Translations under genes and position numbers: made by a program | Part shown: positions 1 through 64,000 of the stretch, in pieces | Layout of the letters: every line of letters starts with the position of its first letter | Numbering within the stretch: the stretch's first letter is position 1 | The notes under the pieces: generated by a model | Told to the model about the DNA's origin: nothing | Database searches by the model: none | What the model saw: the letters and a program-made list of their open reading frames with translations, nothing else | From: Maribacter sp. | GTDB lineage: Bacteria; Bacteroidota; Bacteroidia; Flavobacteriales; Flavobacteriaceae | Assembly (NCBI GenBank): GCA_024228355.1 | Contig: JAAETN010000394.1 | Span: 15,081 to 79,080, forward strand | DNA: 64,000 nucleotides | Direction of reading: 5' to 3'

Positions 1-835
1 TGATGGCGTGGCCAAATTTCAAGAGGATATTTGGAAACGTCCTGAAGGTGGGGGTGGCCGTACGCGAGTCATAGAAAACGGTACTATATTTGAAAAAGGG
101 GGGGTGAATATTTCCGCCGTTCATGGGGCATTACCCGAGAGTATGCAAAACTATTTCGGGGTAAAGGATTCTGATTTCTTCGCCTGCGGACTCAGCTTGG
201 TATTACACCCCAAAAATCCTATGGTTCCTACGGTTCACGCTAATTGGCGGTATTTTGAAATGTATGATAAAGAAGGGAATATTGTTGACCAATGGTTTGG
301 TGGTGGACAGGATTTAACGCCCTACTATCTTTTTGATGAAGATGCCACCCATTTTCATGCTATTAGCAAAATAGCTTGTGACAAACACAATCCGGATTTT
401 TACCCAACGTATAAAAAGAAATGTGATAATTATTTTTGGAACACGCACCGAAATGAAGCACGCGGTGTAGGTGGACTCTTTTTCGATTATTGCAAAGCAA
501 CAGGGGATATGAGCATGCAGGACTGGTATAATTTTGTTGTCCAAGTTGGAAATAGCTTTCTCGAAGCTTATGTTCCCATAGTAGAAAAAAGGAGAAATCT
601 TTCATACTCCAAAGAGCAACGCGATTGGCAGGAAATTAGACGAGGACGCTACGTTGAATTCAATTTGGTTCATGATAAAGGAACCTTATTTGGTCTAAAA
701 ACCAACGGCCGTATTGAGAGTATCCTAATGAGTTTGCCACCTCATGTACAATGGCAATATGACCATCATCCCGATAATGGAAGCCAGGAGGAGCGTCTTT
801 TACAAATATTGTCAAAACCTAAAGATTGGGTGTAA
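1..835 (+). CDS. hemF: Oxygen-dependent coproporphyrinogen III oxidase (5' end lies outside the window)
   Basis: Motifs GGGRTRV, FEKGGVNIS, WFGGGQDLTP, RGVGGLFFD and RRGRYVEFNLVHDKGTLFGL; the frame is open from the window edge. Confidence 0.95.
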   Translation, partial: DGVAKFQEDIWKRPEGGGGRTRVIENGTIFEKGGVNISAVHGALPESMQNYFGVKDSDFFACGLSLVLHPKNPMVPTVHANWRYFEMYDKEGNIVDQWFGGGQDLTPYYLFDEDATHFHAISKIACDKHNPDFYPTYKKKCDNYFWNTHRNEARGVGGLFFDYCKATGDMSMQDWYNFVVQVGNSFLEAYVPIVEKRRNLSYSKEQRDWQEIRRGRYVEFNLVHDKGTLFGLKTNGRIESILMSLPPHVQWQYDHHPDNGSQEERLLQILSKPKDWV

Positions 836-1438
836 ATGAATAAACAATTACTTTTTACTATATCTATTGTGCTTTTTTTTATGTATTCATGTAATCGTTC
901 TAAACAGACTAAAAGCGATATCGCCCTTGAATTTACCCAAGACACTTTGAATGTTGGGTATACTTATTGGTGGCCAGAATCCGGGCCATTTATTGGAGAA
1001 TGTGGCGATGAACTCTCGCTTGTTTTCAGTGGTACCGTAACAGATATCCTAGAATCGACAGATGAGGCCGGACCACTTTACAACTCGCAAAGAGGGTTTG
1101 TTCAAATTGACCGTGTATTCAAAATTAAGGAGCTAGAGGCTAAAAGTTACACCAGCCAACAATTCTTTGCTTCTGATTGTTTTGATGGACTTGAGCTTAA
1201 AAAAAATGACTTTGTCATTGTTTTCTGCTATGATTACGAAAATGACTACAGCATCCCAGGTGGGCAATCCATTTTAAAAATTGATTCGTTGAATGATCCC
1301 TTGATCTCTTCAATTAAGAAGTACATTAATGCGGACCAGAATCCATCTAAAATCAAAAAAGACATGAAATTATGGGAGAATCATGGTCTGGGTGAGGCTT
1401 TGGAAAGAATTATTCAATGCCATGAAAACATTAACTAG
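836..1438 (+). CDS. Hypothetical lipoprotein
   Basis: 200-aa ORF abutting the hemF stop (TAAATG); signal peptide with lipobox-like MYSC. Confidence 0.75.
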   Translation: MNKQLLFTISIVLFFMYSCNRSKQTKSDIALEFTQDTLNVGYTYWWPESGPFIGECGDELSLVFSGTVTDILESTDEAGPLYNSQRGFVQIDRVFKIKELEAKSYTSQQFFASDCFDGLELKKNDFVIVFCYDYENDYSIPGGQSILKIDSLNDPLISSIKKYINADQNPSKIKKDMKLWENHGLGEALERIIQCHENIN

Positions 1439-1481
1439 CCCATAAATACTTAAATTTGACAAAGAGATATTCTGTGTACAT

Positions 1482-2270
1482 ATGAAACTTAAGATCTTCC
1501 AAATAGATGCGTTCACTGACAAGGTTTTTTCGGGAAACCCAGCTGCTGTCTGTATTATGGATTCTTGGTTGGAAGCTTCTTTAATGCAACGAATTGCCGC
1601 TGAAAATAATTTAGCTGAGACCGCCTTTGTGGTCAAAGATAAAGGCCAATATCATATTCGTTGGTTCACACCTGAAATTGAGGTTGATTTATGTGGTCAT
1701 GCGACCCTGGCTTCGGCCTTTGTTCTTTTCAATCATTACATCCCAGATGCTGAAACCATTGATTTCTACTCCCCTAGAAGCGGCCCCTTAACAGTTGAAA
1801 AGGGTGTTGATGACTATTATGTTATGGATTTTCCCGTTGATGTCTTAAAGAAAGTGGAATCTGCCCCAGAGATAAATGAGGCTCTTGGAATAAAACCAGA
1901 GCAGACGTTCAAGGGCAAGACAGATTATTTACTTATCTACGACAGTCAAAAGATAATTGAGGAAATTACCCCAAACTTTTTTCTGTTGGACAAAGTAGAC
2001 GCTAGAGGGGTAATCGTCTCTGCCAAAGGAGTGGAAGTAGATTTTGTTTCCCGCTTTTTTGCTCCCCAATCGGGAATCAGTGAAGACCCCGTTACAGGCT
2101 CGGCGCATACGACATTGACTCCTTATTGGTCCAAAGTTCTAGGTAAGAATGTCCTTTCTGCCGAACAATTATCCCAAAGAGGTGGTAAACTTATTTGTGA
2201 GGACCTGGGCAATCGTATAAAAATATCAGGTAAAGCTGTACTATATTTAGTCGGCGAAATTGAATTGTAA
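1482..2270 (+). CDS. PhzF-family epimerase/isomerase
   Basis: DAFT..FSGNPAAV, NLAETAF, EVDLCGHATLA and EDPVTGSAH motifs; TAAATTTG -7 box at 1451-1458. Confidence 0.92.
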   Translation: MKLKIFQIDAFTDKVFSGNPAAVCIMDSWLEASLMQRIAAENNLAETAFVVKDKGQYHIRWFTPEIEVDLCGHATLASAFVLFNHYIPDAETIDFYSPRSGPLTVEKGVDDYYVMDFPVDVLKKVESAPEINEALGIKPEQTFKGKTDYLLIYDSQKIIEEITPNFFLLDKVDARGVIVSAKGVEVDFVSRFFAPQSGISEDPVTGSAHTTLTPYWSKVLGKNVLSAEQLSQRGGKLICEDLGNRIKISGKAVLYLVGEIEL

Positions 2271-2290
2271 ATTAATAATCCAATACCAAT

Positions 2291-3280
2291 ATGTACCCAA
2301 TCATAAGAAACAGAAGACTTCGCTCATCAGAATCCATAAGACGATTGGTTCGTGAAACCAGTATCACCCCTGATGATTTTTTGGTGCCTTTATTTGTGGT
2401 TGAAGGCAAAAACGTAAAAGAGGAAATCGCTTCAATGCCCAATTATTATAGATTGAGTTTGGATAATTTGGATAGGGAGGTCAAATTGCTATGGAAAATG
2501 GGACTTTGTGCTGTATTATTATTCGTAAAGGTTCCCGATAAACTTAAGGATAATAAAGGCACAGAAGCTTTGAATGCAGACGGGTTGATGCAACGCGCCA
2601 TAAAGACAATAAAAAATGCCTGCCCTGATATGTTGGTTATGACTGATGTAGCATTGGATCCCTATTCATCATACGGCCATGATGGTATTGTTGGTGACGG
2701 ACAAATATTGAATGATGAAACTATCGATATCTTAAGTGAAATGAGTGTTTCACATGCCAAGGCTGGTGCAGATTTCATTGCACCAAGTGATATGATGGAT
2801 GGTCGTATTCTATCGATTCGGGAAGCTTTGGAAGATGAAGGTTTTATAAACACAGGTATTATGAGCTATAGCGCCAAATATGCAAGTGCTTTTTATGGCC
2901 CATTCCGCGATGCATTGGATTCGGCTCCAGTTGACATCAAAAATGTGCCAAGGGATAAAAGGACCTATCAGATGGACTTTACCAATAGGTTTGAAGCGAT
3001 TCGTGAAACCCAAATGGATATAGATGAGGGAGCCGATATAGTAATGATAAAACCAGGTATTGCGTATTTGGATATTGTTCGTGAAATACGTAATGAAGTC
3101 GAAGTTCCCATTGCTGTTTATCAAGTTTCTGGGGAATATGCCATGCTAAAAGCTGCCGCTGAAAAAGGGTGGTTAGACCATGATGCCGTAATGATGGAGC
3201 AACTCTTGGCCATAAAAAGGGCTGGAGCGAATATCATTGCCAGTTATTTTGCGAAAGATGTAGTTAAATTACTTAGTTAG
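2291..3280 (+). CDS. hemB: Porphobilinogen synthase (delta-aminolevulinate dehydratase)
   Basis: DVALDPYSSYGHDG, APSDMMDGR, SYSAKYASAFYGPFRDA and MIKPG motifs. Confidence 0.97.
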   Translation: MYPIIRNRRLRSSESIRRLVRETSITPDDFLVPLFVVEGKNVKEEIASMPNYYRLSLDNLDREVKLLWKMGLCAVLLFVKVPDKLKDNKGTEALNADGLMQRAIKTIKNACPDMLVMTDVALDPYSSYGHDGIVGDGQILNDETIDILSEMSVSHAKAGADFIAPSDMMDGRILSIREALEDEGFINTGIMSYSAKYASAFYGPFRDALDSAPVDIKNVPRDKRTYQMDFTNRFEAIRETQMDIDEGADIVMIKPGIAYLDIVREIRNEVEVPIAVYQVSGEYAMLKAAAEKGWLDHDAVMMEQLLAIKRAGANIIASYFAKDVVKLLS

Positions 3281-3350
3281 GTCTTTTATCTACTTGTTAT
3301 TCCTAGTTGTTCGGGAATCCCAATAATTTATCTTTTAATGTGATTATTTA

Positions 3351-4679
3351 ATGAGATATTTACTTTTTATACTAGTTGGTTTATTTGTCGCGAATGCCCA
3401 TTCACAGGAGGATATTGTTGTTCCTTTGGAAATAAACGCCACCCAAGGTTTGGCTTATGGCACACTTACCAACATGGGTATGGATTCCACTTTAATTTAC
3501 ACGAGGGTAGATTCCATTATAACAAACGGCATACGTAATAATGCCTTCCCAGGAGCACAAGTACTGGTAGCCAAGAAAAGCACGATCATTTTCCATGAAA
3601 GTTATGGTTATCATACCTATGATAGTATTCAAACTGTGGAAAAGGATGATATTTATGATTTGGCCTCAGTAACAAAAATCTCTGGGCCTCTACCAGCCTT
3701 AATGAAATTAGTTGATGAAGGCAAACTTGATTTAGACCTTCCATTTAGCACCTACTGGACGGATTGGAAAAGCATTAAGGACAAAAAGAACATTACCTTA
3801 AGGGAAATATTAGCACATCAAGCAGGACTAACCCCATATATTGTCTTTTTAAATAAGGTAATCAAGAAAAATGGGGATTTGAAAAAACGTTTCATACGCA
3901 CCCAATCAAATTCCAAGTTTAACAATCAGGCTTACGACAATCTTTTTGTGAAAAACAGCTTTAATCGTAAAATGTATCGCATGATCAATAGATCAAAAGT
4001 TAGCGATCAGAAAAAATACAAATATTCTGGACTCACATTTTTAATATTCCCAAAACTTATTGAACAGTTGAGCGGTATAACATATGAGAACTATGTTACG
4101 AATAACTTTTACTCCCCCTTAGGGGCAGGAACTTTAGGATTCAGACCAAAAACCAAAAACTTCCCGAATAAAGTAGTCCCAACCGAAATTGATACGCTTT
4201 ACAGACATACTCTGACACAAGGTTGGGTTCATGACGAAAACGCATCACTTTTGGGAGGAGTTTCCGGAAATGCAGGTCTGTTTGGCACTGCGACAGATTT
4301 GGCCAAGCTAATGCAGATGTATCAGAATTTTGGGTCCTTTGATGGAAAGCGTTTTATATCCGAATCAACAGTAAAGGAATTTATTCGTGTGCAATTTCCA
4401 GGAAATGAAAATCGAAGAGGTTTAGGTTTCGACAAACCCTTGTTGAATAATGTGGAGCTAACATTATCCGATGCTTACCCAGCACCTGAGACCAGCCCTA
4501 TGAGCTTTGGACATAGCGGTTTTACAGGAACTTTCGTTTGGGCCGACCCCGAAAACCAATTGGTATTTATTTTTCTTTCCAACCGTGTAAATCCTACAAG
4601 GGAGAATAGAAATTTGTACGAAATGAACATTAGAGGGGCGCTTCAGCAAGTTTTTTATCAGGCTTCATTACTGAATTAA
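3351..4679 (+). CDS. Secreted serine hydrolase, beta-lactamase/AmpC-like family
   Basis: Signal peptide; DLASVTK (SxxK), GWVHDENA, GNAGLF and FGHSGFTGT motifs. Confidence 0.85.
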   Translation: MRYLLFILVGLFVANAHSQEDIVVPLEINATQGLAYGTLTNMGMDSTLIYTRVDSIITNGIRNNAFPGAQVLVAKKSTIIFHESYGYHTYDSIQTVEKDDIYDLASVTKISGPLPALMKLVDEGKLDLDLPFSTYWTDWKSIKDKKNITLREILAHQAGLTPYIVFLNKVIKKNGDLKKRFIRTQSNSKFNNQAYDNLFVKNSFNRKMYRMINRSKVSDQKKYKYSGLTFLIFPKLIEQLSGITYENYVTNNFYSPLGAGTLGFRPKTKNFPNKVVPTEIDTLYRHTLTQGWVHDENASLLGGVSGNAGLFGTATDLAKLMQMYQNFGSFDGKRFISESTVKEFIRVQFPGNENRRGLGFDKPLLNNVELTLSDAYPAPETSPMSFGHSGFTGTFVWADPENQLVFIFLSNRVNPTRENRNLYEMNIRGALQQVFYQASLLN

Positions 4680-4719
4680 CCCTTATTTATCATTATTTTA
4701 GTCTCCATAAACCAAGTAC

Positions 4720-5841
4720 ATGGGATTACTTTTATTTTACGCTTTTATATCAATTTTTTTCTCCTTTCTATGCTCCATCCTAGAGGCTGTTTTATTGAGT
4801 ATAAACCCTACTTTTATCAATCTTAAGATAAAAGAGGGTAAGGCTTATGCAGAAACTTTGGAAACGCTTAAAAAAGATGTAGACAAACCTTTAATAGCCA
4901 TTCTCACTTTAAATACCATAGCGCATACCGTTGGTGCAATTCTAGTAGGGGTACAGGCTAAAGTAGCATATGCAGATTTGTACGGCAGCACTCAAAGATC
5001 AATCCTTGGAATAGAATTTACCGAGGATGTGATGGTTGGTGTGGTTTCTACGGGTATGACCGTCCTTATTTTGGTGGCTTCAGAGATCATCCCAAAGACC
5101 ATTGGTGCAACGTACTGGAGAAAATTGGCGAATTTTACGGCCAAATCACTAAAAATAATGGTCCTTATCCTTAAATGGACGGGGCTCCTGTGGCTATTAC
5201 AGTTATTTACCAAACTTGTTGGTGGTAAAGGACACCACGGCAGTGTCCTTAGCAGGGAAGATTTTACCGCTATGGCAGATATAGCCCATGAAGAAGGGGT
5301 TTTTCAAGAATCTGAATCCATTGTAATCAAAAACTTGCTCAAGTTTGATGAAATCTTGGCCAAAGATGTAATGACCCCCAGAACGGTTATGAAAATTTCC
5401 CCGGAAAGTAAGACCATCAAGGAGTTTTTCGATGAAAATCCTAAACTTCGATTTTCCAGGATTCCCATTTATAAGGATAAAGCTGATAATATCACCGGGT
5501 TTGTATTAAAGGATACGCTTTTAGAGGAAATGATCCATGAAAATGGCGACCGTCCCCTATCCACCATCAAAAGGGACATTTTGGTTGTAGCTCGGAATAA
5601 GCCCATTCCAGACCTGTTTGAGACCTTTATCTCCCAAAGGCAACACATTGCATTGGTTGTTGATGAATACGGCTCAGTAAGCGGTCTGGTGACCATGGAA
5701 GATGTCATCGAAACACTCTTAGGACTTGAAATAGTTGATGAGAGTGATAATGTTGAAGATCTACAGCACCTTGCGCGTGAAAATTGGAAAACCAGAGCCA
5801 AACGTTTAGGTCTTATTGATGAAGATGCCAAAATTGACTAA
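4720..5841 (+). CDS. CNNM/DUF21-CBS domain membrane protein (CorB/HlyC family)
   Basis: SFLCSILEAVLLS, ILTLNTIAHT, SEIIPKTIG, FSRIPIY and VVDEYGSVSGLVTMEDVIETLLGLEI motifs. Confidence 0.9.
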   Translation: MGLLLFYAFISIFFSFLCSILEAVLLSINPTFINLKIKEGKAYAETLETLKKDVDKPLIAILTLNTIAHTVGAILVGVQAKVAYADLYGSTQRSILGIEFTEDVMVGVVSTGMTVLILVASEIIPKTIGATYWRKLANFTAKSLKIMVLILKWTGLLWLLQLFTKLVGGKGHHGSVLSREDFTAMADIAHEEGVFQESESIVIKNLLKFDEILAKDVMTPRTVMKISPESKTIKEFFDENPKLRFSRIPIYKDKADNITGFVLKDTLLEEMIHENGDRPLSTIKRDILVVARNKPIPDLFETFISQRQHIALVVDEYGSVSGLVTMEDVIETLLGLEIVDESDNVEDLQHLARENWKTRAKRLGLIDEDAKID

Positions 5842-6314
5842 TGGAAACCGCTTTCATACATACGCCCTTGGGAATCGCTAAATTGGAAGGCGATGCCGAC
5901 GGTTTGGTTTCGATCAGCGTTTTGAACGATTCTATAACCCCTAGCCCTATCATACCTGAAATCCTCGAAGATGCAGTTTATCAGCTCCAAGAATATTTTA
6001 AGGGTCAACGGGATTCATTCAGTTTGACGCTGAATCCTGCTGGGACCGATTTTCAAAAAAAGGTTTGGGATGCACTTCAACAGATCCCTTATGGTAAAAC
6101 AATTTCTTATCTAGAATTATCCAAAATCCTGGGCGATGTAAAAGCCATTAGGGCGGTTGCAGCAGCGAATGGGAAAAATCCCTTGTGGATTGTTGTTCCA
6201 TGTCACCGAGTCATCGGTAGTGATGGTTCTTTGACTGGCTATGCAGGTGGGCTTCATCGTAAAAAATGGTTGTTGGCCCATGAGAGCCCAGCAAAACAAC
6301 AATCTCTCTTTTAG
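5841..6314 (+). CDS. ogt: Methylated-DNA-protein-cysteine methyltransferase
   Basis: GTDFQKKVW, IPYGKTISY, AVAAANGKN and active-site PCHRV; start overlaps the upstream stop (TAATG). Confidence 0.95.
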   Translation: METAFIHTPLGIAKLEGDADGLVSISVLNDSITPSPIIPEILEDAVYQLQEYFKGQRDSFSLTLNPAGTDFQKKVWDALQQIPYGKTISYLELSKILGDVKAIRAVAAANGKNPLWIVVPCHRVIGSDGSLTGYAGGLHRKKWLLAHESPAKQQSLF

Positions 6315-6577
6315 ATTTTACAAACTGCATAGTCTGTTTTTCATTTTGTTTTAGTTAAAACTTTGCAATTAGTGCATTTCATCGAACATCTTTGGTCTCA
6401 AATTGAGTTTTTGGACCTTAAAAAGCCTTAAAAAGCTTTACTTCACAAACTACTTGGTCGGTTTTGGGTGTTTCTGCCAACTTTCAATATTTTATTATTT
6501 TTCGAGCTGAAATTGGTCATATCCAGTACTTAAATCATATCCCATTTTGTTCGTATATTTAATTGATTTACCATAGA

Positions 6578-8374
6578 ATGAAGTTGCCATCTATTAACGA
6601 TATGACCGAAAAGGCCCTCATGGCCTTCAAAAGATTTCCAATTACCTTAAGCTGGGCCATTACGGGTAGTTTGATCTTCATCGGGATTGTCAATGTTGAT
6701 GCCAATCTATTATTTGATGAATATTCCGGCCTAATACTAACATTTATACTAGGGGTAAGCTGGTTCATTGGTGCCCGTTTTTTTATCGAACAAACGAAAA
6801 ACCCAAAAAAATGGGATTGGTTAAAACTGATCATTCTGGGCTTATTGGTTCTTTTTTACAGCCATTTACCTGATTTGAGCGGATATGACCATGACCCCAA
6901 ATACTTTGTACGCTTCTTTTTATATATAATTGCGGGTCATTTATTCTTATTTGCTGCTCCCTTTTTGCTAAACTGGAATAGTAAGGCCTACTGGAATTAT
7001 TTAAAGTCTATCTGTATAGCAATCGGTCGAAGCGTATTGTTTTCGGGTGTTTTGTTTTTAGGCCTAGTACTGGCCTTGGCAGCCATACAGGCCTTGTTCG
7101 ATATTGATATTAGACCAGAGCGCTACGGACAGCTTTTTATTTTTTGTTTAGGTATTGTCAACACATGGACATATTTATCTGATTTTCCCAAAGATGTTTT
7201 ACAACAGGCCACTATCAACTATAACAAGGCATTGGAAGTTTTTGTAAAATACATTTTAATTCCTTTGATGTGTTTGTATATAGTGATTCTCTATGCTTAT
7301 AGCTTGAAGATAATTTTGGAATGGAGTCTTCCCAAAGGTTGGGTATCTTATTTGGTCACTGCATTGGCATTTTTAGGTTTTATCATACAAGTTATGGTGA
7401 ATCCCATTCAGAAAACCATAAAGTCGTGGGTAATAAACAAGTTTTACCCCTGGTTTTATATCTTACTACTCCCATTGATAGCACTGCTTTTTGTTGCTAT
7501 ATTTAGGCGTATTGCGGATTATGGGATAACTGAGAACCGATATTTTGTCTTGATCATTGCATTCTGGATTTTCAGTATGGTCCTTTTTCTATTATTGAGC
7601 AAAAAGAAACAACTGAAAGTATTGCCTATTTCACTTTTCATTTTGGCCCTACTGTCTTCTTTTGGATTTTGGGGGGCTTTCAGTATTTCAAAAAACAGTC
7701 AAGTAAAGCAGTTCCAAAAAGTCTTTGAACAGGTGAGTGTAAATGAAAATATCGCCTCGAACGAACAGTACGAGCGCCTGAGCTCAATCATCGAATATCT
7801 GGCTGAGGGCAAATCACTGACCCGATTGGATGATATTGTACAACTTTCTACACATGAAATCTGCAAAGACACCACTGAAGGTTCCAAGAGAACCTACGGA
7901 TATAATGCCCCTCAGCAATTGCTTGACACATTAGGCATTGAGATTGATGAAAATGACCAAGTAAGAAACTCGAATGGAAAATCCTTTAATTATTTTCCGT
8001 CTTGGGATAAAAACCAAACATTTATAATTGATGATTATGAATATTTTTCCCAAATTTATTTCAATGATCATGATGACTACAAAATGAAAATTGGTGAATT
8101 CGATATACTATATCATCAAAAAAACAAGGTAATCTCCTTCTTTTCCCAAAAAGACAGTAGTTTGGTCCATAAAGTACCAATTAGTGAAAAGTTATTGAAC
8201 CTATCTAAATATGGTACTAACATGGACAATGTGCCTGAAGAGAATCTGATTTTAGTCTCTGAAAACAATCAAATTGAAGTTAAGTTTATTTTTACGGAAC
8301 TTGGATTCCAAATTATAAACGACTCCATTCAGCTAAATCAAGCAAGAACATTTTTATTCTTAAAAGAGAAGTAA
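6578..8374 (+). CDS. DUF4153-like polytopic membrane protein
   Basis: About 11 hydrophobic segments, R..DYGITENRY motif and a soluble C-terminus; ATG at 6578 preferred over the ORF-track start at 6563. Confidence 0.75.
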   Translation: MKLPSINDMTEKALMAFKRFPITLSWAITGSLIFIGIVNVDANLLFDEYSGLILTFILGVSWFIGARFFIEQTKNPKKWDWLKLIILGLLVLFYSHLPDLSGYDHDPKYFVRFFLYIIAGHLFLFAAPFLLNWNSKAYWNYLKSICIAIGRSVLFSGVLFLGLVLALAAIQALFDIDIRPERYGQLFIFCLGIVNTWTYLSDFPKDVLQQATINYNKALEVFVKYILIPLMCLYIVILYAYSLKIILEWSLPKGWVSYLVTALAFLGFIIQVMVNPIQKTIKSWVINKFYPWFYILLLPLIALLFVAIFRRIADYGITENRYFVLIIAFWIFSMVLFLLLSKKKQLKVLPISLFILALLSSFGFWGAFSISKNSQVKQFQKVFEQVSVNENIASNEQYERLSSIIEYLAEGKSLTRLDDIVQLSTHEICKDTTEGSKRTYGYNAPQQLLDTLGIEIDENDQVRNSNGKSFNYFPSWDKNQTFIIDDYEYFSQIYFNDHDDYKMKIGEFDILYHQKNKVISFFSQKDSSLVHKVPISEKLLNLSKYGTNMDNVPEENLILVSENNQIEVKFIFTELGFQIINDSIQLNQARTFLFLKEK

Positions 8375-8375
8375 G

Positions 8376-9089
8376 ATGCTACAAAAACTCCAATTGGAAA
8401 ACATCCTTTTTTTAGATATTGAAACGGTTCCAGAGGTCGAAAACTTCAAGGAATTGGATGATTCCAAAAAAGAACTATGGGAACATAAATCACAATACCA
8501 ACGAAAGGATGAATTTACAGCTGAGGAGTTTTATGAACGCGCAGGGATATGGGCGGAATTTGGAAGGATTATTTGCATTTCAGTTGGATATTTCAATACC
8601 AAAGGGGATATACGGGAGTTTAGGGTAACCAGTTTCCATGGAGAGGAACCCAAATTGCTCAGAGAATTCAAAACCCTTTTGAATAGCCATTTCAAATATC
8701 CCAAGAATCTACTTTGTGCGCATAACGGCAAGGAATTTGATTTCCCCTATATAGCCCGTCGTATGATTATTCACGGCATAAACTTGCCTTATAAGTTAGA
8801 CCTCTTTGGGAAAAAACCTTGGGAGGTTCCACATCTAGATACCATGGAATTATGGAAGTTCGGTGATTACAAACATTATACTTCACTTAAATTAATGGCC
8901 AATATTTTGGGTATTCCCTCGCCCAAAGAAGATATTGATGGTAGTATGGTCCGTGATGTATATTATATTGAGAAAGATTTGGATCGTATCATAACCTATT
9001 GCGAGCTTGATGTGGTGACTACAGCGCAGGTTTTCTTAAGGTTACGAAATGAAGAACTATTGGAAGATTCTGAAATAAAGAAAGTTTAA
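8376..9089 (+). CDS. Predicted 3'-5' exonuclease (PolB-exonuclease-like, DEDD)
   Basis: FLDIET, HNGKEFDFPY, HLDTMELW and YCELDV acidic motifs. Confidence 0.88.
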   Translation: MLQKLQLENILFLDIETVPEVENFKELDDSKKELWEHKSQYQRKDEFTAEEFYERAGIWAEFGRIICISVGYFNTKGDIREFRVTSFHGEEPKLLREFKTLLNSHFKYPKNLLCAHNGKEFDFPYIARRMIIHGINLPYKLDLFGKKPWEVPHLDTMELWKFGDYKHYTSLKLMANILGIPSPKEDIDGSMVRDVYYIEKDLDRIITYCELDVVTTAQVFLRLRNEELLEDSEIKKV

Positions 9090-9153
9090 TATTATTAGCT
9101 TTATTCCATCAATAAACACCAAAAAAATCTTACCCAGATAAACATAGGAAACC

Positions 9154-10764
9154 ATGAATACTCAAAAAAGATATTATTTTTCCTTAATCCTTTCAGGCCT
9201 TATACTGTTTTTAACCTCCTGTAAAGAGCAAAAAGAAGTTATTGTGCCTAAACAACCCAATATACTTTTTATCCTTGCAGACGATTATGGCTATCATGAT
9301 CTGAGCAGTGCAGGAAGTGATTTCTATGAAACCCCGAACATAGACCGAATTTCAAGAGAAGGAATGACCTTTACCAACGGTTATGCCACGTGTCAGGTAT
9401 GCAGTCCCTCTAGGGCCAGCATAATGTCGGGTAAGTTCCCAGCTCGCCATGGCATTACCGATTGGATTGGCGCTCGCACAGAAACCGAATGGCGGAAAGT
9501 AGGGAGGTTTAATAAGTTATTACCTCCGGCATACGAGCGCGGATTATCACATGATTTCATTACCTTGCCCGAAGCAATGAAGGCAAATGGTTATAAAACT
9601 TTTTTTGCTGGAAAATGGCATCTAGGCGAAAAGGGATCTTGGCCAGAAGATCATGGTTTTGATATAAACAAAGGGGGTTGGGATGCCGGAAGCCCAAACG
9701 GAGGTTATTTTTCACCTTACAAAAATCCAAATCTTGAAAATAAGGAAGATGGAGAGAATCTTTCCATGAGACTTGCCAAGGAAACTGTTCAATTTCTGAA
9801 GGATAACAATCCAAATACCACGGGTCGGCCAGTATTTGCTTTCTTATCTTTTTACGCCGTACATGGCCCAATACAAACCACTCAAGTTAAATGGGAGAAA
9901 TACAGACAAAAAGCCATGGATTTAGGGGTAGCGGATAAAGGGTTTAAAATGGGACATTTTCTCCCCATTCGTCAAGTACAGGACAATCCGGTCTATGCTG
10001 GCCTAGTAGAAGCGATGGACGATGCAGTAGGAACGGTCCTTAATACATTGAATGAACTAGGTCTTGACGAGAACACCATTGTAGTATTTACCTCTGACAA
10101 TGGTGGAGTTGCTGCTGGAGATGCATTTGCGACTTCAAATTTACCTCTTCGTGCCGGAAAGGGTTATCAATTTGAAGGTGGTATACGAGAACCCTATTTC
10201 ATTAAAGTCCCTGGGTTGACCAAAGGAGGTGAATTTTCGAATACACCCGTTACCGGAACTGATTTTTACCCTACATTACTTGAACTGGCAGGACTTGACC
10301 TGAAACCAGAAGAACACCAGGACGGTGTTAGCCTAGTACCTTTGCTTAAAAACGAATCAATAGAGGAAAGACCGCTAATATGGCATTATCCCCACTACGG
10401 CAATCAAGGGGGTGAACCCTCTTCAATAATCCGTAGAGGAGATTGGAAACTAATCCACTACTATGAAGACGGGAGGGAAGAACTGTACAATCTAAAGAAT
10501 GATTTGGAGGAAAGCACAGATATCGCCAATGAGCAACCAGAATTGGTGCAACAACTAAGTCTGGCCCTATTTAATTATTTGAATGAGGTCAATGCCCGAT
10601 TCCCAAAGCATGATCCTGAATACGATGAGGCAAAAGAACGTGCATACCTGAAAAATGTGGTCGATAAAAGGTGGCCTCAGTTGGAAAAACAGCGCATGGA
10701 ATTCTTATCTGAAGACTTTGATCCTAAAAACAATTGGTGGGGAAGTCAATTGACCATTGACTAA
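9154..10764 (+). CDS. Cys-type (S1) sulfatase lipoprotein
   Basis: PNILFILADD, CSPSRAS (CxPxR), GKWHLG and SDNGG motifs; lipobox LTSC. Confidence 0.93.
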   Translation: MNTQKRYYFSLILSGLILFLTSCKEQKEVIVPKQPNILFILADDYGYHDLSSAGSDFYETPNIDRISREGMTFTNGYATCQVCSPSRASIMSGKFPARHGITDWIGARTETEWRKVGRFNKLLPPAYERGLSHDFITLPEAMKANGYKTFFAGKWHLGEKGSWPEDHGFDINKGGWDAGSPNGGYFSPYKNPNLENKEDGENLSMRLAKETVQFLKDNNPNTTGRPVFAFLSFYAVHGPIQTTQVKWEKYRQKAMDLGVADKGFKMGHFLPIRQVQDNPVYAGLVEAMDDAVGTVLNTLNELGLDENTIVVFTSDNGGVAAGDAFATSNLPLRAGKGYQFEGGIREPYFIKVPGLTKGGEFSNTPVTGTDFYPTLLELAGLDLKPEEHQDGVSLVPLLKNESIEERPLIWHYPHYGNQGGEPSSIIRRGDWKLIHYYEDGREELYNLKNDLEESTDIANEQPELVQQLSLALFNYLNEVNARFPKHDPEYDEAKERAYLKNVVDKRWPQLEKQRMEFLSEDFDPKNNWWGSQLTID

Positions 10765-10780
10765 ATTAAGAGTAAAAATT

Positions 10781-11755
10781 TCAACTGTTATATTTCAATT
10801 GAATATATACGGGAAAATGATCACTATATCCCCCTAAATATTTACGCCCCGCATAAGTTCGAAAAGGAGTTCCTTTGTACTTCCCTTTCCATTCAGTCAA
10901 TAATCTGTCATCAAAAATATTGGCATGGGCAAAACTGTGCGTGCCTTTCTCAAAATTGAAGAAGTTATGGGAGACTATTATCTGATCAAATAGGCTCCAG
11001 CTCCTCCTGTAATTGGCACTACCTCGTTCAGGAGATCCCAATTTTTCCATTGGATTATATAAGTTGCTATCCTTAACTAATAACTGAATACTATTCGAAT
11101 CGGGATTATCATTGAAATCGCCCATAATAATATAATTTGGGTTTACAAATTCGTCCTCAATCTGGGTCATTTTATGTTTAATGGTCTTTGCGGCCTCAAC
11201 CCTTTTATAATCCGTCTCAATATCTCCATCCCGTCGTGACGGCCAATGGTTTACAAAAACATGTACAATTTCGTTATTTAATTTGCCATGAACATATAAA
11301 ATATCGCGTGTTGTATCCCTTTCACCATCAAGATTATTAACCTTTAAAGGTATTGGCTCAGAATACAAGACCTCAAAATATTCTTTATGATACAACAAAC
11401 CAGTATCTATTCCTCTTTCATCAGGAGAGTCGTAATGCACATAAGCATATTTCGTCTTACGTAATGGTGCCGCGTTCACAAGATCTTGCACGACCGTTTC
11501 ATTCTCTATCTCAGCAATTCCAACTAAACACGGAGGACTTTCCGTAGATTCCAAACCTATTTTAGAAATAGTCTTGGCAAGTTTATATACTTTTCTCTTG
11601 TATCGTTTCGGTGTCCATTTTTTGAATCCCTTTGGTGTAAAATCATCATCCAAGGTATCCGGGTCATCAATCGTATCAAAAAGATTCTCAAGGTTGTAAA
11701 ATGCAATCGTATGGAGATTTTGTTTCTTTTTTTTCTTGAAAAGTGAAAATACCAT
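10781..11755 (-). CDS. Endonuclease/exonuclease/phosphatase family protein
   Basis: FYNLENLFD, DERGID, NHWPSR, MGDFND and GYSDHFPV motifs. Confidence 0.9.
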   Translation of the reverse strand: MVFSLFKKKKKQNLHTIAFYNLENLFDTIDDPDTLDDDFTPKGFKKWTPKRYKRKVYKLAKTISKIGLESTESPPCLVGIAEIENETVVQDLVNAAPLRKTKYAYVHYDSPDERGIDTGLLYHKEYFEVLYSEPIPLKVNNLDGERDTTRDILYVHGKLNNEIVHVFVNHWPSRRDGDIETDYKRVEAAKTIKHKMTQIEDEFVNPNYIIMGDFNDNPDSNSIQLLVKDSNLYNPMEKLGSPERGSANYRRSWSLFDQIIVSHNFFNFEKGTHSFAHANIFDDRLLTEWKGKYKGTPFRTYAGRKYLGGYSDHFPVYIQLKYNS

Positions 11756-11775
11756 GCATATTATTTAAGGGGGTT

Positions 11776-11815
11776 CAAATTTAAAAAAATGCTTGGTCAG
11801 TATTATGTAAATTTG
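11776..11815. promoter_or_regulatory. Divergent Bacteroidota sigma70 -7 boxes for the EEP nuclease gene and hflX
   Basis: TAAATTTG on the minus strand (11776-11783) and on the plus strand (11808-11815). Confidence 0.7.
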
Positions 11816-11831
11816 CACATTAATATGAACT

Positions 11832-13043
11832 ATGTTAGAAAAGAAATCCATAGAATACGAAAAAGCTGTCCTGATTGGTGTTATCAACAGGGCACAAAAT
11901 GAGGAAAAGGTAAATGAATATCTTGATGAATTGGAGTTTCTTACCTATACCGCTGGGGGCGAAGTCGCAAAGCGTTTTGTACAACGTGTGGAAATACCCA
12001 ATCCAAAGACGTTGATTGGAAGTGGAAAAATGAAGGAAGTAGAGGATTTTGTTGAGGAGAATGAAATAGGTTCGGTCATATTCGATGATGAACTATCCCC
12101 TGGTCAGCAACGAAATATTGAAAAACAATTACGTTGTAAAATTTTAGATCGTACGAGTTTGATCCTCGATATTTTTGCACAAAGGGCCAAAACCAGTTAT
12201 TCCAGAACCCAAGTAGAATTGGCGCAATACGAATACCTCCTACCAAGGCTAACCGGTCTTTGGACGCATTTGGAAAGACAAAAAGGGGGGATCGGAATGC
12301 GGGGTCCTGGGGAAACCGAAATTGAAACTGATCGACGTATTGTTCGTGACCGGATTTCATTGCTAAAGAAAAAACTTTCTAAGATCGACCGTCAAATGGA
12401 AACGCAACGCGGCAATAGGGGTGCCCTTGTGAGAGTGGCCTTAGTGGGTTACACCAACGTGGGGAAATCTACACTAATGAATGTAATTAGTAAGAGCAAT
12501 GTTTTCGCGGAAAATAAACTATTTGCAACTCTGGACACGACAGTTCGGAAGGTCGTTATAGGTAATCTTCCCTTTTTATTGAGTGATACCGTCGGATTCA
12601 TTCGAAAGCTCCCCACACAATTGGTCGAAAGTTTTAAAAGTACGTTGGATGAAGTTCGTGAAGCAGATTTGCTTTTGCATGTGGTCGATATTTCACATCC
12701 GAACTTTGAAGAACACATAGAATCCGTGAATAAAATATTGGCAGAAATAGACAGTGCCGACAAAAAGACCATCATGGTGTTCAATAAAATTGATCGATAC
12801 AAACACGAAACTATCGATGATGATGATCTGGTTACGGAGAGAACTACCAAGCATTTTACAATTGGCGATTGGAAAAGTACCTGGATGCAGCGAATGGGTG
12901 AGAATGCCTTGTTCATTTCAGCATTGAACAAGGAAAACCTGGATGAATTCCGTAAACAGGTCTACAATGTGGTCAGGGATATTCATGTAACGCGTTTTCC
13001 GTACAATAATTTTCTATATCCGGAGCATCTAGACCAATACTAA
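11832..13043 (+). CDS. hflX: Ribosome-splitting GTPase HflX
   Basis: ILDIFAQRA, GPGETEIETDRR, GYTNVGKST, DTVGFI and NKID motifs. Confidence 0.97.
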   Translation: MLEKKSIEYEKAVLIGVINRAQNEEKVNEYLDELEFLTYTAGGEVAKRFVQRVEIPNPKTLIGSGKMKEVEDFVEENEIGSVIFDDELSPGQQRNIEKQLRCKILDRTSLILDIFAQRAKTSYSRTQVELAQYEYLLPRLTGLWTHLERQKGGIGMRGPGETEIETDRRIVRDRISLLKKKLSKIDRQMETQRGNRGALVRVALVGYTNVGKSTLMNVISKSNVFAENKLFATLDTTVRKVVIGNLPFLLSDTVGFIRKLPTQLVESFKSTLDEVREADLLLHVVDISHPNFEEHIESVNKILAEIDSADKKTIMVFNKIDRYKHETIDDDDLVTERTTKHFTIGDWKSTWMQRMGENALFISALNKENLDEFRKQVYNVVRDIHVTRFPYNNFLYPEHLDQY

Positions 13044-13203
13044 TGTCGGGCAAAGTCAGCAAATAAGGTTATTGTGTTATAAGAGACTGATTGAAATTTA
13101 TATATTGCCCTTTATATTTCTTTTAGGCTTCTTTCAATAATAACCCCATATATCACCACACTAAATATAAAGATCCAACAATCACCCAATGCCGGTTTTC
13201 AAA

Positions 13204-13803
13204 TTAGTTGAAGAAATATCCAACGGAAATCTGTATTGCCGAAGTACGATTATTACCAACAAAAAATTCCTTAAAATCGCTGCTACTATAAATTTCGGAA
13301 AGACCCAGATTATATCGTACTGCAAAATTTAAGCCGCTCTCCAATTCGTAACCAATACCAAAATTGACGCCAATATCTGTTCCTGAAATATCTTCTTTAA
13401 CATCCAATGTCCCAGAATTTGAGTCAGACTCCCATACATCCTTGGCAGATAATAAAAATCCCACTTGCGGCCCAGCCTCAAGGCTTAACCCATCCGCAAC
13501 CATAAATTTAGCCATTAACGGAACATTTAAATAATCAAATTTATATTTACCTTCAAAATCACCTCTATCATATTTATACCCTTGGAGAGAATACAATAAT
13601 TCTGGTTGAAATGAAAGCTTGTCTGTTAATGAAATTTTTGCGACCCCTCCAAGATGGAAAGCTGTTCTTGCCTTTTGACCCGGGGCATCTCCAGAAACAT
13701 TGGTAATATTCACACCTGCTTTAGCTCCAAATTTTACTTCTTGGGCATTGTTTGCTGTCAATCCAAACAAGGCAATCGTTACAAATAATAATAACTTTTT
13801 CAT
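13204..13803 (-). CDS. Outer-membrane beta-barrel protein (porin family, OMP_b-brl_2-like), copy 1
   Basis: Signal peptide; FGAKAGVN, FQPELLYSLQG, YLNVPLM and GPQVGFLLSAK motifs; C-terminal YFFN. Confidence 0.88.
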   Translation of the reverse strand: MKKLLLFVTIALFGLTANNAQEVKFGAKAGVNITNVSGDAPGQKARTAFHLGGVAKISLTDKLSFQPELLYSLQGYKYDRGDFEGKYKFDYLNVPLMAKFMVADGLSLEAGPQVGFLLSAKDVWESDSNSGTLDVKEDISGTDIGVNFGIGYELESGLNFAVRYNLGLSEIYSSSDFKEFFVGNNRTSAIQISVGYFFN

Positions 13804-14075
13804 GATTAATAGGTTTTAATATTGATTAATAAAAACTAAATCTTCTTTTTCAAATAATAAACTTGGTTTTAAGAATTTGGCCAATGTTAACTTAAAGGGG
13901 AGCTTTTTATCATACGATCTTTATTATCGTCGGTATTGCAGATACAAAGTATCGGATTATCTGGTTTCCGTGACCTTAAACTTTATATTTTACTTATATC
14001 GGGGAATTGGATTTGCACAAGCCAATTCTGGGATTATTTCAATTGCTTTAGTGTAATTTGGTTTAATCAACAAGC

Positions 14076-14144
14076 CAAAACTATTGCAGTGTTAGTGAAA
14101 TAACTAACAGCTAGGTTCCAGATGTTGACAGGATAATTCCAGAT
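14076..14144 (-). promoter_or_regulatory. Promoter of beta-barrel gene 1: TAGTTTTG -7 box with upstream ATCTGGAA direct repeats
   Basis: Minus strand reads ATCTGGAAT (14144-14136), ATCTGGAAC (14123-14115, 21-bp period), then 31 nt, then TAGTTTTG (14083-14076); the same architecture precedes copy 2. Confidence 0.65.
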
Positions 14145-14303
14145 ACACATTTGTCTGTAGAAGTACTGCTAGTTAGTCAGAATGCTCCAAAATTCTGTTC
14201 TCAAACCTAAATTTCCCGGATTATTAAGTTAATATGACATGAGGTTTGTTTCTGTCATAAAATCCTTAAACTATTGGAAGTAATTGGTAAGGTGACAGGA
14301 AGC

Positions 14304-17240
14304 TTAATAAGAAGAAGGTGCCACACCGTACAACTCCTTGAAACATTTGGCAAAATAGGAAAGGTTGTTAAACCCAACTCTATACGCTATCTGTGTAACG
14401 TTATCTGCTTTTTGGGATAACAATTGAGCGGCCCTCTTTAACCTAAAATTACGTAGTAATTCCCCTGGAGCTTCATTTGTCAAGGCTTTCAGTTTTCGGT
14501 GTAACTGGGTTTTGCTCATGGCCAAGGTCTCTTGCATTTGTGTTACACCAAAATCAGAATCAGAAAATTCAGCTTCCAACAATGCCAATACCTGCTCCAA
14601 GAATTTTGTATCAGTTGAGGTAACCGTGATTTTCCTTGGGTTTACCAGAATTTCTTTATTGGTAAATAATTCTCTCAGTTTTTGCCTTTGTTCAATAAGA
14701 TTTTTGGTGCGTACCAAAAGCTCTTTGCCGTCAAAAGGTTTAGTAAGATAGTCATCAGCCCCGGTTTCAAGTCCTTCAATTTTGTTGTCAATTCCCGCTT
14801 TAGCTGTGAGCATAATTATGGGGACATGACTGGTATGCACATTCGTCTTTAGTTTTTTACAAAGCTCAATCCCATCCATTTTAGGCATCATTAAATCTGT
14901 AATGATAAGCTCCGGAGGGTTGGATATGGCCATTTGCAATCCAATTATACCATTAATGGCTTCCTTTATTTTGTAGAATTTTATGAGCTGCTCTTTGATA
15001 TAATGTCTCATGTCATCATTGTCTTCTATCAACAGAATACTGGCGAGAGTTCTTTTATCGGTTCCCTTAAGATCATAAGGTTTGGAAATGTCGACCTTTG
15101 GCTTGGAGGATGAAATCAACTTTTCAGTTTTTACCTGTCCGGTCTTTATTTCTTGTAAAGGTATTTGTGCCGTAAAGATTGAACCTTCATTTATTTCACT
15201 GGAAACGGTTATGGTACCGTCCATTAACTCAACCAATTCCTTGGAAATTGAAAGTCCGATTCCTGATCCTTCTTTTTCCTTTGTTGAACCACCATCTACT
15301 TGATAAAAACGATCAAAGACAAATGGAAGTTTTTCCTTTGGAATTCCTTTCCCTGAATCTGAAACCACTATTTTAAGATCATCACCGGTATATTGGGTTT
15401 CAATTGAAATAATAGAACCATTCTCACTAAACTTAAAAGCATTGCCAAGTAAATTGTACACTATTTTCTCAAATTTATCCCTATCAAAAGAGGCCCAAAG
15501 TTTAGTTTGTGGAATTTGCACTTTGTAATCTATATTCCGTTGAGCCGCATGTGAACTAAAAGAGGAGGTAGCCGCCCGTAGACATTTATAGATATCCCCT
15601 TCCGTGGGTTCTAGTTTTAAATTTCCCTCGTCAATCTTAGATAGGTCCAAAAGCTGATTTACCAATTGAAGTACTCGATTGGTATTACGTCTGATCATTC
15701 TTACATTGTCTTTACTCAAATTTTCGTCAAGATTTTGCTCCAATCTTTCGATCGGTCCTTTAATAAGTGCCAGCGGCGTTCTAAATTCGTGGGAAATATT
15801 AGCAAAAAAATTAGATTTTAATCTATCCAATTCCCTGAGTTTCTCATTGGTTCTTTGTTTAATCCTATATTGCTTATATAGTAATACTGCTAGGGTCAGC
15901 ATTACTAGCGAAAAAGCAATTATTGTGTTGCGTTCGTTTATTCGCTTGTTCAGCTGCAAAGTTTGTAGGTTTTTTTCAGATTCCAAAAGTGCAATCTCCT
16001 TGGTCTTTTGTTCGTTTTGAAACTTTGCCTCAATTTCATTAGCCAATTCTCTTTTCTCCACACTATGAAAACTGTCTCTTACTACTGAGTAGAGATTTTT
16101 ATAAATATAGGCCTGTTCATAATTACTTTCTTCTATATAGATATTTGACAATGATTCATAAACATCCAATTCCACAAGATTTAATTCAACATCTTTGGCT
16201 ACTTCCAAGGCATCAAACAAATATGCCAATGCATTATTAGTGTCCTTGAGTTTGTGGTAACTGTCCCCTATTGCTTTAAGCGAATACCCTATATTCACCG
16301 AATCCTTGATGTCCGATGAAGTAATTAATGCCGTTTGGTAAAAGCTTAATGCTTTGGAAAATTCCTTTTGTTCCCAATGTATACTCCCCATAGTGTACTG
16401 GGCGTATGCCAATCTTTTTCTGTTACCCAAACTTTGATAACTCTCTATGGCCTTTCGGTTATATTTAAGTGCCTCCTCAATATTTCCCTTATTTTTGTAA
16501 ACAACCGCAAGACTATACTCGACATATGCCTTGCCGGGCAAAAAATTGGTTTCCTTAAAAATACTATCACTCAAAATAAGATAGTCTATAGCACTCTCAT
16601 AATTTTCCAATCTTCTTTGCACCAATGCTATATTGCCCAGCGTAATACCATAATCCTTGATATTTCCGTTTTCAAGATGTTTCTTGGAAGCCTTGGTGTA
16701 AAGTTCCATCGCTTTTGTATACTCCCCAGTTTCAACATAGATATTGGCCATATTGTTGTAATAATGAACAATATCTTCTTGGTCATTTCGTATTTTGGCC
16801 AATTCAAAACTTTTTTTATGAAACTCCTTGGCCTTTTTAAAGTCTCCTTTTTTCCAATGTACATTTCCAAGACCGACCAAACCTTCAAAAATACCATCAT
16901 TGTACTGTACTTTTTTTGATAATCTTAAACCCGCCGAGTATTGGACAATAGCCGAATCATAATTAGAGCGTGAACTGAAGAAATCGCCATAAATGTTATA
17001 ACTTATTGCCTCAAAACGAACGTTTCCAATTTGTTTCGAAAGCAAAATGGCTTTAAGTACTGATTCTTTCCCCTTCCCAGGAAAATCATATTGGTATTCA
17101 GAATAAAGCTGATGAAGAATTTTAATTTTGATTGAATCTACAATAGCCTTCTTATATTCCAATTGAAGACTATCGATCTTCGCTTGCGAAAACGATAATG
17201 TATGAAGTAGCACTGCAAACGGGAAAAGTAACTTTCTCAT
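14304..17240 (-). CDS. Hybrid two-component system 1: TPR sensor, TM, HisKA/HATPase, REC and AraC HTH
   Basis: TPR-like helices, TM IIAFSLVMLTLAVLLY, H-box NISHEFRTPL, GSGIGL, REC IITDLMMPKMDG, AraC GFNNLSYFAKCFK; ATG at 17240 preferred because a TATATTG box sits at 17259-17265. Confidence 0.92.
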   Translation of the reverse strand: MRKLLFPFAVLLHTLSFSQAKIDSLQLEYKKAIVDSIKIKILHQLYSEYQYDFPGKGKESVLKAILLSKQIGNVRFEAISYNIYGDFFSSRSNYDSAIVQYSAGLRLSKKVQYNDGIFEGLVGLGNVHWKKGDFKKAKEFHKKSFELAKIRNDQEDIVHYYNNMANIYVETGEYTKAMELYTKASKKHLENGNIKDYGITLGNIALVQRRLENYESAIDYLILSDSIFKETNFLPGKAYVEYSLAVVYKNKGNIEEALKYNRKAIESYQSLGNRKRLAYAQYTMGSIHWEQKEFSKALSFYQTALITSSDIKDSVNIGYSLKAIGDSYHKLKDTNNALAYLFDALEVAKDVELNLVELDVYESLSNIYIEESNYEQAYIYKNLYSVVRDSFHSVEKRELANEIEAKFQNEQKTKEIALLESEKNLQTLQLNKRINERNTIIAFSLVMLTLAVLLYKQYRIKQRTNEKLRELDRLKSNFFANISHEFRTPLALIKGPIERLEQNLDENLSKDNVRMIRRNTNRVLQLVNQLLDLSKIDEGNLKLEPTEGDIYKCLRAATSSFSSHAAQRNIDYKVQIPQTKLWASFDRDKFEKIVYNLLGNAFKFSENGSIISIETQYTGDDLKIVVSDSGKGIPKEKLPFVFDRFYQVDGGSTKEKEGSGIGLSISKELVELMDGTITVSSEINEGSIFTAQIPLQEIKTGQVKTEKLISSSKPKVDISKPYDLKGTDKRTLASILLIEDNDDMRHYIKEQLIKFYKIKEAINGIIGLQMAISNPPELIITDLMMPKMDGIELCKKLKTNVHTSHVPIIMLTAKAGIDNKIEGLETGADDYLTKPFDGKELLVRTKNLIEQRQKLRELFTNKEILVNPRKITVTSTDTKFLEQVLALLEAEFSDSDFGVTQMQETLAMSKTQLHRKLKALTNEAPGELLRNFRLKRAAQLLSQKADNVTQIAYRVGFNNLSYFAKCFKELYGVAPSSY

Positions 17241-17434
17241 CCTTAAACATTCTTTGTACAATATACCTAATTCCCAGATATTTAAATGTAATGGATAATG
17301 ATAAACGCAAACTGATCTAAATGGCTAACAGAATAGTTCCAAATTGTAAAAAATATTATCTAAATGACAAACCTTAACAAATAATATTTACAAAATGATG
17401 TCGTTCACCGGAGAATTAATACCGTTAATTTTTT

Positions 17435-17504
17435 CACCACATATTACTTCTGGTTCACAACATATTTTAGGGTTCATTGCCCTAATGCAATATTTTTACA
17501 TTGT
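17435..17504 (+). promoter_or_regulatory. Promoter of putative sRNA 1: CACCACA-N14-CACAACA repeats plus TACATTG -7-like box
   Basis: Repeats at 17435 and 17456 (21-bp period) and TACATTGT at 17497; identical spacing in copy 2. Confidence 0.6.
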
Positions 17505-17528
17505 AATTAAGTGATAGTGTTGACCCCA

Positions 17529-17546
17529 TCCCGATAGTTATCGGGA
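17529..17546. repeat. 18-bp palindrome TCCCGATA-GT-TATCGGGA
   Basis: Perfect 8-bp arms; present in sRNA copy 1 and absent at the aligned position of copy 2. Confidence 0.75.
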
Positions 17547-17642
17547 AAAACATGAACTTAACCGAAAAAGAAATATGAGTTTCCCCAAAACCTATTCTTA
17601 ACCAAAAATCGCTAAAACCAAATTTTACAAACCTACTTAACT

Positions 17643-17674
17643 AAAAAAAGCCCTTTGAAAAAAGGGCCTTTTTT
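17643..17674. terminator. Bidirectional intrinsic terminator (sRNA 1 / beta-barrel gene 2)
   Basis: A7-GCCCTTT-GA-AAAAAGGGC-C-T6. Confidence 0.85.
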
Positions 17675-17684
17675 ATGGTTAATT

Positions 17685-18260
17685 TTAGTTAATGAAGTAT
17701 CCTACCGATATTTGAAATACCCCGTTTCTTATGGTATCTGAATCATTTGGAATATCATTGATATCGAATCCAAAATAATACCTCGCACCAATGTTGACCC
17801 CATTTCCTAATTTATATCCCAAACCTAGAACCAAGCCCAAATCGGTGGACTTCGTAATATCCTTTAAATCATCCGTTTGACCATCAACGTCAGCTTTGGC
17901 TGATAATAGAAGACCCACCTGAGGCCCAGCTTCTATACTTAGTTCATCAGTTGCATGGAATTTACCCAAAATGGGTATACTCAAATAATCCAACTTAACC
18001 ACCTCATCGTCATCAACATCAGACTTTGCCCCTTGTGCAGAATATAGCAATTCTGGCTGCACCGAAAAAGCATCCGAAATCGGGATTTCTGCCATGCCCC
18101 CTAGATGAAAGGAAGTTCTTGTTTTACCATTATTAAAATCTCCCCCAAGTGTTGCGAGATTAAGACCTGCTTTAGCACCGACTTTTATATCCTGTGCATT
18201 AATAATCATCAACCCAGTGATTGTAATAACAATCGATACAAATAATTTTTTCATAATCAT
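17685..18260 (-). CDS. Outer-membrane beta-barrel protein, copy 2
   Basis: Paralog of 13204-13803 (VGAKAGLN, VQPELLYSAQG, GPQVGLLLSAK, C-terminal YFIN); ATG at 18260 or 18254 preferred over the ORF-track start at 18311. Confidence 0.88.
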   Translation of the reverse strand: MIMKKLFVSIVITITGLMIINAQDIKVGAKAGLNLATLGGDFNNGKTRTSFHLGGMAEIPISDAFSVQPELLYSAQGAKSDVDDDEVVKLDYLSIPILGKFHATDELSIEAGPQVGLLLSAKADVDGQTDDLKDITKSTDLGLVLGLGYKLGNGVNIGARYYFGFDINDIPNDSDTIRNGVFQISVGYFIN

Positions 18261-18382
18261 AAATTTTAGTTGTTGCTCTTTTATATATGGCGGGGAACGT
18301 TTCTTAACCAAACACTACCGATCTTAATCAAACACCACCAAATAGAATATTTGTCTAAGGCGCTTATTACCGATCAACAAGT

Positions 18383-18430
18383 CAAAACTACGGTTATGAA
18401 CTCCCATGGGCTAGGAGTGTAGTCCCAGAT
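18383..18430 (-). promoter_or_regulatory. Promoter of beta-barrel gene 2: ATCTGGGAC-N31-TAGTTTTG
   Basis: Minus strand reads ATCTGGGAC (18430-18422), exactly 31 nt, then TAGTTTTG (18390-18383) followed by CTTGTTGAT as in copy 1. Confidence 0.65.
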
Positions 18431-18457
18431 TTTAGGAGAATAGTTACTTTGTTAATA

Positions 18458-18492
18458 TTAGAAGTCAGAAACAAGAAATCAGTGTCAAGAAC
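18458..18492. repeat. Degenerate 7-bp-period array
   Basis: ttagaag|tcagaaa|caagaaa|tcagtgt|caagaac. Confidence 0.5.
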
Positions 18493-18713
18493 ATAGTTTG
18501 TGCCCAATGAATGATAACAGGTAAGCATTGGATTATGAATGGAAAATAAAGGAAGCTGGGTGTTTTAAGGAGAAGGTATAAAAGTTCAATTTGGAAATTA
18601 ATCAATTTGAAAATTTGCAATTGATTTACTTAATCAATGCAGCTAAGAGCGATAGGTTGCCTGTTTGGGATTCTTCGGAAAGAGCTTGAAAGAAAAACTT
18701 TTGGGCTTGGTGC

Positions 18714-21527
18714 TTAATAGGAAGAGGGTACTGTACCATAGAGTTCCTTGAAGCATTTTGTAAAATAGGAAAGGTCGTTAAACCCCACTTTATAAGCAAT
18801 TTGGGTAACACTATCTGCCTTATGGGATAATAGTTGAGCTGCTCTTTTTAATCGAAAGTTACGCAATAGTTCACCAGGGGCTTCATTGGTCAAGGCCTTT
18901 AGTTTTCGGTGTAGTTGTGATTTACTCATACCAAGGGCCTCCTGCATTTGAGATACGCCAAAATCTCCATACGAGGATTTATCTTCGAGCAAGGTTATTA
19001 AGCTTTCCAAGAATCTTCGGTCTACAGAGGTAACGGCCATTTTCTTTGGATCTATCTGAATCTGCATATTGGAAAATGCTTCCCTTAGCCTCTTACGCTG
19101 CTCAATAAGATTCTTTGCGCGGACCAACAGTTCATCGCCGTTAAAGGGTTTTGTTAGGTAGTCATCGGCCCCAGTTTCCAGGCCTACGATTTTATTAGCC
19201 ATTCCGGCCTTTGCGGTCAGCATAATTACAGGAATATGACTGGTGTTAACATTGGTCTTCAATTTATTACACAATTCCAATCCGTCCATATTGGGCATCA
19301 TCAGGTCCGTGATAATCAAGTCTGGCGAATCTTGTATCGCCTTCTTTAACCCATTCCGACCATTCGTGGCTTCAGTAATTTTATATAGCTGAACAAGATT
19401 CTCTTTTATAAAATGGCGCATATCATCATTGTCCTCTACCAACAATATGAGCGGTACCGTTCTTTTGTCATTTTTGATTAATTCAAAAGTATCCCGTTTA
19501 GGCAATCTATTGGCAATATCATACTCTCCAACTATTTTTTCCTGTCCGGTCCTAATTTCTTGTACAGTGAGAGAAACCGTAAAGAGGGAGCCCTTGTCCA
19601 ATTTACTGGAGACAGTTATAGTGCCATCCATAAGCGTTACCAAATCCTTGGTAAGTGACAGACCAATACCAGATCCTTCTTTTTCACGAGTAGAACCGCC
19701 ATCTACCTGATAAAAACGATCAAAAACGAACGGTAGTTCTTCTTTTGGAATGCCTTTCCCAGAATCTGACACTTGCATTTGAAGCTCCTGTCCTTGGCAC
19801 ATTGCTTTGAATGATATGACCGCACCATCTTCGCTGAACTTAAATGCATTACTGAGAAGGTTATATACTACTTTTTCTAGTTTGTCTCGATCAAAGGAAG
19901 CCCAAAGTACTACCTGAGGAATCTGTATCCGATAATCGATATTGCGTTGTGCCGCGTGGGAGTTAAAAGATGATACAGACGCGCGTAAACATTTAAATAT
20001 ATCACCCTCTGTAAGATCTAACCTTAAATTTCCCTCGTCAATCTTTGAAAGGTCTAAAAGTTGGTTTACGAGTTTGAGCACCCGAGTTGTATTTCGTCTT
20101 ATCATTTTTACGGTATCCATTCCAAGCTGTTCCCCAGGGTTTTGTTCCAATCGTTCTATTGGACCTTTGATCAATGATAGCGGGGTCCTGAATTCATGGG
20201 AAATATTGGCAAAAAAATTAGATTTTAATTGATCAAGTTCCATCAGTTTTTTGTTCGCCTTTTGCTTCACATGGTATTGGTTATATATTAGCCCACTAAG
20301 GACCAGCATTAGAACTGCAAAGGCAATAATGGCATTACGTTCATTTATTCGCTTGTTAAGATTTACCGTTTGTAACTTTTTTTCTGAGGCTAGAAGAGCC
20401 AATTCCTTGGCTTTTTGTTCGTTTTGATACCTAGCCTCCAAATCATTGGTGACAAGAAGTATCTTTTCATTATATAAACTATCGGATAATACAATGGTAG
20501 TAAGTGCACTGTTATGGGCTTTTTCAAATTGACCTAGTTTTTGGTATGCTTTTGATAAGAATCGATGAATTTCTATAGCCCCATCAAGAGTAGCCGTTGA
20601 ATCAAGATTTGCTAGTGCGTTATTTGCCATTTTTATGCTTTGCGTGTAGTCGCCTTGACCAAATACCGCCTCTGCCAGCCCATATTCTATTTCGTAGCCG
20701 AGGTTCACATCATCCACCTCATTGGCCAATTCAAAGGCTTTTCTCAAATAATTCTCGGCCGTAATATACTCCCCTAAATTATTGTAAACAATCCCCAAGC
20801 TGTTCAAAACCCTAGCCTCACCCAGCTTGTCCCGTGTTTCCTTTTTAAGTTCCAATGCCTGCTCATGATAGCGAATTGCCTTCCTAAACTCCCTAATTTC
20901 AATATATATATTTCCCAAATTGGTAAGGCAGGCAGAAATACCCGGTTTAATGTCCAGCTCTCTAACCAATGCCAAGGCAGCCTCGTAATTATCTCCAGCT
21001 TTTTTATATTGTTTTTGATTTTTATATACCCCTCCTATCGCACTATAAATTATGGCTTCCCTATTTTTATCATCGTTAGTTTTTGCAAGAGTCAATGCTT
21101 CAAAAAATAATTTAAACGCTACTTCATTTTTTGACTGCATTCTCGCAATTTTGCCGAGTTCCGTTTTAACATCAATTATCCCCGACTGGTCATCAAGTTC
21201 ATAAAAAACCATGAGGGCCGTCTCGTATTTTTCTTGGGCCTGACGGTATTCCCTCAAGTTTGTCAACATATATGCGGTATTTCGCCTTGCCTTTGCCAGC
21301 ATCAATGTCAGTCCTGCCTTTTCAGATAACTCCTCTGCATTTATAGCATAACCCATTGCTGTTTTTATATCATTCCTATAATATTCATTAACCAAATCTA
21401 GGTATACCTGAACTTTAATACTGTCCTCCTTTAATGTAGGTAGAATACGGAGTAGACTGTCTGCATTGGATTGGGAATATAAGAGGGAAACGGATAACAA
21501 CCAGAATAAAACATATTTCCATTTCAT
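18714..21527 (-). CDS. Hybrid two-component system 2: TPR sensor, TM, HK, REC and AraC HTH
   Basis: Paralog of HTCS 1; NISHEFRTPL, IITDLMMPNMDG, GFNDLSYFTKCFK; near-identical C-terminus KELYG..PSSY. Confidence 0.92.
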   Translation of the reverse strand: MKWKYVLFWLLSVSLLYSQSNADSLLRILPTLKEDSIKVQVYLDLVNEYYRNDIKTAMGYAINAEELSEKAGLTLMLAKARRNTAYMLTNLREYRQAQEKYETALMVFYELDDQSGIIDVKTELGKIARMQSKNEVAFKLFFEALTLAKTNDDKNREAIIYSAIGGVYKNQKQYKKAGDNYEAALALVRELDIKPGISACLTNLGNIYIEIREFRKAIRYHEQALELKKETRDKLGEARVLNSLGIVYNNLGEYITAENYLRKAFELANEVDDVNLGYEIEYGLAEAVFGQGDYTQSIKMANNALANLDSTATLDGAIEIHRFLSKAYQKLGQFEKAHNSALTTIVLSDSLYNEKILLVTNDLEARYQNEQKAKELALLASEKKLQTVNLNKRINERNAIIAFAVLMLVLSGLIYNQYHVKQKANKKLMELDQLKSNFFANISHEFRTPLSLIKGPIERLEQNPGEQLGMDTVKMIRRNTTRVLKLVNQLLDLSKIDEGNLRLDLTEGDIFKCLRASVSSFNSHAAQRNIDYRIQIPQVVLWASFDRDKLEKVVYNLLSNAFKFSEDGAVISFKAMCQGQELQMQVSDSGKGIPKEELPFVFDRFYQVDGGSTREKEGSGIGLSLTKDLVTLMDGTITVSSKLDKGSLFTVSLTVQEIRTGQEKIVGEYDIANRLPKRDTFELIKNDKRTVPLILLVEDNDDMRHFIKENLVQLYKITEATNGRNGLKKAIQDSPDLIITDLMMPNMDGLELCNKLKTNVNTSHIPVIMLTAKAGMANKIVGLETGADDYLTKPFNGDELLVRAKNLIEQRKRLREAFSNMQIQIDPKKMAVTSVDRRFLESLITLLEDKSSYGDFGVSQMQEALGMSKSQLHRKLKALTNEAPGELLRNFRLKRAAQLLSHKADSVTQIAYKVGFNDLSYFTKCFKELYGTVPSSY

Positions 21528-21700
21528 TTTAAAGGTATTGGCTATACAAGATACTTAATTCCTGGATAGTGCAGATAATGGTAATTGTAAGTAAGATTGC
21601 ATGAAAAAACTAGAACAATAGTCCCAAATTGTAAAATAAAAATAGCAATCACTGGCATAAAACCTGCCATTCATCGGAGAAATAATACCGTTAATTTTTT

Positions 21701-21770
21701 CACCACATTATACTCCTGGTTGACAACATATTTTAGGGCTCATTAACCTACTGCAGTATCTTTACATTGT
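21701..21770 (+). promoter_or_regulatory. Promoter of putative sRNA 2
   Basis: CACCACA at 21701, GACAACA at 21722 (21-bp period) and TACATTGT at 21763, 41 nt after the second repeat as in copy 1. Confidence 0.6.
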
Positions 21771-21771
21771 A

Positions 21772-21937
21772 ATTAAGTGATAGTGTTGGCCCCAAAGCAA
21801 CTCATGAACTTAACCGAAACAAAGTGTAAGTTTCCCAAAGCGAACACTAAACCTACAAAAAGCTACCTGAGTATTATCAGGACCAAATTTTAAAACCTAC
21901 TTAAAAAAAGCCCTTTGAAAAAAGGGGCTTTTTTTTT
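21772..21937 (+). ncRNA. Putative small RNA, copy 2
   Basis: Starts ATTAAGTGATAGTGTTG like copy 1 and ends in a nearly identical terminator; no convergent gene needs this terminator. Confidence 0.55.
21903..21937 (+). terminator. Intrinsic terminator of putative sRNA 2
   Basis: A-run GCCCTTT-GA-AAAAAGGGGC followed by T9. Confidence 0.85.
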
Positions 21938-22093
21938 ACATAATTCCCACACTCATGTTCTGGAATATCCAAAAAATTGGTAGTTCATCGATCATACTAT
22001 ACGTTTTAACGTATTTCACCACAATTCTCCCATGCTACACAACAAAAATTTAGAAGTACGAACCCTTGAATTTACATTCGCTTCGTATTTATG

Positions 22094-22215
22094 ATTAAGT
22101 GTTTTGTCCCATGGAATTATTACTGACCTACAAGCATAAAATTTTTTGACTGATTTACCCAATTTTACAAATCCTACTTAACAAAAAAAGCCCTGACTAA
22201 ACCGTCAGGGCTTTT
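22094..22215 (+). ncRNA. Putative small RNA, copy 3 (diverged, orphan)
   Basis: Upstream CACCACA (22017) and CACAACA (22038) 21-bp repeats, TACATTCG (22073), ATTAAGTG start, AATTTTACAAATCCTACTTAA 3' block and terminator. Confidence 0.45.
22183..22215. terminator. Bidirectional intrinsic terminator (sRNA 3 / DUF3078 gene)
   Basis: A7-GCCCTGAC-TAAACC-GTCAGGGC-T4. Confidence 0.88.
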
Positions 22216-22237
22216 ATTTACTACTTACTTTTTAAGC

Positions 22238-23167
22238 TTAGAAGGCATAGTTAAGTCCAAACAACCAATAGGTTTGCAGTTCGTTATCAACATTGTCGAA
22301 AGTCGCTCCTGTGACAGGAGTCGGTCCGTTCAAAGCATAATTAAGTGCTTCTTGCTTGTTGTCCCTAAGCCCAAATTCAAATCCTAGTCCAATCCCGTTC
22401 CATAACGTATAGCCCAGAGAGTTTATCCAGGTCCAATTGGATAAATTAGAAGATTTATAGCTTTGAAACATGGAAAGATTGGTTTTGAAATTTACATTTC
22501 CAATTTTTCTTGTGTAATCAGCAACGATCTTGGCCCCTAATGAAGACTCGAAAATGGCATCTTCATCACTAAATACAAAGTTGTAGTTCAGAGGATGGAT
22601 TACCACAACCAAATCAGTAATCGGTGTCCATGTGGCACCAACACCTAGGTCTAAATACCCTGGATTATTTAAGTTGCTTAACAAGGTAGTCCTATATTCC
22701 CCTAAAGCCGAAATAGCGAATTTTTCGCTGATTTTTTGACCGTAAAGCGACGTTATGGTAAATACATCCGTAGCTTCTTTAAAGCTGTCATCATCGGAAG
22801 CATCATCCTTATCATCGAACTTGATCCAAGCAAGATTTACATTTCCTGAATTTCTCCAGAAAAATTTCTCTTGTTGAAGATTAGCGAAGGCATTAACCGT
22901 GACACCAATGTTCCCGGCGCTTGAATTTGCTTCACCTTTTGAATACCAGTTGCTAAAACCAGAAAGGTTGGCGCCAATCGTTCCAAATGCCCCTTTTTTC
23001 CAGCCTGGAAGAGCATCAATTTGTGTTTGAAGGGCATCGACCCGGCCTTGAATTGCAGCAATGGAATCCTTTTTGGGTCCTTGCAATGCTTTAAGTTCAT
23101 CTGCCGTTTGCGCGTAGGTAGCTGATATAGCCATAAAAGCCACCACTGTGAATACTAGATTTCTCAT
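22238..23167 (-). CDS. DUF3078-family exported/outer-membrane protein
   Basis: Signal peptide, coiled segment, WKKGAFG and FSNWY motifs, beta-strand-rich, C-terminal Phe. Confidence 0.75.
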   Translation of the reverse strand: MRNLVFTVVAFMAISATYAQTADELKALQGPKKDSIAAIQGRVDALQTQIDALPGWKKGAFGTIGANLSGFSNWYSKGEANSSAGNIGVTVNAFANLQQEKFFWRNSGNVNLAWIKFDDKDDASDDDSFKEATDVFTITSLYGQKISEKFAISALGEYRTTLLSNLNNPGYLDLGVGATWTPITDLVVVIHPLNYNFVFSDEDAIFESSLGAKIVADYTRKIGNVNFKTNLSMFQSYKSSNLSNWTWINSLGYTLWNGIGLGFEFGLRDNKQEALNYALNGPTPVTGATFDNVDNELQTYWLFGLNYAF

Positions 23168-23243
23168 AATGTTTAGTGTTTATTAATTTAATGGAGTCCA
23201 AAAATAAGAATTGTTAACAATAAACAATTAAGGTTATTAACAA

Positions 23244-23750
23244 TTATTGTTTTTTGAAAAGGGGTACTGAAGAGCATGCCTCACCGTACATTACGCTTTT
23301 TGCAACAGTTAAAAGCTTGGCAGTTATCCACAAATAGGCATTCTGTGGCACAGGTTTGCTACTACAGCCTTTTATGATTACGGACTTATCCTTAAATTCG
23401 GTAATATCAAGATTTTCAATAATGGATTGATATAATGTGGTTTCCAATACTTCTAAATCTCCTTGTACTACTTTTTTAGCATAAGGTTGCAATTTCGTGG
23501 CACACAGCATATAGGCCCATCCTGGAATTATAGCATCGCTTGAACATTCAATGGCAACATATTTATCTTGGTATTGACTCCATTCATGTGCATCAATTCT
23601 GGTCCTGAATTCCTTTTCACGCACCACAATTCCTTGATATAACCAATCCTTGATATCCAGCAATACCCTTTCTCCAATCGCATAATAGTCTTCCAAGTCA
23701 ATGGTTTTTAATTGACTCTGGGCGACACGGTTAATGATTTCCTTTTCCAT
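23244..23750 (-). CDS. DUF2480-family protein
   Basis: IINRVAQS..TIDLEDYY, DAIIPGWA, IIKGCS and KSVMYGEACSSVP motifs. Confidence 0.8.
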   Translation of the reverse strand: MEKEIINRVAQSQLKTIDLEDYYAIGERVLLDIKDWLYQGIVVREKEFRTRIDAHEWSQYQDKYVAIECSSDAIIPGWAYMLCATKLQPYAKKVVQGDLEVLETTLYQSIIENLDITEFKDKSVIIKGCSSKPVPQNAYLWITAKLLTVAKSVMYGEACSSVPLFKKQ

Positions 23751-23823
23751 GGGTTATTGGACTTTGTTAGTTGTAGTTCTTAAAAATGGATTGCCTCCAG
23801 TAGTGGAATGACAACTGAGTGGA

Positions 23824-24150
23824 TTAAAGCATCCCTAACTCTAATTTGGCTTCCTCACTCATTAAATCCTGGGTCCATGGCGGATCAAAAGTAATCTCAA
23901 CCATTGCATCTTTAACAACGTTCAATGATTTCACCTTTTCCTCCACTTCAACCGGAAGGGTTTCCGCAACCGGACAGTTAGGGGAGGTCAGTGTCATTAA
24001 AATCTTTACATCGTAATCTTCGTTTACAAAAACGTCATATATCAATCCCAATTCATAGATATCAACAGGGATTTCCGGGTCATAGATAGTCTTTAAGACC
24101 TGTATTATTTTTTCTCCCAATTCTTGGGTATTTATAACTGTTTCGCTCAT
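23824..24150 (-). CDS. sufT: SUF Fe-S assembly protein (DUF59/SufT-like)
   Basis: DPEIPVDIYELGLIY, MTLTSPNCP and FDPPW motifs. Confidence 0.9.
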   Translation of the reverse strand: MSETVINTQELGEKIIQVLKTIYDPEIPVDIYELGLIYDVFVNEDYDVKILMTLTSPNCPVAETLPVEVEEKVKSLNVVKDAMVEITFDPPWTQDLMSEEAKLELGML

Positions 24151-24155
24151 TTTTT

Positions 24156-24578
24156 TTAATTCAATTGGGTTTGGTAAGCAATTGCATACATTTTCAACTG
24201 TTTTACCATACTTACCAAGCCATTGGCACGCGTCGGTGACAAATGCTCTTTTAATCCTATCTCATCAATAAAATCAGTATTGGCCTCAATAATATCCTGT
24301 GGTTTCTGATTACTAAAAACACGGATTAAAATAGCAATAATCCCCTTGGTGATAATAGCATCACTATCAGCAGTAAACACAAGTTTATCACCTTCAAGTT
24401 CAGCATGTACCCATACCTTACTTTGACACCCTTTGATTATGTTGTCATCTGTTTTATACTTCCCATTGATCAAAGGAAGTGACTTCCCCAGTTCTATCAT
24501 GTATTCATAACGCTGCATCCAATCCTCGAATATTGAGAACTCATCAACGATTTCTTCTTGTATTTCCTGTATGCTCAT
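24156..24578 (-). CDS. sufE: Sulfur acceptor SufE
   Basis: IKGCQSKVW, ADSDAIITKG and LSPTRANGL motifs; possible internal TATTTTTG -7 box at about 24593-24600. Confidence 0.93.
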   Translation of the reverse strand: MSIQEIQEEIVDEFSIFEDWMQRYEYMIELGKSLPLINGKYKTDDNIIKGCQSKVWVHAELEGDKLVFTADSDAIITKGIIAILIRVFSNQKPQDIIEANTDFIDEIGLKEHLSPTRANGLVSMVKQLKMYAIAYQTQLN

Positions 24579-24649
24579 TACCTGACTTTATGCAAAAATA
24601 CGATAAGTATTATTCGCTTTCAATTCAAAAAAATATCTATACCAACCAT

Positions 24650-25879
24650 CTATTGTAACATGGCCTTGGCGCGCTTAACACCTTCAACCATTGCATCGAT
24701 TTCCTCTTTGGTATTATAAAAATTAAAACTGGCACGCACTGTACCCGGGATTTTATAGAAATCCATAATAGGTTGTGCACAATGATGCCCTGTACGGACG
24801 GCTATTCCGAGCTTATCCAAAATAGAACCAATATCATAGGGGTGAATACTTTCGATATTGAAGGAGATAACCGAAGTCTTGTTCTCAGAAGTCCCGTAAA
24901 TACGTAACCCTTCAATGGACAACAATTGTTCAGTGGCATACACCAACAGTTCGTTTTCATAAGCAGCTATTACATCAATGCCAATGGCATTCATATAATC
25001 AATAGCAGCACCAAAGGCGATTCCACCACAAATGTTGGGCGTACCCGCTTCAAATTTATGGGGTAAATCGGCGTAGGTCGTCTTTTCAAAGGTAACCTCA
25101 GCGATCATTTCGCCCCCACCCTGATAAGGTGGTAATTTATGTAACCATTCTTCTTTCCCATATAATATGCCAACGCCTGTAGGTCCACACATCTTATGCG
25201 CCGAAACCGTGTAGAAATCAACATCCAGTTCTTGAACATCAGCCTGAATATGCGGAGCGGCTTGGGCGCCATCAATTAATACAGCTGCACCAACATTGTG
25301 GGCAGCTTCGATTATTTCTTTGATAGGATTTACCGTTCCCAATGCATTTGATACATGATTGCAAAAAACCATTTTGGTTTTGTCGGATAATAACTTGCGG
25401 TATTCATCCATAATCAATTCTCCTTTCTCGCTCATTGGAATCACCTTTAACATGGCGCCTGTTCGTTCGCACAACATTTGCCAGGGAACTATATTTGAAT
25501 GGTGTTCCATGGCCGAAACGATTAACTCATCTCCTTTTTGTAATAAGGATGAAAAGCCATTAGCTACTAAATTGATACTATGGGTAGTCCCGGAAGTGAA
25601 AATTATCTCATGGGGTTTAGCAGCGTTAAAATGCCTTTGGATTTTTAATCTTGCCTGTTCATATTTATCCGTAGCTTCTTGGGAAAGGGTATGTACCCCT
25701 CGATGGATATTCGCATTGTAACTGCTATAGTAGTCAACAATAGCGTCAATAACCTGTTTGGGCGTTTGCGATGTGGCAGCATTGTCAAAATACACCAAAG
25801 GTTTACCATTGACCATACGGTCTAGAATGGGAAAATCTTTTCTAATTACAGCTACGTCCAAAGAAGAGGTATTGCTCAT
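24650..25879 (-). CDS. sufS: Cysteine desulfurase SufS
   Basis: YFDNAATSQ, SAHKMCGPTG (PLP Lys), EAGTP and RTGHHCA motifs. Confidence 0.95.
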   Translation of the reverse strand: MSNTSSLDVAVIRKDFPILDRMVNGKPLVYFDNAATSQTPKQVIDAIVDYYSSYNANIHRGVHTLSQEATDKYEQARLKIQRHFNAAKPHEIIFTSGTTHSINLVANGFSSLLQKGDELIVSAMEHHSNIVPWQMLCERTGAMLKVIPMSEKGELIMDEYRKLLSDKTKMVFCNHVSNALGTVNPIKEIIEAAHNVGAAVLIDGAQAAPHIQADVQELDVDFYTVSAHKMCGPTGVGILYGKEEWLHKLPPYQGGGEMIAEVTFEKTTYADLPHKFEAGTPNICGGIAFGAAIDYMNAIGIDVIAAYENELLVYATEQLLSIEGLRIYGTSENKTSVISFNIESIHPYDIGSILDKLGIAVRTGHHCAQPIMDFYKIPGTVRASFNFYNTKEEIDAMVEGVKRAKAMLQ

Positions 25880-25880
25880 A

Positions 25881-27197
25881 CTATAAATCGAATCCTAATC
25901 GAACACCTAATTTTTCAGCTATAAGTCTGTTTATTCTTGATTTTAGTACAGGAATACGCACGCTTTCCAAAACATTATTGGCAAAAGCGTACATTAACAG
26001 AGCTCTAGCTTCCTTTTTAGGGATACCACGGGATTGAAGATAGAAAAGAGCATCTTCATCCAATTGCCCTATGGTACAACCATGAGAACATTTTACATCG
26101 TCCGCAAAAATCTCCAATTGTGGTTTTGTATTGATGGTGGCCTTATCACTGACTAGGATATTGTTGTTCTGTTGAAAGGCATTGGTCTTTTGGGCAATTT
26201 TATCAACAATGATCTTTCCGTTGAATACCCCAGTGGAATTCTCACCATAGATTCCTTTGTAGTCCTGGTGGCTTTCACAATTTGGTTCAATATGATGTAC
26301 CAAAGTATGATGGTCTACATGCTGCTTATACCCCAAAATCGTAACCCCTTTCATTGTGGAATCTATATGTTCCCCGTTCTGATAGAAATTCAAATTATTC
26401 CTTGTCAATTTCCCACCAAAAGAAAAGGTATGCACCTTGACCACACTTTTACTTTTTTGATTGATGTAGGTATTATCGATCAAAGATGCGGTTTTGACAT
26501 CGTTTTGAACTTTATAATAATCTACAATGGCATTTTCAGCGGCAAAAATCTCAGTTACTGAATTCGTTAAAACCTCATTAGTAGTTAGGCTTTGATACCT
26601 TTCGATAATCTGTACCTCAGCATTCTCTTCAACAACTACCAAGCTTCTTGGTTGCAACATCAATGAAGCTTCATTACCGGTTGAGAAATGTAAAATTTCA
26701 ATCGGTTTTTTTGGCATTTTGTTCTTTGGGATATAGATGTAAGCGCCTTCCCTACTAAATGCGGTGTTCAAAGTCGTAAGGGATTCGTCCTTAGATGCTA
26801 TTTTATTGAAATAAACATCGATCACTTGCTTGTACATGGGTTTGGTAAGCGCGGCGCTCATCAAACAAATATCTACTCCGTCGTGCGTTGTTTCAGAAAA
26901 AAAAGAAGAATAGATTCCGTCAATAAAAACAATCTTATAGGATTCTATCTCATGCAGGAAGAATTTCTTTACATCTTTATATCCCAGAGCATTTACTTCC
27001 TTGGGGAATATGCTAAAATCTATCTTCTGAAGCCCTTTTAAGGAGGTATATTTCCAAGCTTCCTCTTTTTTAGTGGGAAACCCTTTTTCCTCAAAGTTCT
27101 TTATGGCCTCTGATCGAATATCATGCACAGGATGTTCAACATCGACATTGTTTTCAAATGCCATGAAAGAAGAAACCAGTTTGTCTTTTAAATCCAT
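25881..27197 (-). CDS. sufD: Fe-S assembly protein SufD
   Basis: GVFNGKI, PQLEIFADDVKCSHG and FYLQSRGI motifs. Confidence 0.95.
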   Translation of the reverse strand: MDLKDKLVSSFMAFENNVDVEHPVHDIRSEAIKNFEEKGFPTKKEEAWKYTSLKGLQKIDFSIFPKEVNALGYKDVKKFFLHEIESYKIVFIDGIYSSFFSETTHDGVDICLMSAALTKPMYKQVIDVYFNKIASKDESLTTLNTAFSREGAYIYIPKNKMPKKPIEILHFSTGNEASLMLQPRSLVVVEENAEVQIIERYQSLTTNEVLTNSVTEIFAAENAIVDYYKVQNDVKTASLIDNTYINQKSKSVVKVHTFSFGGKLTRNNLNFYQNGEHIDSTMKGVTILGYKQHVDHHTLVHHIEPNCESHQDYKGIYGENSTGVFNGKIIVDKIAQKTNAFQQNNNILVSDKATINTKPQLEIFADDVKCSHGCTIGQLDEDALFYLQSRGIPKKEARALLMYAFANNVLESVRIPVLKSRINRLIAEKLGVRLGFDL

Positions 27198-27208
27198 CTT
27201 CTGATACT

Positions 27209-27285
27209 TGTCATTCCTGCGAAGGCAGGAATCTCATTAATTCTATCTAATTTTTCTTTGGATTCCTGCCTTCGCAGGAATGACA
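27209..27285. repeat. REP/dRS3-like element: perfect 25-bp inverted repeat with a 27-bp spacer
   Basis: TGTCATTCCTGCGAAGGCAGGAATC (27209-27233) and its exact reverse complement (27261-27285); each arm is itself palindromic. Confidence 0.9.
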
Positions 27286-27294
27286 GGGCTTCGG

Positions 27295-28047
27295 CTACAC
27301 CGTAGCGCCATTTTTTATCCAATCGTATCCTTTATCCTCCAATTCGTGGGCCAATTCCTTATCCCCCGATTTTACAATCTTACCTTCATGCAAAACATGC
27401 ACAAAATCCGGGACTATATAATCCAACAATCTTTGATAATGGGTAATTACGATAACCGCATTATCCTTGCTTTTCAATTTATTCACCCCATTGGCGACAA
27501 TTCTTAACGCATCAATATCAAGTCCAGAATCAGTTTCATCCAATATTGCCAGCTTAGGTTCTAGCATAGCCAGTTGAAAAATCTCATTCCTCTTTTTCTC
27601 ACCTCCTGAAAAACCCTCATTCAAGGAACGGGATAAGAATTTGCGATCTATATCCAATAATTCGGCCTTTTCGCGTATCAATTTCAACATTTGATTTGCT
27701 GGCATATCCTCTAAACCTTTAGCCTTTCGAGTTTCGTTAATTGCAGTCCTAATAAAGTTGGTTACCGAAACACCCGGGATTTCGACAGGGTACTGGAAAG
27801 AAAGGAAAATTCCTTTATGTGCTCTTTCTTCTGGTGCTTGATCTTCTAAATCTTCACCATCTAATACAACGCTCCCTTCGGTAATCTCATATTCTTCCTT
27901 ACCTGCTATCACAGCGGCCAGGGTACTCTTACCAGACCCGTTTGGTCCCATAATCGCATGAACTTCACCTGCGTTTACTTCTAGATTAATCCCATTTAGG
28001 ATCTCGTTATCGTCAATACCTGCATGCAGGTTGTTAATTTTTAACAT
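27295..28047 (-). CDS. sufC: Fe-S assembly ATPase SufC
   Basis: GPNGSGKST, FQYPVEIPGV, GFSGGEKKRNE and LDETDSGLDID motifs; ATG at 28047. Confidence 0.96.
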   Translation of the reverse strand: MLKINNLHAGIDDNEILNGINLEVNAGEVHAIMGPNGSGKSTLAAVIAGKEEYEITEGSVVLDGEDLEDQAPEERAHKGIFLSFQYPVEIPGVSVTNFIRTAINETRKAKGLEDMPANQMLKLIREKAELLDIDRKFLSRSLNEGFSGGEKKRNEIFQLAMLEPKLAILDETDSGLDIDALRIVANGVNKLKSKDNAVIVITHYQRLLDYIVPDFVHVLHEGKIVKSGDKELAHELEDKGYDWIKNGATV

Positions 28048-28069
28048 CTTCAACTTTTTATTATAAATA

Positions 28070-29515
28070 TTATCCAACTGAGCCTTCCAAGCTTATTTCC
28101 AATAGTTTTTGGGCCTCTACAGCAAATTCCATAGGTAATTTGTTCAACACTTCCTTACTAAAACCATTTACAATCAAAGCAATAGCCTTTTCAGTTTCTA
28201 TTCCTCGCTGATTACAGTAAAAAATTTGGTCCTCTCCAATTTTACTGGTAGTTGCTTCGTGCTCTATTTGAGCTGTTTTGTTTTTTGCTTCGATATATGG
28301 GAATGTATGTGCACCACATTCATTCCCCATTAAAAGGGAATCACATTGTGAAAAATTCCTTGCATTCTTTGCCCGACTATTCACTTGTACCAATCCTCGA
28401 TAACTATTTTGTGATTTTCCTGCAGAAATACCTTTGGAAATAATCGTACTTCTTGTATTCTTACCCAAATGTACCATCTTGGTACCTGTATCGGCTTGTT
28501 GATAATTATTGGTTACGGCTATGGAATAGAACTCTCCAATTGAATTATCCCCTTTAAGAATGCAGGATGGGTATTTCCAGGTTACCGCTGACCCAGTTTC
28601 TACCTGAGTCCAAGATATTTTTGCGTTTTTCTCACAAATTCCTCTTTTAGTAACAAAATTGAAAACACCACCTTTTCCGTCCTTATCACCAGGAAACCAG
28701 TTTTGTACCGTTGAGTATTTTATTTCAGCGTCATCTAAGGCAATCAATTCAACCACAGCGGCGTGCAATTGATTTTCATCCCGCGAAGGTGCGGTACAAC
28801 CTTCCAAATAACTTACATAGCTTCCTTTGTCTGCAATAACAAGTGTTCTTTCAAACTGACCGGTTCCTGCTTGGTTAATTCTAAAATAAGTGGATAATTC
28901 CATTGGGCATCGTACTCCCTTTGGAATGTAACAGAATGATCCATCAGAGAATACGGCCGAGTTTAAGGCCGCATAAAAATTATCTTTTTGGGGAACTACA
29001 GAACCAATATATTTCTTGACAAGTTCAGGATGTTCCTTGATAGCCTCCGAAATAGAACAAAATATAATTCCTTTTTCGGCCAGCGTCTTTTTAAAAGTAG
29101 TAGCAACAGAAACGGAGTCCATAACAATATCAACGGCGACTCCGGCCAATTTTTTTTGCTCGTCCAAAGAAATACCTAATTTTTTGAAAGTATCGAGCAA
29201 TTCTGGATCTACCTCATCCAAACTGTTGTATTTGGGTTTGCTGTTAGGTGCAGAATAATACGAAATAGCCTGAAAATCCGGTTTTTGATAGGTAACGTTG
29301 GCCCATTCTGGCTCTTCCATTTTCTTCCAAACCTTAAAAGCCTCCAAACGCCATTCGGTCATCCAACTGGGCTCGTCTTTCTTTTTGGAAATAGCTACGA
29401 CGATATCCTCGTTTAATCCCACTGGTAGGGTATCGGATTCAATATCGGTATAGAAACCATATTCATATTCCTTGGTTTCGAGCTCTTTCTTTAATTCCTC
29501 TTCGGTATATGCCAT
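28070..29515 (-). CDS. sufB: Fe-S scaffold SufB
   Basis: [27 protein letters not shown] and EHEATTSKI motifs. Confidence 0.97.
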
Positions 29516-29524
29516 TTATTCCTT

Positions 29525-29854
29525 TTATAATGAAAAACTCTCACCACACCCACAGGTGCGCTGTGCATTGGGATTATTGAATACAAATCCTTTTCCGTTC
29601 AACCCTCCTGAATATTCCAAAACCGTTCCTACGAGATATAAAAAACTTTTCTTATCAACTAAAATACGAACTGCGTTATCCTCAAAAACTTTGTCGGATT
29701 CATTGATTTTGTTATCAAAATTCAATTCATATGACAATCCACTGCATCCTCCGCTCTTAACGCCAACCCGAACATAGTCCTTCGTAGCATCAAAGCCTTC
29801 CTCAATCATAAGGCTGATCACCCTTTGTTTTGCCTTTTCTGAAACTTGTATCAT
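29525..29854 (-). CDS. sufA: A-type Fe-S carrier (HesB/IscA/SufA)
   Basis: GGCSGLSY and NPNA..TCGCGESF motifs. Confidence 0.9.
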   Translation of the reverse strand: MIQVSEKAKQRVISLMIEEGFDATKDYVRVGVKSGGCSGLSYELNFDNKINESDKVFEDNAVRILVDKKSFLYLVGTVLEYSGGLNGKGFVFNNPNAQRTCGCGESFSL

Positions 29855-29878
29855 ATTAAATTTTAATTAACCCAATCC

Positions 29879-29913
29879 TTATTTGTTTCGATTCTAAATA
29901 GTTTACAAATATA
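29879..29913 (-). promoter_or_regulatory. suf operon promoter: TATATTTG -7 box followed by a Fur-box-like imperfect palindrome
   Basis: Minus strand TATATTTG (29913-29906), then ATTTAGAATCGAAACAAAT (29899-29881). Confidence 0.55.
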
Positions 29914-30103
29914 GGTTTTAAGTAGGGTTATACAACAATTCCTAACATTATTATAACGAATGGATTCATAAGGTTTTTCTATGAAGATGAAACATAGGTC
30001 CCAAAGTAGATTTAAGGAAATGCGTAGATGTTAGGGCCATTGTGGTCAAAGAAATTAAATTACTACTGTGATATTTTTATCCTGATTTTTAATGGGAGTA
30101 TAT

Positions 30104-31744
30104 CTAGTAAAGCTCTTCATAGTATTGTGACGCCATTCTCTTGGAAGTAAATTCGGGCACGACATCATCGATACTATTAAAAACTATTTGTTGCCATTTT
30201 TCTGGATTTTCATAATAAGCTGGCAAAACATCGTTTTCGAGTATGTCATACAAATTATCACTATCTATTTTGTCCTGATCCCAAGTTGGCAAGTTGTGAT
30301 CTATTTCAGGGAAAATAAAAGAATTTTCGCCGTCTTTGGCGAATTCGGGTATCCACCCATCATTGGTCGAAACATTCACTGAACCGTTCATAGCCGCAGT
30401 CATACCACTCGTACCTGATGCTTCCCTGGTAATTCTGGGCGTATTGAGCCAAATGTCGGAACCTTCCTTTAGTTTTCGAGACAACTCAATTTCATAGCCA
30501 ATCAACACAGCTAGGTTGTGTTTGTATTTAGTATAATTCACTAAATGGTTAAAAATGTCTATCGCATAATAATCATGGGGATAAGGTTTGCCGGCCCAAA
30601 TGATTTGCACAGGGTATTTTTTATTGTTGATTAATCTTTCGAACCTTTCCAAATCATAAAGCAACAAATCAGCTCTCTTATAACCTGCAAAACGCCTAGC
30701 CCAGACGATTGTCAAAACATTGGGGTCGAAAAGCTTTTCAGTTTGGTTCAATACTTCATCGAACAACTCTTTTTTAAGTTCGTTTTTTCTTTGTCTGTAC
30801 ATTTTGGCATCCTTCTTTTCATGGGCTGTTTCGACCACTGGGTCCTGCCAAAAATTCTGGTTTTGAGCATTGGTAATCGGAATTATTTTGCTAACCCCAT
30901 TGTAATCTTTCCACATGTTCCGGGATACCTTGGAATGCAATTTGGAAACGGCATTTGCTTTTTTTGAAAGTCTTAGGGCAGATACTGTATAATTGATCAT
31001 TCCACCATTGACCATCTCATTCGCCAATTCTTCGTCTGAAAAATATCTACCGAAAAAGCCACAACGGTTCAAATGGCGTCCATCTCTCTCCTCATTCCCA
31101 GCTTTTTCGGGTGTGTGTGTAGTAAATACCATTTGGTCTTTTTTTACACCTTTATCCCTTAGATAATAAAAGGCGGGTAAGGCATGTCCCTCATTCAAAT
31201 GATATACATCCGCCCCTCCCAAGGCCTCAACCACTTTGGCGCCGCCAATACCCAAAACTATACTCTGGGAAATACGGGTCAAATGATTGGCATCGTACAG
31301 ATGATGGGTAATGGTTTTGGACAGATAGTCGTTTCCTTCAACATCGGTAGTCAACAGGTAAATGGGTACTGTTCCAAATATTTCAGGCTTTAAAACCATT
31401 GCACGAACTTTTACCGCAGGATTATCATGCAGTTTTATCTCTACCTCAATTCCTGAATCTTCCAAAAAATTATAGGTTTTTTCAATAAAATTGGTTTTGA
31501 GGGTTTGGTCTCCGTTCCTATCTTGATCGTAGTAGCCATATTTCCAAAGTATGCCGATCCCAATCATATTTTGTTTATTTTCAAAAGCCGATCGCATATG
31601 CGATCCAGCCAAAAAACCGAGACCTCCCGAATATATTTTAAGGGCTTGGTGAATACCGAATTCCATACTGAAATAAGCTACCTTCTTTTCGAATTCTTTT
31701 ACAGGGGTATACGGTAAGTGCCATTTATTGTATTCTGATATCAT
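30104..31744 (-). CDS. glgP: Short alpha-glucan phosphorylase (GT35/GlgP-like) with Thr at the PLP-Lys position
   Basis: YFSMEFG, YSGGLGFLAG, HLNEGH, FTTHTP, WARRFAGYKR and EASGTSGMT motifs. Confidence 0.85.
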   Translation of the reverse strand: MISEYNKWHLPYTPVKEFEKKVAYFSMEFGIHQALKIYSGGLGFLAGSHMRSAFENKQNMIGIGILWKYGYYDQDRNGDQTLKTNFIEKTYNFLEDSGIEVEIKLHDNPAVKVRAMVLKPEIFGTVPIYLLTTDVEGNDYLSKTITHHLYDANHLTRISQSIVLGIGGAKVVEALGGADVYHLNEGHALPAFYYLRDKGVKKDQMVFTTHTPEKAGNEERDGRHLNRCGFFGRYFSDEELANEMVNGGMINYTVSALRLSKKANAVSKLHSKVSRNMWKDYNGVSKIIPITNAQNQNFWQDPVVETAHEKKDAKMYRQRKNELKKELFDEVLNQTEKLFDPNVLTIVWARRFAGYKRADLLLYDLERFERLINNKKYPVQIIWAGKPYPHDYYAIDIFNHLVNYTKYKHNLAVLIGYEIELSRKLKEGSDIWLNTPRITREASGTSGMTAAMNGSVNVSTNDGWIPEFAKDGENSFIFPEIDHNLPTWDQDKIDSDNLYDILENDVLPAYYENPEKWQQIVFNSIDDVVPEFTSKRMASQYYEELY

Positions 31745-31954
31745 ATTTAGTATTTTTAAGGCGCAAAATTAATCATTATGCCTATTTAATGAGTATAAAA
31801 AGCCGAAAACTAGTTGGTAATTGTAGGGTTATTTGAAGATTTCAATTAAGTAACCCCAAAATTCAATTATTAACAGGATTAAAGGGGTATAACAAGGAAT
31901 TATAAAAAGTTTATTTGAGTTAAAAGTAGTTACTCCCGTAAAGTAAATACAAAC

Positions 31955-33310
31955 TTAATTTATCTTGATGACCAATACATCTGACATTCCCTTATTATGA
32001 AGATTAGGAATATCAATACTTGCACTTTCTCCCACGATCAGTATGCTAGCATCTGTATTTTCCATAACATCGAAACCATAGTCCAAATCGGCACCACCAA
32101 AGGTCTGCTGCCAAATTAAATCTCCGTTAAAATTGGTCTTGATAATCCACAAGTCGTTTTCACCCTTATTGGATCTTGCATCAAAATCCGAGCTTTTAGA
32201 ATTGCCGGTAATGATAAAACCTCCATCGGCACTAGCGCATATACCTTGGGCTGCATCAAATTTTGTACCCCCAAAGGTCTTTTCCCATCTGAGCTCTCCA
32301 TCATCATCGATCTTTATCAACCAAACATCCGAATCCCCGTTATTTACGGAAATATCTGTGTCACTACTAAATGTATTGCCCGTAATTACGTAACCATTGT
32401 CTGAAGTTTTGGCAATATCATAGGAAATCTCAATGCCAGACCCTCCGAACGAGCGTTCCCACACCAAATTACCCGTATTTGTAATTTTTACCACCCAGAA
32501 ATCATAACTGCCCTTGGTATCACTAATATCAAAATCATTACTTTCAGAAAAGCCAGTCATTACAAAACCACCATCATTGGACTGAACAACTGCATGTGCC
32601 CTATCATTATTGGTTCCCCCAAAGTACTTTCGCCATTGAATGTTGCCCTGGGCATCAATCTTTGTACCCCAAAACTCCCCTACACCATGTCGGGTTAGAT
32701 ATTGTCCTTTCCCGTTATACCCATCGGACCGAGCAGCAGTTATATCCAAAAAGCCAATAAAAAAGTAACCCCCGTCTTGGGTTTGTATAATATCATACGA
32801 ATGGTCATGGCCAGAAAAACCAAAACTTTTTTCCCATTCTATAATTCCAGAAGGATCTAATTTTAGTATCCAATTATCATGAAAGCCTTCATTATTACTA
32901 CCATCCCCGTCATCACTCATGGCATAGCCAGTAAGTATATAACCGCCATCTTTCGTTTGAGCCAAAGATTGACCTCTGTCATCTTTACTGCCGCCATACG
33001 TTCTATTCCACTCAAGAGTTCCAAAAGTATCGAACTTTAATAACCAATAATCATTTACGGTAGTCGTCTTTCCTACAATATCACCATCCATGCTATTCGA
33101 ATACCCCAATACGGCATAACCACCATCTATAGTTGAAATTATGGCCTGAGCCGTTTCCTCCCCTGAACCTCCAAAACTCTTCAACCATTCCACTTCACCA
33201 AGAAATTCAAACTGCTCTTCTACAATTGGGTCTAGGGTATTATTGTTTACATCGTCTATAGAGCAGCCAACAAAAGCCAGGAGAATAAATATGTGATTGA
33301 ACTTCCGCAT
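31955..33310 (-). CDS. Lipoprotein with seven W-x-K-x-FGG repeats (probable 7-blade beta-propeller)
   Basis: Lipobox FVGC-SIDD; repeats WLKSFGG, WNRTYGG, WEKSFGF, WRKYFGG, WERSFGG, WEKTFGG and WQQTFGG. Confidence 0.8.
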   Translation of the reverse strand: MRKFNHIFILLAFVGCSIDDVNNNTLDPIVEEQFEFLGEVEWLKSFGGSGEETAQAIISTIDGGYAVLGYSNSMDGDIVGKTTTVNDYWLLKFDTFGTLEWNRTYGGSKDDRGQSLAQTKDGGYILTGYAMSDDGDGSNNEGFHDNWILKLDPSGIIEWEKSFGFSGHDHSYDIIQTQDGGYFFIGFLDITAARSDGYNGKGQYLTRHGVGEFWGTKIDAQGNIQWRKYFGGTNNDRAHAVVQSNDGGFVMTGFSESNDFDISDTKGSYDFWVVKITNTGNLVWERSFGGSGIEISYDIAKTSDNGYVITGNTFSSDTDISVNNGDSDVWLIKIDDDGELRWEKTFGGTKFDAAQGICASADGGFIITGNSKSSDFDARSNKGENDLWIIKTNFNGDLIWQQTFGGADLDYGFDVMENTDASILIVGESASIDIPNLHNKGMSDVLVIKIN

Positions 33311-34545
33311 TATTCTGACTTTTTTATCACAAACAATCCAGAGTTGATGTCGCTAACAATAATCTTCCCACTTGAAAAATAAGGGTAAACGCTCCATACG
33401 CCATCAAAACCAGCACTATTGTTGGACGGGAAAGTATCGAAAAAGCCTTCTTCAGAAATACTTTTATTGGCAATGTCGGAAATATCCAAAACACGAACTC
33501 CGGCTCGATAATTTGCCAAGAAATATTGATCCCCTAATACATACCCGTTATGATCAATAGCTGTTGTTTGTCCTGAATACGAAGTATGTAAAATAGGATT
33601 GTCCAAATCTAAAAGGTCAAAAACCAAGGTACGAGAGTCGAAACCAAAGTTCACTTCATCCAACTCATCGCCTAGAATTAAATAGCGATGTTCTTCGGTA
33701 AACCATCCTTGATGGGTATAGGCAAGATTGGAATATCCAAAAGTAGATATCCCTATGGGACTGTCCTTATCGGTTACATTGACAATAGCCACTTGGTTTT
33801 CATTGGCGCCCACAAATATCTCGGCACCTGCATAATCCGCATCCGGACCATTGTAGGTGATAACCTGTGCATCATGGGTATAACCGTTTGCCCCATATCC
33901 TCCCGCAGAAACTGGGTTCTTCGGATCTTGTAAATTCACAAAATGAACTCCGCCATTAAATGTATCATCCCTCGCGGTTCCTACAGGAAAGGCAAATCCG
34001 GTATCTTCATTGATTACCACATTATGCGCATTGCCAAAACCTGAGTAAAGCCCATCGTCATTAAAAACTTCAGGTGCATTAGAAACATTACGCAAACGCG
34101 TTAAATCAAAAACCTGCATACCATGGTCGTCAGCTTCAGAAACAATATAGGCATGGTTTTGATATACCTTAATATCACGCCACGAACTGGAACTTGTGGC
34201 AGAAGGAAGTTTGCCTAAATAAATAAGATTTTCGGTGTCGGTTATGTCAACAAAGGCGGTGCCGTTGTTCAGACCCATTAAGGCATATTCCTTATTGGTA
34301 TCTGGGTCCGTCCATCCCCACACATCATTTCCTGCAGTTGCGCTGAATTCTGAAAGCGAAATGCTCCCCATTAAATCGTAACCATTACAAGGGTAGATCC
34401 CGGCCATGCCATTTTCACATGGTGTAAATCCGGTTACAGGTTCAGAATCTAATTGACCATCATTTTCGGAATTGCCATCGTCACTGGAACAACCTAATAA
34501 AAGAAGGCCACATGTCAAGAGTAGGTAGAACTTATTCTTAATCAT
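33310..34545 (-). CDS. Choice-of-anchor B-like (LVIVD-repeat) lipoprotein
   Basis: Lipobox LLGC-SSDD; GNDVWGW, WRDIKVY, HGMQVFDL, YTHQGW, IDHNGYV and GVWSVYPY motifs. Confidence 0.8.
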   Translation of the reverse strand: MIKNKFYLLLTCGLLLLGCSSDDGNSENDGQLDSEPVTGFTPCENGMAGIYPCNGYDLMGSISLSEFSATAGNDVWGWTDPDTNKEYALMGLNNGTAFVDITDTENLIYLGKLPSATSSSSWRDIKVYQNHAYIVSEADDHGMQVFDLTRLRNVSNAPEVFNDDGLYSGFGNAHNVVINEDTGFAFPVGTARDDTFNGGVHFVNLQDPKNPVSAGGYGANGYTHDAQVITYNGPDADYAGAEIFVGANENQVAIVNVTDKDSPIGISTFGYSNLAYTHQGWFTEEHRYLILGDELDEVNFGFDSRTLVFDLLDLDNPILHTSYSGQTTAIDHNGYVLGDQYFLANYRAGVRVLDISDIANKSISEEGFFDTFPSNNSAGFDGVWSVYPYFSSGKIIVSDINSGLFVIKKSE

Positions 34546-34635
34546 AGCATTGATTTTAGTTCTTTTCTACCAAAGATAAGATTTATAAATAACCTTAATT
34601 TTTTTTAAAGGGAATTCTTAACAGAAATGATACAA

Positions 34636-37569
34636 TTAGGGTGATTCAAGCCCAAGGTCATCATTGGGTTTTTTTGTCATTGTATACCATGCTTCTGTTG
34701 ACCATAGTGATTGGTCATTTTGACTCTTTATAGGTTTCTTTATGTGGATATAAACTACTCTACCTTCTTTAATTCCCTCAATTTCCAAGAAAACTTTTCG
34801 CCCATTATCCGATAAATCCACTGAAACAAGTTTTAAATTTTCTTCTCCCATTTTGGGGCCACCGTACTGATCTGTTGCCATATAATAATACTGTTGTACA
34901 TCAAAATCTTCAATACCCAATTGTATATGGGATGCTACAGGTTCGGTCAGCTCTATTTCCATTCCATTACTTTTTGCTCTGACAGCCAACATCTCGAAAG
35001 TTGATTTTTCGTTATAATTAAAACGATGAAGTGCATACCACAGACGACCCTCATGTCTCCAATTACCCCCGGATCCAACACCACCTGCATATAAATTACC
35101 ATCTGGACCCCAAACCGTTCTATTTATACCGGCGTCCAATCCTTGGATAAAACGGAAAGCCGCCCCTTGCTTTATACCATCTACCTCATCTATAAAAACC
35201 CTTTTTATTCCGCCATGGGTGACATCTCCATGAATCATTTGATTCTTATAAGGACCAATATTCAAAATTGCAGGCTGGCTGGGTGAATTACTAATTTCTC
35301 CATGAGGCAACCATACCAGAGGCGGATCTTCTTTGTAATCCTTCACGCGCTCCCAATCGGCATGTTTAAAACCATAGAATTTACCTTTCTCTACACGGAC
35401 AATTTTACTTGTTGGTATCCAATTTCCTTGATTATCAGCAACATAAAGCGCGCCATCGGGACCTTCGGCAATACCGTTTGGTGTTCTAAAACCTTCAGCA
35501 ATAAACTCAATTTCGCTTCCATCCTTGCTAATTCGAACTACTTTACCCCTATGTTCCACATCTTTAAATTCAGAACCCAAATCGGTGGCCAATGTCGCAT
35601 AAAAACTACCTTCTTTAAACACCAAGCCAAAAGCGAATTCGTGATAGTGTGAGGTAACATTCCATGAATCGCACACTTTTTGGTATTCATCAATGATTTC
35701 ATCACCGTTGGTATCTACCAATTTGGTGAGTTCTTGTTTTTGCAATACGAACAATTCACCATCAATATATTTTATCCCCAAAGGTTCCGCCAGTCCTTTT
35801 GCAATTTGTTTTACCTCAATAGACTCAGGGTCATCGGTGTTATAGTTTTTTAAAATATAAACAGCTCCAGTCTCGTCCCAGGTACAAATCACCATTTTAT
35901 CCTTATCGATAAAATCTATCCCTCCTATCCGTGGGTGAAAATCGGCTGGTTTAGCTTGGTACATATCAAAGGAAGGATGAACAGCGTTTAATGACAATTG
36001 ATCCCCTGGTGTTTTGCTCGCAGCTTTTGGAACATAAGGTGAAAGCCTTCTAAATGCCGTAGCATCGTGGTAAAAAACAGAATCTGGAACTATTGTATAT
36101 GCTTCGCCATCGTCTGACCATTGCAATGAGAGTCCGTATCCCCCTCCACCTTGGTGAAACTGTAAAAGAAACTCATTCCAACCTTCATTCAATATCGTTT
36201 TTGCACTAACTGCCTCGGGGGCATGATATCCTCTATTATCCACTATTTCCTGTCCATTAAGTTTAAGAACAGAACCATCATCACTAATCAATCGAAACGT
36301 TTTTTCGACTTGGGATTCAGACTTGATGTACCCACTGAAATCCATATAAAAATTCTCTCTGATTTCTCCCAAAACTCCTGAAGTTGGCATATGTATCGCA
36401 GGAGTAACCGCATTATAAATTGGGAGGGTGCTTTTGGTCAATTCCTCATAAAGATTACCACTGTCATCCTGCAAATAGAAATTGGTCGCGACCCCTTTTT
36501 TCTTTAAGTACTGCTCCCCTATGGTTCTGTCAATATTGTCCAATTCAATGGGTATATCAGGGGTGTCCAAAGCAATGTCCACAGTCCTACTAGGTGGTTC
36601 AGGTTCTCCATCCAATGACAGAATATAATAGGACATTTTTTGGGTATCGGCCTTTGAGAGGTCGGGATGGGCCGTCATCAGAAGATTTCCCCAAACACCA
36701 GTACCCCCTAGTTTGATTTTGTCCGCAAGCATATCAACATTCGTCCAATCAAAAGGATATCTTTTGGCAATGGAATCATACGCTGGGCCTACCAAATTTT
36801 CGTTGATCAAATGGCAAGCCTTGCAATCGCTCTGCTCAGCCAATTGCATGCCATCGGAAATAAGACCCAAATAATCAATAACAGGTGGTTTCCAATCTTT
36901 CGGAATTTGAGTGAAATAAGTTTCTATTATTGTGTTACCCGTTATTTCCAATTCATTTGAAACTTCAGTACGATGACCTCCCACAATCAATTCATTCCCA
37001 ACAACCCCTGATTTCAAATTATAGTTCAACAAAGGGATAATTTCATCGGACGATCTTTCAAGAATATGAAAATTTCTGACCATACCTATTGTACTGTCCT
37101 TTAGGCCAACTTCTGGTATTTCACGAATTCTTATTGATTCTCCTGATTTTGACATCAGTTCAAAATCAAGACCCACCTGACCCTTGATTAGGGAATATCC
37201 TAAATAATTAATATCCGGGATTTCAACTGCTTCATTTGTCTTTAAACCCCATTGGGTTTTTAGCGAATCATCTTGCATATAGGGATATCCGAAACTGGTA
37301 GGTTGAATTCCATGAGCTGTGGTATAAACCGCCCCATCATAATTGACCCCTCCTTTCCAGATTTTATACAAATTGCCAGATTGCAAGTTGTAACAGGCAT
37401 AAAGATCTTTATGAAGGGCTACGGTGAGCATTCTGGGTTGCTTGTCCATTACCGAGCGAAAGACCCAATTATCAACAGGGCGATCGTATTCAATTGTTTT
37501 TTCACATGAGGCAGAACCAACTATCATTATCATGATTATTAATAGTTGATAAGGAAAGGTTTTTTTCAT
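34636..37569 (-). CDS. Exported multidomain protein: cytochrome c, PA14 and a sorbosone-dehydrogenase-like propeller
   Basis: CKACH heme motif with VGPAY and GGTGVWG..M; PA14-like FRLISDDGS; propeller motifs GFRTPNGI and DNQGNW. Confidence 0.8.
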   Translation of the reverse strand: MKKTFPYQLLIIMIMIVGSASCEKTIEYDRPVDNWVFRSVMDKQPRMLTVALHKDLYACYNLQSGNLYKIWKGGVNYDGAVYTTAHGIQPTSFGYPYMQDDSLKTQWGLKTNEAVEIPDINYLGYSLIKGQVGLDFELMSKSGESIRIREIPEVGLKDSTIGMVRNFHILERSSDEIIPLLNYNLKSGVVGNELIVGGHRTEVSNELEITGNTIIETYFTQIPKDWKPPVIDYLGLISDGMQLAEQSDCKACHLINENLVGPAYDSIAKRYPFDWTNVDMLADKIKLGGTGVWGNLLMTAHPDLSKADTQKMSYYILSLDGEPEPPSRTVDIALDTPDIPIELDNIDRTIGEQYLKKKGVATNFYLQDDSGNLYEELTKSTLPIYNAVTPAIHMPTSGVLGEIRENFYMDFSGYIKSESQVEKTFRLISDDGSVLKLNGQEIVDNRGYHAPEAVSAKTILNEGWNEFLLQFHQGGGGYGLSLQWSDDGEAYTIVPDSVFYHDATAFRRLSPYVPKAASKTPGDQLSLNAVHPSFDMYQAKPADFHPRIGGIDFIDKDKMVICTWDETGAVYILKNYNTDDPESIEVKQIAKGLAEPLGIKYIDGELFVLQKQELTKLVDTNGDEIIDEYQKVCDSWNVTSHYHEFAFGLVFKEGSFYATLATDLGSEFKDVEHRGKVVRISKDGSEIEFIAEGFRTPNGIAEGPDGALYVADNQGNWIPTSKIVRVEKGKFYGFKHADWERVKDYKEDPPLVWLPHGEISNSPSQPAILNIGPYKNQMIHGDVTHGGIKRVFIDEVDGIKQGAAFRFIQGLDAGINRTVWGPDGNLYAGGVGSGGNWRHEGRLWYALHRFNYNEKSTFEMLAVRAKSNGMEIELTEPVASHIQLGIEDFDVQQYYYMATDQYGGPKMGEENLKLVSVDLSDNGRKVFLEIEGIKEGRVVYIHIKKPIKSQNDQSLWSTEAWYTMTKKPNDDLGLESP

Positions 37570-37717
37570 GGTATTGGCATTTATATTGCTATAAAGCTAA
37601 CAGATAATCGTAGACCTCCAAGTAAATTGAAGGCCATATTTGTTGAAAGGTCTTTTAAGGCCTCCCTTTATTCTTGATTTCAAGGCTTGTTTTACAATTA
37701 CTACCTATTTTTGCCAA

Positions 37718-38767
37718 ATGTTAGAAGACAAGAATCAAGGAAAAACAGATTTGGAATCATTAGGGGAATTTGGGCTTATTGAACATTTGACCCAGCATTT
37801 TCCCATTACCCAAAAATCAACGCTAAAAGGTATTGGTGATGATGCCGCCGTTTTGAATTTTAAAGGGCGACAAACTGTGGTATCAACCGATCTCTTGATT
37901 GAGGGTGTTCACTTTGATTTGAGCTATATGCCCTTAAAGCATTTGGGCTATAAGGCCGTGATGGTTAACCTATCAGACATTTACGCAATGAATGCCAAGG
38001 CCACACAAATAACAGTTTCCATTGCGGTTTCCAATCGATTTCCGTTGGAAGCCTTGGAAGAGCTTTATGCCGGAATAGCTTTAGCTACAAAAATTTATGA
38101 TGTTGACTTGGTAGGTGGTGACACCACATCATCGACTACAGGGTTGATAATAAGCATTACCGCAATAGGAGTAGCAATAGCCGATGAAATTGTTTATCGA
38201 AATGGCGCCAAAGCAAATGATCTATTGGTGGTATCGGGGGATTTAGGCGGTGCTTATATGGGATTGCAGGTGCTGGAACGTGAAAAGGAAGTCTTTAAAG
38301 TAAACCCGAATAATCAACCTGATTTGGAGCCGTATTCGTATATCGTGGAACGGCAATTAAAACCTGAGGCGAGGAAGGATATTCCCGAATTGTTGGCAAA
38401 ATTAGACGTTCATCCAACTTCAATGATCGATATAAGTGACGGTCTCTCTTCCGAAATATTACATTTATGCAAACAGAGCAAAGTGGGTTGTAATTTGTTC
38501 GAGGATAAAATCCCATTAGATCCAACGGTAATTTCCGCATGTGAGGAATTTAAAATGGACAGTACTTTAGTCGCTTTAAGTGGGGGAGAGGATTATGAAC
38601 TTTTATTCACAATAGACCAAAAAGAATTCCCGAAAATAAAGGGCAATCCTAACTTAACAGTCGTGGGGCACATGACTGCTGAGAACGAAGGTGCTCACTT
38701 GATTTCCAGGAATAACTCTAGAATTCCATTGACCGCTCAGGGTTGGAACTCATTTGCCAAAACATAA
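37718..38767 (+). CDS. thiL: Thiamine-monophosphate kinase
   Basis: GEFGLI, GIGDDAAV, NLSDIYAMNA, GGDTT, DISDGL and GGEDYEL motifs; ATG at 37718 just after TATTTTTG (37706-37713). Confidence 0.95.
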   Translation: MLEDKNQGKTDLESLGEFGLIEHLTQHFPITQKSTLKGIGDDAAVLNFKGRQTVVSTDLLIEGVHFDLSYMPLKHLGYKAVMVNLSDIYAMNAKATQITVSIAVSNRFPLEALEELYAGIALATKIYDVDLVGGDTTSSTTGLIISITAIGVAIADEIVYRNGAKANDLLVVSGDLGGAYMGLQVLEREKEVFKVNPNNQPDLEPYSYIVERQLKPEARKDIPELLAKLDVHPTSMIDISDGLSSEILHLCKQSKVGCNLFEDKIPLDPTVISACEEFKMDSTLVALSGGEDYELLFTIDQKEFPKIKGNPNLTVVGHMTAENEGAHLISRNNSRIPLTAQGWNSFAKT

Positions 38768-38986
38768 TTAGGCTGCGTGATCCGCAGTGCTATGTCTTCT
38801 TTGATATATATTTTCCAAGGTATCATTGATTTCCTGCAGTTCAGGGGTCAAAACTGAAAGATTACCAGTAGCATCTGTGGTCACTTCTTGGCCACAATGA
38901 ATGCATTGGTATTCCTTGATGTGTTTGGTGACTTTTTTGGATACGGAGTAATGATGTCCAAAAATACTGCATATTACTTTCTTCAT
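38768..38986 (-). CDS. Small putative Zn-binding protein (C-x4-H..C-x2-C; DUF1660-like)
   Basis: 72 aa from ATG 38986: ICSIFGHHY..EYQCIHCG. Confidence 0.7.
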   Translation of the reverse strand: MKKVICSIFGHHYSVSKKVTKHIKEYQCIHCGQEVTTDATGNLSVLTPELQEINDTLENIYQRRHSTADHAA

Positions 38987-39249
38987 GATGTAGGTTTTTA
39001 AGTAAGCATTTATTGGGATTTGGGTGCCTAATAAACACTGATAATTGGGGTTTGGGTTAACTGTAAAAAGTGGTTCATGAAACACTTTATTATACAACGC
39101 CCATTACTGTATTTTATTAGTACTGACACCATTTTTGCTTCATAAATTCGTTGAATTACCTTTTAATCGACAAACTGTTCGTTTCTAACGATGAAATACA
39201 TAGTTGTCCTTTTCTCTTTTTACTTTATCTTTCACCGATAATACCACTC

Positions 39250-40530
39250 ATGAACAAAACCAAGGAAACCCTCGTAATTGCCTTTGCCCTTTTTTCACTT
39301 TTCTTCGGCGCAGGAAATTTAATACTTCCCCCACAGCTGGGATTCAAGTCGGGTGATTTTTGGTGGTTGGTTACTTTGGGGTTTTGTTTGTCGGCAGTTT
39401 TAATTCCCATAATGGGTATTCTAGCCCATGCCAAATTGCAGGGTACCATTTTCGATTTTGGTAAAAAAGTATCCCCCACTTTTAGTTTGGTATATTCCTT
39501 CATTGTTTATGCCATTTCGATAGCATTACCTTCGCCACGTACAGCCTCAGTGACCCATGAAATTGCCATTCAACCTTTTTTTGAGACTCCCTATATCGTT
39601 ACAAGCATTCTCTATTTTGCTTTGGTATTTATTTTTGTTATTAACCGTTCCAAAATATTGAATGTGATTGGCAAAGTACTTACTCCGGCCATCATCATTA
39701 TTCTGTTATTGATTATGGGTATTGCCACTTTCTCTTACACCTTTGATTTTGGTGACATTGTTTTTAATAATCCTTTTACCGATGGGATTTTGGAAGGTTA
39801 CCAAACCTTTGATGCCATTGGTGCGGTAGTTGTAGGTGGAGTGATTATTATTTCTATTAATCTAAAAAAGAAAAATGCCTCGTATGAGGATAAAAAGCGC
39901 ATTATTCGCAGAGCTGGTTGGTTGGCGGGTTTGGGATTATTTTTAATCTATGCCGGACTCATCTTTACAGGTGCATTGATGCATAATGAATTTGAAGCTA
40001 ATATTTCACGAACAGCCCTGCTTAATGGCATCAGTATTAAAACCTTGGGCAATACCGCCAACTTGCTTTTAAGCATCTTGGTGAGTCTAGCCTGTTTTAC
40101 AACAGCCGTTGGTATAGTTGCCGGTACAGCAGATTTTATGAAATTTAAATTTGGGGACTCGCAAAAGGCCTATACACTAACAGCTATCATAGGTTGCGTA
40201 TTAGGCGTTACCATGGGACAATTTGATGTACATTACATTATTGCGGTTGCAGTGCCTGCCCTAATGTTTATTTACCCAATCACCATAGTCTTGATATTAT
40301 TGAATGTTTTACCCGAAAAATATTCTTCTTCCAAAATTTTTAAGGCTGTCATTGTTACCACAATTCTCTTCAGTATTCCTGACTTTTTAGAAAGCATCGG
40401 ATTTGTAGAGTCTATTGCCTCAGTTAAGGAATTAATACCATTGGGTGCTTTTAGTATGGGGTGGGTATTGCCTGCAGGTTTAGTATTTGTGCTTGTCAAT
40501 GTATTGGTCAATATTAAAAACGAATTATGA
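39250..40530 (+). CDS. brnQ: Branched-chain amino acid:cation symporter
   Basis: FSLFFGAGNLILPP, PRTA, EGYQTFDAIG, LACFTTAVG and YPITIVLI motifs; ATG at 39250. Confidence 0.92.
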   Translation: MNKTKETLVIAFALFSLFFGAGNLILPPQLGFKSGDFWWLVTLGFCLSAVLIPIMGILAHAKLQGTIFDFGKKVSPTFSLVYSFIVYAISIALPSPRTASVTHEIAIQPFFETPYIVTSILYFALVFIFVINRSKILNVIGKVLTPAIIIILLLIMGIATFSYTFDFGDIVFNNPFTDGILEGYQTFDAIGAVVVGGVIIISINLKKKNASYEDKKRIIRRAGWLAGLGLFLIYAGLIFTGALMHNEFEANISRTALLNGISIKTLGNTANLLLSILVSLACFTTAVGIVAGTADFMKFKFGDSQKAYTLTAIIGCVLGVTMGQFDVHYIIAVAVPALMFIYPITIVLILLNVLPEKYSSSKIFKAVIVTTILFSIPDFLESIGFVESIASVKELIPLGAFSMGWVLPAGLVFVLVNVLVNIKNEL

Positions 40531-40973
40531 AAGATTACGCAATTCTTGTATTACTCATTTTGGTCGTTAGCTGCACTTCCAAATCATCCGATATCAATGA
40601 AGAACAAGCGATAATGGATACCCTCACTGCCATGTGGGATGCTATTGAAAAGGAAGATATGGAAAGCTATGCCTCCCTTGTCCATGATGATTTTACCCAA
40701 TTCGGGGAGACCGACCCAACCCTGAATATTGGCAAGGAAATAGAAGTTGAGGGTGTTAGGGAATGGGTAAAAAATTCTGATGGTATTCATACTGAAATGA
40801 TTGAACCAAGAGTGACTATCAAAGAAAATGTCGCATGGATTACCTACTATTGGTCTGATTTTGGAACTACTAACGGTAAAGCATTTGCCTCAAAAGGTAA
40901 ATCCACACGAATTTTTGTAAAAGAAAAAGGTAAGTGGTTATGTATTCATGGACATTATACGCTATTGCCGTAA
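40527..40973 (+). CDS. NTF2-like/SnoaL (DUF4440) lipoprotein
   Basis: Lipobox VVSC; C-terminal KGKWLCIHGHY. Confidence 0.75.
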   Translation: MKDYAILVLLILVVSCTSKSSDINEEQAIMDTLTAMWDAIEKEDMESYASLVHDDFTQFGETDPTLNIGKEIEVEGVREWVKNSDGIHTEMIEPRVTIKENVAWITYYWSDFGTTNGKAFASKGKSTRIFVKEKGKWLCIHGHYTLLP

Positions 40974-40988
40974 ATTACATTCTTAAGG

Positions 40989-41696
40989 TTAATCGTCTGC
41001 TGATAAAACCCGTAGTTTAATATTCCTGAATGCGACTTTGCCCCCATACTCCTGAAGGCTTATATGACCTGTTCTGGCCGTGCCGAATTCGGACCATTTA
41101 GCAAAGCCCGATTTGGCAATCATGGCCTCCCAATCTGGCCCATGCACCGGAAAACGTACAACTTCCTGCTGATTGAATATCACATATCCAATATTTTCAG
41201 TATGATCAATATGCAATAAATAGTGGTTCCATTTCCCAGCCGGTTTGCTTACGATTTTCGATGGGGGCAATAACCCATATAAGGATCCTGCACGATTGAT
41301 ATCACCTCGCTCCTCTACATATTCCTTCCAATTATCATCCAAAATTTGAATCTCGGGTCCAGTTTCGTAGGGATGCTTATACTGCTCATCCTCAATCACA
41401 CCCCAAAAGACACCGGAATTTCCATGAAGCCCAATGTTCCACTCCAATGAAAGTTCAAAATTCGTGAATTTATCATCTGTCACCAGATTGGAACTGCCAC
41501 CTCCTTCACGTCGTTGAAAGTCATATATCAATTCCCCATTTTCAACATACCAGCCATCATAAGAACCATCTTCTCCATAGGTATGCCATCCTTCCAGGTT
41601 TTCCCCATTAAACAGTTCATTCCAATCGTCTTTTGATGGATTACAGCCTATTAAAAGTAGACCCATAAATAGTACGCAGATTTTATAAACTTTCAT
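40989..41696 (-). CDS. DUF1080 (3-keto-glycoside hydrolase-like) lipoprotein
   Basis: LFNGENLEGW, NFELSLEW, GNSGV, EIQILD, GKWNHY, GHISLQEYG and FRNIK motifs. Confidence 0.88.
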   Translation of the reverse strand: MKVYKICVLFMGLLLIGCNPSKDDWNELFNGENLEGWHTYGEDGSYDGWYVENGELIYDFQRREGGGSSNLVTDDKFTNFELSLEWNIGLHGNSGVFWGVIEDEQYKHPYETGPEIQILDDNWKEYVEERGDINRAGSLYGLLPPSKIVSKPAGKWNHYLLHIDHTENIGYVIFNQQEVVRFPVHGPDWEAMIAKSGFAKWSEFGTARTGHISLQEYGGKVAFRNIKLRVLSADD

Positions 41697-41859
41697 AAAA
41701 CGAATTTGGTTTAGTGATTAACAATGATTTAGATATAGTATTCATTTGAACTCAATCGTCCAATTTGTGAAGTTAGCCGAAATTATATCGAAAATCAAGA
41801 CAAATTAATTTTCTGAAATGTCTTACCATATATTTGCATGGGTAAAAGAGAGTTACAAA

Positions 41860-42336
41860 ATGGAAGATTTCACACTGGCAAGGGTTATACATATAGTTGC
41901 GGTTGTATTATGGATCGGGGGCGTAGGTATGGTCACCACAGTAATTATCCCCGCTGTGAAAAAAATGAAATCGAAAGAAGACCAAATAAAGACCTTCGAA
42001 CAGATTGAGGGGAAGTTTGCTCTCCAGGCCAAAATCACAACCTTACTTACCGGCTTATCCGGGTTTTATATGCTTTATGTTCTTGACGGATGGGATCGGT
42101 ATCTCGATTATAAATTCTGGTGGATCCATGCCATGACCTTGGTTTGGATTTTGTTCACCATTGTTTTGTTCATTCTAGAGCCATTTGTACTTCACAGACT
42201 CTTCAAAAAATATGCGAATGAAAATCCAGGGAAGACTTTTGCTGTAATGCACAGGGTACACTGGATATTACTTATTATTAGTTTGATCACTACTGCAGGA
42301 GCAGTTGCCGGTAGCCATGGGTGGTTTTGGGTTTAA
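41860..42336 (+). CDS. Four-helix membrane protein (CopD-like, His-rich)
   Basis: HIVAVVLWIGG, WWIHAM and HRVH motifs; TATATTTG at 41829-41836; ATG at 41860. Confidence 0.65.
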   Translation: MEDFTLARVIHIVAVVLWIGGVGMVTTVIIPAVKKMKSKEDQIKTFEQIEGKFALQAKITTLLTGLSGFYMLYVLDGWDRYLDYKFWWIHAMTLVWILFTIVLFILEPFVLHRLFKKYANENPGKTFAVMHRVHWILLIISLITTAGAVAGSHGWFWV

Positions 42337-42384
42337 TTAGTTTTAAGTTCAGAGTTTTCAGTTTCTAGTTTAAAGTACAAAGTT
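42336..42384. repeat. 7-bp-period array (nnnAGTT)x7
   Basis: attagtt|ttaagtt|cagagtt|ttcagtt|tctagtt|taaagta|caaagtt. Confidence 0.7.
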
Positions 42385-42526
42385 CAATTAGTAGAACATT
42401 TCCTTTTTTAAAATAGCTTGTCACTCCTAAAGGTAATTATGTCCCATTTTTCCAATCTTGAAACTATTCCTCATCCTATTTTATTATATTCGACTACAAA
42501 TTAAATTGGATATTTTTTAGCTTAGA

Positions 42527-44173
42527 ATGACAGAGAAGAAGTATCAATCCGATGTTATTGTTATTGGAGGTGGCATTGCCGGTATTGTAACCGCCTTGGA
42601 ATTATTAGAAAAAGGGAGAAAGGTCATCCTTTTGGAAAGAGGGCCCAAAAAATCATTTGGCGGATTGGCAATTAGTTCTTTTGGAGGAATGTTTTTTGTT
42701 GATACCCGGGAACAGCGAAGATTTGGAATGAAGGATTCCGTTGATCTAGCCTTAAGCGATTGGTTTGCCGTAGCAAATTTTAAAGAGACTGACGTGTTAC
42801 CCAAAAAATGGGCTGAGCAATACGTAAACATGTGTACACCTTATGTTTACAATTATTTGAAGCGTTTAAAAATCAAGTTTTTCCCCGTGGTGCATTGGGT
42901 CGAGAGAGGACTTTATAAACCAGGTAATTCTTATCCAAGATTTCATATTGTTTGGGGCACTGGATATGGGTTGACCAAAACCTTGATAGAAAATCTACTC
43001 AACCATCCCAAAAAAGAAAGTCATTTACAGCTATTTTTTGACCACAAGGTAGATGGATTCTTAGTTCAGAATAATGTAGTTATCGGTGTTCAAGGTACCT
43101 TGGAAACCGATTCTACCCAAAAATTCGAGGTAAATGCTGAACATACCGTAGTAGCTGCAGGCGGAATGGGGGGTAATATTGAAAGGGTAAAGAAAAACTG
43201 GTACAAGCCATGGGGCGAGCCACCTGAAAAAATCCTGAATGGTTCATCCATTTTCGCAGATGGAGCCATGCATGATGCGGTTGCAAATGTAAATGGAAAC
43301 TTAACGCATTTGGATAAAAATTGGCCTTACCCTGCTGGGGTTCACCACCCAAGACCACAATTTGAAAATCATGGATTAAGCCTAGTTCCCTGTAAATCTG
43401 CCCTATGGTTAGATTACACAGGAAAACGATTTGGTCCTGAACCATTAATCACAGCCTATGATACGCGACATATCGTAGAGAAAATATGTGAGCAAAAAAA
43501 GAAGTATTCCTGGCAAATACTAAATATGAAAATAGCGTATAAAGAATTTGCCATTTCGGGCTCAGAATCCAATGCCTCAATAAGGGACAAAAACTATTTT
43601 CAATTTATAAAATCTGTTCTTCTGGGAAACAAGAAATTGGTTCACGATATGCTAGAAAATTGTCAGGACTTTGTAATCGGCAATACTTTGGAAGAACTGG
43701 TTGACAAAATGAATGCATTACAACAAAATGATGACGTAAAAATTCAAAACGTACAACAGGCGGTTTTATCCTATGACGAAATGACAAGACGCCCCAAAAA
43801 GTTTCAAAACGATGAACAATTACGAAGGATTGCCCACACCAGGCAATATATGGGTGATCGTTCAAGGACATGTAAAAACCAACCTATATTTGATAAACAA
43901 GCATTGCCTTTGATTGCCATAAGAGAGTTTATATTAAGCAGAAAAACTTTAGGGGGAATCCAAACCGACCTTAATGGAAGGGTATTAACAACTCCTTTGA
44001 ATGGAAGCCAAAAAACAATACCGGGTTTATACGCAGTGGGTGAAGCTTCTGGGTTCGGAGGAGGCGGAATGCATGGGGAGGGAGCTTTGGAGGGCACTTT
44101 CTTAGGAGGTTGCGTATTAACAGCAAGAGTGGTTGCAGCTGATATTGCAGGTCAAAAACTAGGAGATCGTTAA
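42527..44173 (+). CDS. FAD-binding dehydrogenase (KsdD/FAD_binding_2-like)
   Basis: IGGGIAG, GGLAISSFGG, YPRFHIVWGTG, RKTLGGIQTD and GLYAVGEASGFGGGG..EGTFLGGC motifs. Confidence 0.85.
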   Translation: MTEKKYQSDVIVIGGGIAGIVTALELLEKGRKVILLERGPKKSFGGLAISSFGGMFFVDTREQRRFGMKDSVDLALSDWFAVANFKETDVLPKKWAEQYVNMCTPYVYNYLKRLKIKFFPVVHWVERGLYKPGNSYPRFHIVWGTGYGLTKTLIENLLNHPKKESHLQLFFDHKVDGFLVQNNVVIGVQGTLETDSTQKFEVNAEHTVVAAGGMGGNIERVKKNWYKPWGEPPEKILNGSSIFADGAMHDAVANVNGNLTHLDKNWPYPAGVHHPRPQFENHGLSLVPCKSALWLDYTGKRFGPEPLITAYDTRHIVEKICEQKKKYSWQILNMKIAYKEFAISGSESNASIRDKNYFQFIKSVLLGNKKLVHDMLENCQDFVIGNTLEELVDKMNALQQNDDVKIQNVQQAVLSYDEMTRRPKKFQNDEQLRRIAHTRQYMGDRSRTCKNQPIFDKQALPLIAIREFILSRKTLGGIQTDLNGRVLTTPLNGSQKTIPGLYAVGEASGFGGGGMHGEGALEGTFLGGCVLTARVVAADIAGQKLGDR

Positions 44174-44203
44174 TAATAAAATAAACAATTACAAATAATC
44201 AAC

Positions 44204-45940
44204 ATGAATAAAACGGGTGCCTACTTGGTACGATTTGCACTTGAACAGATCGGAGTAAAATATACTTTTGGAATTCCGGGTGTGCACAACACCGAGATTT
44301 ACGATGAATTGAATAAAAGTGAATTAATAACACCAATGCTAGTAACCCACGAGGGAGGTGCATCCTTTATGGCCGACGCCATTTCAAGAACAAGCGAAAG
44401 CATTGGTTGTTGTGTAATTGTTCCGGCCGCTGGTACAACTCATGCAATGAGCGGAATTGGTGAATCATATTTAGACGGTATACCTACCTTGATAATTTCA
44501 GGAGGTATCCGGACTGATTCAGGACGCGCCTATCAGTTACATGCGCTTAACCAGATAAATTTGGTTCAGGAAATTACCAAAGCAGCATACTTGGTAAATA
44601 AACATGAAGATATTGTGCCTACTCTTTATGAAGCATACCAAACTGCTATTAGCGGTGAGCCCGGACCGGTTTTTGTTGAAATCCCTGTTAACCTCCAACT
44701 TTTCAAAGGGGAGATTTCCAATTTGCCGGAACTAGAATTAAATGTTTCAAACCCTACGATTGACCCTAGCAAAATAAAAAAAGCAGTAGATATTTTATTG
44801 GAGGCTAAAAATCCGACCATAAATGTTGGGTGGGGAGCCGTTGATGCTCTCAAGTATACCGTGAAAATAGCTGAAAAATTAATTGCTCCCGTTTCCACGA
44901 CCCTACAAGGTAAAAGTGCTTTCCCAAATAGTCATCCACTTTCTACAGGAGTTGGTTTTGGTGCATCTTCAAAACCAGCATCTAGAAATGCATTTTCAAA
45001 ATCGGATGCCATGCTGGCCGTCGGAGTCCGGTTTTCGGAGCTAGGTACAGGAAGTTATGGAATAAAAAAACCAGAAAATCTAATTCACATTGATATCAAT
45101 CCTAAAGTTTTTAATGCCAATTATAAAACTGTCCTGTCCATAGAAGCAGATGCTGTTGATGCCCTAAAAGCCATCTCTGAGGAATTGGAAAGCAGGGACT
45201 GGAACGGCCCAAGAGAGATGAAAGCGTTAAGTGAACAAATCAAAAAAGACGAAACTAAATACTTGAATGAATGGCTAAAAGACAAAAAAAAGGATTTAGT
45301 TTCACCTGGACACTTTTTTAAAGCGTTACAAAAGTTAACAAACCCCAATGCCAAAGTAGTTGTAGATGATGGAAAACATACGTTTCTTGCTGCCGAACTT
45401 TTTAAGGTAAATCAATCCCGTCAGTTTATTTCCCCTACAGATTTCAATTGTATGGGATATTGCGTTCCAGCTGCAATCGCAACAAAATTGGCAAACCCGG
45501 ATAATGAGGTAATTGCAATTGTTGGTGACGGTGCTTTTATGATGACCTGTATGGAGTTGGTAACGGCCTCTGCAAATAATATTGCTCCTATGGTCTTTGT
45601 ATTTCATGATGGAGAGTTAGGTCAAATCTCCCAACTTCAGGCGGTACCCCTAAAATATAAAACGTGTTCGGTAATAGGGAACTTGAATGTTGAAGGTGTA
45701 GCTTTAGCAGTAGGCGCCCATTATTTACAGATGTATAATGATGAACAAATAGAGTCAAAAATCAAAGAAGCGATACAAGTTTCCTCAGAAGGGAAACCTG
45801 TAATAATAGATGTCAATATTGATTACACCAAAAAAACCATGTTGACCAAGGGTGTTCTCTCAACCAATTTAAAACGCTTTTCATTTAAGGAAAAAGTTAG
45901 GTTTATCTCTAGGGCGCTCAAACGACGAATTGTAGGGTAA
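44204..45940 (+). CDS. ThDP-dependent enzyme, acetolactate-synthase/decarboxylase family
   Basis: FGIPGVH, THEGGASFMAD, PGPV, MGYCVPAA and GDGAF..N ThDP motifs. Confidence 0.88.
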   Translation: MNKTGAYLVRFALEQIGVKYTFGIPGVHNTEIYDELNKSELITPMLVTHEGGASFMADAISRTSESIGCCVIVPAAGTTHAMSGIGESYLDGIPTLIISGGIRTDSGRAYQLHALNQINLVQEITKAAYLVNKHEDIVPTLYEAYQTAISGEPGPVFVEIPVNLQLFKGEISNLPELELNVSNPTIDPSKIKKAVDILLEAKNPTINVGWGAVDALKYTVKIAEKLIAPVSTTLQGKSAFPNSHPLSTGVGFGASSKPASRNAFSKSDAMLAVGVRFSELGTGSYGIKKPENLIHIDINPKVFNANYKTVLSIEADAVDALKAISEELESRDWNGPREMKALSEQIKKDETKYLNEWLKDKKKDLVSPGHFFKALQKLTNPNAKVVVDDGKHTFLAAELFKVNQSRQFISPTDFNCMGYCVPAAIATKLANPDNEVIAIVGDGAFMMTCMELVTASANNIAPMVFVFHDGELGQISQLQAVPLKYKTCSVIGNLNVEGVALAVGAHYLQMYNDEQIESKIKEAIQVSSEGKPVIIDVNIDYTKKTMLTKGVLSTNLKRFSFKEKVRFISRALKRRIVG

Positions 45941-45946
45941 AGGATA

Positions 45947-47239
45947 TTAGACTTGCATTAGTTCCTCGATTTCTTCGATTTCAATAGGAATATTGGCCAT
46001 TAGATTAAATGGTTCTCCTTTTTCCTGGATTACTACATCATCCTCCAAACGAATCCCCATGTTCTCTTTGGGAATATAAATACCTGGCTCAACAGTGAAG
46101 ACCATATTAGCTTTCATAGGGGTTTTCAGTGCGCCATAATCATGGGTATTCAACCCAATATGGTGACTGGTGCCGTGCATAAAGTACTTTTTATAGGCTG
46201 GCCAATCTTTATCCTCGTTTTGAACATCAGCTTTGTCCAACAAGCCCAATCCCAATAACTCTGATGTCATTATTTTGCCAACTTCCTTATGGTATTCGGC
46301 CCAAATGGTTCCAGGAACCAACATTTTGGTGGCTTCATTCTTCACCCTTAGTACTGCTTGGTAAACTGCTTTCTGCCGCTCCGTAAATTTGCCATTGACC
46401 GGGATGGTTCTCGTAAGGTCACTGGAGTAGTTGGCATATTCGGCAGCAACATCCATCAACAACATATCGCCCTCCTTGCATTGCAAGTTGTTTTCAATGT
46501 AATGCAGTACAATGGCATTACCCCCTGAAGCAATAATCGGGGTATAGGCGAACCCTTTAGAGCGATTTCGTACAAACTCATGTAAAAGTTCGGCCTCAAT
46601 CTCATATTCCCAAACCCCGGGTTTAACAAAGTCCAATAAACGCCGAAATCCTTTTTCAGTAATGTTGCAGGCGTGCTGCATCAATGCGATTTCCTCAGGT
46701 TCCTTTACACCGCGGATCTCCTCCATAATAGGAAAACTCTTCGCGACTTGATGCGCCGGGAATTTTTGTTTACAATCCAAAATAAATCGGTCTTCCCTGG
46801 TTTGAGTCGTAACCGCTTGCCGATAATGCTCATTGGTATTGAAGTAAATCGTATCGGCTTCCGTCATTAAATCAAAAAAGATCTTATCAAAATCGGTCAA
46901 CCAATAAATAGTATCAATCCCTGAAACGTAAGTAGCTTTATCTTTGGTCAATTTTGGTCCTTCCCAAATGGCAATATGGTCATTCGTCTCACGAACAAAA
47001 AGAATTTCACGGTGCTTTTTATCCAAGGCATCCGGAAACAACAACAAAATACTTTCCTCTTGATCCACACCACTCAAATAAAAGATATCACGGTGCTGCT
47101 CAAAGTCCAAGGTTGCATCTGCACTTATAGGATAAATATCATTGGAATTGAATACCGCAATGCTCGACGGCTTCATTTTAGCCATGAATTTATTACGGTT
47201 TTTTATAAAAAGCTGATTACTGATTTGCTGGTATTTCAT
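45947..47239 (-). CDS. pepP: Xaa-Pro aminopeptidase (M24B)
   Basis: DVAAEY..YSSDLTRT, HGTSHHIGLNTHD, TVEPGIY and GIRLEDD motifs. Confidence 0.92.
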   Translation of the reverse strand: MKYQQISNQLFIKNRNKFMAKMKPSSIAVFNSNDIYPISADATLDFEQHRDIFYLSGVDQEESILLLFPDALDKKHREILFVRETNDHIAIWEGPKLTKDKATYVSGIDTIYWLTDFDKIFFDLMTEADTIYFNTNEHYRQAVTTQTREDRFILDCKQKFPAHQVAKSFPIMEEIRGVKEPEEIALMQHACNITEKGFRRLLDFVKPGVWEYEIEAELLHEFVRNRSKGFAYTPIIASGGNAIVLHYIENNLQCKEGDMLLMDVAAEYANYSSDLTRTIPVNGKFTERQKAVYQAVLRVKNEATKMLVPGTIWAEYHKEVGKIMTSELLGLGLLDKADVQNEDKDWPAYKKYFMHGTSHHIGLNTHDYGALKTPMKANMVFTVEPGIYIPKENMGIRLEDDVVIQEKGEPFNLMANIPIEIEEIEELMQV

Positions 47240-47404
47240 ATGGAATGCATTAGTGTGATAAATTTAATAATTCCTGTAAGGAAAGGGCCAATTTCCAAAT
47301 TTAATTATCTTAGTAAACGCAAAATACTTACGATTTTCCCCGATTCATTCAGTTAGCTCTAAAAAAGTAACAATTCAAGAAATATTTCTCTTTATAGCCA
47401 TTAT

Positions 47405-50400
47405 ATGAAATCAAGACTATTTACTTTTTTCCTCTTTCTTTTACTTTCTTTTTCAACCAAAGCCCAAACCAATGAAGAGGTCTTCAAGAACTTGAAATTT
47501 CGCTTTATTGGTCCCGAAGGCAATAGAACAATAGCTATAGCAGGAGTTCCTGGCGACCCAATGATCAATTACATCGGCGCGGCGTCAGGAGGGTTATGGA
47601 AAACCGAGGATGGTGGTGTAAGTTGGAGTTCGATTTTTGATGACCATGATGTTTCTTCTGTGGGTTCCTTGGCCATAACACCAACAAATCCCGATATTGT
47701 TTGGGTCGGTACAGGTGAAACCTTTGTAATTAGACCTGCCCATGCCATGGGAGATGGTATCTATAAATCCGAAGATGCTGGAAAGACCTGGAAAAACATG
47801 GGACTTGAAAAAACAGGTAGAATTGGCCGTGTGATAATTCATCCTACCAATCCCGATATTGTTTATGCAGCTTCTTTAGGTCATACTTACGGCCCCCAAC
47901 AAGAAAGAGGAGTCTATAAAACAGTCGATGGAGGTAAAAATTGGAAGCGCATACTGTTTATTGATGAAAATACAGGCGCTGCCGATATAACTATAGACCC
48001 AAACAACCCGGAAAGATTATTGGTGGGCATGTGGACTATTCATATTAATACTTGGGGATTGAACAGTGGTGGTCCTGGAGGCGGAATATACCGATCATTA
48101 GACGGAGGTGACAAGTGGGAGGCCTTATCTAAAAAAGGATTACCAGGTGGTAAGGATAATCCCGTGGGGAAAACCGGAGTTGCCATTTCACACTCTAATC
48201 CTAATGTTGTTTATGCATTGTTTGAAATTGATAGCCCGGCACTCTATCGATCTGAGGACTTTGGTGAAACTTGGACTTTGCAGACCAGAAACCATGATAT
48301 TAATGAGCGTGCACCTTATTATACACGTATGGCCGTTTCAACTGACACTCCTGATGAGGTGTATTTTGCCAATGTAAAATTCAGCACTTCAAAAGACGGC
48401 GGAAAAACAATAAAAGGAGGTTACAAAGCTGGTGGTGATAACCATGATATTTGGGTTGACCCTACCAATGCGGACCGAATCATGGTTGCCCATGATGGTG
48501 GTGCGAGTATAAGTCTGAATCATGGTAAAACCTTTCAGAGAGTGGTACTCCCAATCGCCCAAATGTACCATGTTGCTGTAGATGACCAAGTCCCATATAA
48601 CGTATATGGCAACAGGCAGGACGGTTACTCTTATCGAGGGCCCAGCAACAGCTTGCAAGGTTATATACCGATTGGTCTTTGGGAAGGTGTTGGGGGTTGC
48701 GAAAGCGGTTTTGCCCAACCTGATCCTTTTGATAATGATATTATATGGTCTGGTTGCTATGATGGTGGACTCGAAAGATACAATTCCAAAACAGGACATG
48801 CCCAGGACGTTCGCGTATGGCCTGAGGCTGGCTATGGTTGGGCACCTGCCGACATGAAATACCGTTGGTACTGGAGTTTTCCCTTGGCATTTTCACCACA
48901 TGTTAAACATCGTGTTTATGTCGGAAGTCAATTTGTACATAAAAGTGATGATAACGGACAGAGCTGGCAAATAATTAGCCCGGATCTGACTTTGAACGAT
49001 AAATCACATCAACAAAGTTCAGGTGGTATTGCCGCCGATAATTTAATGACCTTTGATGGTTCTACCCTGATTGCGATCAAGGAATCGAACTTGGAAGCTG
49101 GTGTAATTTGGGTGGGCAGCAATGACGGACAAGTAAACGTGACCAAAAACGGAGGCGATACATGGACCAATGTCAGCTCCAATATTCCCAATCTCCCAAA
49201 ATGGGGAACGATTTCGAATATTGAAACTTCGCGCTATAAAGAAGGTACAGCCTATATCAGCATTGATATTCATCAAATGGGCGACTTTGACCCTTATATC
49301 TTTAAGACTAGTGATTATGGCGAAAGTTGGAAATTGATAAGCAATACAATTCCAAAATCAGTTCACAGTTTTGTGCATGTGGTAAAGGAAGACCCTAAAC
49401 GTAAGGGAATGTTGTATGCAGGTGTTGATAACGGTATTTATATTAGCTATGATGATGGAGAGAGCTGGATGCGATTACGAAACAATTTACCTCCAGCCCC
49501 TGTGTATTGGTTAGAAATTCAAGAGCGTTTTGATGATTTGGTCGTGGGTACCTATGGAAGAGGTTATTATATTCTAGACAATATTTCACCATTGCGGGAA
49601 TTTGATTTGGATGCCCAAAATAAAGACGCCCATCTTTTTAGTCTACGGGAAGCTTATCGTTTTCACAACAAACAAAGTATTAAGACCGATGGGCCTAGTA
49701 ATAATTCTGGTAAAAATCCAGCATATGGGGCAGATATCAATTACTACATAAAAGACAGTACGGACCAAAAGGTTGAAATTCAAATCATGGATGCCAATGA
49801 TGAAATCATTCGGACCTTAAAAGGTGAAAATGACAAGGGCGTTCATAGAACGATGTGGGATCTGCGTTATGAACCAACCTATAAACCAAAATTGAAGTCC
49901 ACCCCACCAGGACGGCCATGGGTACAGCTGAACGGTGAAGGATGGCGGCCCTTGGTCACATGGGATTTGGATTTATGGCGAGGGCAATTTGGCCCACGTG
50001 TTGTACCAGATTCTTTTAAAGTAAAATTGATTGTTGGAAAAGAGGAATATGTAAGGGAATTGGAGGTGTTTAAAGATCCTTCATCAGAAGGCACGCTGGA
50101 AAGTATAAAAAAGCAGGTTGCCTTTTCTTTGGAATTACGTGATGCAATGAATCTTTCTGTTACCATGATCAATGATATCGAAACAATTAGAGGTGAATTG
50201 AATGAGATTATACCAAGTTTAAAACGCGAAAGTGATGTTCAACGAGCTACAGAACTAAGAATAATGGCACAGAATATTGCAGGATCATTGTATGATATTC
50301 ATTTGACCGGTGCACGCGAAGATGCTTTTAGGGCACCCATGAAATTATACGGTAGGCTTAGCGCTTTGGCCAGCGATATTGGTGGACATGGCATTGATTT

Positions 50401-50566
50401 CAAGCCCACGGAACAACAGCGAGAAGTATATGCCATCTTCAATAAACGCCTTGAAAATGTAAATGACAGGTTTAAAAAATTTATGAAGGTAGAAGTGAAA
50501 CAATTGAATGCTCAGTTGAAAAAAAGTAAACTTCAAATACAGATCAATAAAAAAATAAAATCATAA
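47405..50566 (+). CDS. Exported VPS10/BNR (Asp-box) beta-propeller, glycosyl-hydrolase-like
   Basis: Signal peptide; repeated S/T-x-D-G-G-x-T-W Asp-boxes; DNHDIWVDP, QMYHV and VGTYGRG motifs; coiled C-terminus. Confidence 0.82.
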   Translation: MKSRLFTFFLFLLLSFSTKAQTNEEVFKNLKFRFIGPEGNRTIAIAGVPGDPMINYIGAASGGLWKTEDGGVSWSSIFDDHDVSSVGSLAITPTNPDIVWVGTGETFVIRPAHAMGDGIYKSEDAGKTWKNMGLEKTGRIGRVIIHPTNPDIVYAASLGHTYGPQQERGVYKTVDGGKNWKRILFIDENTGAADITIDPNNPERLLVGMWTIHINTWGLNSGGPGGGIYRSLDGGDKWEALSKKGLPGGKDNPVGKTGVAISHSNPNVVYALFEIDSPALYRSEDFGETWTLQTRNHDINERAPYYTRMAVSTDTPDEVYFANVKFSTSKDGGKTIKGGYKAGGDNHDIWVDPTNADRIMVAHDGGASISLNHGKTFQRVVLPIAQMYHVAVDDQVPYNVYGNRQDGYSYRGPSNSLQGYIPIGLWEGVGGCESGFAQPDPFDNDIIWSGCYDGGLERYNSKTGHAQDVRVWPEAGYGWAPADMKYRWYWSFPLAFSPHVKHRVYVGSQFVHKSDDNGQSWQIISPDLTLNDKSHQQSSGGIAADNLMTFDGSTLIAIKESNLEAGVIWVGSNDGQVNVTKNGGDTWTNVSSNIPNLPKWGTISNIETSRYKEGTAYISIDIHQMGDFDPYIFKTSDYGESWKLISNTIPKSVHSFVHVVKEDPKRKGMLYAGVDNGIYISYDDGESWMRLRNNLPPAPVYWLEIQERFDDLVVGTYGRGYYILDNISPLREFDLDAQNKDAHLFSLREAYRFHNKQSIKTDGPSNNSGKNPAYGADINYYIKDSTDQKVEIQIMDANDEIIRTLKGENDKGVHRTMWDLRYEPTYKPKLKSTPPGRPWVQLNGEGWRPLVTWDLDLWRGQFGPRVVPDSFKVKLIVGKEEYVRELEVFKDPSSEGTLESIKKQVAFSLELRDAMNLSVTMINDIETIRGELNEIIPSLKRESDVQRATELRIMAQNIAGSLYDIHLTGAREDAFRAPMKLYGRLSALASDIGGHGIDFKPTEQQREVYAIFNKRLENVNDRFKKFMKVEVKQLNAQLKKSKLQIQINKKIKS

Positions 50567-50599
50567 ACCGTGTAGCCCTAGCGAAACCGGCCAAAAACA

Positions 50600-51169
50600 T
50601 TAATCTATCACCCCATAATCCCGAAGGTCTTTGGCGTTCATGGTAATAATATTAACATCCAATGGTATCGGAATCAAGGGTTCATTTATCGAATCTCTGG
50701 GGGAGTTTACAATAGCGTCAACAATTTCCATTCCTTTTATTACTTTCCCAAAAATTGTGTAGTCGCCGTCCAAACGATGCTCCCCTTTCTTATTATGCAC
50801 GATATAAAATTGGCATCGGGCAGAAAGTTTATCGGGATTATTATCCCTTCCTGCGCCAAAAGCACCGTATTCGTGTAAGAGATTATCAGTAAACTCTGGT
50901 TCCAACAAATATTCTGGATCATTGAAACCTTCTGGGGTATCAGGACAGCCTCCCTGGGCCACGAAATTTGGAATAACCCTATTAAAGGTTAGTGAATCCC
51001 AATAACCATCATTCGCCAATTGTATAAAACTCTTCCTGTGGTTTGGGGTTTCGTTATAAAGCCAAACCAAAATCTCACCTTTGGGGGTTTTTATCTGTCC
51101 TACTTCATATTTCTTGTTCAAATCGCAGGTTGATAATACAAACAACAATGGAAATATTAATTTATACAT
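50600..51169 (-). CDS. Cyclophilin-type peptidylprolyl isomerase (lipoprotein)
   Basis: TPNHRKSF, FNRVIPNFVAQGG, QFYIV and YTIFGKVIKGM motifs; ATG at 51169 likely. Confidence 0.9.
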   Translation of the reverse strand: MYKLIFPLLFVLSTCDLNKKYEVGQIKTPKGEILVWLYNETPNHRKSFIQLANDGYWDSLTFNRVIPNFVAQGGCPDTPEGFNDPEYLLEPEFTDNLLHEYGAFGAGRDNNPDKLSARCQFYIVHNKKGEHRLDGDYTIFGKVIKGMEIVDAIVNSPRDSINEPLIPIPLDVNIITMNAKDLRDYGVID

Positions 51170-51193
51170 CTCTCGGATTCTTTGTGGCAAGAT

Positions 51194-51226
51194 AAAAAAA
51201 GAGGCTAGAATATTTTAGCCTCTTTT
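51194..51226. terminator. Intrinsic terminator hairpin
   Basis: A7-GAGGCTA-loop-TAGCCTC-T4. Confidence 0.75.
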
Positions 51227-51251
51227 CATGATTTAAGTTGGTTAATTTACT

Positions 51252-51536
51252 TTATTTGGCCATGGCCTTTTTAATAGCTCCAATAATGGCCATTAAAACA
51301 CCCCCACCAACACCACCACCGGCAACACTTCCTAAAATTCCTGCCATATCCATTCCCCCGGCATCAACATCCATTCCCAACATTCCAAGAAGCTGACCTC
51401 CCAGTCCGCCACCCAAGATTCCCACTATAGAGTTTCCAAGGGTTCCAAGAGACATGTTTTTCAATAATTTGCCAGCAATATTGCCTCCAAGGGCACCTGA
51501 AACCAGCTGAATAATTAACGGTAAATACTCTTCCAT
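51252..51536 (-). CDS. Small glycine-zipper membrane protein
   Basis: 94 aa with GxxxG-rich hydrophobic helices. Confidence 0.75.
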   Translation of the reverse strand: MEEYLPLIIQLVSGALGGNIAGKLLKNMSLGTLGNSIVGILGGGLGGQLLGMLGMDVDAGGMDMAGILGSVAGGGVGGGVLMAIIGAIKKAMAK

Positions 51537-51736
51537 TTTTAAAATGATTTAGTTGATTATTATGCATAAATTTAAGAATATCTTAAATATTTTCTTATTT
51601 CAAAAGTTAAATATTATCTATTTGTGATTTTTAAGGCGATTTTGATAGTGATTATTGAATGTTTGGAAATCTTATTGAAACCTTGCGATTTGCAGCACGA
51701 AACCCTAATTTTAACAACAGAAATTATCATAATAAA

Positions 51737-52714
51737 ATGCGATTTAAATCCTTCATTCTAGTCCTGGTAATAGGTGTTTCATTTTTTGCACATTCACAGG
51801 AAATATCCAGTAAATCCAATAAAAAAATAAAGGCACTGATTATTGACGGTCAAAACAACCACGATCAATGGCCCAAAATCACTTTCATGCTTAAAAAATA
51901 CATGGAAGATACGGGTATGTTCAAGGTCGATGTTAAACGAACCGCTTATACTTGGAAAGGCGAAGCATTTCTATCTGATTTTCTACTAAAAGGAATACGT
52001 AATACGGTAGCGACAAAAAAACCGAAGAGTGACCCTGACTATAAGCCCAGATTTAATAAATATGATGTTATCATTTGCAATTTTGGATGGAATGCCGCCA
52101 ACTGGCCGGCAAAGACTCAAAAATCACTTGAAAAATACATTAATGATGGGGGTGGTTTGGTAGTTTTCCATGCTGCTGACAATTCCTTCCCTAAATGGAC
52201 GGCATACAATCAAATGATTGGTTTAGGCGGTTGGGGAGACCGAACCGAAAAAGACGGCCCATATGTCTATTATAATGACAATGACGAGTTGATACGTGAC
52301 ATAACCCCCGGAAATGGTGGTGCTCACGGACCCCAACATGAATATCAGATACAAATTAGAAATACGGATCATCCTATAACTAAAGGGATGCCTTCGAAAT
52401 GGTTGCATACAAAAGATGAACTATATGAAAGATTACGGGGGCCAGCCGAAAATATGGAAATTCTGGCAACGACCTATGCAGCAAAGGAGTTCAAGGGTTC
52501 TGAAAGGCATGAACCGGCACTAATGGCATTAAATTATGGCAAAGGACGAATCTTTCATAACATTATGGGACATGCCGATTATTCCGTGCAATGCGTTGGG
52601 TTTATTACTACAATGTTACGAGGAGCAGAGTGGGTGGCTACAGGTAAGGTAACTTTCCCAATTCCAGAGGATTTTCCAACATCAGAAAAATCAAGTAGTC
52701 GAAATTTTGATTAA
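51737..52714 (+). CDS. ThuA-like domain protein, exported
   Basis: ALIIDGQNNH, GGGLVVFHAA, HPITKG, DELY and GKGRIFHNIMGH motifs; ATG at 51737. Confidence 0.85.
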   Translation: MRFKSFILVLVIGVSFFAHSQEISSKSNKKIKALIIDGQNNHDQWPKITFMLKKYMEDTGMFKVDVKRTAYTWKGEAFLSDFLLKGIRNTVATKKPKSDPDYKPRFNKYDVIICNFGWNAANWPAKTQKSLEKYINDGGGLVVFHAADNSFPKWTAYNQMIGLGGWGDRTEKDGPYVYYNDNDELIRDITPGNGGAHGPQHEYQIQIRNTDHPITKGMPSKWLHTKDELYERLRGPAENMEILATTYAAKEFKGSERHEPALMALNYGKGRIFHNIMGHADYSVQCVGFITTMLRGAEWVATGKVTFPIPEDFPTSEKSSSRNFD

Positions 52715-52723
52715 AGACAGCAA

Positions 52724-53128
52724 ATGCAACTAACACTCAGTATTCCGGCCCTACTTTTCCCTGCAATTTCTTTGTCAATGTTGGCTTATAATGCTCGATA
52801 TTTGGCCATTGCCGCTTTGATTCGACAGCTACATCAAAAATTTCAAGAAACAGCTTCCCCTGTGGTAGGGCTTCAGGTCAAACAATTAAGTAAACGCCTA
52901 TCAATCATAAAAAATATGCAAGCTGTTGCGATTTTAAGCTTTTTGTTCAGTGTTATTACTATGTTCTTGATCTATATAGAACTAGTATTTTGGGCAAATT
53001 TGGTCTTCGGCATTAGTTTATTAGCCTTAATGATTTCCCTTATCCTATCCTTTATTGAAGTACAATTATCGACCAAGGCCTTATCGATACAGTTAAAAGA
53101 TATAGCACCCCAATCGTCGAAAGTTTAA
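52724..53128 (+). CDS. DUF2721-family membrane protein
   Basis: PALLFPAISL..LAY..RYL and EVQLSTKAL motifs. Confidence 0.75.
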   Translation: MQLTLSIPALLFPAISLSMLAYNARYLAIAALIRQLHQKFQETASPVVGLQVKQLSKRLSIIKNMQAVAILSFLFSVITMFLIYIELVFWANLVFGISLLALMISLILSFIEVQLSTKALSIQLKDIAPQSSKV

Positions 53129-53167
53129 TCTCTTTTACCTCGATCTTTATTATAAAATCGGTGTATT

Positions 53168-55423
53168 ATGAATTTCATAAATCGCTTGTTAATGAATCTT
53201 ATAAATTTCACTTGTCTGATTCCTCTGTGTTTTATTCCGCTTCTGGGATCAAGTCAGGATATTGGCAACGAACAAGCACCTAAGGAAATTAAAGGGCATT
53301 TGCTTAATAACGTTGAGCTTCATATGGATGGCGTAGTGGATGAGGAATTTTGGATGAACATTCCGGGAAATGGAAATTTTCTAATGCAAGAACCGAAAGA
53401 AGGAGGTGACCCCACGGAGCGAACAGAAATAAGGGTCGCATTCGATAATCAAAATATTTATATCGCAGTAATTTGCTATGACAGCGATCCATCAGGGATA
53501 AAGGCTTTTCAAATGAAGAGGGACGCATCACTGGAAACAGATGATCGATTTAGATGGGTTTTTGACACATTTATGGACAAACGAAGGGCCTATTTTTTTG
53601 AAATCAATCCTTTGGGATTACGCGGGGATGGCCTCATTTCTTCAGGGCAAGGACAAACTCTGAATAAGGACTGGGACGGTATCTGGAAAGCATGGACACA
53701 CATCGGTGACTTTGGCTGGTCTGCCGAAATTAGGGTTCCTTTTAGGAGCATAAACTTTGATCCCAAAAGTGAAGTTTGGGGAATTAATTTTCAAAGAACA
53801 ATCCGTCGTAAAAATGAAGAACAGCTGTGGACAGGTCACCGCCGTAATCAGGGATTGTTACGACCACAGAATGCCGGCATACTTACCGGCCTTTCTGATC
53901 CATCGCAGGGAATTGGGCTAGAGGTCGTTCCTTACGTCATAACACAGGCAGGAAAGGAATATGATAATGAAATAGACCAATATACAAACGACGAATCTGC
54001 TGACATGGGATTTGATATCAATTACAATATTACACCCCAATTAAAGGCCTCTTTTACATACAACACTGATTTTGCACAGACCGAAGTGGACGATAGACAA
54101 ATAAACCTTACTCGTTTTCCTTTACGTTTTCCCGAAAAAAGAGATTTTTTCCTTGAGGGATCCTCAATTTTACAATTTGCCCCCCAAAGTCGGGTAGACC
54201 CCTATTTTAGTCGTAGGATCGGTCTCGTTGATGGAGTACCCATCCCCATTAAGTACGGAGGTCGTTTGATAGGAAATATTGGTAAGAATAACATTGCGCT
54301 TATACATGTGCGTACAGGGGAAAAGGGCGAACTCAACCCAGAAAGCTTTACCGTTGCCAGATATAGAAGGGATTTTTGGAAAGAAAGCTCCATTGGCGTT
54401 TTGTATACCAAAAGGAGTACTGAGGGTGATTTATTGTTAGGCAATCCAATTCAAGATAGAAATACACTGGGCGCCGACCTCACTTTAAGTACTTCCGAGT
54501 TTTTAGGGGATTATGTACTACAGTTTTCTGCCTTTTTTATTGGGCATAACCCTGCTTCACCTCTAGACAATTCCACTTCATTGTCAGATCGATCGGTACG
54601 CGGTCTAAGGTTTAATTTTCCAAACCAACCCTGGTCTGCTTGGGTTTCGTATAGGGAATTTGGGGATGCTTACGATCCAGCGGTTGGTTTTAATCGTCGA
54701 AATGGTTTCAAAAGGTTTCAACCAACACTAAACTATGCTCCTCTTTTTGAAAAAAGCAACGTCATAAGAGAAATAGAGTGGGGTATTCACTACGAGCATC
54801 TCACTTCATTGCAAAACAAGCTTCTTACTGAAAACCTTAGGTTTACCTTAGGTGAAATCAGATTCGAATCAGGTGAGAGTTTGGGTGTTGAAATATCCAG
54901 GAATTTTGAACTTCTTGATGAAAATTTTGACATACTTGGAGACGGTTCAGTAATTGTGGTTCCAGGAGAATATGTGAATTGGAGTTATGAAATAGAAGCC
55001 TCTTCCGCATCATTTCGCAAGATATCCGGATCTATCGAATATGAAGCGGGGGGTTTTTGGACAGGGAATTTATCTAGCTTGGATTTGGGGCTAACTGTAC
55101 GTCCCGTACCAGGTATTAATCTGGGCTGTGGGTATAGATATGCAAAAGTAACAGCTGAAAACAGTGGATTTAACACCAATTTATTTCAGATGGATCTAGG
55201 CTTGGATTTTACTCCCGACATATCGTTATCATCAAATATTCAGTTTGATGATGTAAGTGAGGTTCTGGGCACAAACACGCGTTTTAGATGGATAATCACA
55301 CCTGGGACCGATATTTTCTTTGTGTATAACCACAATTGGCTGAACAATCCAGCATTGGATAAAAGGTTTTTTACAGTACAACAGGGAGGAGCTATGAAAA
55401 TTGTTTACACCTATCGTTTTTAA
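53168..55423 (+). CDS. CBM9-like plus DUF5916 outer-membrane protein
   Basis: DGVVDE, FEINPLG, WSAEIRVPF and NTDFAQTEVD..NLTRF..FPEKRDFFLEG motifs; C-terminal YRF. Confidence 0.8.
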   Translation: MNFINRLLMNLINFTCLIPLCFIPLLGSSQDIGNEQAPKEIKGHLLNNVELHMDGVVDEEFWMNIPGNGNFLMQEPKEGGDPTERTEIRVAFDNQNIYIAVICYDSDPSGIKAFQMKRDASLETDDRFRWVFDTFMDKRRAYFFEINPLGLRGDGLISSGQGQTLNKDWDGIWKAWTHIGDFGWSAEIRVPFRSINFDPKSEVWGINFQRTIRRKNEEQLWTGHRRNQGLLRPQNAGILTGLSDPSQGIGLEVVPYVITQAGKEYDNEIDQYTNDESADMGFDINYNITPQLKASFTYNTDFAQTEVDDRQINLTRFPLRFPEKRDFFLEGSSILQFAPQSRVDPYFSRRIGLVDGVPIPIKYGGRLIGNIGKNNIALIHVRTGEKGELNPESFTVARYRRDFWKESSIGVLYTKRSTEGDLLLGNPIQDRNTLGADLTLSTSEFLGDYVLQFSAFFIGHNPASPLDNSTSLSDRSVRGLRFNFPNQPWSAWVSYREFGDAYDPAVGFNRRNGFKRFQPTLNYAPLFEKSNVIREIEWGIHYEHLTSLQNKLLTENLRFTLGEIRFESGESLGVEISRNFELLDENFDILGDGSVIVVPGEYVNWSYEIEASSASFRKISGSIEYEAGGFWTGNLSSLDLGLTVRPVPGINLGCGYRYAKVTAENSGFNTNLFQMDLGLDFTPDISLSSNIQFDDVSEVLGTNTRFRWIITPGTDIFFVYNHNWLNNPALDKRFFTVQQGGAMKIVYTYRF

Positions 55424-55504
55424 AATAAGCTAGATTAAATAAACGTGGTCGTCTTTTAAGCGCGGCCCAATAAAGGAGTCAAATTATTAATTAAACATAT
55501 TTAA

Positions 55505-57145
55505 ATGTATATCATGGAACGAGTGTTAAGGTTTGTCCGCGCTTTTACGACCTTTTTCCTGCTATCATTCATTTTAATCGTAATAAGTTGCGGTCAAAAA
55601 AATTCCAGGAAAAAAGAGAAAGGACAACTGGCTCACTCATCAGATAAGCCTCTAAATGTAGTTCTTTTTCTAGTGGATGATTTGGGTTGGACCGATGTAA
55701 ATTGTTATGGTAGCTCTTTTTATGAAACTCCGAATATTGATCAGTTGGCTCAGGAAGGCGTTCGCTTTTCCAATGCATATGCTGCTTGCCATGTCTGCTC
55801 CCCTACTCGGGCTAGTTTATTGACCGGCAAATATCCGGCTACGTTAAATTTGACCGATTGGCTAACTGGACTTAGGGATTTCACATTTCAAAAACTCAAA
55901 AATGTAGCAATGAACCAACATCTACCTTATAATCAAAATACCTTACCCAAAACCCTAAAGCAGAATGGATACGAAACCGCTATTTATGGCAAATGGCATT
56001 TAGGTGAAGATTCCCTTTCCATCCAGCGACAAGGTTTTGATGTTCATATACCGGATTGGAACAAAGGGTGGCCCAAGGCAGGGTATCATTATCCATACGA
56101 AATGAAAGGGTTGGAAACTGGTAAAAAAGGTGAATATCTTACGGATAGGATGACCGATGAATCCCTGAAGTTTATTGAAAAAAATAAGGACAAACCCTTT
56201 TTCCTTTATCTATCACATTTTGCTGTACATGACCCCATTGAAGGGCGACCTAACCTAGTGGAGAAATACAGTGCAAAGCTAAAAATTTCAAAGAAATCAA
56301 AGGAACAACCTTATATTTTAGAAGGACGACCGAGTGACAAGCTACAAGTTTCAAGAACTGAATTGAATCACCAGGTTCAAAACCCAGCTTACAACGGCTA
56401 CCAAGTTTTTCCTGATAAAACGGTCAAAATAAAACAACGTCAAGATAACGTAGAATTTGCTGCCATGGTTGAAAGTATGGACGAAAGCCTTGGAAGGGTG
56501 CTTCAAAAGCTTAAGGATTTGGACATAGATGAGCAAACCTTGGTCATATTCTATTCAGATAATGGAGGTATGTCAGCGGCCAACTTTTGGGACCCAAAAC
56601 GTACGATTCCTGAAACCGATTTGGATAAAGCCTACTCTACCTCAAATCTTCCACTTAGGGCAGGGAAAGGCTGGCTGTATGAAGGGGGTATCCGCGTACC
56701 CTTAATTATCAAGTGGCCAGGGCAAGGATTGCGGGCCGCTGTGAACGATGTTCCAGTGACAAGTCCTGATTTCTTACCAACCATCTTGGAAATACTGAAT
56801 ATTGAACACACTTCTGCGGATACCCATGGCATTAGCATGGTGCCGTTGCTTAAGGGGCAAAATCAACTGGAAAGGGATGCGATTTTCTGGCATTTCCCGC
56901 ACTACAGTAACCATGGGATGCAAAGCCCAGAAGGGGCCATTCGAAGTGGGGATTACAAACTATTGGAATATTATGAAAATGGAAAAGTGCAGTTGTTCAA
57001 TTTGAAAGATGATATTGGTGAACAACATGACCTTGCCATTTCGGAACCTGATAAGGTTCAAGCTCTTTTGAAAAAACTTCGCAAATGGCGAAATAGTGTT
57101 GGGGCAAAAATGATGGAGCCCAATCCTAATTACAACGATTTATAA
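55505..57145 (+). CDS. Cys-type (S1) sulfatase lipoprotein
   Basis: NVVLFLVDDLG, CSPTRAS, GKWHLG, SDNGG and EGGIRVP motifs. Confidence 0.93.
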   Translation: MYIMERVLRFVRAFTTFFLLSFILIVISCGQKNSRKKEKGQLAHSSDKPLNVVLFLVDDLGWTDVNCYGSSFYETPNIDQLAQEGVRFSNAYAACHVCSPTRASLLTGKYPATLNLTDWLTGLRDFTFQKLKNVAMNQHLPYNQNTLPKTLKQNGYETAIYGKWHLGEDSLSIQRQGFDVHIPDWNKGWPKAGYHYPYEMKGLETGKKGEYLTDRMTDESLKFIEKNKDKPFFLYLSHFAVHDPIEGRPNLVEKYSAKLKISKKSKEQPYILEGRPSDKLQVSRTELNHQVQNPAYNGYQVFPDKTVKIKQRQDNVEFAAMVESMDESLGRVLQKLKDLDIDEQTLVIFYSDNGGMSAANFWDPKRTIPETDLDKAYSTSNLPLRAGKGWLYEGGIRVPLIIKWPGQGLRAAVNDVPVTSPDFLPTILEILNIEHTSADTHGISMVPLLKGQNQLERDAIFWHFPHYSNHGMQSPEGAIRSGDYKLLEYYENGKVQLFNLKDDIGEQHDLAISEPDKVQALLKKLRKWRNSVGAKMMEPNPNYNDL

Positions 57146-57196
57146 AAATTTGTGATCAATGAAAATTTATCCTCATCAACATCTTAATGCAAGTAA

Positions 57197-58819
57197 ATGA
57201 ACAAAGTCAGATCAATTTTAGTGTTGGGAATTCTAATTTCAAATTTTGCCCTAGCCCAAAACAAACAAACTGGGGAAAATCTCATCGTCAATCGAACTGA
57301 ATACAAAGACAAACTTAAAGGTTTTTGGCTTGGAAGTTGTATTGCCAATTGGACCGGATTACCCACAGAAAACAGGCGCACCGATTTCCCATTTTTCACA
57401 GATGACGATTTTGGGCCAGGTAAATTCGACTATGTATTGGACCAAAGTCCATGGGGTGCCGATGATGATACAGATATTGAATATGTTTACCAACATGCCA
57501 TTGAAAAATACAATAACCCGATGCTTACAGGAAAACAAATCAGTACTGTATGGCAAGATCATATCGGGATGCCCTTGCTGTGGGTATCCAATTTATCGGC
57601 ATTGGGTCAAATGCAAAATGGCGCCATCCCACCAGAGACATCCTTTCCCAAAAACAATCCTATGTGGGACATGATCGATGCCCAATTGACCACTGAAATA
57701 TTTGGGGCCCTAGCCCCTGGAAGACCTGATGTCGCGCTACAATTAGGTCACTTGCCTATCAGAACTACAGCCTATCTACATTCGGAATGGGCAGCAGAAT
57801 TCTATATAATCATGTATTCCCTAACGGCCAATGTGGACAAATCGCTTTCAAGGAAAGAACAAATACATTGGATGGCTGAACAAGCGCGAAAACGGATCCC
57901 GGAATGGTCCTACATTGCTGACATGTATGACTTCGTCAAAGCCTCCTATGAAACCAATCCCGATAAAAACTATTGGGAGAAAACCAGGGATGAAGTTGCT
58001 AGGCGATACCAACATAAAATTACGGCTGGTTATACTTACAAATATCCTTGGGACTCAGGCATTAATTTTGCAGCCTCCATTATTAGTCTATTTTATGGGG
58101 ATGGGGACTATAAAAAAACTATTCGTATTGCTGCAATGTGCGGATGGGATTCGGACAATCCCGCCGCAACCTGGGGAGGGCTTTTGGGATTGCTGTACGG
58201 ACATAAAGGAATTCAGGAACATTTTAATAAATATGACTTTTCCAATGCGTATAATATAGCGCGAACGCGTTTTAAAATGCCTATCCCACTCGATAATTTT
58301 AACGATATGGCAGAACGTGGTACCCTAATTATAGATGATATTGTGATTAACTTCATGGGAGGTTCTGTTCAAGGTGATAATTGGTTGATTCCTGTGAAGA
58401 AAACCCTGTTTGCAACCCCAGATGTACCTATAACCATCGTCCCTTGGGTCACTATAGAAGACACTGATTCTCGTTGGGATTATAAAGGTTTTACCTCCTA
58501 TAGCGAAAATTGGAATGCTTCGGGTGCGACTCTTACTAAAGGCTATGCCAACTGCAAAGCGACATTTACATTTACAGGAACAGCAGTCCAATATTACGCT
58601 TTCCGAAGTCCTAAAGGTGGAGATGTGAGCATCTTTATTGATGATATTGACTACGGTACTTTTAGACAAGAAAACCATGCGAGTGAACATGGTCAACATT
58701 ATGTGAAAATCTTTGAAAAATTGGACCTTCCACTAGGGAAACATACTATTAAGATTGTGGGTGATAAAAAACCGACTGAAAAGACAATTGATATGCTTAC
58801 CGTTATTGCAGAAAATTAA
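57197..58819 (+). CDS. Exported ADP-ribosylglycohydrolase-fold protein with a C-terminal beta-sandwich
   Basis: Signal peptide; YKDKLKGFWLG, DDDTD and GWDSDNPAAT.GG metal motifs; C-terminal FTFTGT..G.V.IFIDD..L..G.HTIKI carbohydrate-binding-like domain. Confidence 0.78.
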   Translation: MNKVRSILVLGILISNFALAQNKQTGENLIVNRTEYKDKLKGFWLGSCIANWTGLPTENRRTDFPFFTDDDFGPGKFDYVLDQSPWGADDDTDIEYVYQHAIEKYNNPMLTGKQISTVWQDHIGMPLLWVSNLSALGQMQNGAIPPETSFPKNNPMWDMIDAQLTTEIFGALAPGRPDVALQLGHLPIRTTAYLHSEWAAEFYIIMYSLTANVDKSLSRKEQIHWMAEQARKRIPEWSYIADMYDFVKASYETNPDKNYWEKTRDEVARRYQHKITAGYTYKYPWDSGINFAASIISLFYGDGDYKKTIRIAAMCGWDSDNPAATWGGLLGLLYGHKGIQEHFNKYDFSNAYNIARTRFKMPIPLDNFNDMAERGTLIIDDIVINFMGGSVQGDNWLIPVKKTLFATPDVPITIVPWVTIEDTDSRWDYKGFTSYSENWNASGATLTKGYANCKATFTFTGTAVQYYAFRSPKGGDVSIFIDDIDYGTFRQENHASEHGQHYVKIFEKLDLPLGKHTIKIVGDKKPTEKTIDMLTVIAEN

Positions 58820-59059
58820 TTAGTTCTTATTTCACTGCACATTGCAAATTGTATTCCTCAACCTCACAAACCACGAAGTCTATTTTAAAACTATTTAAAC
58901 GCATAGACCTATTAATTTCAGTAGATAATTGATAAAATTCAGGTTAAATCGGGTTTTTGAGCAAATAAATAAGTTCCCTCTAGAACTAGAAACAAACCCT
59001 TTGGTTTGTTCTCTATTTAACTATTTTTCAAGAGTGAAGTTCTCTGAGTATTTATTATA

Positions 59060-60025
59060 CTACCTCCCAATATGAAATAAGGCATCTCCTTGATTCACTA
59101 CTGCTTGATGATTGATGCTAAAAACGAAACCATCATAAGGCGCTTTCATTTTTTTACTGTGCTTTGCATACGTATCAGTAATAAGACCCAATTCCTGACC
59201 CTTTCTTATTTCACTCCCATTAGTGATTTCTGGAATGAACATTCCTGCCGTCGGTGCTCGAAGCCATTTACGTTCTGTTAGGATCACAGTTTTCATTCTT
59301 TCAATATAAATTGGCTCTATTTTAGATATCATTTTAAAATGCTTCAGAATATTCAAGATTCCCTGCATGCCTTCTAAAATGGAATAGTCATCAAAGCGCA
59401 TACTTTCCCCAGCTTCAAAAACGATTGTAGGTTTGCCCATGTGAAAAGCGGCATTGCGAAAAGATCCTTTAATCAATCTCGATGAAAACGAAAAAGGAGC
59501 ATTGAAAACATTCGCCAATTCCTGACTATACGCATCTTCCAGCGTAAATCGTACTTGTGGGAAATTATGCCTTTGTGACCCACCTGTATGCAAGTCGATG
59601 GCAATATCCATCTGATGCATAATTTGCGATAGATAATGGTAGGCCATGCGACTGGCCATTGACCCGGATTTTGTCCCAGGAAAACTTCGGTTTACATCTT
59701 TTCCATCAGGGACATCACGCGAAAAATGGATAAATCCAAAAATATTCAAGATGGGCACGGCTATTACTGAACCCTTATTGATCTTAAATCGCTTTTGCTG
59801 TAACATACGGCGCACAATCTCAATCCCGTTAATCTCATCTCCATGTAACCCTGCCTGTACCAAAATAGTTGGTCCAGGCTTTTTGGAATTGAAAACATAG
59901 ACTGGTATGTCGATTAGCGTTCCTGTAGGGAGCCGGTCGATACTTATTTTTAAAAGTTTTTCCTCGCCGGGAGTAACAGATTCACCCCCTATTACAATGT
60001 CTTTATTTTCTTCTTCTTGGTACAT
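59060..60025 (-). CDS. Succinylglutamate desuccinylase/aspartoacylase-family (M14-like) hydrolase
   Basis: AGLHGDEING, DVNRSFPG, IDLHTGG and FEAGE motifs. Confidence 0.9.
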   Translation of the reverse strand: MYQEEENKDIVIGGESVTPGEEKLLKISIDRLPTGTLIDIPVYVFNSKKPGPTILVQAGLHGDEINGIEIVRRMLQQKRFKINKGSVIAVPILNIFGFIHFSRDVPDGKDVNRSFPGTKSGSMASRMAYHYLSQIMHQMDIAIDLHTGGSQRHNFPQVRFTLEDAYSQELANVFNAPFSFSSRLIKGSFRNAAFHMGKPTIVFEAGESMRFDDYSILEGMQGILNILKHFKMISKIEPIYIERMKTVILTERKWLRAPTAGMFIPEITNGSEIRKGQELGLITDTYAKHSKKMKAPYDGFVFSINHQAVVNQGDALFHIGR

Positions 60026-60893
60026 TTCTCTCTACAAACAGTATTATTTCTTTGGCAATATTAACTCCTGTTGCCGCTTCAATACCCTGCAATCCGGGTG
60101 ATGCATTGACCTCAATGAGCAAAGGACCTTTTTTGGAACGTATGATATCAACCCCAGCTACCCCCAAACCCAAGTGTTTAGCTGCATTCAAAGCAATAAA
60201 TTTCTCTTTAGCCGTTGGTTTTATTGCCTCTGTATATCCGCCCCGATGCACGTTAGAGCGAAACTCACCAACTGCACTGCTGCGTTTCATACTGGCAATA
60301 ACCTTATGGCCTACCACAAATATTCGAATATCTTCCCCATTTGATTCTTCGATGTACTTCTGAATAAGAATACTGGTATCCATTTTATAGAAGGTGTCAA
60401 TAATTGATTTAGCCGATTTCTTGCTTTCAGCTAAAATAACTCCTAAGCCTTGCGTGCCTTCCTGGAGCTTTATAATTACCGGTGGGCCTCCTAATAATTC
60501 TATCTGTTCCTCTATGTCATCAGGATTAATTGAAAACAATGTTTCCGGCATTGGTATATGTTTCCGGGATAAAATCTGAAGCGTACGTACCTTGTTCCTA
60601 GCCCGGGTTATACTTAAAGCACGGGCCGTGCTAAAAACCCCGTTCATCTCGAATTGTTTTACGATGGCTACGCCATGTTTGGTCACTTTTGCACCAATTC
60701 TTGGAATAATAGCATCAAAGGCATCAGTTACATTTTCATTTTGATAATAGACCATAGGTTTCCCTGAACCCAATTTTACAGCGCATTTGGTATGGTCGAT
60801 CAATTCTATGTAATGTCCTAATTTTTCAGCCTCTTCTGCAATGCGTTTGGTAGAATACACATTCATGCTGACAGATAGAAGTCCAATATCCAT
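60003..60893 (-). CDS. rimK: RimK-family ATP-grasp glutamate ligase
   Basis: AIIPRIG, IIKLQEGTQG.GV, DIRIFVVG, FRSNVHRGG, GVDII and EVNASPGL motifs. Confidence 0.85.
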   Translation of the reverse strand: MDIGLLSVSMNVYSTKRIAEEAEKLGHYIELIDHTKCAVKLGSGKPMVYYQNENVTDAFDAIIPRIGAKVTKHGVAIVKQFEMNGVFSTARALSITRARNKVRTLQILSRKHIPMPETLFSINPDDIEEQIELLGGPPVIIKLQEGTQGLGVILAESKKSAKSIIDTFYKMDTSILIQKYIEESNGEDIRIFVVGHKVIASMKRSSAVGEFRSNVHRGGYTEAIKPTAKEKFIALNAAKHLGLGVAGVDIIRSKKGPLLIEVNASPGLQGIEAATGVNIAKEIILFVERNVPRRRK

Positions 60894-61103
60894 TTAAAAT
60901 ATTTGGTTAGTTATAGAATTGGTAGGTAATATCGGTTAAAAATTACAATTCTTCCAAAACTTGGGTTTGGTTTTATCCTTATTCTTTAACAAATTGAAAT
61001 TAATTTGAATTATTTAGTAACTAAGATGAATAATACTTCATTAAACTGTTTCTAAATATGCTATATTACAGTCTCAAAGTTTGTTCATAATTTAGCGGTA
61101 ATG

Positions 61104-61111
61104 TAAATTTG
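61104..61111 (+). promoter_or_regulatory. sdhCAB -7 promoter box
   Basis: TAAATTTG ending 19 nt before the sdhC ATG. Confidence 0.65.
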
Positions 61112-61130
61112 CAACCAAAATCAACTACCA

Positions 61131-61808
61131 ATGAGCGGGTTCTTTAATTCTTCGATAGGTAGAAAGTATGCCATGGCTCTTTCTGCTTTTTTCCTTATTA
61201 TTTTCTTAGTCATTCATTTAGCGGTAAACATAACCTCGCTTTTTAGTGAAGATCTATTCAATCAATTGTCCCATTTCATGGGTACGAATCCGCTAATCCA
61301 ATTTGCAATGCAGCCAGTACTGATATTTGGCGTTGTATTCCACTTTATAATGGGCTTCGTATTAGAACTAAAAAATAAAGGTTCTCGAAACGTAAAATAT
61401 GCCAAAAACAACGGTTCGGCCAACTCAACATGGATGAGCAGAAACATGATCTATAGTGGATTGGTAATCTTGGCCTTTATCGTTCTGCATTTTATAGATT
61501 TCTGGATTCCTGAATTGAATACGAAGTATGTTCAAGGCGATATGTCCGGAATGTTAGCTGGTGAAGAGGGATTTCGTTATTTCGAGGAATTACAACACAA
61601 GTTCGTTGAACCATGGAGAGTAGGAGCCTACATAGTTGCTTTTATTTTATTGGCATTGCACCTACTTCACGGGTTTACCTCGGCGTTCCAATCAGTTGGA
61701 GCGACTATGGGAAGAAAAAAAACAATGAAAAATATTGGCAAGGCATATTCAATACTGATTCCATTAGGATTTATTGTCATTGCTCTTTTCCACCATTTTA
61801 ACCATTAA
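61131..61808 (+). CDS. sdhC: Succinate dehydrogenase cytochrome b subunit
   Basis: SSIGRKYAMALS, MARA-like MSRNMIYSG and LHLLHGF.SAFQS motifs. Confidence 0.93.
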   Translation: MSGFFNSSIGRKYAMALSAFFLIIFLVIHLAVNITSLFSEDLFNQLSHFMGTNPLIQFAMQPVLIFGVVFHFIMGFVLELKNKGSRNVKYAKNNGSANSTWMSRNMIYSGLVILAFIVLHFIDFWIPELNTKYVQGDMSGMLAGEEGFRYFEELQHKFVEPWRVGAYIVAFILLALHLLHGFTSAFQSVGATMGRKKTMKNIGKAYSILIPLGFIVIALFHHFNH

Positions 61809-61820
61809 TACCATTTACTT

Positions 61821-63836
61821 ATGTCTGTATTAGACTCAAAAGTGCCAAAAGGTCCAATTAAGGACAAGTGGACTACCTATAAGGACAAAATAAATCTTGT
61901 AAACCCCGCTAACAAACGTCATATAGACGTTATTGTGGTAGGTACAGGATTGGCTGGAGGTTCTGCCGCAGCTTCCCTTGCAGAACTAGGTTATAATGTA
62001 AAAGCATTTGCCTATCAGGATTCCCCACGTAGAGCGCATTCAATTGCCGCCCAAGGTGGTATCAATGCTGCTAAGAACTATATGGGCGATGGTGACTCTA
62101 CCTACCGCTTATTCTATGATACCGTAAAAGGTGGTGATTACCGATCACGAGAAGCCAATGTTTATAGATTAGCCGAGGTTTCTGCCAATATCATCGACCA
62201 ATGTGTTGCGCAAGGTGTTCCTTTTGCACGTGATTATGGAGGATTGTTGGACAACCGTTCCTTTGGTGGTGTATTGGTTTCAAGAACTTTCTATGCCAAG
62301 GGTCAAACAGGACAGCAATTGTTGTTGGGTTGTTATTCGGCCATGAACCGTCAAATTGCGCGTGGTAAGATTGAAATGTACAATCGCCATGAAATGCTCG
62401 ATGTAGTAAAAGTTGATGGAAAAGCTCGTGGAATTATTGCCCGAAATTTGATTACCGGTGAAATCGAAAGACATTCAGCACATGCAGTGGTCATAGCAAC
62501 TGGAGGATATGGAAATGTATATTTCCTTTCGACCAATGCCATGGGATCTAATGCGACAGCCGCGTGGAAAATTCACAAAAAAGGAGCTTTCTTTGCGAAC
62601 CCTTGTTTTACACAAATACATCCAACCTGTATTCCTAGATCTGGCGACTATCAGTCCAAATTAACCTTGATGTCAGAATCATTGCGAAATGACGGACGTA
62701 TTTGGGTGCCAAAAAACATGGATGATGTGAAGGGCATTCAAGAAGGCACGTTAAAGCCAACTCAATTGAAAGAGGAAGATCGTGATTACTTCCTTGAAAG
62801 ACGTTATCCTGCCTTTGGTAACTTGGTGCCTCGTGATGTAGCATCTAGAGCTGCTAAAGAAAGGTGTGATGCGGGGCATGGCGTTAATGCAACGGGAGAA
62901 GCGGTTTACTTGGACTTTGCTGCTGCAATTGAACGTTACGGAACGGAACAAGCTAAAATTCATGGTGTTTCAAATCCTACCAAAGAAAAAATTATTGAAC
63001 TTGGAGAAGCGGTCATTGAAGAAAAGTATGGCAACCTGTTTCAAATGTATGAGAAGATCATTGATGAAAACCCATATAAAACACCAATGATGATCTATCC
63101 TGCTACCCACTATACCATGGGTGGTGTATGGGTCGATTATAACTTAATGACCACAGTTCCTGGATTGTATTGCATCGGTGAGGCCAATTTCTCAGATCAT
63201 GGTGCCAACCGTTTAGGAGCCTCAGCTCTGATGCAAGGATTGGCTGATGGTTACTTTGTTCTACCTTATACTATCGGCGATTATTTAGCTGATGACATTA
63301 GAACAGGACCTATTTCAACTAGCACCAAAGAATTCGATGAAGTTGAAAAAGAGGTTAAAGACCGTATTGATTTCTTTATGAACAATAAGGGAACTAAATC
63401 CGTTGATCATTTCCACAAGCGTTTGGGGAAAGTAATGTGGGACAAAGTAGGTATGGCGCGTAATGAAAAAGGATTGAAAGAAGCCATGGCCGAAATAAAG
63501 GAAATTCGTGAAGAATTTTGGAAAGATGTAAAAGTACCAGGTAGTCATAACGAGATGAATCTTGAATTGGAAAAAGCAGGTAGAGTAGCCGATTTCTTGG
63601 AATTAGGGGAATTATTTGCAAAAGATGCACTTGTTCGTGAGGAATCTTGCGGAGGGCATTTCCGTGAAGAATCTGTAGAGTTGGAAGGCGAACAAAAAGG
63701 GGAAGCAAAACGTAAGGATAAAGAATTTGCATTCGTTTCTGCTTGGGAATACAAAGGAGAACCAGCCGATGCCGTATTGCACAAGGAGCAATTGGAATTT
63801 AAGGATATTGAATTAAAACAACGTAGTTATAAGTAG
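61821..63836 (+). CDS. sdhA: Succinate dehydrogenase/fumarate reductase flavoprotein
   Basis: [37 protein letters not shown] and [11 protein letters not shown] motifs. Confidence 0.97.
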
Positions 63837-63905
63837 TTGATGGTTAATAGTTGTTAGGCGATTGAAAGAACTAACAACTGACTACTGGCAACTAAAAACT
63901 AAACC
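63834..63905. repeat. Inverted pair of 7-bp-period arrays forming a hairpin between sdhA and sdhB
   Basis: Left arm tagttga|tggttaa|tagttgt|tag; right arm ctaacaa|ctgacta|ctggcaa|ctaaaaa|ctaaacc; core AGTTGTTAG pairs with CTAACAACT. Confidence 0.75.
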
Positions 63906-63907
63906 AT

Positions 63908-64000
63908 ATGAATCTAACGCTTAAAATTTGGAGACAAAAAGGACCACAGGAAAAAGGCAAGATGGTCGATTATAAGGTGTCTGATATTTCTGAACATATG
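63908..64000 (+). CDS. sdhB: Succinate dehydrogenase Fe-S subunit (3' end lies outside the window)
   Basis: MNLTLKIWRQ..GKMVDYKVSDISEHM directly after sdhA. Confidence 0.9.
   Translation, partial: MNLTLKIWRQKGPQEKGKMVDYKVSDISEHM

Follow-up and report, generated by a model that had tools for sequence, protein, structure and literature searches.

Two HTCS-OMP cassettes of Maribacter sp. probably share a chromosomal slot with a resident array of predicted small-RNA genes

Introduction

Hybrid two-component systems (HTCSs) are regarded as sensors of glycans that activate SusC/D loci. The two HTCS genes described here, HTCS1 and HTCS2, were found in a 64,000-nucleotide stretch of Maribacter sp. 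DNA (contig JAAETN010000394.1), the whole of which is called the window. They resemble other HTCSs of the Bacteroidota, such as the PUL regulators of Bacteroides thetaiotaomicron, in having a one-polypeptide architecture and in adjoining their presumed target genes, and their syntenic orthologues in other genera keep the classical Reg_prop/Y_Y_Y sensor. HTCS1 and HTCS2 differ from the classical proteins in that the sensor is a TPR array and no SusC/D or glycoside hydrolase gene is nearby. Their cargo is also unlike a PUL, as it consists here of one small beta-barrel and elsewhere of a small number of surface lipoproteins.

To our knowledge, few small RNAs (sRNAs) have been characterised in Bacteroidota, where translation rarely uses G-rich SD sites. 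Described sRNAs include the C-rich-loop RNAs of the Firmicutes (RsaE/RoxS type) and the multicopy families Qrr and PrrF. The noncoding units found next to HTCS1 and HTCS2, here called U units, are predicted to encode RNAs that are likewise short and terminator ended and that carry C-rich motifs (GACCCCAAAUC and the CCCC loop of a hairpin, P2). As in families of the Qrr/PrrF type, they exist as several paralogues, often arranged in tandem, with a putative activator-dependent promoter. The U RNAs nevertheless have no sequence relation to RsaE/RoxS, Qrr, or PrrF, have no Rfam match, and occur in about 8% of Flavobacteriaceae genera.

FimS/FimR of Porphyromonas gingivalis includes a periplasmic TPR sensor kinase that controls fimbriae (PMC11053733). 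Like FimS, HTCS1 and HTCS2 are Bacteroidota histidine kinases with TPR repeats in a periplasmic sensor, and their predicted output is likewise at the cell surface. The NCBIfam model HK_Porph_FimS (NF053520) covers their TPR-to-kinase part with 206.3 and 211.9 bits, far under its cut-off of 600. Unlike in FimS/FimR, the response regulator is part of the same protein and belongs to the AraC type, and the putative target is a porin-like barrel, not fimbrial genes. A literature search combining small RNA, Flavobacteriaceae, and hflX found no paper, and the matches to TPR, HTCS, and Flavobacteria, judged by title, concerned other topics.

Results

The site is bordered on the left by the hflX GTPase gene (11832..13043, + strand; Pfam GTP-bdg_N/M and MMR_HSR1) and on the right by a DUF3078 gene (22238..23167, − strand; assigned by PF11276 and synteny). 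We define the region between them as the slot. Next to hflX on its side is an exo/endonuclease-phosphatase gene, and DUF2480 and Suf genes accompany DUF3078 on the other. Positions 13204-21940 hold two rounds of an OMP_b-brl_2 gene, a TPR-TM-HisKA-HATPase-REC-AraC gene, and a noncoding unit of ~275 nt. The rounds form direct repeats with a period of 4266-4410 nt, in which the HTCS 3′ halves have 73-76% DNA identity and the noncoding units 76-88%, and the OMP-HTCS spacers have only short motifs in common. ORFs, Pfam matches, and direct repeats thus confirmed the order OMP (−), HTCS (−), short unit (+), twice, that had been proposed from the letters of the DNA in an earlier, sequence-only reading. 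No tRNA or tmRNA genes were found in the window.

HTCS1 (14304..17240, − strand) encodes 978 aa from a likely ATG at 17240, within an ORF that opens with TTG at 17261, and comprises a signal peptide, a periplasmic TPR sensor, a TM helix, HisKA-HATPase, REC, and an AraC HTH. HTCS2 (18714..21527, − strand; 937 aa) shares this architecture apart from divergence in the TPR sensor. The sequence of HTCS2 matched no record exactly in public assemblies. Pfam detected TPR_12, HisKA, HATPase_c, Response_reg, and HTH_18 in both, with the HK-REC-AraC domains above gathering score. TPR_12 matched at E=1.9e-31 and 4.3e-28, the PDB matches were all TPR proteins, and the H-box SHEFRTPL and the receiver Asp context were present in both. 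The TPR part is predicted to be periplasmic because each protein has a signal-like N-terminal segment and a single hydrophobic helix, at residues ~445-465 in HTCS1 and ~398-418 in HTCS2, a topology read from a hydropathy scan only. The two proteins are 54% identical overall in pairwise alignment, and the OMPs are 50% identical. In windows of 50 residues, HTCS identity is ~20-25% over the TPR part, and it is ~70-80% from the TM helix onward, as the sequence-only reading had anticipated in describing similar HK/REC/AraC halves and diverged sensors. Its further claim of a TPR-type sensor on an HK-REC-AraC backbone without SusC/D agreed with Pfam: only TPR families matched residues ~60-320, no Reg_prop or Y_Y_Y sensor was found in either protein, and no SusC/D or glycoside hydrolase gene was found among neighbouring ORFs.

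The adjoining genes encode small outer-membrane beta-barrels. OMP1 (13204..13803, − strand) is 199 aa long with a signal peptide and matches PF13568 at E=1.2e-23, and OMP2 (17685..18260, − strand) is 191 aa long from the ATG at 18260 and matches at E=5e-20 (84.5 and 72.7 bits, respectively, against a cut-off of 27). Both resemble OMP_b-brl_2/TDE1717 barrels in signal peptide, length (~190-200 aa), and C-terminal aromatic residue, although for NCBIfam family NF049866 (TDE1717; cut-off 135) OMP1 scored above (135.9 bits) and OMP2 below (126.1 bits), and the family itself is uncharacterised in function.

Upstream of each OMP gene is a candidate promoter and HTCS operator. For OMP1 (14076..14144, − strand; predicted 5′ UTR ~266 nt), a distal repeat at 14144-14124 (ATCTGGAATTATCCTGTCAAC) and a proximal repeat at 14123-14104 (ATCTGGAACCTAGCTGTTAG) are followed by a 20-nt spacer and a −7 box, TAGTTTTG, at 14083-14076. 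For OMP2 (18383..18451, − strand; predicted 5′ UTR ~120 nt), the distal repeat at 18451-18431 is degenerate, the proximal repeat at 18430-18411 is ATCTGGGACTACACTCCTAG, and the 20-nt spacer leads to TAGTTTTG at 18390-18383. At each OMP promoter, the repeats run in the same direction with a 21-bp period and abut the −33 region, forming a putative AraC-type operator. The same arrangement of two 21-bp repeats (TGGnAC-N5-TGTTAG), 20-nt spacer, and TAGyTTTG −7 box was found directly downstream of 22/28 HTCS homologues, with TPR and propeller sensors alike and whatever the cargo. Both strands of the 4.7-Mb genome contain exactly two sites with the full pattern, the two OMP promoters. Moreover, across 27 of the 30 HTCSs compared, identity over the C-terminal 71 residues of the AraC domain is 82-97% (median, 90%). 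Single operator-like half-sites also lie upstream of HTCS1 (TGGAAC-N5-TGTTAG, 17325..17341, − strand), in a 27-nt element common to the HTCS2 upstream region, and of HTCS2 (TGGGAC-N5-TTCTAG, 21610..21626, − strand), which suggests autoregulation. We conclude that each HTCS probably switches on the adjacent OMP gene, the operator being assigned to the HTCS by co-occurrence only. The regulatory link claimed earlier is thus backed by a conserved putative operator/promoter and by OMP adjacency in seven other close homologues.

The noncoding units have the features of small transcription units. In U1, the promoter region (17399..17502, + strand) comprises a conserved upstream block, a U box at 17433-17462 (TTCACCACA-N12-TTCACAACA), a −33-like TTTAG ending at 17470, a 20-nt spacer, and a −7 box, TATTTTTAC, at 17491-17499. 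The predicted sRNA (17503..17680, + strand; ~170 nt) carries a P1 stem (UUAAGU/ACUUAA), a CCCC motif, an inserted REP-like hairpin (17529-17544), the P2 hairpin with a CCCC loop (~17583), CCUACUUAAC, and a terminator (17650-17674) that is bidirectional and also ends OMP2. U2 (21665..21940, + strand) has its U box at 21699-21728, a −7 box at 21757-21765, a predicted sRNA at ~21769-21940 (+ strand), and a terminator at 21910-21937; U1 17399-17674 aligns with U2 21665-21934. A diverged DUF3078-proximal unit, U3 (21980..22220, + strand; nhmmer E=2.2e-14), has a U box at 22015-22044, GAATTTAC at 22068-22075, CCTACTTAAC at 22173-22182, and a terminator at 22190-22215 that is common to DUF3078. A search with nhmmer --max between hflX and OMP1 and in the OMP-HTCS spacers found no U remnant better than E=0.5.

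Comparison across U copies pointed to an RNA product. Nearly all of the 46 U copies listed have the geometry TTTAG-N20-TAnnTTTAC, in which nn varies and the spacer is fixed in length and variable in sequence, and the predicted −7 box fits the flavobacterial sigma-A consensus TAnnTTTG (PMC9723704). In all 46 non-redundant copies, a T-run follows the terminator hairpin on the strand of the unit itself, and upstream A-runs vary. P1 is nearly invariant, and single-sequence folds placed the C-run in a loop in most copies. Scored with a structure given by hand, P2 was 73.6% paired, compared to 22-50% when slid, and had 22 double-change cells, compared to 12.5 in shuffles (0/500); RNAalifold on MAFFT alignments recovered only P1 and a portion of the terminator, without P2. 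Both sides changed in 6 of the 10 pairs of P2, and the covariation score was 0.242, compared to 0.158 (0/500 shuffles). No Rfam family reached gathering score in the whole window, and at E<=10 over 17250-17700 the only matches were sub-threshold and terminator-like. U1 contains a 39-codon ORF from 17396 and another, short ORF at CATGAAC; a coding function was rejected, as U2 and the congener units have these ORFs broken or altered. A dispersed mobile repeat or MITE was also rejected, as blastn found the unit at this locus only in the genome. The predicted promoter, covarying CCCC-loop hairpin, and terminator together make U look like a genuine sRNA gene, and we conclude that the earlier assignment of the short unit as an sRNA fits its promoter geometry, P2 covariation, and 46/46 terminators.

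Sites of LytTR-family regulators (AgrA, ComE, and AlgR) are 9-bp direct repeats 12 bp apart. The U box is likewise a 9-N12-9 direct repeat that abuts the −33 element; it is shared by U1, U2, U3, and the congener units and is unlike known LytTR sites in its consensus letters. It also differs from the operator found after HTCS genes, and the genome has further U-box promoters at unrelated genes. We conclude that the U box is probably bound by a regulator other than the HTCS, with a LytTR-like layout; an AraC-type binder would also fit, by spacing alone, as the direct repeat has a 21-bp period. One hint of cross-talk came from the OMP2 leader, in which 18301-18312 is perfectly complementary to U1 17595-17606 over 12 nt (1/300 shuffles). 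The complementarity was not found in five other in-window pairs nor in six pairs from other genomes, and nothing could be learned from RNAduplex pairing of the U RNAs with five leaders, since it allowed huge internal loops.

The distribution of U followed the slot. In congeners, hflX is 90-97% identical and the first U unit begins ~27 nt past its stop, and all nine congeners examined have 2-4 tandem U units, without HTCS or OMP, in the hflX-DUF3078 slot. A close HTCS orthologue is present in only 2/18 congeners. U accompanies 16/16 HTCS loci within the slot versus 1/64 outside it, and three HTCS+OMP pairs outside the slot (L058, L067, and L068) have no U within 6 kb. The slot is also carried by cultivable isolates of Muriicola, Allomuricauda/Flagellimonas, and Ulvibacterium (L056, L055, and L064). 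The U core motif was found in 24/300 Flavobacteriaceae genera, and the reversed control gave 0 matches. Of the co-occurrence expected for a three-part module, HTCS-OMP adjacency held in seven other close homologues and HTCS-U linkage failed outside the slot (63/64 without U), which speaks against the sRNA as the third part of a repeatable module. In all 16 slot loci, from several genera, U is divergent from the HTCS and about 160 bp upstream, an arrangement that could reflect function instead of shared positional ancestry. We conclude from this distribution that the predicted U genes belong to the hflX-DUF3078 intergenic slot and not to the HTCS.

The HTCS lineage varies in both sensor and cargo. 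A syntenic homologue, L070, has a Reg_prop/Y_Y_Y sensor, and ten further homologues share its length of ~1300 aa. OMP adjoins HTCS at seven other loci (L055, L056, L058, L067, L068, L069, and L072) and is adjacent in 8/19 close TPR-type homologues, both window copies included. Other cargo consists of CarboxypepD_reg proteins, TIG/beta-helix proteins, Kelch lipoproteins, and small lipoproteins. As judged by these comparisons, TPR and beta-propeller sensors do alternate on one signalling backbone, and OMP is one of several alternative cargoes. In other genera, this backbone and operator are found with a beta-propeller/Y_Y_Y sensor and other lipoprotein cargo, and the system therefore reads as a swappable-sensor surface-protein switch, not a PUL regulator.

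Discussion

We think it probable that two separate things meet at one site, namely, old HTCS-OMP cassettes and a resident array of U sRNA genes. A periplasmic ligand of the TPR sensor would change kinase activity, His-Asp phosphotransfer would follow within the HTCS polypeptide, and the AraC domains of an HTCS dimer would bind the two 21-bp repeats ending 20 bp before the OMP −7 box and activate OMP. U1, U2, and U3 would be ~165-nt sRNAs, each with its own sigma-A-type promoter, CCCC-loop hairpin, and intrinsic terminator. They would be normal residents of the hflX-DUF3078 region in a Flavobacteriaceae clade, usually in tandem arrays, and would be driven through the 9-N12-9 box by another regulator. 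The HTCS-OMP cassettes would then lie between U units, such that the seeming three-part tandem repeat is cassettes interleaved with a pre-existing array.

An integrated module, with OMP and the divergent sRNA both under the TPR-HTCS and OMP subject to feedback from the sRNA, would account for the fixed position of U at the slot loci, for the recurrence of OMP+HTCS+U in L055, L056, L069, and L072, and for the U1-OMP2 leader complementarity. We consider it quite unlikely, as U arrays keep an intact U box in the nine congeners that have neither HTCS nor OMP there, most congeners lack a close HTCS orthologue anywhere, out-of-slot HTCS+OMP pairs lack U, the U box is unlike the HTCS-linked operator and present at unrelated promoters, and the complementarity is missing from the other eleven pairs. 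To the same low degree we credit a reading in which HTCS and OMP are mere neighbours, the repeats belonging to another regulator or to cargo promoters and the HTCS acting on unlinked genes. The limited adjacency of OMP among close TPR-type homologues is in its favour, but the repeats track the HTCS gene through changes of cargo (OMP, CarboxypepD_reg, TIG/beta-helix, and small lipoproteins), are unique in this genome to the two OMP promoters, and accompany an almost invariant AraC domain.

The sequence-only reading had the two modules arise by local duplication that created two input specificities. Recent in situ duplication of OMP-HTCS-U, with fast divergence of sensors and OMPs and gene conversion of the kinase halves, would explain the identical order and spacing, the DNA identity from kinase to AraC and between U units, and why HTCS1 and HTCS2 are the only such genes in the genome. 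We regard it as very unlikely, since HTCS2 groups with L056, L058, and L067 (SH-aLRT 96) to the exclusion of HTCS1, whose own placement is without support. The best full-length matches are to L064 for HTCS1 and to L067 for HTCS2 (62% each) versus 51% to one another, OMP2 shares 56-63% identity with OMPs from other genera versus 47-50% with OMP1, and the unit that U1 most resembles is the hflX-proximal one of the nearest congener (G008), which there has hflX on one side and an OMP2-like gene on the other. We conclude from these relationships that the two modules are old paralogues and not a recent duplication. Least probable of all, to our minds, is that U is repeated intergenic DNA (for recombination or insulation) or a promoter/terminator array for the flanking genes. 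Such a role is compatible with the tandem copies, with bidirectional terminator hairpins that also end OMP2 and DUF3078, and with rearrangement of the slot between genomes. Opposed to it are the compensatory changes in P2, the fixed −33/−7 geometry around a variable spacer, the T-runs on the unit's own strand with variable upstream A-runs, and the absence of the dispersal expected of a mobile repeat.

With cassettes among resident U genes as the preferred reading, one conserved backbone for signalling and DNA binding, with a readable operator, would carry a TPR or a beta-propeller sensor and drive only small surface proteins, and many marine Flavobacteriaceae have it in a fixed chromosomal slot. 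The backbone offers a testable operator-regulator pair and a natural series of sensor swaps with which to ask what TPR sensors respond to. It also cautions that physical linkage to an sRNA gene may come from a shared site and not from shared function. The U units are predicted to be a structured multicopy sRNA family that is undescribed and not in Rfam. As a speculation that we hold rather unlikely, the U RNAs could be C-rich-loop sRNAs of marine Flavobacteriaceae, maintained in tandem arrays downstream of hflX, with LytTR-like control and envelope mRNA targets. In this speculation, the arrays could also be recombination landing pads at which HTCS-cargo cassettes with TPR or beta-propeller sensors are inserted and exchanged, and the U1-OMP2 pairing could be a first step in connecting a new cassette to the sRNA network.

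The third, more diverged unit at ~21980-22215 lies beyond position 21940, where the sequence-only reading had placed the end of the repeated region. A U3-type unit is found at the same position in most congeners, and one diverged fourth U unit was detected elsewhere in the genome.

Two tandem OMP-HTCS sets

Two gene sets lie in tandem on the minus strand. The first consists of OMP1, a small beta-barrel gene of the OMP_b-brl_2 type (13204-13803), and HTCS1, a hybrid regulator with TPR, HisKA, HATPase_c, Response_reg, and HTH_18/AraC domains (14304-17240); the second consists of the like genes OMP2 (17685-18260) and HTCS2 (18714-21527), and the regulators are ~940 to 980 aa long. After each set comes a plus-strand non-coding unit of ~275 nt with a hairpin and T-run at its end (U1, 17399-17674; U2, 21665-21934), and a third, more diverged unit, U3 (~21980-22215), lies just past the region delimited by the sequence-only reading. 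HTCS1 and HTCS2 were about 51 to 54% identical over the whole protein, with ~20 to 25% identity in the periplasmic TPR part and ~70 to 80% from the transmembrane helix to the C terminus, and OMP1 and OMP2 were 47 to 50% identical. ORFs, domains, and pairwise identities thus bore out a twice-repeated order of OMP, HTCS, and short unit, in which the sensors diverged and the signaling halves stayed alike.

Domain content and topology agree with the HTCS definition, but sensor type and PUL context do not, and the domain matches upheld the earlier claim that a TPR-type sensor departs from the classical HTCS sensor and PUL setting. The TPR-to-kinase part resembles FimS of P. gingivalis, a periplasmic-TPR kinase of unknown ligand that controls fimbriae (PMC11053733), but HTCS1 and HTCS2 scored 206 to 212 bits against the FimS family, far under the NCBIfam cutoff of 600. 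In the PDB, generic TPR structures were the only matches to the sensor. Both OMPs belong to PF13568 and align with the TDE1717 family, OMP2 scoring under that family's cutoff.

A common putative operator follows most HTCS genes

Of the 28 HTCS genes compared, 22 are followed immediately, independent of cargo or sensor type, by a pair of direct repeats of 21 bp each (ATyTGGnAC-N5-TGTTAG) and, after 20 nt of spacer, by a TAGyTTTG −7 box; the flavobacterial sigma-A −7 consensus is TAnnTTTG (PMC9723704). The repeats of this putative operator are at 14144-14104 for OMP1 (−7 box, 14083-14076) and at 18451-18411 for OMP2, where the distal one is degenerate (−7 box, 18390-18383). The complete operator and promoter pattern occurred at exactly two sites in the 4.7-Mb genome, the OMP1 and OMP2 promoters. 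Moreover, the final 71 AraC-domain residues were 82 to 97% identical in 27 of 30 HTCSs compared, a near constancy that fits a common operator. A phosphorylated HTCS dimer would occupy the tandem repeats and activate the downstream promoter. We conclude that nothing ties regulator to cargo more strongly than the predicted cis-element after HTCS genes, and it backs, with binding putative, the proposal that HTCS activates a small beta-barrel.

Single half-sites were also present upstream of HTCS1 (17325-17341) and HTCS2 (21610-21626). Near both HTCS start codons was a second conserved element, ATCyrGGAATTArGTAT (17266-17282 and ~21550-21566); the upstream half-site lies about 62 bp away from it, a distance of three 21-bp periods. 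The predicted OMP 5′ untranslated regions were unusually long in the window (13804-14075, ~266 nt; 18261-18382, ~120 nt), those of most other genera being ~27 to 105 nt and that of locus L072 ~310 nt. All OMP leaders carried GTTCCCC or GTCCCC about 25 to 35 nt 5′ of the start codon (window 13830-13860 and 18270-18290; also L055, L056, L058, L068, L069, and L072), and this motif has the same orientation as the U RNA CCCC loops.

Sensors and cargo vary among HTCS relatives

HTCS1 and HTCS2 were the only TPR-HK-REC-AraC genes in their own genome, and 574 relatives were found in the genome collection, mostly in Flavobacteriaceae and other Bacteroidota. A same-family OMP lay directly downstream in 6 of the 17 closest full-length TPR-type homologues (L055, L056, L058, L067, L068, and L069), as well as at the propeller-type homologue L072. 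The remaining homologues had alternative cargo, including Kelch lipoproteins, a TIG/beta-helix lipoprotein, a CarboxypepD_reg lipoprotein paired with one of 140 aa, and small lipoproteins with CSxDD-type lipoboxes. In a second group of ~1300 aa, only the kinase-REC-AraC half could be aligned (63 to 74%), and the sensor of one member, L070, was Reg_prop plus Y_Y_Y, the classical HTCS type. When a tree was built from the kinase-REC-AraC part, propeller-type HTCSs formed a single clade whose neighbor was the TPR-type L064; the sensor was therefore swapped at least once, with two changes on the tree. We conclude that the HTCS-to-surface-protein switch, as predicted from these comparisons, is a variant on the known HTCS type with an interchangeable sensor and a readable operator.

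U units belong to the hflX-DUF3078 slot

All nine congeners that we examined had only one to four tandem U units, plus a U3-type unit in most, in the intergenic site between hflX and DUF3078 (the slot), with the first U unit ~27 nt past the hflX stop; HTCS and OMP were absent from the slot in every one of them. A close HTCS orthologue occurred anywhere in the genome in only 2 of 18 congeners, and identity over the kinase half did not exceed ~53% in the others. Among 80 HTCS loci fetched, U units were present at 16 of the 16 in the slot and absent from 63 of the 64 outside it, including the HTCS-OMP pairs L058, L067, and L068. The co-occurrence check proposed by the sequence-only reading came out for the OMP in six of the 17 TPR-type homologues, and U followed the slot with one exception among the 80 loci. 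The U core motif was found in 24 of 300 Flavobacteriaceae genera (reversed control, 0 matches), at one to four copies per genome, sometimes dispersed.

We compared 46 non-redundant U copies from several genera. Their constant 5′ order was a conserved upstream block, a U box (TTCACCACA-N12-TTCACAACA), a TTTAG resembling a −33 element, a ~20-nt spacer constant in length and free in sequence, and a predicted −7 box, TAnnTTTAC, that varied only at nn; the geometry from TTTAG to this box held in nearly all copies. Then came GUAAUUAAGUGAUAGUGUUGACCCCAAAUC, ...GAACUUAACC, a hairpin, ACCAAAUUUUAC, AACCUACUUAAC, and a terminator whose T-run was present in 46 of 46. In the predicted RNA, stem P1 pairs UUAAGU with ACUUAA, and P2, the hairpin in the middle, has a CCCC(A) loop atop stems that differ between copies (GUGU/ACAC, UAAAGG/CCUUUA, GAAGG/CCUUC, CUAAAAA/UUUUUAG, and others). 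P2 pairing at the fixed register held in 73.6% of cells versus 22 to 50% with the partner slid, and double-sided changes numbered 22 versus 12.5 in shuffles (0/500). We found no Rfam match to the unit, no conserved ORF in it, and no dispersal of it through its own genome. Good comparative evidence thus supports U as a structured RNA of ~165 nt made from the plus strand, and on these grounds the predicted sRNA family is real and unannotated.

The U box and the operator after HTCS genes are different elements, and with matching downstream promoter geometry the U box also precedes other genes of the genome. A fourth, diverged U-like unit on the contig carrying the window (C394, ~83100-83520, minus strand), 4.4 kb beyond the window end, has the upstream block, U box, TAAATTTAC −7 box, AACCCCAAATC, CCTACTTAA, and a strong terminator. 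Further 9-N12-9 repeats on other contigs, at C26:13002(−), C326:12981(+), and C395:4454(−), precede another terminator-ended unit of ~90 nt, a gene for a secreted protein, and two tandem genes for membrane proteins of 56 to 58 aa. Together these promoters suggest a regulon of one regulator. By analogy, the U box would resemble sites of LytTR-family regulators, for which the same 9-N12-9 layout is known.

Because the U box differs from the operator and U distribution follows the slot, we conclude that the predicted sRNA genes are slot residents, probably under another regulator, and that their HTCS association is due to position. The U family accordingly appears to stand outside the HTCS module; the switch to a surface protein survives from the original interpretation, and the sRNA as its third part does not.

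Origin of the repeat

Duplication had been thought to create two inputs. In the kinase-REC-AraC tree, HTCS2 clustered with L056, L058, and L067 (SH-aLRT, 96) and HTCS1 fell outside. The best full-length match of HTCS1 was L064 (62%), above HTCS2 (51%), and that of HTCS2 was L067 (62%). OMP2 was 56 to 63% identical to OMPs of other genera, nearer than to OMP1. By tree, matches, and OMP identities, HTCS1 and HTCS2 are old paralogues, and a recent duplication of the three-part module was rejected on the HTCS2 cluster and the OMP2 identities.

The nearest congener, G008, carries hflX, U, and an OMP2-like gene (minus strand) on one contig and a propeller-type HTCS (minus strand), U, U3, and DUF3078 on another; its hflX-proximal unit was the best match of U1 (82%). 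No U remnant was found between hflX and OMP1. The simplest reading is that a G008-like ancestor would have had hflX, U, cargo, HTCS, U, U3, and DUF3078, and that a second, old-paralogue cassette, OMP1-HTCS1, would then have entered the stretch from hflX to the first U.

HflX is identical and the OMP1 neighbor the same in L158, L159, and L160 (GCA_024449705.1, GCA_024449935.1, and SRR3646127), and therefore the same organism recurs in very fragmented or mixed assemblies; these contigs stop in OMP1 or at most about 1.1 kb past it, at the latest within the HTCS1 3′ end. In Maribacter halichondriae (L073, 3696-7539), the slot HTCS is probably a pseudogene, as it is broken into ORFs of 718 and 478 aa.

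Features particular to U1

U1 17595-17606 is perfectly complementary over 12 nt to the OMP2 leader at 18301-18312 (1/300 shuffles), about 45 nt 5′ of the ATG. Comparable complementarity was absent from the five other U-leader pairs of the window and six pairs of other genomes, and we treat possible U1-OMP2 cross-talk as a lead only. U1 also contains an inserted 16-nt hairpin, CCCGATAGTTATCGGG (17529-17544), missing in U2 and most homologues. Near-identical 18- to 22-mers lie on five or more other contigs of the genome and also, elsewhere in the unit, within U copies from two congeners (L028 and L030); the insert resembles a very small mobile hairpin of the REP-like kind.

What the first reader, a model, noticed from the sequence alone, without database searches (positions are those of the whole stretch)
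17506..22215. Unannotated three-copy small-RNA family (about 120-170 nt) with its own promoter and terminator
Seen: units at 17506-17674, 21772-21937 and 22094-22215 each have a TACATT(G/CG) box, start with ATTAAGTG and end with A(C)C(A/C)AATTTTA(C/A)AA(A/AT)CCTACTTAA followed by an A-run GCCC hairpin and U-tract. Copies 1 and 2 also share ATGAACTTAACCGAAA and AGTTTCCC. The terminator of copy 2 has no convergent gene to serve, which argues for a real plus-strand transcript. Short ORFs are not conserved (8 aa, 29 aa and 12 aa), which favours a non-coding role. The bodies are C/A-rich with repeated CTTAAC, AACC and CCC motifs. Inference: base-pairing sRNAs with a conserved seed before the terminator, or CsrB-like multi-motif sponges for an RNA-binding protein. 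I cannot assign an Rfam family from the sequence alone.
Basis: partly seen in the sequence, partly recalled or inferred. Interest (0 to 1): 0.82.

Follow-up and report, generated by a model that had tools for sequence, protein, structure and literature searches.

The report
Multicopy small-RNA family of marine Flavobacteriaceae
The three units are very probably real, separately promoted genes of an undescribed regulatory small-RNA family found in about one in seven Flavobacteriaceae genera, all driven by one conserved activator-type promoter that also drives a 35-residue protein gene; no transcript, target or regulator has yet been shown.

Summary
Three plus-strand units lie at about 17505-17674, 21771-21937 and 22086-22215. 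Each has a Bacteroidota-type promoter and an intrinsic terminator. No Rfam 15 family matches.

They belong to a large family. A covariance model finds 1-5 copies, often in tandem, in 45 of 301 Flavobacteriaceae genomes (44 of 300 genera). Named hits include Maribacter, Zobellia, Ulvibacterium, Eudoraea and Arenibacter.

The RNAs share:
- two or three hairpins whose stems covary under an invariant CCCCAAA-type loop;
- A/C-rich single strands;
- a conserved CCUACUU(A)AC box just before the terminator.

Every copy has the same upstream module: TTCATCG, then two TTCACmACA boxes 21 bp apart, next to the -33 element. The same module drives a conserved 33-35-aa protein gene. One copy of that gene lies 4 kb beyond the window.

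The neighbouring TPR hybrid sensor kinase sits divergent from such an sRNA in at least 7 genera. It is absent from most genomes that carry the sRNAs, so it is not the general activator.

My best reading is sibling sRNAs that act in trans, most likely by base pairing through the C-rich loops and the 3' box. A protein-sponge role is not excluded.

The parts
17403..17498 (+). Promoter module of copy 1. Distal GTTCACCG (17403), boxes TTCACCACA (17433-17441) and TTCACAACA (17454-17462), -33 TTTAG (17467-17471), 19-nt spacer, -7 TATTTTTA (17491-17498).
   Evidence: Consensus of 145 modules from many genera.
17505..17674 (+). sRNA copy 1 (type A, about 170 nt). SL1 outer stem UUAAGU/ACUUAA. SL2 loop UUUCCCCAAA (17580-17589). 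3' box CCTACTTAAC (17632-17641). Terminator 17650-17674.
   Evidence: R2 hit at E = 3.4e-20. Alignments A2 and A3. Fold.
17529..17546 (+). 18-nt palindrome TCCCGATAGTTATCGGGA inserted into the CCCCA|AA apical loop of SL1 in copy 1.
   Evidence: The genome holds 13 copies of the element against 0.08 expected.
21669..21764 (+). Promoter module of copy 2. ATTCATCG (21669), boxes at 21699-21707 and 21720-21728, -33 TTTAG (21733-21737), -7 TATCTTTA (21757-21764).
21771..21937 (+). sRNA copy 2 (type A, about 167 nt). SL1 loop CCCCAAA (21790-21796). SL2 loop UUUCCCAAA (21831-21839). Optional SL3 CCUGA...UCAGG. 3' box CCTACTTAA (21886-21894). Terminator 21910-21937.
   Evidence: R2 hit at E = 7.6e-22..
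21983..22080 (+). Promoter module of copy 3. GTTCATCG (21983-21990), boxes at 22015-22023 and 22036-22044, -33 TTTAG (22049-22053), -7 TACATTCG (22073-22080).
   Evidence: Type C units of other genomes have the same layout.
22086..22215 (+). sRNA copy 3 (type C, about 130 nt). This is the divergent last member of the array. 3' box CCTACTTAAC (22173-22182). Terminator GCCCTGAC...GTCAGGGC plus U-run (22190-22215).
   Evidence: R2 hit at E = 1.5e-6. Type C alignment members.
14304..17261 (-). Hybrid sensor kinase HK1, divergent from copy 1. Domains: signal peptide, TPR repeats, TM, HisKA, HATPase, receiver, AraC-type HTH. This is a neighbour, not the general activator.
   Evidence: Pfam. Synteny and phyletic pattern.
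18714..21527 (-). Paralogous hybrid sensor kinase HK2, divergent from copy 2.
17685..18257 (-). OMP_b-brl outer-membrane beta-barrel gene downstream of HK2, convergent with copy 1. A paralogue lies at 13204-13803 downstream of HK1.
   Evidence: An HK-OMP pair is also present in L075 (Muriicola).

Best explanation
The three units are autonomous genes of a multicopy ('sibling') regulatory sRNA family of the Maribacter-Zobellia-Arenibacter part of the Flavobacteriaceae.

Transcription (inferred from sequence). Each copy has a canonical Bacteroidota sigma-A promoter: -33 TTTAG, a 19-nt spacer, then -7 TAnnTTTA. An upstream activator site precedes it: two 9-bp direct repeats TTCACmACA with a 12-bp spacer, the proximal one 4 bp from the -33 element, plus a distal TTCATCG element near -100. 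An unidentified DNA-binding activator probably switches on all copies together, along with a co-regulated 33-35-aa protein gene.

Structure (shown by covariation). The RNAs are 130-180 nt and end at an intrinsic terminator. They fold into two or three hairpins with exposed CCCCAAA-type loops. These are separated by A/C-rich single strands and followed by an unpaired, highly conserved CCUACUU(A)AC box.

Action (inferred by analogy). The RNAs act in trans after transcription. The most likely mode is base pairing of the C-rich loops and the 3' box with G-rich or complementary sites in mRNAs. The several copies would give dosage or partly distinct target sets.

Gene context. The TPR hybrid kinase and outer-membrane-barrel operon is a recurrent, optional neighbour. 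It shares the divergent control region and hints at a role in the cell envelope or outer membrane. It is not the general activator.

The confidence of 0.6 is for the statement as a whole. That these are real genes of a conserved structured sRNA family I put at about 0.85. The base-pairing mode alone I put at about 0.45-0.5.
For: - Promoter module: 141 of 145 occurrences of the module in public genomes are followed by a terminator within 420 nt. The box and spacer lengths are fixed while the spacer sequence varies, as expected for DNA sites.
- Distribution: model R2 finds 1-5 copies in 45 of 301 genomes and 44 of 300 genera, often in tandem (arrays).
- Structure: on 110 members, 88.6% of cells are paired, against 72% in shuffles and 57% or less when partners are slid. 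29 of 33 pairs show compensatory changes. The covariation score is 0.391 against 0.136, with 0 of 500 shuffles as high.
- Loops: 200 hairpins carry CCCCAAA-type loops, against 11.5 in shuffles and 6 on the opposite strand. They use 136 different stems.
- Conservation: CCTACTT and the loop CCCAAA are at least 90% conserved across genera.
- Non-coding: no ORF is conserved in types A and C.
- The fourth unit codes: its variable columns by codon position are 15/11/31.
- No described family fits: no Rfam hit and no match among the F. psychrophilum Rfp RNAs.
- Kinase link: the orthologue lies 190-260 nt divergent from an sRNA in at least 7 genera.
Against: - No transcript evidence of any kind.
- No target class emerged. 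G-rich anti-motifs are not enriched near start codons. Hits complementary to the 3' box form no coherent gene set.
- Bacteroidota rarely use Shine-Dalgarno sites, the usual targets of C-rich sRNA loops in other phyla.
- Several identical loops per RNA, even in terminator loops, fit a protein-binding reading as well.
- The activator is unidentified. The adjacent kinase is missing from 31 of 45 sRNA-bearing genomes. A LytTR candidate shows no phyletic match.
- The A3 alignment was fitted to the model's structure, so its pair counts lean towards that structure.
Confidence: 0.6

Rival explanations
1. Protein-sequestering (CsrB/RsmZ-like) RNAs. The repeated hairpins with identical CCCCAAA loops are binding sites for an unidentified RNA-binding protein. 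That protein also binds the same hairpin just upstream of the start codon of the 35-aa protein mRNA. The sRNAs would titrate it.
For: - There are 1-4 identical-loop hairpins per RNA, with freely varying stems.
- The motif also occurs in terminator loops and in the 5' UTR hairpin next to the start region of the type D mRNA.
- The full promoter module drives almost only these small transcripts. This resembles GacA, which controls mainly the rsm sRNA genes (my own knowledge).
- No base-pairing target class was found.
Against: - No global RNA-binding protein specific for C-rich loops is known in Bacteroidota.
- Only 5 other intergenic CCCCAAA hairpins (stem of 5 bp or more) exist in this genome, no more than the control motif gives. 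There is therefore no visible set of mRNA targets for such a protein.
- Two or three sites per RNA is few for a sponge.
- The best-conserved element, CCUACUU, is a single-copy, seed-like box.
Confidence: 0.22
2. The adjacent TPR hybrid two-component system is the activator. Its AraC-type domain binds the 21-bp-spaced repeats and drives the sRNAs, as in OxyR/OxyS- or SgrR/SgrS-type divergent pairs.
For: - It is divergent at a nearly fixed distance (190-260 nt) in at least 7 genera.
- 14 of the 17 genomes with the orthologue carry the sRNAs, against 45 of 301 overall.
- AraC-family dimers bind direct repeats 21 bp apart that abut the -35 element (my own knowledge).
- HK1 and HK2 have near-identical helix-turn-helix regions.
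Against: - 31 of 45 sRNA-bearing genomes have no orthologue, although the boxes are unchanged there.
- In five such genomes, four of them complete, the best match to the DNA-binding domain is only 37-47% identical. One is a complete Maribacter genome with a three-copy array.
- Copy 3 and the type D gene carry the boxes without a kinase neighbour.
Confidence: 0.15
3. The non-coding units are decayed duplicates of the small-protein gene (type D) with no function of their own.
For: - Same promoter, same 5' hairpin, an AAACCUAC stretch and a similar length.
- Copy 1 has a palindrome inserted in its SL1 loop.
Against: - Types A and C keep covarying stems, invariant loops and an invariant 3' box across 44 genera. 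Pseudogenes would not.
- They outnumber type D by 121 to 20.
Confidence: 0.04
4. Promoter-plus-terminator DNA repeats with no RNA function, for example transcriptional insulators or mobile intergenic repeats.
For: They are tandem and modular. Copy number varies between species.
Against: - Compensatory base changes preserve RNA helices on one strand only. The opposite strand gives 6 hairpins against 200.
- Position is syntenic next to the DUF3078 gene across genera.
- There are no terminal repeats or target-site duplications.
Confidence: 0.04

Closest known systems
LhrC1-5 of Listeria monocytogenes (Rfam LhrC)
   Same: Multicopy, partly tandem sibling sRNAs of about 110-170 nt. Each has its own regulator-dependent promoter and terminator, and several exposed C-rich motifs in loops and single strands. 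They are linked to cell-envelope signalling. (The LhrC properties are from my own knowledge.)
   Different: - Different phylum and no sequence or model match: LhrC scores 17.6 bits against a gathering score of 110.
- The loop motif is CCCCAAA, not UCCC.
- LhrC pairs with Shine-Dalgarno regions, which Bacteroidota largely lack.
- The regulator is unknown here, whereas LisRK controls LhrC.
FopS / GibS sRNAs of Bacteroides thetaiotaomicron (PMC11697453)
   Same: A multicopy paralogous sRNA family in Bacteroidota, without Hfq. It uses sigma-A-type promoters with a suspected extra regulator, and its targets include outer-membrane protein mRNAs.
   Different: - FopS RNAs are 65-70 nt, with a single-stranded 5' seed followed directly by the terminator. 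They are scattered in the genome and bind the RRM protein RbpB.
- The present RNAs are 130-180 nt with 2-3 C-loop hairpins and a 3' box. They lie in tandem arrays and occur in Flavobacteriaceae only.
- No Rfam match.
RsmX/Y/Z and CsrB/C sponge RNAs
   Same: Several paralogous sRNAs, each with a conserved upstream activating sequence. Repeated hairpins present one invariant loop motif, and the number of hairpins varies.
   Different: The motif is CCCCAAA, not GGA. There are 1-4 hairpins, not 5-22. Neither CsrA nor any other partner protein is known here.
agr P3 / RNAIII of Staphylococcus aureus
   Same: The activator site is two 9-bp direct repeats with a 12-bp spacer upstream of the promoter, the LytTR-type layout (my own knowledge). 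The output is regulatory RNA with C-rich hairpin loops plus a small hydrophobic peptide.
   Different: Here the peptide and the RNAs are separate genes. No LytTR regulator could be tied to the boxes. No quorum-sensing genes lie nearby.
Rfp sRNAs of Flavobacterium psychrophilum (PMC9723704)
   Same: The only transcriptome-based sRNA catalogue for the same bacterial family.
   Different: None of the listed Rfp sequences carries the CCCCAAA-loop plus CCUACUU signature. Rfp18 is G-rich and unrelated.

Membership tests
Any Rfam 15 family | Covariance-model score at or above the curated gathering score | tested here: not met
   There are no hits at gathering score in the whole window. At E up to 10 on 21650-22260, the best hits are STnc370 at 28.6 bits (gathering 54) and MicC at 27.6 (gathering 90). 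Both rest on the terminator.
LhrC (Rfam LhrC, CL00114) | Match to the LhrC model, including the three UCCC motifs | tested here: not met
   17.6 bits against a gathering score of 110. The loop motif here is CCCCAAA.
FopS/GibS and other Bacteroides BTnc families | Match to the Rfam models deposited for B. thetaiotaomicron sRNAs | tested here: not met
   Only BTnc231 at 20.9 bits (gathering 80.4) and BTnc060 at 18.6 bits (gathering 228.9) appear, far below threshold. No FopS or GibS hit is listed.
Bacteroidota sigma-A promoter | -33 TTTG-like and -7 TAnnTTTG-like elements about 19 nt apart | tested here: met
   The consensus of 145 modules is TTTAG, N19, TAnnTTTA. The window copies read the same way.
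Intrinsic (Rho-independent) terminator | GC-rich hairpin followed by a U-run at the 3' end | tested here: met
   Hairpins end at 17674, 21937 and 22215. Terminator helices covary, with 12 of 13 pairs showing compensatory changes.
Structured trans-acting sRNA | Helices kept by compensatory substitutions across species | tested here: met
   A3: 29 of 33 pairs have double changes, score 0.391 against 0.136 in shuffles. The caveat is that the alignment was fitted to the model. Within the genus, A2 gives 90.9% paired against 62% when slid.
Structured trans-acting sRNA | A discrete transcript is detected | not testable with these tools
CsrB/Rsm-type protein sponge | Multiple GGA-loop hairpins and a CsrA/RsmA partner | tested here: not met
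   The loops are CCCCAAA, not GGA. No partner protein is known. The analogy in layout remains open.
LytTR-regulated promoter (agr P2/P3 type) | Two 9-bp direct repeats with a 12-13-bp spacer upstream of the promoter, plus a cognate LytTR regulator | tested here: inconclusive
   The repeat layout is met. The genome has 14 LytTR proteins. None is consistently next to the arrays, and the one beside a similar repeat has a non-matching phyletic pattern.
Divergent regulator-sRNA pair (OxyR/OxyS type) with the TPR hybrid kinase as activator | The regulator is present wherever its operator and sRNA are conserved | tested here: not met
   The orthologue is absent from 31 of 45 sRNA-bearing genomes. This was confirmed at a lenient threshold in 5 genomes.

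The most novel reading that the evidence does not exclude
The promoter module may define a dedicated signalling output whose direct regulon is almost only small transcripts: several sRNAs plus one 35-aa protein, a logic like GacA/Rsm or agr. The CCCCAAA-loop hairpins would then be the recognition element of a still undiscovered global RNA-binding protein of Flavobacteriaceae. This phylum lacks Hfq, ProQ and, as a rule, CsrA. The sRNAs would titrate that protein away from mRNAs such as the small-protein mRNA. The TPR hybrid kinase and outer-membrane-barrel cassette would feed an envelope signal into the same control region.
Probability: 0.15. Interest if true: 0.85.

Novelty: new member of a known kind. 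Interest (0 to 1): 0.6.

Why it matters
Riboregulation in Bacteroidota is known almost only from gut Bacteroides. For marine Flavobacteriaceae, which are key degraders of algal polysaccharides, no sRNA family has a known function.

This family offers several handles for experiment:
- It is widespread (44 of 300 genera sampled), multicopy, and structurally well defined.
- One recognisable activator site controls all copies, and the same site drives a conserved 35-aa protein gene.
- That gives a testable regulon, a DNA bait for finding the regulator, and RNA baits for finding partners.
- It occurs in tractable organisms such as Zobellia and Maribacter.

C-rich hairpin loops are the hallmark of sRNAs that pair with Shine-Dalgarno sites in other phyla. 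Finding them in a phylum that hardly uses Shine-Dalgarno pairing raises a clear mechanistic question.

Tried and rejected
2. My first family-wide pattern search used a wrong gap (11-13 instead of 13-15). It found nothing even in the window's own genome, so it says nothing.
3. Target prediction.
   - A list of 11-mer complements was pure noise.
   - RNAduplex over all leaders timed out.
   - G-rich anti-motifs and anti-box words show no positional enrichment at start codons.
   - Genes with 8-mers complementary to the 3' box near their starts form no coherent class.
4. Pairing with neighbouring leaders (one search timed out). Only copy 1 against the OMP2 upstream region stands out (z = -3.3), through UUCUUAACCAAA/UUUGGUUAAGAA. 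That sRNA segment is not conserved in orthologues. The site lies in a 21-nt-spaced direct repeat that may be promoter DNA rather than mRNA. OMP1 lacks it. I do not count it as a target.
5. A 5'-3' closing helix (UUAAGU with the 3' ACUUAA). Changes in the 3' box (CUUUAC, CUGAAC, CUAGAC) are not compensated at the 5' end. Rejected.
6. The TPR hybrid kinase as general activator. Rejected on its phyletic pattern.
7. The membrane LytTR protein next to a TTTCACCACA repeat (C424) as activator. No phyletic match.
8. Other box-like sites in the genome lack the distal element. I did not follow them further.
9. A genome-wide search for CCCCAAA hairpins in other 5' UTRs found only 5, no more than the control motif.
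10. Pfam and NCBIfam gave nothing for the 35-aa protein.
11. Literature searches found no description of the family.
Full report
**What is in the window**

Reading 17000-22800 confirms three plus-strand units.
- Each starts at or shortly before ATTAAGTG (17506, 21772, 22094).
- Each carries (A)CCTACTTAA(C) about 10 nt before a GC-rich hairpin and T-run, ending at 17674, 21937 and 22215.
- Copies 1 and 2 are about 75% identical along their length. Copy 3 shares the 3' box, the promoter boxes and the overall layout.

All long ORFs around the units are on the minus strand:
- two paralogous hybrid sensor kinases (14304-17261 and 18714-21527), each with TPR repeats, HisKA, HATPase, a receiver and an AraC-type HTH;
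- OMP_b-brl barrel genes downstream of each kinase (13204-13803 and 17685-18257);
- a DUF3078 gene (22238-23167), followed by the suf operon.

No Rfam 15 family reaches its gathering score anywhere in the window. A permissive scan of 21650-22260 gives only weak hits that rest on the terminator.

**The similarity continues upstream and is a promoter**

The stretch 17399-17528 versus 21665-21794 is 88% identical. The flanking paralogous kinase genes are only about 75% identical.

I aligned 145 such upstream regions from many genera. The consensus is:
- TTCATCG, then about 22 nt;
- TTTTTCACaACA, then 12 nt;
- gTTCACAACA, aaAaTTTAG, then 19 nt of variable sequence;
- TAnnTTTAca, then about 6 nt, then (A)ATTAAGTG.

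TTTAG-N19-TAnnTTTA is the canonical Bacteroidota -33/-7 promoter. This rests on established knowledge, and PMC9723704 uses the same consensus. Fixed spacer lengths with variable spacer sequence are what DNA-binding sites look like, not RNA structure.

Two consequences follow:
- In copy 3, TACATTCG (22073-22080) is itself the -7 box, so that RNA should start near 22086.

The two 9-bp direct repeats lie 21 bp apart start to start. The proximal one is 4 bp from the -33 element. That is the layout of an activator site.

**The family is large**

- A DNA search of 40 relatives found tandem arrays of 2-5 units in nearly every genome of the same genus. They usually lie between an hflX-like GTPase gene and the DUF3078 gene.
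Named genera include Maribacter, Zobellia, Ulvibacterium, Eudoraea, Pricia, Arenibacter, Muriicola, Euzebyella, Pseudozobellia, Sediminicola, Robiginitalea, Cellulophaga and Psychroserpens. Contig lengths tie the window's genus to Maribacter.
- Of 145 modules in those loci, 141 are followed by a terminator within 420 nt. They split into 107 units like copies 1 and 2 (type A), 14 like copy 3 (type C) and 20 of a coding type D.
- A covariance model built from the Maribacter copies (R1) found 110 full-length members in 100 loci.
- The rebuilt model R2 found 1-5 copies in 45 of 301 Flavobacteriaceae genomes, sampled one per genus. That is 44 of 300 genera. In the window's own genome it hit exactly the three window copies.

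**Structure**

Single-sequence folds agree on the following layout:
- SL1, with outer stem UUAAGU/ACUUAA and an apical CCCCAAA(UC) loop;
- an A-rich linker;
- SL2, with a (UUU)CCCCAAA loop;
- a single strand containing AAACCUAC;
- an optional SL3;
- a single strand ACCAAAUUUUAC-AAACCUACUUAAC;
- the terminator.

Within the genus, 90.9% of cells pair, against 62% with slid partners.

On the 110-member multi-genus alignment:
- 88.6% of cells pair, against 72% in shuffles and 57% or less when slid;
- 29 of 33 pairs show compensatory double changes;
- the covariation score is 0.391 against 0.136, with 0 of 500 shuffles as high.

This alignment was fitted to the model, so it leans towards the structure.

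An alignment-free count supports it. The 141 transcripts contain 200 hairpins (stem of 4 bp or more) capped by CCCCAAA-type loops. Shuffles give 11.5 (maximum 17) and the opposite strand gives 6. These hairpins use 136 different stem sequences.

Across genera the best-conserved letters are the loop CCCAAA, the 5' TTAAG, CTTAA, and above all CCTACTT before the terminator.

**Not coding, except the fourth sibling**

The ATG of the short ORFs in copies 1 and 2 (CATGAAC) is replaced by CTTGAAC, CTAGAAC or CAAGAAC in other genera.

A fourth unit with the complete promoter module lies at G000:C394:83208-83520 on the minus strand, about 4.1 kb beyond the window end. It has:
- a 5' UTR hairpin with an ACCCCAAAUC loop;
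- AAACCUA just before the start codon;
- the ORF MEAQINQAPIEEEILVYKNDYISGIVLLTKKLFML;
- a CCUACUUAA box and a terminator.

Twenty homologues encode 33-35-aa peptides of the form M[ED]AQ[IM]N...[IV]QVYKND[FY]FSG[IV][VM][LM]LTKKLFML. Variable alignment columns by codon position are 15/11/31, the signature of a coding sequence. Pfam and NCBIfam have no family for it. Several of its terminators again carry CCCCAAA in the loop.

**The neighbouring kinase**

A note from another window, on a Tenacibaculum genome with TPR-sensor systems next to sRNAs and a 33-residue protein, prompted me to test whether the kinase adjacency is more than local.

It is more than local.
- tblastn finds full-length orthologues (48-76% identity) in at least 10 of the fetched loci.
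- Combining the coordinates, the orthologue's start codon lies 190-260 nt divergent from an sRNA 5' end in at least 7 genera. These are the window's own genome plus G076, G318, G209, G296, G214 and G330.
- With the DNA-binding domain as query, the scores are bimodal: orthologues at 61% identity or more, paralogues at 52% or less. Orthologues occur in 17 of 301 genomes, and 14 of those carry the sRNAs.

Even so, the kinase is not the general activator. 31 of 45 sRNA-bearing genomes lack it. In five such genomes, four of them complete and one a Maribacter with a three-copy array and unchanged boxes, the best match to the domain is 37-47% identical.

The hybrid kinase is therefore an optional, recurrent partner of the locus. 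It could be an extra input, a co-regulated operon or a target.

The general activator remains unknown. The 9-bp repeats with a 12-bp spacer resemble LytTR sites, and the 21-bp period resembles AraC-family sites. Both comparisons rest on my own knowledge. The genome has 14 LytTR proteins. None is syntenic with the arrays. The one that sits beside a similar repeat has the wrong phyletic pattern.

**Mechanism**

Shown:
- autonomous promoter-to-terminator units;
- conserved, covarying structure;
- invariant exposed loops and an invariant 3' box;
- co-regulation signals shared with a small-protein gene.

Inferred: action in trans after transcription.

I favour base pairing at about 0.45-0.5. All characterised Bacteroidota sRNAs that I know of pair with mRNAs (PMC7366714, PMC11697453). 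C-rich loop sRNAs elsewhere, such as LhrC, RsaE/RoxS and RNAIII, are base-pairers (my own knowledge). The single-copy CCUACUU box also looks like a seed.

The sponge alternative stands at about 0.2. It is kept alive by the repeated identical loops, by their presence next to the start region of the co-regulated mRNA and in terminator loops, and by my failure to find any target class. Against it, there are few other such hairpins in the genome and no known partner protein.

A cell-envelope role is only a guess from gene context: the kinase's TPR sensor, which follows a signal peptide and so is probably extracytoplasmic, and the OMP barrel and DUF3078 neighbours.

**Known or new**

- Nothing in Rfam 15 matches.
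- The only transcriptome catalogue for the family, F. psychrophilum Rfp1-89, has no RNA with this signature.
- Five literature searches found no description.

As a kind, namely sibling sRNAs with a dedicated regulator-dependent promoter, it is well known. As a family it appears undescribed.

**Limits**

- One genome search was wasted on a faulty pattern.

Noticed in passing
G000:C394:83208-83520 (minus strand), about 4.1 kb beyond the window end: A fourth unit with the complete promoter module encodes a conserved 35-aa protein, MEAQINQAPIEEEILVYKNDYISGIVLLTKKLFML. Its 5' UTR holds a CCCCAAAUC-loop hairpin. Twenty homologues in other genera show third-codon-position variation. There is no Pfam or NCBIfam family for it.
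   Followed up: partly
window 17529-17546, and 12 other places in the genome: The palindrome (T/C)CCCGATAGYTATCGGG(A/G) occurs 13 times in this genome against 0.08 expected. Ten copies lie outside long open frames. One copy sits inside the SL1 loop of sRNA copy 1. The same hairpin appears at other positions in 5 of 141 family members from other genomes. It behaves like a small mobile or recruited hairpin element.
   Followed up: partly
window 13204-21940: [OMP barrel - TPR hybrid kinase - sRNA] forms a tandemly duplicated three-part module, with about 75% DNA identity between the kinase genes. In the relatives whose arrays were read the sRNAs lie directly between hflX and DUF3078, with no kinase between. 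The kinase-OMP cassettes therefore interrupt the ancestral array here. Both kinases have almost identical AraC-type helix-turn-helix regions.
   Followed up: partly
window 18295-18340 (minus strand, upstream of the OMP gene 17685-18257): There are direct repeats GTGTTTGATTAAGA and GTGTTTGGTTAAGAA, 21 nt apart. One is perfectly complementary over 12 nt to UUCUUAACCAAA of sRNA copy 1. It is unclear whether this is a regulator site on DNA or an sRNA target site on the mRNA. The paralogous OMP1 upstream region lacks it.
   Followed up: partly
G000:C424:4614-5499: A 282-aa protein has N-terminal transmembrane helices and a C-terminal LytTR domain. It is followed at once by TTTCACCACA-N10-TTTCACCACA, upstream of a secreted 312-aa protein gene. 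This is a likely one-component regulator with its own operator. It has a similar box sequence but appears unrelated to the sRNA family by phyletic pattern.
   Followed up: partly
G000 contigs C382:30253, C189:7835, C326:12981, C395 (two sites): There are further TTCACnACA-N12-TTCACAACA-like pairs in intergenic regions, upstream of an ECF sigma factor gene, an LRR protein gene and very large secreted protein genes. They lack the distal TTCATCG element. They may be additional sites of the same unknown regulator, or chance matches.
   Followed up: no
terminators of family members, e.g. L045, L055, L097 and L022: Many terminator hairpins of these transcripts also carry (U)CCCCAAA(A) as their loop. 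The C-rich loop motif is therefore kept even where any loop sequence would serve for termination.
   Followed up: no

What the first reader, a model, noticed from the sequence alone, without database searches (positions are those of the whole stretch)
30104..31744. Short, orphan glucan phosphorylase with Thr in place of the PLP Schiff-base lysine
Seen: the signature reads EASGTSGM-T-AAMNG (codon ACT at 30400-30398), where GT35 phosphorylases have EASGT(S/G)(G/N)M-K. The protein is only 546 aa and no glgA, glgB, glgC or malQ gene is nearby. Known: characterised glycogen and maltodextrin phosphorylases (about 800 aa) bind PLP covalently through this Lys and use its phosphate in catalysis. The other motifs (GGLG, NEGH, TTHT, RRFAGYKR) are intact, so the gene does not look decayed. 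Inference: a subfamily using non-covalent PLP or no PLP, or with a different glycosyl-transfer reaction.
Basis: partly seen in the sequence, partly recalled or inferred. Interest (0 to 1): 0.65.

Follow-up and report, generated by a model that had tools for sequence, protein, structure and literature searches.

The report
Lysine-less (cofactor-free type) glycogen phosphorylase
This gene encodes a short glycogen phosphorylase that lacks the lysine normally anchoring the vitamin-B6 cofactor; the change is real and conserved, but papers from 2025-2026 already describe this lysine-less branch and show that an archaeal lysine-less phosphorylase works without the cofactor, so this is a further example and not a new kind.

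Summary
ORF 30104-31744 (-) encodes 546 aa and reads EASGTSGM-T449-AAMNG, with codon ACT at 30400-30398, two base changes from any Lys codon. It is not a strain error. None of the 120 closest homologues has Lys. All Lys-less relatives form one deep clade (support 0.999) found in Bacteroidota, Akkermansia, Campylobacterota, Gastranaerophilales and CPR bacteria. The short length is normal for this branch; its Lys-bearing sister proteins are equally short. The fold matches glycogen phosphorylase (pLDDT 94; TM 0.89 to the Segatella copri enzyme), and the substrate- and phosphate-binding residues are kept.

"Orphan" is true only locally. This genome has glgB, a GH31 gene and a glgA-like gene on other contigs. 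In close relatives the ortholog sits inside an alpha-glucan gene cluster.

The phenomenon is published. Methanococcus maripaludis GP (Thr for Lys) is active and PLP-free (FEBS J 2025). A 2026 Nat Commun phylogeny lists Flavobacteria among the Lys-less taxa.

Most likely this is a PLP-independent alpha-1,4-glucan phosphorylase (confidence 0.7; activity untested for any bacterial member).

One point neither paper I read mentions: a basic residue, Lys426 here, is present in every Lys-less protein and in no Lys-bearing one.

The parts
30104..31744 (-). Gene for a 546-aa GT35 / TIGR02094-type alpha-glucan phosphorylase homologue of the Lys-less branch
   Evidence: ORF. TIGR02094 scores 421 bits against a cut-off of 191.7, and PF00343 scores 70 bits. 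The AF2 model has pLDDT 94.3. The best Foldseek match is S. copri GP 9l6i, TMq 0.89.
30398..30400 (-). Thr449 codon (ACT) at the position of the PLP Schiff-base lysine (rabbit Lys680, S. copri GP Lys609)
   Evidence: T, S, A or G occupies this position in all 24 non-Lys sequences of that alignment (23 homologues plus the query), against K in 121 of 121 Lys-bearing sequences, one of which (P0223) nests inside the Lys-less clade.
30467..30469 (-). Lys426 codon (AAG): the basic residue found only in the Lys-less clade
   Evidence: K at 426 in 24/24 and 68/68 Lys-less sequences; K in 108 and R in 3 of 111. It is never K in Lys449-bearing sequences (0/121, 0/7, 0/1), which have V, T, I or L there.
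30383..30424 (-). EASGTSGMTAAMNG motif (residues 441-454); Glu441, Ser443, Gly444 and Thr445 are conserved
   Evidence: E441, A442, S443, G444, T445, S446, G447 and M448 are invariant in the 75-sequence alignment A2.
30674..30706 (-). VWARRFAGYKR (347-357). Arg350, Arg351 and Lys356 correspond to S. copri GP R507, R508 and K513 (phosphate and substrate contacts). Val347 and Trp348 replace the Gly-Phe of Lys-bearing relatives.
   Evidence: Alignment; residue roles from PMC12912991; conservation; clade signature.
31109..31126 (-). FTTHTP (207-212). His210 corresponds to S. copri GP His316, a substrate contact.
   Evidence: alignment; PMC12912991; H210 invariant in A2.
31184..31195 (-). NEGH (184-187)
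   Evidence: Invariant in A2. His187 is replaced by Tyr or Phe in some deep-branch members.
31616..31627 (-). GGLG (40-43) glucose-1-phosphate / phosphate loop
   Evidence: G40, G41, L42 and G43 invariant in A2.
31376..31384 (-). Three-residue insertion (E121-I122-F123) specific to the Lys-less clade
   Evidence: Absent in 91-94% of Lys-bearing relatives; Phe123 present in 92% of Lys-less ones.

Best explanation
The gene encodes an alpha-1,4-glucan (glycogen) phosphorylase of the roughly 550-aa, Lys-less branch of the GP1 / TIGR02094 family. It most likely removes glucose from the non-reducing ends of the cell's own branched alpha-glucan as glucose-1-phosphate, and does so without pyridoxal phosphate. 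Shown here: GT35 family membership and fold; retention of the glucosyl- and phosphate-binding residues; loss of the Schiff-base Lys as an old, clade-wide trait that comes with a fixed set of other changes around the cofactor site (D48S, E161S, H295N, GF347-348VW, A387P, V426K, W465I, GW475-476SF); genomic linkage of orthologs to alpha-glucan genes; and the absence of any other GT35 gene in this genome. Inferred from published work on Methanococcus maripaludis GP: catalysis goes on without PLP, and a second orthophosphate may sit where the PLP 5'-phosphate would be and act as the proton shuttle. My own inference: Lys426, in the helix preceding the motif helix, replaces a buried hydrophobic residue and reaches into the emptied cofactor pocket. 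There it would fill the space or help hold the second phosphate.
For: Family and fold: TIGR02094 421 bits; AF2 pLDDT 94.3 and pTM 0.93. All 50 best PDB fold matches are glycogen or maltodextrin phosphorylases, led by S. copri GP at TMq 0.89.

Catalytic residues kept: H210, R350, R351 and K356 correspond to S. copri GP H316, R507, R508 and K513 (alignment; PMC12912991). They are invariant or nearly so, as are G40-G43, N292, E441 and T445.

Strong purifying selection: 78-88% identity in the 120 best database clusters, whose named members span several Flavobacteriaceae genera.

Clade feature: none of the 120 closest homologues has K. All 24 Lys-less sequences fall in one clade of 25 with support 0.999. 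The short sister proteins that keep K have the canonical signature.

Context: in the Flavobacteriaceae loci L017 and L018 (79-81% identical), the ortholog lies between a glgB-GH31 pair and, in L017, a GH13 gene (L018 ends just after the ortholog), next to glgE-like or maltokinase genes. In a sample of 61 genomes of the window's own family (one per genus; the closest named homologues are Flavobacteriaceae), all 6 with the Lys-less type also have glgB, and none has a canonical GT35. This genome has no other GT35 gene.

Published biochemistry: MmGP (Thr for Lys) releases G1P from glycogen and contains no PLP by UV, fluorescence, cyanohydrin assay and mass spectrometry. PMC13324651 places Flavobacteria, Chitinophagia, Cytophagia, Akkermansia and Gastranaerophilales in the Lys-less subclade together with archaeal sequences.
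Against: No bacterial Lys-less member has been assayed. I could not obtain a Methanococcales sequence, so I did not test whether MmGP belongs to this clade or lost its Lys independently; PMC13324651 says only that 'Archaea' fall in the subclade. About 30 of the 40 glgB-positive genomes of the family sampled have no GT35 gene at all, and a genome of the same genus lacks this gene, so the enzyme is dispensable for alpha-glucan metabolism. His187 of NEGH is not conserved in deep-branch members. MmGP is strongly inhibited by ADP-glucose and UDP-glucose, which leaves room for nucleotide-sugar binding. No model coordinates were available, so the position of Lys426 relative to the old PLP site is geometric reasoning and was not measured.
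Confidence: 0.7

Rival explanations
1. The enzyme still uses PLP. The cofactor is either held non-covalently in a remodelled pocket or bound as a Schiff base to the relocated Lys426.
For: The aldimine is not needed for phosphorylase chemistry; the reduced enzyme stays active (cited in 10.1101/2024.09.29.615707). The residues that contact the PLP 5'-phosphate region (R350, K356, T445, S446) are conserved. A new, strictly coupled Lys appears at 426.
Against: MmGP contains no PLP by four methods, and its pyridoxal pocket is modelled as filled by bulky side chains. Here several pocket-lining positions change from small to larger residues (G347V, F348W, A387P, G475S), which fits a filled pocket. 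Position 449 drifts among T, S, A and G, so it has no specific cofactor role.
Confidence: 0.1
2. The clade has changed reaction. It would be a Leloir-type glucosyltransferase using ADP- or UDP-glucose, with the nucleotide in the old PLP site. Alternatively it would act on maltose-1-phosphate or another glucosyl phosphate.
For: GT35 shares the GT-B fold and the Arg/Lys/Glu active-site motifs with GT5 and GT3 synthases. The protein gives a weak GlgA match (TIGR02095, 47.5 bits). MmGP binds ADP-glucose and UDP-glucose tightly (IC50 0.045 and 0.19 mM, shifted by phosphate). Some orthologs sit next to glgE-like and maltokinase genes.
Against: MmGP is a working phosphorylase with ordinary kinetics. 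The GlgA score is far below the cut-off of 328. All top fold matches are phosphorylases. This genome has a separate full-length glgA-like gene and no glgE or maltokinase.
Confidence: 0.1
3. It is a catalytically dead pseudoenzyme that is kept as a glucan-binding or regulatory protein.
For: It has lost a residue long considered essential. The gene is patchily distributed and dispensable within the family sampled.
Against: The phosphate- and glucosyl-binding residues are invariant across a clade whose members are as little as 31-36% identical to this protein. A pseudoenzyme would not be expected to keep them. MmGP is active.
Confidence: 0.05
4. The Thr is a sequencing error or a recent inactivating mutation private to this strain.
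For: None was found.
Against: 102 of the 120 closest homologues have the same Thr and none has Lys. ACT is two substitutions from a Lys codon. The frame is intact.
Confidence: 0.01

Closest known systems
Methanococcus maripaludis glycogen phosphorylase MmGP (Gonzalez-Ordenes et al., bioRxiv 10.1101/2024.09.29.615707; FEBS J 2025, doi 10.1111/febs.70182)
   Same: A short (about 60 kDa) GT35 phosphorylase with Thr in place of the PLP lysine in the EASGT..M-K motif. The other active-site motifs are kept.
   Different: MmGP is archaeal and biochemically characterised: active on glycogen, PLP-free, monomeric, with many effectors. The protein here is bacterial (closest named homologues are Flavobacteriaceae such as Maribacter) and untested. 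I could not test whether MmGP shares this clade and the Lys426 signature.
Lys-less subclade of 'GP1 clade VIII' (about 550 aa) described in Nat Commun 2026, PMC13324651
   Same: Same length class, same substitution (Thr, Gly or Ala for Lys) and same taxa: Flavobacteria, Chitinophagia, Cytophagia, Akkermansia, Gastranaerophilales. My own tree and locus survey recover the same group.
   Different: That paper notes only the motif change. It does not report the co-varying signature (including Lys426), the genomic context, or members from Campylobacterota and CPR bacteria.
Segatella copri glycogen phosphorylase ScGP (PDB 9l6i, 20yr; PNAS 2026, PMC12912991)
   Same: Closest solved structure: phmmer E = 1.4e-73, Foldseek TMq 0.89. 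It belongs to the same GP1 / TIGR02094 family, and the substrate residues H316, R507, R508 and K513 are conserved here.
   Different: ScGP is 852 aa with an N-terminal DUF3417 region and a C-terminal beta-sheet domain, forms a pentamer, and carries PLP on Lys609. This protein lacks those extra domains and has Thr at that position.
Classical GT35 phosphorylases (rabbit muscle GP, E. coli MalP and GlgP; TIGR02093)
   Same: GT-B fold and the GGLG, Arg/Lys and EASGT motifs.
   Different: Only 16-19% identity in fold alignments. They are about 800 aa and dimeric, with regulatory N-terminal regions, and PLP is bound covalently to Lys680.

Membership tests
GT35 / TIGR02094 alpha-glucan family phosphorylase (GP1) | Profile score above the curated cut-off | tested here: met
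   TIGR02094 421.1 bits against a cut-off of 191.7; PF00343 70 bits against 27.
GT35 / TIGR02094 alpha-glucan family phosphorylase (GP1) | GT-B phosphorylase fold | tested here: met
   AF2 pLDDT 94.3. Foldseek: S. copri GP TMq 0.89, E = 1.7e-46; all top 50 matches are phosphorylases.
GT35 / TIGR02094 alpha-glucan family phosphorylase (GP1) | Substrate and phosphate-binding residues (ScGP H316, R507, R508, K513; GGLG loop; Glu of EASG) | tested here: met
   H210, R350, R351, K356, G40-G43 and E441 are present and conserved.
GT35 / TIGR02094 alpha-glucan family phosphorylase (GP1) | Schiff-base lysine for PLP in EASGT..M-K | tested here: not met
   Thr449, codon ACT at 30400-30398.
Lys-less GP1 clade VIII subclade (PMC13324651) | About 550 aa, with Lys replaced by Thr, Ser, Ala or Gly | tested here: met
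   546 aa with Thr449. The homologues have T, S, A or G.
Lys-less GP1 clade VIII subclade (PMC13324651) | Groups with the Lys-less proteins of other lineages, apart from Lys-bearing short GPs | tested here: met
   In the FastTree tree, all 24 Lys-less sequences (the query plus unnamed database representatives) fall in one clade of 25 with support 0.999, and a Lys-bearing sister group of 7 joins at support 1.0. Separately, the tblastn and motif survey of genome contigs finds Lys-less homologues in Bacteroidota, Akkermansia/Verrucomicrobiota, Gastranaerophilales and Campylobacterota. The two sequence sets were not put in one tree.
PLP-independent glycogen phosphorylase (MmGP type) | Same clade as the characterised enzyme MmGP | not testable with these tools
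   No Methanococcales sequence could be fetched: none was among the best 80 loci, 150 representatives or 240 database hits. PMC13324651 states only that archaeal sequences lie in the subclade.
PLP-independent glycogen phosphorylase (MmGP type) | Phosphorolysis of glycogen to G1P with no bound PLP | not testable with these tools
   This needs a purified protein. It has been shown only for MmGP.
GT5 glycogen synthase (GlgA, TIGR02095) | Profile score above the curated cut-off | tested here: not met
   47.5 bits against a cut-off of 328.45. A separate 513-aa GlgA-like gene scores 261 bits elsewhere in the genome.

The most novel reading that the evidence does not exclude
Lys426 is the residue that makes cofactor-free catalysis possible. 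When the Schiff-base Lys449 was lost, a buried hydrophobic residue one helix away became Lys (rarely Arg). Its ammonium group now occupies the emptied PLP pocket and holds a second orthophosphate, or itself stands in for the acid-base role of the PLP 5'-phosphate. The pair behaves as a coupled switch. A basic residue at 426 occurs in all Lys-less sequences examined and in no Lys449 sequence. The one small lineage inside the clade that has Lys449 again (P0223, P0338) has Gln at 426. Neither published paper that I read mentions this residue.
Probability: 0.3. Interest if true: 0.5.

Novelty: new member of a known kind. Interest (0 to 1): 0.28.

Why it matters
Glycogen phosphorylase is the textbook case of a PLP enzyme that uses the cofactor's phosphate, and the Lys was long thought universal. 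The exception is now documented. An archaeal enzyme works without PLP, and a 2026 phylogeny lists Flavobacteria among the Lys-less taxa. This gene adds a well-conserved marine Bacteroidota example, apparently the organism's only GT35 enzyme. The Lys-less form is widespread and looks like the sole phosphorylase where it occurs. A strictly coupled second-site change (Lys426) gives a concrete mutagenesis target for working out how catalysis proceeds without PLP. No bacterial member has been assayed, so a simple expression experiment would extend the published result to bacteria.

Tried and rejected
- A single-sequence AF2 run gave an unusable model (pLDDT 31.5). I repeated it with a 75-sequence alignment.
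- Model coordinates are not exposed to the Python box. I therefore could not measure distances from Lys426 to Thr449 or to the phosphate site.
- I tried three ways to obtain a Methanococcales sequence to place MmGP in the tree, and all failed. Cluster look-up of deep-branch representatives gave no organism names. A profile search with deep-branch members returned CPR bacteria and Gastranaerophilaceae but no archaea among the named hits. The preprint text holds no sequence.
- Literature searches on 'alpha-glucan family phosphorylase', 'DUF3417' and the marine alpha-glucan paper gave nothing on the missing Lys.
- The sigma-70 promoter and terminator scan was no better than shuffled sequence, and Bacteroidota promoters differ in any case.
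- Sequencing error or pseudogene: rejected.
- GlgA-type synthase: rejected as a family assignment.
- The short length as a sign of truncation: rejected (PMC13324651).
Full report
**Observation.** The ORF at window 30104..31744 on the minus strand encodes 546 aa. Residues 441-454 read EASGTSGMTAAMNG, and Thr449 is encoded by ACT at 30400-30398. ACT is two substitutions away from AAA or AAG. HMMER alignments to solved structures put Thr449 opposite the cofactor lysine. The Segatella copri enzyme reads EASGTSGEK there, and its Lys609 carries PLP according to PMC12912991. A classical GP reads EASGTGNMK. GGLG (40-43), NEGH (184-187), FTTHTP (207-212) and RRFAGYKR (350-357) are all present.

**Family and fold.** The protein scores 421 bits on TIGR02094 (alpha-glucan family phosphorylase, cut-off 191.7) and 70 bits on PF00343. 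Classical GT35 models and GlgA models score far below their cut-offs. A single-sequence AF2 run failed. With a 75-sequence alignment the model reached pLDDT 94.3 and pTM 0.93. Foldseek against the PDB returns only glycogen or maltodextrin phosphorylases among the top 50 matches. The best is S. copri GP (9l6i and 20yr, TMq 0.89, 29% identity). PMC12912991 names H316, R507, R508 and K513 as the residues of that enzyme that contact substrate or product. Through the alignment these correspond to H210, R350, R351 and K356 here. All four are invariant or nearly invariant in the family alignment.

**A clade feature, not a private change.** None of the 120 closest database proteins (78-88% identical) has Lys. 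The named ones are Maribacter, Gaetbulibacter, Lutibacter, Aureibaculum and Seonamhaeicola. 102 have T, 7 have A and 3 have S in the motif with AAMNG, 5 more have T in a TASMNG variant, and 3 did not match the pattern. I searched 1.84 billion cluster representatives and aligned 139 full-length hits with the query and five of the close homologues. In that alignment 121 sequences have K and 24 have S, T, G or A. In a FastTree tree all 24 fall in one clade of 25 with support 0.999. The sister group consists of seven equally short (524-553 aa) proteins that keep the Lys. The short length therefore belongs to the wider branch and has nothing to do with the loss of Lys.

The best 80 come from:
- Flavobacteriaceae, Chryseobacterium, Chitinophagaceae, Saprospiraceae, Cytophagales and Sphingobacteriales;
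- Akkermansia and other Verrucomicrobiota;
- Campylobacterota;
- Gastranaerophilales, plus a few other phyla.

A profile of the deep-branch members also recovers CPR (Patescibacteria) proteins.

**A fixed set of accompanying changes.** I compared the Lys-less and Lys-bearing groups column by column. The table gives the residue in this protein; at some positions other clade members differ.

| Position in this protein | Lys-bearing group | This protein / Lys-less clade |
|---|---|---|
| 48 | Asp (99%) | Ser |
| 51 | Lys | Arg |
| 161 | Glu (96%) | Ser |
| 295 | His | Asn |
| 347-348 | Gly-Phe | Val-Trp |
| 387 | Ala | Pro |
| 394 | Gly | Ala here, Met in many others |
| 465 | Trp | Ile here, Met in many others |
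| 475-476 | Gly-Trp | Ser-Phe |
| 121-123 | absent | three-residue insertion (E-I-F) |
| 426 | Val, Thr, Ile or Leu | Lys |

The change at 426 is the sharpest.
- Lys-less sequences: Lys426 is present in 24 of 24, and in 68 of 68 in a second alignment. In a third set of 111 it is Lys in 108 and Arg in 3.
- Lys449 sequences: Lys426 is absent from all (0 of 121, 0 of 7, 0 of 1).
- One small lineage inside the clade (P0223, P0338) has Lys at 449 again, together with a two-residue deletion, and carries Gln at 426. This gives a second evolutionary event pointing the same way.

Position 426 lies near the end of the helix (419-428) that precedes the strand and loop leading into the motif helix (445-452). 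A hydrophobic residue there in Lys-bearing proteins suggests that the side chain is buried. A Lys at that spot would need a cavity, and the vacated cofactor pocket is the obvious candidate. It remains an inference.

**Genomic setting.** Locally the gene stands alone.
- Downstream: the suf operon (iscA/sufA-like, sufB, sufC, sufD, sufS).
- Upstream: an SBBP-repeat lipoprotein, a choice-of-anchor B protein and a large heme-binding-type protein.

Elsewhere, the same genome (807 contigs, 99.96% complete) has:
- no other GT35 gene;
- a glgB split across two contig ends, lying next to a 799-aa GH31-like gene;
- a 513-aa GlgA-like gene between the enolase and citrate synthase genes, and a 269-aa GT5 fragment beside panC;
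- no glgC and no malQ.

In two Flavobacteriaceae loci whose ortholog is 79-81% identical (L017, L018), the gene order is glgE-like or maltokinase, glgB, GH31, this phosphorylase and, in L017, a GH13 gene; L018 ends just after the ortholog. This genome has homologues of the glgB, GH31 and GH13 genes but not of glgE or maltokinase.

I also sampled 61 genomes of the window's own family, one per genus (the closest named homologues are Flavobacteriaceae).
- Six carry the short Lys-less type. All six also have glgB, and none has a canonical GT35.
- Three carry long canonical TIGR02094 proteins, and one carries a classical GT35.
- Forty have glgB.
- A complete genome of the same genus lacks the gene.

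The gene is thus an accessory part of alpha-glucan metabolism, and where it occurs it seems to be the only phosphorylase. With six genomes this pattern is only suggestive.

**What is already published.** Before consulting earlier notes, my reading was a real clade-wide loss with the cofactor question open. Notes from this scan pointed to a paper, which I then read.
- Gonzalez-Ordenes et al. (bioRxiv 10.1101/2024.09.29.615707; cited in PMC13324651 as FEBS J 2025) report that Methanococcales GPs have Thr, sometimes Ser, for the Lys. Recombinant M. maripaludis GP is an active glycogen phosphorylase, a monomer of about 60 kDa, with Km for phosphate of 0.74 mM.
- They find no PLP by absorbance, fluorescence, cyanohydrin assay or mass spectrometry. 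They propose that a second orthophosphate takes the place of the PLP 5'-phosphate, with the pyridoxal pocket filled by bulky side chains.
- The phylogeny section of PMC13324651 (Nat Commun 2026) describes a 'GP1 clade VIII' of about 550 residues. One of its subclades holds FCB-group bacteria plus Melainabacteria, Archaea and Verrucomicrobiota. The section states that the Lys is replaced by Thr, Gly or Ala in Flavobacteria, Chitinophagia, Cytophagia, Akkermansia and Gastranaerophilales, and cites the archaeal enzyme as evidence that the Lys is dispensable.

My tree and taxon list agree with that description. The central claim of the finding is therefore in the literature.

**Most likely function.** I think this is a PLP-independent alpha-1,4-glucan phosphorylase that degrades the cell's own branched alpha-glucan to glucose-1-phosphate (confidence about 0.7). 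The rivals are as follows.
- PLP still bound non-covalently or to Lys426 (about 0.1). The conserved phosphate-site residues favour it. The PLP-free archaeal enzyme, the small-to-large changes lining the pocket, and the drift among T, S, A and G at 449 count against it.
- A changed reaction using a nucleotide sugar or maltose-1-phosphate (about 0.1). The tight inhibition of MmGP by ADP- and UDP-glucose and the glgE neighbours in some genomes favour it. MmGP's ordinary phosphorylase activity counts against it.
- A dead pseudoenzyme (about 0.05). The invariance of the catalytic residues across a very deep clade counts against it.
- Sequencing error or private mutation: refuted.

**Limits.** No bacterial member has been assayed. 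I could not obtain a Methanococcales sequence. So I did not test whether MmGP belongs to this clade, or whether it has the Lys426 signature. The functional transfer rests partly on the statement in PMC13324651. His187 of NEGH is replaced by Tyr or Phe in some deep-branch members, so not every member need share the same activity.

**Verdict.** The finding is a new member of a known kind, and its interest is low to moderate. The residual novelty lies in the strictly coupled Lys426, which neither paper I read mentions, and in the lack of any biochemical data for bacterial members.

Noticed in passing
window 24650-29854 (-): A complete suf operon lies directly downstream of the phosphorylase gene, after a 250-bp gap: iscA/sufA-like (29525-29854), sufB (28070-29515), sufC (27295-28077), sufD (25881-27197) and sufS (24650-25879). 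There is no evident functional link to the phosphorylase.
   Followed up: partly
L017:9-9609 and L018:70-7644 (Flavobacteriaceae MAGs): The ortholog sits in an alpha-glucan cluster that includes a GlgE-like maltosyltransferase (L017) or a maltokinase-like gene (L018), followed by glgB, a GH31 gene, the phosphorylase and, in L017, a GH13 gene (L018 ends just after the phosphorylase). This suggests a GlgE-type pathway in some marine Flavobacteriaceae. The window's own genome lacks the glgE and maltokinase genes.
   Followed up: partly
P0223 and P0338 (metagenomic proteins inside the Lys-less clade): A small lineage reads EASGTSGMKA--NGA. Lys is back at position 449, there is a two-residue deletion, and position 426 is Gln, not Lys. 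This is either a reversal or a retained ancestral state.
   Followed up: partly
own genome C423:5565-6374 (+), next to panC: A 269-aa protein consists only of the N-terminal half of a GT5 glycogen synthase. This matches the remark in PMC11046441 that Bacteroidetes keep a fragment of GlgA-GT5. Its function is unknown.
   Followed up: no
own genome C441:3709-5250 (-): A 513-aa GlgA-like gene (TIGR02095, 261 bits, below the cut-off of 328) lies between the enolase and citrate synthase genes, away from glgB. The genome has no glgC, so the sugar donor for alpha-glucan synthesis is unclear.
   Followed up: no
L035, L044 (labelled Sphingomonadales), L037 (Bosea), L034/L038/L057/L087 (Campylobacterota): L035 and L044 share their gene order around the phosphorylase with Chitinophagaceae loci (L047, L049, L054). 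They are probably Bacteroidota contigs mis-binned into Sphingomonadales MAGs. The Campylobacterota labels were not checked.
   Followed up: no
The genome search sample: About 30 of the 40 glgB-positive genomes of the family sampled have no GT35 phosphorylase of any kind. A complete genome of the window's own genus also lacks this gene. How these organisms degrade their alpha-glucan is open.
   Followed up: no
one search hits P0284, P0329, P0335-P0337: Lys-less short phosphorylases also occur in CPR / Patescibacteria (Spechtbacteria, Niyogibacteria, Nealsonbacteria, Minisyncoccales). The published description of the subclade does not list these taxa.
   Followed up: no
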